From the NCBI GenBank assembly GCA_964457525.1, contig CAYWGS010000029.1, positions 1 to 15,722 on the forward strand: a stretch of 15,722 nt of DNA. Reading direction: 5' to 3'. The notes beneath the pieces were generated by a model. It did not search any database. It saw only the letters and a list, made by a program, of their open reading frames with translations, and had not been told where the DNA came from. Position 1 is the first letter of the stretch. Every line of letters starts with the position of its first letter. The stretch comes from an uncultured Erysipelotrichaceae bacterium (GTDB lineage Bacteria > Bacillota_I > Bacilli_A > Erysipelotrichales > Erysipelotrichaceae). This document shows positions 1 to 15,722 of this stretch, in pieces. The translations under genes and the position numbers were made by a program.

Positions 1-1
1 A

Positions 2-388
2 AACAAATCAGAATTAACAGGCAAGGTTATTATTGATATTACAAATCCAGTAAACTTTAGCACCATGGATGGCTTATTGGTCAGTGCAGACAGTTCCGCA
101 ACGGAAGAGTTTGTAAAGCTTGCGCCACAAGCATCATTTGTTAAAGTATTTAATACAAACTTTGCGTCTACTCTAGCAGGCGATAAAAATACAACAGTGT
201 TACTTGCGTCTGATGACAATATCGCAAAAGAAACACTTATCAACGCTTTACATGGTAGTCATTTAGATTTAGTAGATGTGGGATCACTTAAACGTGCTCG
301 TGAATTAGAAGCACTTGGTTTCTTACAAATTACACTAGCGATTCGTGAAAAGATTTCTTGGATGGGTGGATTTAGTTTAGTTAAATAA
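2..388 (+). CDS. 3' portion of an NAD(P)H-dependent oxidoreductase (F420-reductase/NpdG-like, PF03807-type); the 5' end lies outside the window
   Basis: The frame of ORF 65..388 stays open back to base 2 (NKSELTGKVIIDITNPVNFST precedes the listed Met). It has the IDxTNP motif and a C-terminal DVGSLKRARELE segment typical of this family. Stop TAA 386-388 is followed by a terminator hairpin. Confidence 0.65.
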   Translation, partial: NKSELTGKVIIDITNPVNFSTMDGLLVSADSSATEEFVKLAPQASFVKVFNTNFASTLAGDKNTTVLLASDDNIAKETLINALHGSHLDLVDVGSLKRARELEALGFLQITLAIREKISWMGGFSLVK

Positions 389-395
389 CGGTCAT

Positions 396-425
396 AAAAA
401 AGGACTTCTTACGAAGTCTTTTTTT
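396..425. terminator. Bidirectional intrinsic terminator between convergent genes
   Basis: AAAAAGGACTTC-ttac-GAAGTCTTTTTTT: a stem with one G-U pair, an A-tract on the left and a T-tract on the right. It lies between stop 388 (+) and stop 451 (-). Confidence 0.8.
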
Positions 426-450
426 AGCTTTATTCAAACTTTATTTATTA

Positions 451-1617
451 CTAAAGAATAGGTTTGACTGGATAAATTGTCACTCCCGTTACGACTCGAT
501 TAACTTCTCCTGTAGGACACGGATTGTCTACCGTAATACCTAAGGAAAGTGATTTAAAGAATCCAATTAACTGTGCAATGACAATCATCTTCAATCCAAT
601 AAATTCACTTGGTATGTCGGTATAGTCATACTGAATGGCATAATCTACATTCGCATCATAAGGGGCGTTACTGATGGTTAGAATCTTATAGCCTTTCTGT
701 TGACTCTTTAGTTCATTGATTAAATCAAGTTCATATTTACGCGTTAATTCGTGATCACTTAAGTAAATAACAATTAACGTGTGGGCGTTTATGAATGATT
801 TAGGTCCATGTCTAAAGCCAGTCAAAGTATCATATAAAGTCGCAACTTTTCCTTGAGTAAGCTCTAGGATTTTCAATGCGCTTTCTTGAGCGAATGCTTT
901 CATGTTCTGTGAACCAAGATAAACAATTCTCTCAAAATTATACTCATTGATTAATGATTTAATTCTTGAAGCATTTTTAGTTAGATTGGATTGAACAGAG
1001 TGAGCACATTCATTTAAATACGTCTCATACTTATCCAATTCATTGATATTGAAACAAAGGAGTGTTGCGGTAATCATGTTGGTAAAACTTGAGGTCATCG
1101 CAAAACCTAAATCATTTGTTTCATCCGGAAGTTCAATCGCAAGTACACGATCATCCATATAGGCTAATTTCGCTAGAGCACCATTCTTATTACAGGTAAT
1201 AAATAAATGGTAAGCCTGTTCTGTATAGGCATTAACTGCTTGTACAGCACCAACGGATTCAGGTGAATTACCACTGCGTCCATATGAAATGAAAAGTGTT
1301 TTTCGTTTAGGGTTGATGTATAACTCAGGGCTTAGAATCATATCCGTCGTCGCAATACTTCTTGCCTTAAACTCATAGTTCTTATTGAAATAATTCACAA
1401 GTGTATTCCCAATGTATTCACTTGTTCCAGCACCCATGAAAATGATATCAAAGCTTCCTCTTCGACCCAATTCATTTAAGAAATCTTTGATTTTACTTTT
1501 ATTTGATTGAATGACGTCAAATGTCTTTAGCCATGTAGAGGGTTGTTGAAAGATTTCTTTACCGGTATTACAGGCATCGATTTCTTTGATATCTTCTTTT
1601 GTATTTAAATGCTTCAT
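451..1617 (-). CDS. agaS: AgaS-family double-SIS sugar-phosphate isomerase/deaminase (putative galactosamine-6-P or glucosamine-6-P deaminase-isomerase)
   Basis: 388 aa. Blocks colinear with E. coli AgaS as I recall it: EIxQQPxxW, GAGTSxxIG, ISYGRSGNSPESVGAV, YHLFITCNKNGALA, GFAMTSSFT, TGFRHGPKS, NRVVTGVTIYP. RBS GAAGGAAG sits upstream of the ATG. Confidence 0.85.
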   Translation of the reverse strand: MKHLNTKEDIKEIDACNTGKEIFQQPSTWLKTFDVIQSNKSKIKDFLNELGRRGSFDIIFMGAGTSEYIGNTLVNYFNKNYEFKARSIATTDMILSPELYINPKRKTLFISYGRSGNSPESVGAVQAVNAYTEQAYHLFITCNKNGALAKLAYMDDRVLAIELPDETNDLGFAMTSSFTNMITATLLCFNINELDKYETYLNECAHSVQSNLTKNASRIKSLINEYNFERIVYLGSQNMKAFAQESALKILELTQGKVATLYDTLTGFRHGPKSFINAHTLIVIYLSDHELTRKYELDLINELKSQQKGYKILTISNAPYDANVDYAIQYDYTDIPSEFIGLKMIVIAQLIGFFKSLSLGITVDNPCPTGEVNRVVTGVTIYPVKPIL

Positions 1618-1644
1618 ATGCTTCCTTCTGCTTTCTTACTATGT

Positions 1645-2706
1645 TTATTCTTCAAATTGCTTAATATCTAAATTCAATAATTGACAAGCATTACGATAGT
1701 AAATATCTTTTAATGCTTCATCGGGTAAACCAATTCCATAGATTCTCCATCGACCTTGTCCAGCTTGTTCACCTTCTTCTTGATACTCAAAGTATTCATC
1801 CCATGTTTCAAGAAATCTAAAATACTTTTTCTGTAGTTGAAGGTTTAAAGGTGTACAATCGGTACCATATAAAATACGGTTGGAATAGTTAATAAAGAAC
1901 GCTCTACTTGAATAGGGAACTCTTCCTAGTTCCGCAATTCGAGCCGCAATATCAATGTACATGTTTGGATAACGATCTAATCGTTCGGATACATGTTTAA
2001 GATTTTCTGCATACGAACCAAAGTGTGCCACAATAAACTTTGTTTGAGGGTGTTTCTCAATCATAGAATCTTGCATATCCATAAGTTCATTAAATGTCAT
2101 CTGTCCTTCTTTACCAAATGCCCAGTCTGGGTTTTCAATGAGTTCTTCGAATCGTTCATTGGTTTGATCGATTGGAAGGAAGAAGGCCACTGGATCTGCG
2201 ATATGAATCAGTACAGGAATATTGAGTTCTGCAGCTGTGTCATATACAACATCAAGTCTTGGATCATCGGTACGAATATAATTCCCTGATTGATCCTTTT
2301 GGTTTAAACTAATGACTTTCCACATCTTAATGCCACGTGCCCCTTTTGAGTATGCATCATGTAGATGTGTTTTAATGGTTGTTTGAAAATCTTCTTCATC
2401 AATTCTTGATACATCAATCCATACAAATAGACTTAATATATCATCCATACACTTTGTATGCTGAATCATCTCAATCATCTCATCTCCCCAAACACCATCG
2501 AGATTTACCACATGATGAATGTTTAAAGATTCAAGTTCTTTTCGATAATTGGATAGATTATAGGTTTGTTTGTAATCATTTCCTAACACAAGCTTCCCTA
2601 AGTGTTGATGGATATCAATCACTTTATATTTAGCTGTGTAGATTGGTGTTTCATTTGTCACACATTGTGATATCGGTTGATACTCACTTAACATTAAATC
2701 TTTCAT
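1645..2706 (-). CDS. Metal-dependent TIM-barrel amidohydrolase (Amidohydrolase_2 / PF04909-like), substrate unknown
   Basis: 353 aa. An N-terminal HxH (VIDIHQHLG) is followed by His residues in LIHIADP and VAHFG and an Asp in YGTDCTP, in the order expected for the amidohydrolase superfamily. The start overlaps the upstream permease stop as TAATG. Confidence 0.75.
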   Translation of the reverse strand: MKDLMLSEYQPISQCVTNETPIYTAKYKVIDIHQHLGKLVLGNDYKQTYNLSNYRKELESLNIHHVVNLDGVWGDEMIEMIQHTKCMDDILSLFVWIDVSRIDEEDFQTTIKTHLHDAYSKGARGIKMWKVISLNQKDQSGNYIRTDDPRLDVVYDTAAELNIPVLIHIADPVAFFLPIDQTNERFEELIENPDWAFGKEGQMTFNELMDMQDSMIEKHPQTKFIVAHFGSYAENLKHVSERLDRYPNMYIDIAARIAELGRVPYSSRAFFINYSNRILYGTDCTPLNLQLQKKYFRFLETWDEYFEYQEEGEQAGQGRWRIYGIGLPDEALKDIYYRNACQLLNLDIKQFEE

Positions 2707-3536
2707 TACTTCATACCTGTTGTCGCAATTCCCTTAATGAATTGTTTTTGGAACATTAAGAACACTATAATAACTGGCATCATAATCAAAGCAGAAGCTG
2801 CCATCGTTGCGGATAGGTCTGCTGTGTGTTGCGATGAGAAGTAGGATAATGCGAGTGGTAAGGTCATCTTCTTAATATCATTGATCATAATGAGTGGATT
2901 GAGATAATCATTCCAATAATTTAAGAAGGTAAAGATGGTTAATGCACCGACGGTCGGTTTTAAAAGAGGTAGGACTATTTTGAGATAAATACTCCAGTTA
3001 CTTGCACCTTCCATACGAGCTGCTTCGATTAATTCATTTGGTATATCATCACAGGCTTGTTTACTCAAGAATATTCCGAATGCATTCACAAACGATGGAA
3101 CGATTAATGCGCCTGCTGTATTGTATAAACCTAATGCATTAATGAGTAAGAATCCAGGAATCATTGTAGTATGCGTAGGAACCATCATAGTTGCGAGAAC
3201 AAGCATGAACAAGACTTTCTTGAATTTAAACTCAAACTTAGAGAATACAAACCCAACAATCGTACTACTCAATAAAATAACAACAGTATTCGTAACGGTT
3301 ATAAATAAACTGTTTCTAAACCAGTAGAAGAATGGAGACTTGGTTAGAACTTTAATATAACCGCTGATGGTAAAGTTAACTGGAATTAAATGTTTTGGAT
3401 CAACCAATAATTCTTTCGTACTCTTCAATGAGTTCGACAACATCCAGAAGAAAGGTAGAATCATGAAAAGGGATAATAGGAATAAACCAATAAAAATAGC
3501 GATATAAACTGGTTTTACTTTCATCTTCTTTTTCAT
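2706..3536 (-). CDS. Carbohydrate ABC transporter permease (CUT1, MalG/AmyC-like)
   Basis: 276 aa, multi-pass membrane protein. EAA loop: IEAARMEGASNWSIYLKIVLPLLKP. Confidence 0.9.
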   Translation of the reverse strand: MKKKMKVKPVYIAIFIGLFLLSLFMILPFFWMLSNSLKSTKELLVDPKHLIPVNFTISGYIKVLTKSPFFYWFRNSLFITVTNTVVILLSSTIVGFVFSKFEFKFKKVLFMLVLATMMVPTHTTMIPGFLLINALGLYNTAGALIVPSFVNAFGIFLSKQACDDIPNELIEAARMEGASNWSIYLKIVLPLLKPTVGALTIFTFLNYWNDYLNPLIMINDIKKMTLPLALSYFSSQHTADLSATMAASALIMMPVIIVFLMFQKQFIKGIATTGMK

Positions 3537-3537
3537 C

Positions 3538-4413
3538 TTAATAATCCCAATCGACTTTCTGAATTTTTTGTTGAATGATGGTAATAATAAATATGATTAC
3601 GAATAAGAGTACTGCAATCGCAGATGCATATCCCATATTCTTAATCTCAAATGCCATCTTATAGATATAACTTGTTAAGACTAAACCGGAGTTTTGAGGT
3701 CCTGATTTTAATACCATGACAGAGAATTGAGCAAACATTTGGAAATGGCTTATGAGTGTCATGATTGTTACAAACGTCATTGTTCTTCCTAATAGAGGAA
3801 GTGTAATATGTCTGAATTTGTGCCATGCGGATGCACCATCCATTTCAGCGGCTTCATAGAAATTAGTTGGAATGGAATCAATCCCTGCACTAAATAAAAT
3901 AATGTTATATCCGATATCGACCCAAATCGTAAATACGATGATGGACCACATTAAGATATTCGGATCCCCTAACCAGTTTACAGGATCGAATCCGATGGTT
4001 TTAAGCATCATATTAGCTAAGCCTGTTGCGGTTGGAAAAATACTTCTTGCCCAAACAACACTGGATGCGACAAGTGGCGCAACACAAGGTAGAAAGAAAG
4101 CCATTCTAAAGAAGCTTCTTATTTTGTTTGATTTAAACATACTAATAAATTGGGCAATCATAAGCGATAAAGTTATGTTAAGCGCTACTGTAATTCCAAC
4201 AAACATCAATGTGTTGAATAGTGCTTTGACAAGTACTTCATCTGCGAATAGTTCTTTAAAGTTCTTTAGTCCAACAAAGGTATTTGAATCTCTTAATGGA
4301 TTATAGTCCATCAATGAAATACCAAAACCTGCAATTATTGGGCCAACACTAAATAGGAACATGTGAATAAAAACAGGAACTAATACGAGTAAAATAAATT
4401 TTTTGTTTTTCAT
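3538..4413 (-). CDS. Carbohydrate ABC transporter permease (CUT1, MalF/AmyD-like)
   Basis: EAA loop: YEAAEMDGASAWHKFRHITLPLL. I place the start at MKNKKFILL (ATG complement 4411-4413) because AAGGAAG lies 8 nt upstream. The track start at 4464 would read through an intercistronic hairpin and has no RBS. Confidence 0.9.
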   Translation of the reverse strand: MKNKKFILLVLVPVFIHMFLFSVGPIIAGFGISLMDYNPLRDSNTFVGLKNFKELFADEVLVKALFNTLMFVGITVALNITLSLMIAQFISMFKSNKIRSFFRMAFFLPCVAPLVASSVVWARSIFPTATGLANMMLKTIGFDPVNWLGDPNILMWSIIVFTIWVDIGYNIILFSAGIDSIPTNFYEAAEMDGASAWHKFRHITLPLLGRTMTFVTIMTLISHFQMFAQFSVMVLKSGPQNSGLVLTSYIYKMAFEIKNMGYASAIAVLLFVIIFIITIIQQKIQKVDWDY

Positions 4414-4436
4414 TCTTCTAACTTCCTTATTTTGAG

Positions 4437-4470
4437 AAAAGGATGGATAGATGAAACTACCCATCCTTTT
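4437..4470 (-). promoter_or_regulatory. Intercistronic stem-loop between the binding-protein gene and the first permease gene
   Basis: Perfect 10-bp inverted repeat AAAAGGATGG (4437-4446) / CCATCCTTTT (4461-4470) with a 14-nt loop. It starts 6 nt after the SBP stop. On the minus-strand RNA there is only a weak U-run after the stem. Confidence 0.55.
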
Positions 4471-4476
4471 TATAAA

Positions 4477-5754
4477 CTACTTAACTACATTGGTATTTAA
4501 GTATTCTTCCAATGAAATCAAAGCTTCATCAACAGAAGGAGTTGTACCCATGACTAAATCGACAAATGTATTATTAACTGCTTCTTTAAATTGATCGGTA
4601 TTAAAGTATCCAATAAATTGTGCATTACCCAAGATTTTTACAAGTGGTTTTGCGAAAGGCATTAAGTTTAATAATTCAGGATCTTGTGCAACACTAATTT
4701 TTGCTGGAATTTGAGCTGCCGCAACATTATGAGCTAACAAGTTTTCATCTTGATAGAAGTATTCTAAGAATTTGTATGCTGCTTCTTGTTGTTTGGATGA
4801 TCCATTAACACTAAGTGCCCAACCTGTTTCAGCAGCGAATGCAGCTTTATCACCAAACCAAGGCATTTCAACATAGTCAAAGTCTACACCTAATGTTAAA
4901 CCGAAGCTGGATGTTCCTTCAGAAATAACCCATGGTCCACGTGGAACAAGCGCATTACGACCTGCGTATAGTTGTTGATAACCTTCTAAATCTCCACCAC
5001 CAACTAACCCTTCTAAGTCCGTTACTTTATCCACAACAACCATATCATAGAGTTCTTGTAGAGCCGCTTTAGCTTCTGGAGTTTGTAGGGTGAATTTGCC
5101 ATTCGCATCAAGATATTGGCCACCTGTGGATAAGATCATGGATAAGAACATATAAGGAACAGAATCCCAGTTCACAAAGTCAAAACCTTTTTGAGTTAAG
5201 ATTCCACCTTCTTCTTTAGTTAACTTAGTACCAGCACTTACAAGTTCAGCCCAAGTTGTTGGAACTGGAATGTTTGCGTCTTTTAATAAAGTCTTATTAA
5301 CCAATAAACCACCATTTTCAATGTTAAATTCAAGTGGTAATCCGTATAATTTACCATCATACATTAATGCACCAATCGTAGATGGATATACATGATCGAT
5401 CACATCTTTTGCCATAGCATCTGGCATAACTGCTAGTGCACCAGTGGATGCGAAGTCAACTCCCCATCCGCCCCACATTTCATAGATATCTGCACCACCT
5501 TCTTTAGAGATTAAAGAAGTTTGTACTTTCGATTCGAATTGATCGTATGGGAAGAATTCAAATGAAACTTCGATACCAGGATTCTCTGCTGTAAACTTTT
5601 CTCCTATTTGACGATAGGATTCATTCCAAGGCTCATTTTGGTGGCCCCAGAAAGTCAACTTAATGGTCTCAGAGTCGTTGGTATTACTACCAGAGCAGCC
5701 GACTAAAGACGAAAGCATAAGTAGACTCATCAGTAACAATGCTAATTTCTTCAT
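4477..5754 (-). CDS. Extracellular sugar-binding lipoprotein of a CUT1 ABC transporter
   Basis: 425 aa. Signal peptide with lipobox MKKLALLLMSLLMLSSLVGC. The Trp/Tyr-rich body is typical of family-1 sugar SBPs. RBS AAAGGA lies 7 nt upstream. Confidence 0.9.
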   Translation of the reverse strand: MKKLALLLMSLLMLSSLVGCSGSNTNDSETIKLTFWGHQNEPWNESYRQIGEKFTAENPGIEVSFEFFPYDQFESKVQTSLISKEGGADIYEMWGGWGVDFASTGALAVMPDAMAKDVIDHVYPSTIGALMYDGKLYGLPLEFNIENGGLLVNKTLLKDANIPVPTTWAELVSAGTKLTKEEGGILTQKGFDFVNWDSVPYMFLSMILSTGGQYLDANGKFTLQTPEAKAALQELYDMVVVDKVTDLEGLVGGGDLEGYQQLYAGRNALVPRGPWVISEGTSSFGLTLGVDFDYVEMPWFGDKAAFAAETGWALSVNGSSKQQEAAYKFLEYFYQDENLLAHNVAAAQIPAKISVAQDPELLNLMPFAKPLVKILGNAQFIGYFNTDQFKEAVNNTFVDLVMGTTPSVDEALISLEEYLNTNVVK

Positions 5755-5802
5755 TCATTTTTCCTTTCAACGCATGGATATGCGTAATTGCCTGGGTAAT
5801 AA

Positions 5803-7131
5803 TCAAATCTTTAAGGATTTGAAATAACTTAAGTACTCCGCATTCTTATCCAACATTTCTTGAACCATATCTTTGATTTCTTGCATACTGAGTACACTTG
5901 AAGTCAATGGATCAAATAAAATCGCGTGGAATACTTTTTCTGGATCACCTGTAATCGCTGCTTGAACTGCTAATTCTTCAATACGAGCAGAGTGATCCAC
6001 CATAAGTGCTAAATGTTCTGGTAATGTAACTGGCATGATGGAATGAATGCCTCTTTCAGTTGCGACAACAGGAACTTCAACACATGCATTTTCTCTTACA
6101 TTTGGAATATAACCTTTGTTTTGAAGGTTACCATTGAAGAAGAATGGAGTGTGGTCACCAAGGATTGCGTTAAAGATGTTCGATGCATATTCTTCGCCTC
6201 TTTCAAGTTCAATATCCCCATGTTCTAACCATTCTTTATATTCTTTTTCCCAAGTAGTTTCTCTGTCGAGATATTCATTTAGGATATAAGCATATTCGCC
6301 TGGATTCCAACCTGTCCCGAAGGTACAGTATTTTTCAATTAAGTCTGGACGTTTTCTGAACCATTGATTGTATTCAGAGTTATGTCCACTGGATTCTGTT
6401 GGGAAGTAACCCAAATGTCTGAACATTTCAATTCGAACGGGTTCTTCATTTGCGACTTCTTCTCTTAAGATCGCTTGTTTTAATAGAGGAATCGCATCTT
6501 CATCTTTCCATTTATATTCGGTATAGAAGGCTTGGTGATTAATACCCGCACATACATATTTAATATCTTTAATATCTGCACCAATCCATCCTGCTAACAT
6601 TTCAGCTGTACCTTGTACACTGTGGCAGAGTCCTGTCACATTAACGAACGTTTGTTTTTGTAAGAAACTAACTAACATCGCCATAGGGTTGGAGTAGTTA
6701 AGTACGATCGCATGTGGACATAGTTCTTCCACATCACGAATAATATCTAACATGACTGGAGCTGTTCTTAAGAATCTGAAGATTCCTGAAGGGCCTCTAG
6801 TATCCCCTACGTTTATATCAACACCATATTTCTTAGGAATTTCAATGTCGTGTCTCCACACTTCAACGCCACCTTGTAAAATCGTAATTACGACACCATC
6901 TGCACCGACTAAGGCTTCTCTACGATCCATTGTGTAGGTGACTTTTGCGTTATAATGTCCCTTTTCAATGATTTTCATGATGCCTTGGTAAGCATACGAT
7001 AATCTCTTCTCATTAATATCAACTAAACTAATTTCGCAGTCATTAAATTGATCAAACGTAAGAATATCTCTAACAAGACTACGTGTGAAATCCAATGATC
7101 CTGCACCAATGAACACAAACTTCTTTCCCAT
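5803..7131 (-). CDS. Glycoside hydrolase family 4 (NAD+/Mn2+-dependent), MelA-like alpha-glycosidase
   Basis: 442 aa. FIGAGS dinucleotide-binding turn, NYSNPMA, GLCHSVQG (Cys-His metal ligands) and CAGINHQ, colinear with MelA-type alpha-galactosidases. RBS AGAGG lies 6 nt upstream. Confidence 0.9.
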   Translation of the reverse strand: MGKKFVFIGAGSLDFTRSLVRDILTFDQFNDCEISLVDINEKRLSYAYQGIMKIIEKGHYNAKVTYTMDRREALVGADGVVITILQGGVEVWRHDIEIPKKYGVDINVGDTRGPSGIFRFLRTAPVMLDIIRDVEELCPHAIVLNYSNPMAMLVSFLQKQTFVNVTGLCHSVQGTAEMLAGWIGADIKDIKYVCAGINHQAFYTEYKWKDEDAIPLLKQAILREEVANEEPVRIEMFRHLGYFPTESSGHNSEYNQWFRKRPDLIEKYCTFGTGWNPGEYAYILNEYLDRETTWEKEYKEWLEHGDIELERGEEYASNIFNAILGDHTPFFFNGNLQNKGYIPNVRENACVEVPVVATERGIHSIMPVTLPEHLALMVDHSARIEELAVQAAITGDPEKVFHAILFDPLTSSVLSMQEIKDMVQEMLDKNAEYLSYFKSLKI

Positions 7132-7142
7132 TTTGAACCTCT

Positions 7143-7155
7143 TGTTTACTAAACA
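7143..7155. promoter_or_regulatory. Palindromic operator O1 (TGTTTA-C-TAAACA), probable LacI-family binding site next to the GH4 RBS
   Basis: Perfect 13-bp palindrome immediately upstream (in the gene sense) of the AGAGG RBS of the GH4 gene. The same palindrome recurs at 7262-7274. Confidence 0.6.
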
Positions 7156-7162
7156 GTTTATC

Positions 7163-7177
7163 TGTTTACGTGTTTAC
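7163..7177. promoter_or_regulatory. Tandem operator half-sites TGTTTAC-g-TGTTTAC
   Basis: Two direct copies of the O1 half-site, at 7163-7169 and 7171-7177. TAAACAG(7150-7156)-5nt-CTGTTTA(7162-7168) also forms an inverted repeat with O1. Confidence 0.45.
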
Positions 7178-7183
7178 ACTATC

Positions 7184-7212
7184 ATTGTAGTCTACATAAT
7201 TTTAGATGTAAA
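7184..7212 (-). promoter_or_regulatory. Candidate sigma-A promoter of the GH4-ABC-amidohydrolase-agaS operon
   Basis: On the minus strand: TTTACA (7212-7207), a 17-nt spacer, then TACAAT (7189-7184). The operator half-sites fall at about +1 to +35. An alternative pair exists: TTGAAA (7221-7216) / TATGTA (7198-7193). Confidence 0.4.
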
Positions 7213-7231
7213 GGCTTTCAAGACATTTTTA

Positions 7232-7260
7232 TTGATTATTTTAATAAAATCATCTATAAT
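7232..7260 (+). promoter_or_regulatory. Sigma-A promoter of the lacI-family regulator and kinase operon
   Basis: TTGATT (7232-7237), an exact 17-nt spacer, then TATAAT (7255-7260). Operator O2 begins directly after the -10. Confidence 0.6.
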
Positions 7261-7275
7261 TTGTTTAGTAAACAA
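7261..7275. promoter_or_regulatory. Palindromic operator O2 (TTGTTTA-G-TAAACAA)
   Basis: Perfect 15-bp palindrome containing the reverse complement of O1. It sits between the -10 and the AGAGG RBS of the regulator gene. Confidence 0.6.
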
Positions 7276-7288
7276 CTAGAGGTCACAT

Positions 7289-8290
7289 ATGGCAAATATT
7301 AGAGATGTTGCTAAGAAGGCTGGAACTTCGATTACGACCGTTTCCAGAGTCTTATCAAATGATGAAAGTTTTAAGGTTCCTGACAGTACAAAAGAAAACA
7401 TCTTTAGAGCGGTTAAAGAACTTAATTATGTTGTTCCAAAGAAAGTAAAATCAGAGAAACAATATCGCATTGGTTGTATTATGGCGATGACTGCAGTTAA
7501 GTATTCTGACCCATACTTTATGACCATGGCTTCTGCGATTGAGACGGAAGCAAAAAAGCTTAATTGTAATCTATCTTATCTAATCAATTATGATGAATTA
7601 GAGAAACCATCAAAACTCGTAGAACTTCATGAGATGAAGTTAGATGGACTTATTATTACGGAAATGTTGCCGAAACATATCGTAGAAGATCTTAAGCAAC
7701 ATGTTAAGCACATTATTACGATTGATAATTATCAGAACATGTTTAATTCGGTTGGTTTTGATCACTTTGATTCCACCAAGAAAATCATGAAACATTTACT
7801 CAATAGTGGATATAAACGTATTGCTTATATTGGTGGTGGTGCACCGAATATTGATATGTTTGATACGAAACGTTTAATTATGTATCGTGAATGCCTTCGT
7901 AGAGAAAACATTGAATATGATGAAACGATTATTAAAGATTGTTACTGGGATTTAGAACAATGTGCAATTCAAACGAATGAACTTCTTCAATTACCAAATC
8001 GTCCAGACGCAATCTTTGCAGGGAGTGATTCTCTTGCTCAAGTTGTTATTGCACAAATCTATCAAAATAACTTAAGATGTCCTGAAGATGTAGCAGTGGT
8101 TGGATTCAATAATCTTAATTTCTCATCTTACTTGATTCCTCCACTTACAACAGTGGATGTACCAAGTGATGAAATTGGACGAGTAGCGGTTAAACGTTTA
8201 TTGGAAATGATTCAAAAAAATGATCAAAGTATCTATGGTATATTCTTACCCACAAAACTCATTGTACGTGGTTCAACGAAAGGGATTTAG
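7289..8290 (+). CDS. LacI/GalR-family transcriptional regulator
   Basis: 333 aa. N-terminal HTH NIRDVAKKAGTSITTVSRVLSN, followed by a periplasmic-binding-protein-like sugar-binding core. Confidence 0.9.
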   Translation: MANIRDVAKKAGTSITTVSRVLSNDESFKVPDSTKENIFRAVKELNYVVPKKVKSEKQYRIGCIMAMTAVKYSDPYFMTMASAIETEAKKLNCNLSYLINYDELEKPSKLVELHEMKLDGLIITEMLPKHIVEDLKQHVKHIITIDNYQNMFNSVGFDHFDSTKKIMKHLLNSGYKRIAYIGGGAPNIDMFDTKRLIMYRECLRRENIEYDETIIKDCYWDLEQCAIQTNELLQLPNRPDAIFAGSDSLAQVVIAQIYQNNLRCPEDVAVVGFNNLNFSSYLIPPLTTVDVPSDEIGRVAVKRLLEMIQKNDQSIYGIFLPTKLIVRGSTKGI

Positions 8291-8291
8291 T

Positions 8292-9251
8292 ATGAAATGT
8301 TATCTTGGTATTGATAGTGGTGGCACTAAAACAAAGTTTCTATTAGTGGATGAGAATGGTCATAAATTAGCTGAAAGTAATCAAAGTGCGAGTCATTATT
8401 TACAAGTTGGTTATGATGGATTAAAAAGTGTTTTGCAAGCTGGACTTCAAGATTGTTTAAATCAATCTGCTTGTACAAAAGAATCCATTCATCATATCTT
8501 CGCATCTGTTGCGGGTTATGGTGATATTGAAGATGATAGTGAACATATCATCCAAGCCGTTAATGAAGTCTTTTATCCCATTCAAACAACAATCGGTAAT
8601 GATGTAGAGAATGCCTACGCAGGTGGACTTGTGGATAAAACAGGTATTGTTCTCATCGCAGGTACTGGTTCAATTGGTCTTGGCCTTGATAACGATGGTA
8701 ATAGCCTAAGATGTGGTGGTTGGCATCATATTTTTGGTGGAGATGAAGGCAGTGGATACTGGATTGGTTGTAAACTCATTCAAGAATTTACCATGCAAAG
8801 TGATGGGCGTTCTAACAAAACACAGTTATATTCACACATCAAAACGAAGTTTAATTTTGTGAATGATTCAGATATTCTTAAGCTTACCGTTGTAGATTGG
8901 GATTTCGATCGTACTAAAGTCGCGGCACTTTCGAGAGAAGTCAGTGTACTAGCGCATCAAAATGATCCTGCTTCACTTAGAATCTTAAATGAAGCTGCTG
9001 TTGAACTGAGTCGCATTATTATCGCAATTAAAAACCAACTTAACTTTAGTTCTACTGTTTTAGCTTCTTATCAAGGTGGTGTGTTTAAGAGTGGTGATCC
9101 TGTTCTAATTCCTCTTAAAGAAATATTGATTAAGCATAATATTGAACTAATCCCACCTTTCTCAAGTCCTGATATTGGTAGTGTTATCTTAGCGTTTAAG
9201 TATGCTCATACCCCTCTTACTGAAACTATCCTTCGTAATTTAAAAGCATAA
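8292..9251 (+). CDS. BadF/BadG/BcrA/BcrD-type ATPase, N-acetylhexosamine/hexosamine kinase-like
   Basis: Start set at MKCYLGIDSGGTKTK (ATG 8292; RBS AAAGGGA; 1 nt after the regulator stop). Motifs GIDSGGTKT, AGTGS and GGWHHIFGGDEGSGYWIG. The track start at 8220 lies inside the regulator gene. Confidence 0.85.
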   Translation: MKCYLGIDSGGTKTKFLLVDENGHKLAESNQSASHYLQVGYDGLKSVLQAGLQDCLNQSACTKESIHHIFASVAGYGDIEDDSEHIIQAVNEVFYPIQTTIGNDVENAYAGGLVDKTGIVLIAGTGSIGLGLDNDGNSLRCGGWHHIFGGDEGSGYWIGCKLIQEFTMQSDGRSNKTQLYSHIKTKFNFVNDSDILKLTVVDWDFDRTKVAALSREVSVLAHQNDPASLRILNEAAVELSRIIIAIKNQLNFSSTVLASYQGGVFKSGDPVLIPLKEILIKHNIELIPPFSSPDIGSVILAFKYAHTPLTETILRNLKA

Positions 9252-9282
9252 TAAAAAATCATAAAGTATACAGGTCTTTACG
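9248..9282 (-). terminator. Candidate intrinsic terminator of the small minus-strand gene
   Basis: Minus-strand RNA: CGUAAAG-9nt-CUUUAUG, then AUUUUUUAUUAU. The imperfect pair is G-U on the minus strand but an A-C mismatch on the plus strand, which favours function on the minus strand. The stem contains the frame-2 stop codon (9278-9280). Confidence 0.4.
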
Positions 9283-9573
9283 CTTTATTCTTCATGATTA
9301 GATACTCTTCTTCGATTGTAATAAACGGAATAGCTTCAAAAGCATACATTTCCTTAAACTCTTTGGTTATAAATATTGGGTAACCATGAATCATTACTTG
9401 GCAAGGATTACTGTAATGTAAACTAATACGAAGACCTCCAACATAGAGGTCTTTTTTAAGTCTGAATTTAACAACTTGATATACAATTCCTTCGTCATTT
9501 TAAATGCTTCTATATGCAGATGCCCATATTCTGCCACATCCATAAACTGGTCGTATACTTGTTTGAGTGTCAT
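9278..9573 (-). pseudogene. Small hypothetical gene split between two frames at an A6 run (frameshifted pseudogene, homopolymer sequencing error or programmed -1 frameshift)
   Basis: ATG at 9573 with RBS AAAGGGA. Frame 1 gives 59 aa and stops at 9394-9396. The -1 frame is open over 9281-9499 and ends at TAA 9278-9280. Joining the two at A AAA AAG (9457-9451) gives a 98-aa product. Confidence 0.45.
9431..9458 (+). terminator. Hairpin plus T6: candidate plus-strand terminator of the regulator-kinase operon (also the structure just 3' of the slippery run on the minus strand)
   Basis: AAGACCTC-caacata-GAGGTCTT followed by TTTT. The stem is perfect and the T-tract lies on the plus strand. Confidence 0.5.
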
Positions 9574-9634
9574 ATGTTTCCCTTTCTGTTAACGGTATAC
9601 ACTTATAAACCGTTGAACCCCGCGAAACGTTACA

Positions 9635-10447
9635 CTATTTTCTTAAAATTACACACAATGTATCCGATTCTGTACTAAATTCTTTCCCACATACATCCGA
9701 ATAGATACTTACTAACTTAAATCCAACTGATTCTGTTTCTAGTTTGATGGATTCTCGTGAGAAACAGGTATTCCATATGTTATACGTTTTAACTAATTCT
9801 TCTTCCACCACTACATACCTGGAACTACTCACATTGGGTTCATATGTATGCAGTGAGTTTAATGAGATGTATGGAGATTCACTAAAAAATCCTCCGTTCT
9901 CACAAACCTCATAACTCGTCTTCTCTACAAGCTTTTGATGATAACTATCACTAAATACATCTAAGATAAATCTTCCACCTGGTTTGAGTGCTTGATGGAC
10001 TCGTTTTAATAGATTAACTCTATCTTCATAAACAAGTGCTCCATAATCACACCAGATGAGTGTGATTAAATCATATTGTTCTGTAAAATCCATTTCTAGA
10101 TAGCTCAAATGAATATACTTCGTTTTACTATCTTGTGATTTCGCATATTCGATGGATCTAATAGAGAAATCTAGACCTGATACATTATAACCAGCATCCG
10201 ATAATCGTTTTGTATATAAACCTGGTCCACATCCTATGTCTAACAGTTGAGTATCCATAGTCATTAATGTTTTCAACCACTCTACTGACGCATCAATAAA
10301 GGCTGGCTTACGACTCGCCGCATTCGTGTTTGGATTAAGATGCGCTTCTAACATACTCTTAGAGATATGTGGATCATTCCAGAATAGTTGACTTGTTTTC
10401 TCATAGAGTTTTGGTTTGATTAGATATGATCGTAATTGTTTGTACAT
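9635..10447 (-). CDS. Class I SAM-dependent methyltransferase (small-molecule type)
   Basis: 270 aa. Motif I LLDIGCGPGLYT, acidic motif II GLDFS, and LKPGGRFILDV. I see no DPPY/NPPY or cytosine-C5 DNA methyltransferase motifs. Confidence 0.85.
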   Translation of the reverse strand: MYKQLRSYLIKPKLYEKTSQLFWNDPHISKSMLEAHLNPNTNAASRKPAFIDASVEWLKTLMTMDTQLLDIGCGPGLYTKRLSDAGYNVSGLDFSIRSIEYAKSQDSKTKYIHLSYLEMDFTEQYDLITLIWCDYGALVYEDRVNLLKRVHQALKPGGRFILDVFSDSYHQKLVEKTSYEVCENGGFFSESPYISLNSLHTYEPNVSSSRYVVVEEELVKTYNIWNTCFSRESIKLETESVGFKLVSIYSDVCGKEFSTESDTLCVILRK

Positions 10448-10502
10448 AAGAATCTCTTTAGTTTAAGTTTTACAAGTTTGCTTTTATCATATATATTATT
10501 AA

Positions 10503-10531
10503 TTGATTTTCTCCAGATAATACATTACTAT
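10503..10531 (+). promoter_or_regulatory. Candidate promoter of the abiEi-abiEii operon
   Basis: TTGATT (10503-10508), a 17-nt spacer, then TACTAT (10526-10531). It is flanked by the imperfect inverted repeat TTTTCTCCA (10507-10515) / TGGAGAGAA (10541-10549). Confidence 0.45.
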
Positions 10532-10550
10532 TATATTAAATGGAGAGAAT

Positions 10551-11147
10551 ATGATAAAATCAACTGCTATTCTTCTTGAAGAATTAAAGAATTATCAAAA
10601 TCCAATGGTTAAAATTTCTTTAATGGTTAAGAAAAGAGAGCTTTTCCCTATTACAAGAGGTTTATATGAAACTGACCCTTCTATTCCTGGTTACTACTTA
10701 GCTTCTGTCATTTATGGGCCTTCATATTTATCGTTTGAGTATGCTCTCGCTTTTCACGGATTAATTCCTGAAGCAGTTTATCAGTTTACATGTGCAACAT
10801 TTAATAAAAGACGTAGAAAAAAATATAATAATCATTTTGGTTATTATTCGTATAGAGATGTTCCTAATTTAGCTTTCCCTATTGCGACAGTCTTATATCA
10901 AGAGAATGGATATAGCTTTGTGATTGCAAGGCCAGAAAAAGCAATTTGTGATTTACTATACACATATGAACCTTGTAATAATCAAAAAGAACTAAGATCT
11001 TTGCTTTTTGATTTTATCAGAATTGATGAAGATTCTTTCTTTGAATTAGATTTAAAACTAATAATGGAAATTGCTCAATATTATCATATAAAGAATTGTA
11101 AGTTACTTATCCGTATTTTAGAAAAGGAGATTATAAAGCGTGGATAA
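10551..11147 (+). CDS. abiEi: AbiEi-family type IV antitoxin / transcriptional autoregulator
   Basis: 198 aa. LFPITRGLYE and GPSYLSFEYALAFHGLIPE (the N-terminal winged-helix region typical of AbiEi), plus ARPEKAICDLLY. It overlaps the downstream nucleotidyltransferase gene by 8 nt. Confidence 0.8.
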   Translation: MIKSTAILLEELKNYQNPMVKISLMVKKRELFPITRGLYETDPSIPGYYLASVIYGPSYLSFEYALAFHGLIPEAVYQFTCATFNKRRRKKYNNHFGYYSYRDVPNLAFPIATVLYQENGYSFVIARPEKAICDLLYTYEPCNNQKELRSLLFDFIRIDEDSFFELDLKLIMEIAQYYHIKNCKLLIRILEKEIIKRG

Positions 11148-12000
11148 CCTAATACAACAAATGATAAATGAGTATCAAATACAAAACGATCAAGATAGAA
11201 GAAATGCATTAAAAGAAGTCATTCAAGAAATTGTTTTATGTGGTTTATCTAGGGTTGGATTCTTTAGCGAAGCTGCTTTTTATGGTGGAACTGCATTAAG
11301 AATTTTCTACGGTTTAGATCGATTCTCAGAAGATTTAGATTTCTCTTTAGTTCAAGTTAACACTAAATTTAATTTTGAAAAATATATACCTGGATTAGCT
11401 AATGAGTTAAGTTCATATGGATTGAACTTAGAAATCAGTATTAAAGATAAAGCTATCGATTCTACAATTAAATCCGCATTTGTTAAAGGGAATACAAAAG
11501 AGTTAATATTGAAATTCTTTGAAAATGAATCTTTGACGAACAAGATAGGTAAGAATGAACTCGTAAAAATTAAATTCGAAGTAGATATTTATCCGCCTCA
11601 ATATGCACAAGTTGAGCATAAGTATAAACAGTTACCGATACCCTATGAGGTTGTACTTTATGATTTACCTTCTTTGTTTGCTGGTAAAACACATGCGGTA
11701 TTATGTCGCTCTTGGAAGAGTAGAGTTAAAGGACGTGATTTATATGACTTCACTTTTTATGTATCAAAGAAAGTACCAATCAATTTGAAGCACTTAAATG
11801 CGAGGTTAATTGATTCTGGATTCATTAGTGAAGGTGAAGAACTTACACTTGACGAACTTAAATTAAAACTAAAAGCTCGATTTAATGAAATTGACTATTC
11901 GCTTGCTAAAGAGGATGTTATAAACTTCTTAAAGTATCCTTCTAAGATAGATATTTGGAGTGAGGAGTATTTCTGTAGTTTAGTAGATGAATTAATATAG
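11140..12000 (+). CDS. abiEii: AbiEii/AbiGii-family nucleotidyltransferase toxin (DUF1814)
   Basis: 286 aa. GTG start with AAGGAG 10 nt upstream. Pol-beta-type NTase signature YGGTALRIFYGLDRFSEDLDFSL and the family C-terminal block GKTHAVLCRSWKSRVKGRDLYDF. Confidence 0.85.
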   Translation: MDNLIQQMINEYQIQNDQDRRNALKEVIQEIVLCGLSRVGFFSEAAFYGGTALRIFYGLDRFSEDLDFSLVQVNTKFNFEKYIPGLANELSSYGLNLEISIKDKAIDSTIKSAFVKGNTKELILKFFENESLTNKIGKNELVKIKFEVDIYPPQYAQVEHKYKQLPIPYEVVLYDLPSLFAGKTHAVLCRSWKSRVKGRDLYDFTFYVSKKVPINLKHLNARLIDSGFISEGEELTLDELKLKLKARFNEIDYSLAKEDVINFLKYPSKIDIWSEEYFCSLVDELI

Positions 12001-12014
12001 TTCATATCATATCT

Positions 12015-12043
12015 AAAAGGTCCCATTTAAATTGGGGCCTTTT
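12015..12043. terminator. Bidirectional intrinsic terminator between abiEii and the histidine kinase gene
   Basis: AAAAGGTCCCA-tttaaat-TGGGGCCTTTT: an 11-bp stem with one G-U pair and A/T tracts on both sides. It overlaps the kinase stop codon (12042-12044). Confidence 0.8.
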
Positions 12044-13472
12044 ATACTAACTTAATTGTAAATGTGATTTCTGTACCCTTATTCTCTTCACTCATAACAT
12101 GTAGATCAATATGATGATTATTCGCTATTCTTGAGACGATAAGTAAGCCTAAACCATTCCCATTTGGATTGTTTTGACTTTCTTTCTTATAGCGTTGGAA
12201 GAGTTCTTTTTGTTTAAGTTCACTCATTCCAACTCCTTCATCTCTAATGGATATGCTTACTGTGTTATCAACTTTTTTCGCACTCAAATGAATTGAACTC
12301 TGCACATCTGAGAACTTAGATGCATTTTCAATAACAGCTAGGAACATTTGTTTTAAACGTTGATGATCCCCAACGATATTCCACATTCCTTCTTCAATAT
12401 CACTTACAAGTTCTTGTTTCTTCGATTTTAGAATCGCTTGAGCACTTCGACTTACATCACTTAGTACTTCATGGAGTTCACAATTACGCATATCGAGTTT
12501 AAAATCTGGATCTTCAAGTTTGGATAAGTCTAATAGATCTTGAATCAATCGCTGCATGCCCACTGTTTCATGGATGATTTGTTGGCTTATCACTGGACTA
12601 TCATTGATATCATAGACTTTATCTTTTATCCCTTCCGCAAGTCCACGAATAACCGTTACCGGTGTTCTTAATTCATGTGTGATATCCGCAATGAAGTTTT
12701 GTCTCATCTTCTCTAGGTTTTCACTTTGTCGTGAGGCATCGTCTAGTCGTTTGGCTAAGCTATTAATGTTCTTAGATAAGAGTCCAAATTCGTCTTTTCT
12801 GGATTCATCGATTTCAATATTATATTGTCCTGATGCGAGTGTATTAATAGCCGCGTTGGCTTTCATTAACGGTTTGATAAAGTTCATGGATAAGAGATAC
12901 CCTAATACAATCGCGATGAAGATCCCAATAATAAGCGCAACCATCATTGTTCGTATACTTGCGGTACTTAAGGCGTCAATCGAAGATAAGGACGCCGAAA
13001 TAAATAGTGCCCCAACAATTTGATTATTGATTTGGATTGGTGTTCCAACTGTAACATTCTCTTCTTGGAATACACCTTTAATACGATCACTGATGAGTTG
13101 TTCACCCTTGAGTACTTGAGATAGTAATTCTTGTGTCCCTTTACTTAGATTGTGATAGTTTCGCATCATCCCCATTCCCATACGGGTTTCAGTAATGGTA
13201 TTGATATCTCCATTTTGGCTTACAATCCAAACTTGTAAATCCTTAACATCGATACTTGAAAGGTAGTATTGTACAACACTCTCTTCAATATCAAAGGTTC
13301 GATTCTCCGCTATTACATTCGCGATTAAAGTGGATTGACTGAGTAAACTGACCTCAATGGATTCTCTGGTTTGTTTACGTACGTTGAACCCAAAAACAAT
13401 CCCGATGATCGCAAAGGATAAAATAACCAAGATAAAATAAAGTATTAGTTTTCGAGTAATCCCTTGACTCAT
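12042..13472 (-). CDS. Membrane sensor histidine kinase (two TM segments, extracytoplasmic loop, HAMP, HisKA, HATPase_c)
   Basis: 476 aa. TM segments ILYFILVILSFAIIGIVFGF and MMVALIIGIFIAIVLGYLL. H-box ADITHELRTPVT, N-box ENASKFS, G-boxes RDEGVGM and GNGLGL. Confidence 0.9.
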   Translation of the reverse strand: MSQGITRKLILYFILVILSFAIIGIVFGFNVRKQTRESIEVSLLSQSTLIANVIAENRTFDIEESVVQYYLSSIDVKDLQVWIVSQNGDINTITETRMGMGMMRNYHNLSKGTQELLSQVLKGEQLISDRIKGVFQEENVTVGTPIQINNQIVGALFISASLSSIDALSTASIRTMMVALIIGIFIAIVLGYLLSMNFIKPLMKANAAINTLASGQYNIEIDESRKDEFGLLSKNINSLAKRLDDASRQSENLEKMRQNFIADITHELRTPVTVIRGLAEGIKDKVYDINDSPVISQQIIHETVGMQRLIQDLLDLSKLEDPDFKLDMRNCELHEVLSDVSRSAQAILKSKKQELVSDIEEGMWNIVGDHQRLKQMFLAVIENASKFSDVQSSIHLSAKKVDNTVSISIRDEGVGMSELKQKELFQRYKKESQNNPNGNGLGLLIVSRIANNHHIDLHVMSEENKGTEITFTIKLV

Positions 13473-14164
13473 ACTTTATCCTCTGTGATCTCAAATTTAT
13501 ATCCAACACCCCATACAGTCTTTAAGTCCCAATGTGGATGTTTAACTAAGTCTAATTTACTTCTTAAACGTGTCATATGGGAATCAACCGTACGACTATC
13601 TCCATAATAGTCATATCCCCATACTTGATTTAAGAGTTGATCTCTAGAATACGCAACACTTGGATGACTTGCTAGTGTAAAGAGTAGTTCGATTTCTTTA
13701 CGTGTGAGTGATACTTCTTCTTGATCGATTAGTACACGATAGGCTCTCATATCAATCGATAGATTATGGATCGTTAATAGATGTTTCGTACTACCTGGAT
13801 CTAAGCGTCTGAGTACAGCTTTAATTCGAGCCATGACTTCAAGTGGAGAAAATGGTTTTACCACGTAATCATCTGCCCCGATATCAAGTCCCATAATCTT
13901 CTCATAGTCTTCACCACGAGCCGTAATCATGATAATTGGCACATTGTTTTCACGTCGTATTTCTTTACACACTGAAAACCCATCGAGTTTCGGCATCATC
14001 ACATCAAGTAGTACCAAATCGATATCACTATTCAATTTATTAAGCGTATCAAAACCATCTACTGCCACGACAGTTTCATAGCCTTCCTTCTTACAATAAC
14101 TAACTAGAATCGATGTTATTTGTGGGTTATCATCCGCTATTAAGATCGTTGTTTTATCTTTCAT
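13469..14164 (-). CDS. OmpR/PhoB-family response regulator
   Basis: 231 aa. Receiver domain (ILIADDN, LLDVMMP, VVKPF) plus a C-terminal winged-helix domain (LTRKEIELL ... VWGVGYKF). There is a 4-nt overlap with the kinase gene. Confidence 0.92.
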   Translation of the reverse strand: MKDKTTILIADDNPQITSILVSYCKKEGYETVVAVDGFDTLNKLNSDIDLVLLDVMMPKLDGFSVCKEIRRENNVPIIMITARGEDYEKIMGLDIGADDYVVKPFSPLEVMARIKAVLRRLDPGSTKHLLTIHNLSIDMRAYRVLIDQEEVSLTRKEIELLFTLASHPSVAYSRDQLLNQVWGYDYYGDSRTVDSHMTRLRSKLDLVKHPHWDLKTVWGVGYKFEITEDKV

Positions 14165-14203
14165 ACTGATATTATATGCATAAATTATGACAAAAGTGTG
14201 TTA

Positions 14204-14398
14204 TTAATGTGTATCCATTACATTCAGCATCATCACAAAGTAAAAGTACTTACTATTATCACGATTATTGAGTGCATCTAGAAAAGGTTGTTTATAGATC
14301 ATCGACCCCATCAAGTTATAATACTTCTTATCTAGTTCTTCTTTCATCCCTGAGTCTTTTATCTCTTGGATAATTTGTTTCATTCGATCATCAATCAT
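14204..14398 (-). CDS. Small hypothetical protein (64 aa) directly upstream of the two-component genes
   Basis: A perfect AGGAGG lies 8 nt upstream of the ATG. It is on the same strand as the response regulator, 39 nt upstream. I recognise no family. Confidence 0.55.
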   Translation of the reverse strand: MIDDRMKQIIQEIKDSGMKEELDKKYYNLMGSMIYKQPFLDALNNRDNSKYFYFVMMLNVMDTH

Positions 14399-14488
14399 AT
14401 TAAAAACCTCCTAATATAAGATACGCATCTCATTAATTATTTCCTAAGAAATATTTATTAATTCTTTACAAATATTTTTCATAACAAA

Positions 14489-14497
14489 TGTTATAAT
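14489..14497 (+). promoter_or_regulatory. Extended -10 promoter element of the esterase gene
   Basis: TGtTATAAT matches TGnTATAAT. It lies about 27 nt upstream of the ATG at 14525, which has RBS AGGAGG (14514-14519). Confidence 0.5.
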
Positions 14498-14524
14498 TTC
14501 AACAATTAAAACCAGGAGGTTCTT

Positions 14525-15532
14525 ATGACATATCTTAAAAAAGGACATCGACAAAGAATCACAATTATAGATGAAAAAGGTAAAGAAAGAGAACCTTATG
14601 TGGAAGGATTTGATCCTATTGCGTTTCACTTTACTGAATCCTATTTAACTTATGCGAATAATCGTAAGATATTAAATGATTATAAAGATGAAATGGATCC
14701 AAGAGTTATAGAATATTGGGAATCATTCGGAGTAAAGAAAGAATTATTTGATCAAGATACATTAGGCAAGTATTCAGTTCATACTCCACTTGATATGGAT
14801 TATTCAAAACGATATCCTGTCCTTTATTATTCTCATGGTGGTAATGGAACACCTTATGAAGCTGAGACGGTTGGTTTCTCTAAGCTTATTCAAAAAGAGC
14901 AGTTTATTGCGGTTTATCCATTCAATGGAGGTTATTCAAATGAAGAAGCTCCTACAGAATTTAAGCGTATTATGGATGAACTTAAAAAGAAAAACTACCC
15001 CGTTGATTGGAGTAGAGTTTATGTATCTGGTTATTCTTCTGGTTCAGATGCGTCTGAGTCAATTGCGACACTTTGGCCTGAGATGATTGCGGCTGTTGCG
15101 CCATGTCCTGGTAGTAATGCGATGTATAACAGTTTATGTCGAATAACACCTGAATCCTATAACAAATGTTTAGATATTCAAGTACCTCTATTATGTGTTG
15201 GAGGTAATATGGATTTTGGAGATCCTTTCCCTTTTCCTGATAAAGAGTGTTATGAGAATTTCAATATTTGGGCTAAAGAGATTTCTAAGGTTAGTAATTA
15301 TGTCCCTCTAACATTTGAGGATTCACGTCTACTTATTAACACCACCACAAACCCTACTAAGAAGAATGTAGGTCTAGACTTCAAACATACATGGACTGAA
15401 GAATTTGAAGATAGAGAATGGTACTTCGGAGAGTTCTATGATGATAAGTACAGACCTGTCATTCAGTTCATCATTGGAGATGGTATCCCTCATATCACTT
15501 CTGGTGTCCATGCCTCTCTTGTATACGCTTGA
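14525..15532 (+). CDS. Alpha/beta-hydrolase esterase (PHB-depolymerase / feruloyl-esterase-like, CE1-type), no signal peptide
   Basis: 335 aa. YYSHGGNG oxyanion-region segment and the nucleophile elbow GYSSG (GxSxG) in VYVSGYSSGSDAS. The N-terminus is hydrophilic. Confidence 0.7.
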   Translation: MTYLKKGHRQRITIIDEKGKEREPYVEGFDPIAFHFTESYLTYANNRKILNDYKDEMDPRVIEYWESFGVKKELFDQDTLGKYSVHTPLDMDYSKRYPVLYYSHGGNGTPYEAETVGFSKLIQKEQFIAVYPFNGGYSNEEAPTEFKRIMDELKKKNYPVDWSRVYVSGYSSGSDASESIATLWPEMIAAVAPCPGSNAMYNSLCRITPESYNKCLDIQVPLLCVGGNMDFGDPFPFPDKECYENFNIWAKEISKVSNYVPLTFEDSRLLINTTTNPTKKNVGLDFKHTWTEEFEDREWYFGEFYDDKYRPVIQFIIGDGIPHITSGVHASLVYA

Positions 15533-15630
15533 CTAAAACAATGGAGTAGAGATTTAGAGACGAACAAATTATTGTTTACACCAGTATTTCCGTATTGATT
15601 AATCAACTTCATATTCTATATCAATAAATA

Positions 15631-15667
15631 AAACCTCATTTAGCTATTAAGTTTATATGAGGTTTTT
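15631..15667. terminator. Intrinsic terminator hairpin, possibly bidirectional
   Basis: AAACCTCAT-17nt-ATGAGGTTT followed by TT on the plus strand. On the minus strand, AAAACCTCAT...ATGAGGTTTT is followed by ATTTATT. It lies about 100 nt after the esterase stop. Confidence 0.55.
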
Positions 15668-15722
15668 GCATTTTAATTGATTAGATTAAACTCATTTTCA
15701 ATAATTGAATTAAGTTTATTAG

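Follow-up and report, generated by a model that had tools for sequence, protein, structure and literature searches.

A conserved LacI/ABC/GH4 gene cassette associated with amino-sugar enzymes, a possible non-PTS system for alpha-linked galactosamine-containing glycosides

The window, as we call the whole 15.7-kb stretch of DNA analyzed here (15,722 nucleotides), comes from a gut Firmicute. The ORF listing and Pfam and NCBIfam scans confirmed the eight genes of the original prediction at the positions given there, a tight six-gene minus-strand operon divergent from genes for a LacI regulator and a BadF-type kinase, with the expected domains recovered in all of them. In order of transcription, the minus-strand genes encode a glycosidase of the NAD+/Mn2+-type family GH4, predicted to be an alpha-galactosaminidase (5803..7131; PF02056, 158.6 bits; PF11975, 164.9 bits), the lipoprotein solute-binding protein (SBP) of a CUT1-type sugar ABC transporter (4477..5754; SBP_bac_1, PF01547/PF13416), a MalF/UgpA-like permease (3538..4413; PF00528, BPD_transp_1), a MalG/UgpE-like permease (2706..3536; PF00528, GlcU/UgpE/MalG-like in NCBIfam), a PF04909 (Amidohydro_2, AH2) metal hydrolase that is a predicted sugar de-N-acetylase (1645..2706; Pfam, 76.3 bits) and, last in the operon, an AgaS-family double-SIS enzyme, predicted to be a galactosamine-6-P deaminase/isomerase (451..1617; TIGR02815). 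With intergenic gaps of -1, 1, 12-63, 27 and 48 nt, these genes are tightly packed, and a hairpin with flanking A and T runs downstream of the SIS gene (395..426) is likely a bidirectional terminator closing the operon. On the plus strand lie genes for the LacI-family repressor (7289..8290; PF00356, PF13377, PF00532) and a BadF/BcrAD-type (ASKHA) sugar kinase, a predicted hexosamine 6-kinase (8292..9251; PF01869, 119 bits). Two starts required minor correction. The MalF/UgpA-like permease, whose ORF extends to 4464, starts at 4413 according to gene callers (the 291-aa form is called in loci L001-L006), and 8292 rather than 8220 is the most likely start of the kinase: the ATG at 8292 is supported by homologues and has GAAAGGGA just 5', and the longer ORF from 8220 overlaps lacI. 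Because this ATG falls 1 base past the LacI stop codon, the proposed co-transcription of lacI and the kinase gene is supported, and we predict that the two are translationally coupled. The ABC ATPase gene is elsewhere for this locus and within the cassette in some relatives.

The core cassette, consisting of the genes for LacI, the BadF kinase, GH4, the SBP and the two permeases, is conserved; it recurs in Erysipelotrichaceae, Breznakia and Lachnospiraceae, including Mediterraneibacter ([Ruminococcus]) torques, and is accompanied by AH2 in most loci. Among the 80 genome loci of an AH2-seeded search, about 20 have the arrangement LacI/GH4-SBP-permease-permease-(ATPase)-AH2 with the kinase, spanning Erysipelotrichaceae, Breznakia, Anaerorhabdus, Lachnospiraceae and [Ruminococcus] torques ATCC 27756. 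A second search, seeded from GH4 orthologues (72-78% identity, 4 loci), recovered the cassette as well, with LacI, kinase and ABC genes in all four loci and AH2 in three. Many independent genomes have this gene order, which is therefore not a chance juxtaposition. The original expectation that the amidohydrolase, kinase and SIS genes would be co-conserved with the GH4/ABC genes was borne out, from either side, for the kinase (present in 18 AH2-seeded and all four GH4-seeded loci) and for AH2, both of which accompany the cassette in different families and despite rearrangements. It failed for the AgaS-type SIS gene, which is lineage-specific, being found only in the close lineage of the window (L007, L009) and in L092 and absent from most cassette copies. 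In a census of neighbors at 75 AH2-family loci, GH4 was the commonest enzyme (34 loci), alongside BadF kinases (18), GlmD/AgaS-like SIS proteins (16), AgaZ/GatZ (10; representative 571 bits, cut-off 569), PfkB kinases (9) and class II ketose-bisphosphate aldolases (5).

The divergent intergenic region contains the only two copies in the window of a 13-bp palindrome, TGTTTA(C/G)TAAACA. Candidate LacI operator O1 (TGTTTACTAAACA, 7143..7155) is located just 5' of the GH4 ribosome-binding site, and candidate operator O2 (TGTTTAGTAAACA, 7262..7274) follows the -10 (7255-7260) of the predicted lacI promoter and precedes the ribosome-binding site of that gene. The palindrome is present in 15 of 16 cassette loci examined, in 9 of them at both positions, and its placement before both divergent units appears to mark a single LacI regulon. 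Cassette loci encode LacI orthologues at 40-83% identity. A cre-like palindrome (TGTAAAGGCTTTCA, 7207..7220) overlaps the predicted minus-strand promoter at its -35, and L007, L010, L012, L013, L014, L016 and L034 have similar TG(T/A)AAGCCTTTACA-like elements in the matching intergenic region.

The msm/mel operon of B. subtilis is composed of LacI, an SBP, two permeases and a MelA-like GH4, a composition that this cassette matches. It is thus conceivable that the locus is an ordinary alpha-galactoside operon of the melibiose/raffinose type, in which GH4 would be a plain alpha-galactosidase, the kinase would act on the glucose or fructose thus freed, and both the SIS protein and the amidohydrolase would be unrelated passengers. 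All public annotations of the GH4 are alpha-galactosidase, as is its best NCBIfam model (NF011657, 470 bits against 137 for AglA-like), although this score is 16 bits under the curated cut-off of 486. Identity to E. coli MelA is 36%, whereas other AH2-linked GH4s reach up to 49%; accordingly, the enzyme is in the MelA-like (galacto) branch but in a clade apart from true MelA, and we predict it to be an alpha-galactosaminidase. Its NAD motif, GAGS(9-12), is kept, and Cys169 and His199 align with the Cys/His of 1obb, 3fef and 1s6y. A plain alpha-galactoside operon is likewise at odds with the retention of the kinase and AH2 and with the operator common to both transcription units, and we regard it as improbable.

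Also against passengers, amino-sugar and tagatose genes have been added to the cassette on at least four independent occasions. AgaS comes after AH2 in L007, L009 and the window itself; in L092, the place of AH2 is taken by AgaS (47% identity with the SIS protein of the window, 40% with E. coli AgaS) together with a KbaZ-like gene (48% identity with E. coli KbaZ); in L018, the kinase is followed by a GlmD/AgaS-like SIS and a GatZ-like gene; and two loci have a bona fide NagA (TIGR00221, 305 and 327 bits, cut-off 226), which borders the cassette in L091 and belongs to a GntR-NagA-GH4-AH2 operon in L054. These partners in other copies tie the cassette to galactosamine-6-P (GalN-6-P) and tagatose-6-P chemistry, and the original interpretation is in this respect upheld, even though AgaS itself is not generally co-conserved.

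The SIS protein falls with AgaS: it matches the agaS_fam model TIGR02815 over its full length (387.8 bits, under the 529 cut-off), its best solved relatives are AgaS-type structures (3odp, 3i0z, 3c3j; E 5e-91 to 2e-77), and it has the motifs GAGTS(62), GRSGNSPE(113), ESALKILE(245) and RHGPKS(269). Identity with E. coli AgaS is 38% over 373 aa, and E. coli FrlB gives no BLAST match. A fructosamine (Amadori-product) pathway, with the SIS protein as a FrlB/GfrF-type deglycase, would share the double-SIS architecture, and PfkB kinases near AH2 paralogues weakly match the fructoselysine 6-kinase model (97 bits); given the AgaS grouping, a BadF-type rather than PfkB kinase at this locus and a GH4 that would have no role, this already disfavored pathway is very improbable indeed. 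A gluco-configured substrate has more points of contact. The nearest solved relatives of the kinase are a MurNAc/GlcNAc kinase (8zo3), human NAGK (2ch5/2ch6) and Sulfolobus hexokinase (2e2n), the M. torques orthologue is publicly annotated as N-acetylglucosamine kinase, NagA neighbors occur, distant clusters contain GlmD-like SIS proteins, and the same contig encodes MurQ and MupG some 4 kb past the SIS gene. The substrate could then be an alpha-GlcN/GlcNAc glycoside (e.g., alpha-GlcNAc-capped glycans, thiol-cofactor or cell-wall fragments) and the AgaS-like enzyme a GlcN-6-P deaminase. However, the family of the SIS protein is AgaS, not GlmD (388 versus 83 bits), KbaZ/GatZ partners indicate tagatose-6-P, and GH4 is in the galacto rather than the AglA-like branch, so that we consider a gluco sugar quite improbable.

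AH2, the most faithful partner of GH4, had been left without a step in the route first proposed. It matches no NCBIfam model, and sequence, profile and fold searches returned no close solved relative. Its AF2 model (pLDDT 92.6) is a TIM barrel, in which an HxH / K / H / H / D pattern is placed at the ends of predicted strands 1, 4, 5, 6 and 8, which we take to be the binuclear hydrolase arrangement of the amidohydrolase superfamily; the residues (H33, H35, K127, H168, H228, D283) are invariant in 75 homologues. Foldseek found generic amidohydrolase barrels only (LigI-like, TatD, uronate isomerase, dihydropyrimidinase; TM ~0.5), not NagA. AH2 belongs to an uncharacterized PF04909 clade, and we predict it to be a sugar de-N-acetylase; we know of no PF04909 member that is a sugar N-deacetylase. 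AH2 paralogues also occur in an FGGY kinase - class II aldolase - AH2 - isomerase context without an amino-sugar signature.

Taken together, a melibiose-type importer and glycosidase cluster consistently wired to amino-sugar enzymes suggests the use of alpha-linked galactosamine-containing sugars. Our favored reading, which we hold tentatively and at somewhat less than even odds, is a LacI-controlled non-PTS system for a small alpha-linked glycoside with galactosamine or N-acetylgalactosamine as its non-reducing sugar. The unphosphorylated glycoside would be imported by the two permeases and the SBP, which has a lipoprotein signal (lipobox LVG-C) and whose best solved relative is only GacH, an acarbose/maltose binding protein (E 5e-28). 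AH2 would de-N-acetylate the sugar before any phosphorylation, and the alpha-galactosaminide thus formed would be cleaved by GH4 through the NAD+/Mn2+ oxidation-elimination mechanism of that enzyme. The BadF-type kinase, whose nearest solved relatives are hexosamine or MurNAc kinases, would phosphorylate the released hexosamine at C6, and the AgaS-type enzyme would deaminate and isomerize GalN-6-P to tagatose-6-P, to be handled by enzymes encoded elsewhere in the genome. We infer the identity of the sugar, the specificity of each enzyme and the order of deacetylation, cleavage and phosphorylation; our searches of the literature found no description of this route.

Deacetylation ahead of cleavage has precedents. 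According to PMC12791066, the only documented amino-sugar-cleaving GH4 requires a free amine at the -1 sugar, and in E. coli the GH4 ChbF can cleave chitobiose-6-P only once ChbG has deacetylated it (citing Walter 2021). A second example of this order is FpGalNAcDeAc, which acts with the GH36 galactosaminidase FpGalNase on the A antigen (PMC11762096). The order could instead resemble that of the aga pathway: GH4 would directly cleave an alpha-GalNAc (or alpha-GlcNAc) glycoside, the kinase would form HexNAc-6-P, AH2 would be a non-orthologous AgaA/NagA replacement acting on the 6-phosphate, and AgaS would come last. AH2 does fill the AgaA slot in GH4-free operons (AH2-SIS-PfkB in L042, L060 and L068; GntR-SIS-GatZ-PfkB-AH2 in L038), there is a 4-nt overlap between the AH2 and kinase genes in Lachnospiraceae, and the solved relatives of the kinase include N-acetylhexosamine or MurNAc kinases. 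On the other hand, genuine NagA coexists with AH2, in the same operon in L054 and adjacent in L091 and L013, where a second 6-phosphate deacetylase would be redundant; the tightest conserved pair is GH4-AH2, not kinase-AH2; and the free amine required by the documented GH4 does not fit direct cleavage. We therefore judge an aga-like order unlikely. The GH4-free AH2-SIS-PfkB operons fit a deacetylase acting on monosaccharides at least as well as one acting on glycosides.

Against the alpha-galactosaminide route itself we count the alpha-galactosidase annotations and best model, the absence of AgaS from most copies, the lack of a sugar N-deacetylase known to us in PF04909, the Foldseek result, the contexts of AH2 paralogues and the GH4-free AH2-SIS-PfkB operons. 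Two further points are counted with these. RUMTOR_02756, the probable cassette GH4 of R. torques (assigned by elimination), was not detected in the proteomes from growth on porcine gastric mucin (PMC12834350 supplement), which lends no support to a gastric-mucin inducer. The 15.7-kb window, as originally noted, contains no tagatose-6-P kinase or aldolase genes; relatives carry KbaZ/GatZ, PfkB and class II aldolase genes in cis.

The eight genes of the sugar locus form two divergent units, and ORF and domain scans bore out the gene description in the original prediction. The six-gene operon on the minus strand encodes a GH4 glycosidase (5803-7131), an SBP_bac_1 lipoprotein (4477-5754) whose signal peptide ends LVG/C, two binding-protein-dependent permeases (3538-4413/4464 and 2706-3536), a PF04909 (Amidohydro_2) amidohydrolase, here called AH2 (1645-2706), and an AgaS-family double-SIS protein (451-1617); the glycosidase, permeases and amidohydrolase were called by Pfam scan and the SIS protein by domain and family scans. 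Intergenic spacing ranges from a 1-nt overlap up to ~60 nt, and the operon is closed by a hairpin (395-426) set between a run of A and a run of T. The plus-strand unit consists of a LacI-family regulator (7289-8290), divergent from the operon, and a BadF/BcrAD-type kinase, whose ATG at 8292, one base past the lacI stop, is backed by homologues. The window contains no ABC ATPase gene, and its flanks, which encode a methyltransferase, an AbiEii toxin preceded by a small ORF, and a two-component system, are unrelated to the sugar locus. Several metagenomes contain the same contig, and a genome scan with an AH2 alignment identified members of the Erysipelotrichaceae as the closest genomes. Judged by comparative genomics, the locus quite likely serves an alpha-linked amino-sugar glycoside, whichever the order of the steps and the configuration of the sugar.

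The GH4 protein scores far over the cut-offs of PF02056 (158.6 bits) and PF11975 (164.9 bits) and has the NAD+-binding motif GxGS (GAGS, residues 9-12). Its Cys169 (GLCHS) and His199 (GINHQ) align with the counterpart residues of AglA (1obb), LplD (3fef) and 1s6y; this cysteine and histidine are divalent-metal ligands in GH4 enzymes. Against NF011657, the MelA-type alpha-galactosidase subfamily, the protein reaches 470.2 bits, under the cut-off of 486, and it shares 36% identity with E. coli MelA, while other AH2-adjacent GH4s reach up to 49%. A homologue search returned only sequences of the cassette clade. The enzyme falls on the MelA-like (galacto) branch, not the AglA-like one, in what appears to be a clade separate from MelA. 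Public annotation of these genes is uniformly alpha-galactosidase, a label that may misassign host-, fungal- or bacterial-glycan foraging to dietary raffinose/melibiose use. In [Ruminococcus] torques ATCC 27756 (L026), the homopolymer after the GH4 start codon (~4865-4900) has one A fewer than in a metagenomic M. torques copy (L090/P0234), so that the ATG frame meets a stop; the cause would be a sequencing error or else a frameshift specific to this strain.

AH2 matches PF04909 at 76.3 bits (gathering score 26.4). Six residues (H33, H35, K127, H168, H228 and D283) are invariant across 75 AH2 homologues and, in an AF2 model that folds as a TIM barrel (pLDDT 92.6), lie at the ends of predicted strands 1, 4, 5, 6 and 8. 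Binuclear hydrolases of the amidohydrolase superfamily are arranged around an HxH motif, a carboxylated lysine, two histidines and an aspartate, and the modeled AH2 pattern would correspond to this arrangement. AH2 has zero matches among the NCBIfam models, placing it outside the NagA/AgaA family (TIGR00221, PF01979); a deacetylase role, if any, would be analogous to that of NagA/AgaA, not homologous at the family level. A phmmer search of the PDB with AH2 matched nothing, a profile of 24 homologues gave no significant PDB match, and Foldseek with the AF2 model returned only generic amidohydrolase barrels (TM ~0.5), with no pointer to the substrate. The clade comprises 2720 homologue clusters, and we know of no sugar deacetylase among the members of PF04909. 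AH2 is a core component of the cassette and, judged by its gene context, probably a de-N-acetylase.

For the SIS protein, no other family comes near TIGR02815 (387.8 bits, covering positions 2-371/372 of the model and under the curated cut-off of 529.2; GlmD, 83 bits), and AgaS-type structures, including E. coli 3c3j, are its leading PDB matches. The original prediction had left room for a protein grouping with the fructosamine deglycases; that reading is rejected, as the SIS protein aligns with E. coli AgaS over 373 aa (38% identity, 272 bits) and BLAST gave no match to E. coli FrlB. No genes for tagatose-6-P enzymes lie within the window. The kinase scores 119.4 bits against PF01869 (cut-off 31.5) and carries a phosphate loop of the DxGGT type (GIDSGGTKT) near its N-terminus. 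It falls well short of the GlcNAc kinase NagK equivalog NF046058 (92 bits; cut-off 370), and its nearest solved structures are a MurNAc/GlcNAc kinase, human GlcNAc kinase and a broad-specificity hexokinase.

To survey related loci, we aligned 24 AH2 homologues, scanned the alignment over one genome per species, and searched all eight window proteins against the resulting 80 loci. About 20 of the 80 encode a cassette of LacI, GH4-SBP-permease-permease-(ATPase)-AH2 and the kinase. Carriers include the Erysipelotrichaceae, Breznakia pachnodae, B. blatticola, Anaerorhabdus and Clostridiaceae OM02-2AC, as well as several Lachnospiraceae, Candidatus Mediterraneibacter surreyensis and [Ruminococcus] torques ATCC 27756. 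An extra 1.1-kb gene between permease and AH2 in several relatives, considered as a new enzyme, is an MsmK-type ABC ATPase. The kinase adjoins lacI in the Erysipelotrichaceae-like loci and directly follows AH2 in the Lachnospiraceae, indicating that rearrangement has not parted it from the cassette. For the reciprocal test, we took the contigs of four GH4 orthologues (72-78% identity), and all four encode LacI, kinase, GH4, SBP and both permeases. AH2 is present in L090 (LacI, then GH4-SBP-2 permeases-AH2-kinase), L091 (NagA, kinase-LacI, then GH4-SBP-2 permeases-ATPase-AH2) and L093 (AH2-kinase-LacI, then GH4-SBP-2 permeases). It is absent from L092 (kinase-LacI, then GH4-SBP-2 permeases-AgaS-KbaZ-like), where its usual slot is filled by an AgaS orthologue, which shares 47% identity with the window SIS protein and 40% with E. 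coli AgaS, together with a KbaZ-like gene at 48% identity to E. coli KbaZ. The amidohydrolase, SIS protein and kinase had all been expected to accompany the GH4/ABC cassette; this holds for the kinase and AH2 in both search directions and fails for the SIS protein, an agaS-type gene being limited among cassette loci to the window's close lineage (L007 and L009) and L092. AgaS recurs in differing forms as an accessory gene. At least 1000 contigs carry the AH2 sequence of M. torques, and at least 1000 carry its kinase sequence, indicating that the cassette is common in gut metagenomes.

Other copies of the cassette have likewise gained functionally matching genes, and have done so independently. 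In L018, a 344-aa GlmD/AgaS-like SIS protein and then an AgaZ/GatZ-family gene directly follow the kinase; a bona fide NagA lies beside the cassette in L091 and L013; and L054 contains a GntR-NagA-GH4-AH2 operon. Against TIGR00221 (cut-off 226), NagA reaches 305 bits in L091 and 327 bits in L054. Across 75 AH2-seeded loci, the neighbors of AH2 include ABC permeases (36/75), GH4 (34/75), BadF kinase (18/75), GlmD/AgaS-like SIS (16/75), AgaZ/GatZ (10/75), PfkB kinase (9/75) and class II ketose-bisphosphate aldolase (5/75). With GH4 and the transporter set aside, these are the components of the aga pathway, which leads from GalNAc/GalN to tagatose-6-P.

The cassette also shares a candidate LacI operator. 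The 13-bp palindrome TGTTTA(C/G)TAAACA has only two copies in the window, both within the 157-bp divergent intergenic region: one (7143-7155) just upstream of the GH4 ribosome-binding site and the other (7262-7274) between the predicted -10 box of lacI and the ribosome-binding site of that gene. It occurs in 15 of 16 cassette loci examined from three bacterial families, spanning those of the Erysipelotrichaceae, Breznakia and the Lachnospiraceae. Nine loci have it at both positions (L007, L009, L012, L013, L014, L015, L016, L018 and L028) and six at one (L010, L023, L025, L026, L027 and L034), four of the latter with a one-base variant at the second position. Such paired palindromes are the expected mark of an autoregulated LacI divergon, and a copy before each divergent unit is an argument for one signal governing both the kinase and the six-gene operon. 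Between the two operators, a cre-like palindrome (TGTAAAGGCTTTCA, 7207-7220) overlaps the -35 element of the promoter predicted for the operon; comparable elements recur at the same intergenic region in several relatives, which suggests CcpA-type catabolite repression. The conserved operator offers a direct handle for finding the inducer.

In its import and glycosidase half, the locus resembles the Bacillus subtilis melibiose/raffinose operon (msmR-msmE-amyD-amyC-melA). All five parts are common to both: a LacI-family regulator, a CUT1 SBP lipoprotein, two permeases and a cytoplasmic GH4 of the MelA branch. In the window, however, GH4 comes first and lacI is divergent, and the BadF kinase, PF04909 amidohydrolase and AgaS are conserved additions that take the locus beyond an msm/mel composition. 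Likeness to the E. coli aga/gam regulon (AgaR, PTS, AgaA, AgaS, KbaY/KbaZ) lies in the AgaS orthologue (38% identity), the sole aga component in the window, and, among cassette relatives, in the KbaZ-like genes (48%) and NagA/AgaA-family deacetylases. Domain and family scans found no AgaA, KbaY or KbaZ in the window, which has ABC import and an ATP-dependent kinase in place of the PTS, and a LacI-type rather than a DeoR-type regulator. The glycosidase built into the locus also implies that the substrate is a glycoside, not a free monosaccharide as in E. coli aga/gam. A non-PTS GalNAc pathway, AgaP/AgaK/AgaAII/AgaS, was reportedly described in Shewanella by Leyn et al. in 2012 and is summarized in PMC12118421. 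Like the window locus, it uses a cytoplasmic kinase and a permease rather than a PTS, followed by a deacetylase and AgaS, but it takes up a monosaccharide through the permease and a TonB-dependent outer-membrane transporter and has no glycosidase or PF04909 enzyme.

The locus works like a fusion, with an import and glycosidase half similar to msm/mel and a downstream half similar to a non-PTS, kinase-based aga pathway. By composition it belongs to neither operon type, and its GH4 and AgaS homologues both fall under the curated family cut-offs. A full-text literature search found no description of the cassette, nor of a GH4 acting on GalN/GalNAc, and comparative-genomic surveys anchored on agaS (PMC5583593, bioRxiv 10.1101/2020.07.16.206219) do not mention it. 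A 2025 review names GH27, GH36, GH109, GH101 and GH129, not GH4, for alpha-GalNAc release in the gut, and gives only PTS or permease/kinase import of amino sugars (PMC12118421). Two reported systems were rejected as equivalents: the pig ABO/Erysipelotrichaceae GalNAc work concerns a PTS-based cluster, and the Hoskinsella GH4 induced by mucin is a member of the 6-phospho-alpha-glucosidase branch, not of the cassette clade.

The sugar is probably of the galactosamine type. Taken together, the SIS protein, the acquired genes, the AH2 neighbors, the GH4 and the kinase make a galacto-configured amino sugar from an alpha-glycoside the most economical reading. The original prediction of a route through ABC import, GH4 cleavage, phosphorylation and deamination is supported in part, and is extended by a role for AH2, the accessory status of AgaS, the galactosamine-type sugar and the operator. 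We favor an order in which AH2 would first deacetylate the glycoside and GH4 would then cleave it, as GH4-AH2 is the most conserved pairing. It is also possible that the steps follow the aga order, with cleavage and phosphorylation preceding deacetylation of the 6-phosphate by AH2; operons that lack GH4 (AH2-SIS-PfkB and SIS-GatZ-PfkB-AH2) do place AH2 in the slot of AgaA. Some loci, however, have a true NagA beside AH2, where a second 6-phosphate deacetylase would be redundant, and L092 lacks AH2 yet keeps GH4, kinase and AgaS, which again favors deacetylation before cleavage. That order also has precedents. E. coli ChbF, the only amino-sugar GH4 that we know to be documented, cleaves its 2-amino sugar glycoside only after de-N-acetylation by ChbG (PMC12791066). 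This is the deacetylase-then-GH4 logic proposed for AH2 and GH4, although the chb operon handles a beta-linked, 6-phosphorylated substrate taken up through a PTS, ChbG belongs to the YdjC family, not PF04909, and ChbF to the 6-phospho-beta-glucosidase branch of GH4. The second precedent comes from a gut Clostridium, Flavonifractor plautii, in which FpGalNAcDeAc deacetylates the blood-group A antigen to alpha-GalN and FpGalNase (GH36) then acts as an alpha-galactosaminidase (PMC11762096). This pair resembles the proposed route as a two-step alpha-GalNAc removal in gut Clostridia, but the enzyme families are unrelated and it acts on the cell-surface A antigen, whereas the window AH2 and GH4 lack signal peptides and would act after ABC import. 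We put forward the specific deacetylate-first GalN route tentatively.

CUT1-type ABC systems usually carry di- or oligosaccharides. Among alpha-GalN(Ac) oligosaccharides and glyco-amino acids that the cell might import, the candidates are GalNAc-alpha-Ser/Thr, fragments of the Tn or A antigen and GalNAc-alpha-1,3-GalNAc; fungal galactosaminogalactan and alpha-1,4-GalN/GalNAc (poly-alpha-1,4-galactosamine) oligomers are further candidates, the latter such as endo-alpha-1,4-galactosaminidases of GH114/GH191 release (PMC12054363). Of the two GH4 proteins of R. torques, proteomes from growth on porcine gastric mucin showed RUMTOR_02460 but not RUMTOR_02756 (PMC12834350 supplement). RUMTOR_02460 is five locus tags away from a GH2, and contig L026, which carries the cassette, has no GH2; by elimination only, the cassette GH4 is probably RUMTOR_02756, whose non-detection speaks weakly against a gastric-mucin inducer.

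If the proposal is correct, the cassette would open a cytoplasmic, NAD-dependent route by which alpha-linked galactosamine is used after ABC import, and would bring a new GH4 activity and a first function for a large PF04909 clade that has no structurally characterized relative. It is present in common gut bacteria, including the prevalent human species Mediterraneibacter torques. Tentatively, the cassette may encode both the first GH4 alpha-galactosaminidase/alpha-N-acetylgalactosaminidase and the first sugar-de-N-acetylating PF04909 enzyme, jointly forming a widespread cytoplasmic pathway of gut Firmicutes, M. torques among them.

AH2 homologues also occur in other settings. In L037, L039 and L040, the GH4 is nearer true MelA (49% to E. 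coli MelA) and an AH2 homologue follows immediately, so the GH4-AH2 pairing reaches past the amino-sugar-marked clusters. These clusters also hold GH127-like and DUF4832 proteins, with no DUF4832 protein called in L039; the GH127-like, DUF4832 and GH43 extracellular proteins near distant clusters gave no clue to an amino-sugar polymer. AH2 paralogues (46-49% identity) in L048, L066 and L073 (and L084) lie in a cluster of FGGY kinase, class II ketose-bisphosphate aldolase, AH2 and isomerase, which is an uncharacterized pathway of its own without an amino-sugar mark; the 460-aa putative isomerase has no Pfam match and is weakly similar to the sulfoquinovose isomerase SftI. In Oscillospiraceae-like MAGs (L042, L060 and L068; also L052, L053, L062 and L072), a compact operon of AH2, a GlmD-like SIS and a PfkB kinase lies directly 3' of histidine biosynthesis genes; neither a transporter nor a glycosidase accompanies it, and it resembles a minimal module for amino sugars.

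Outside the sugar locus, an AbiEii nucleotidyltransferase toxin gene (PF08843; 11140-12000, plus strand) overlaps an upstream 198-aa ORF without a Pfam match. The pair (10551-12000) probably represents a type IV toxin-antitoxin system of the AbiEi/AbiEii kind, whose insertion separates the sugar locus from the two-component system. The latter (12042-14164, minus strand), a histidine kinase (HAMP-HisKA-HATPase) and an OmpR-type response regulator, is kept on all sister contigs and has no evident tie to the sugar locus. Strains vary just past the SIS gene: the window and the sister contigs L003 and L005 have an uncharacterized 107-aa ORF (65-388, plus strand), and L001, L002 and L004 have at the equivalent position a 186-aa protein (with a faint F420_oxidored match only) and an HxlR-type regulator. 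On L001, genes for MurQ-like (SIS_2/GKRP) and MupG (6-phospho-N-acetylmuramidase) proteins lie ~4 kb past the SIS gene (20352-21329), suggesting that the surrounding chromosome is generally given to amino-sugar and cell-wall sugar recycling.
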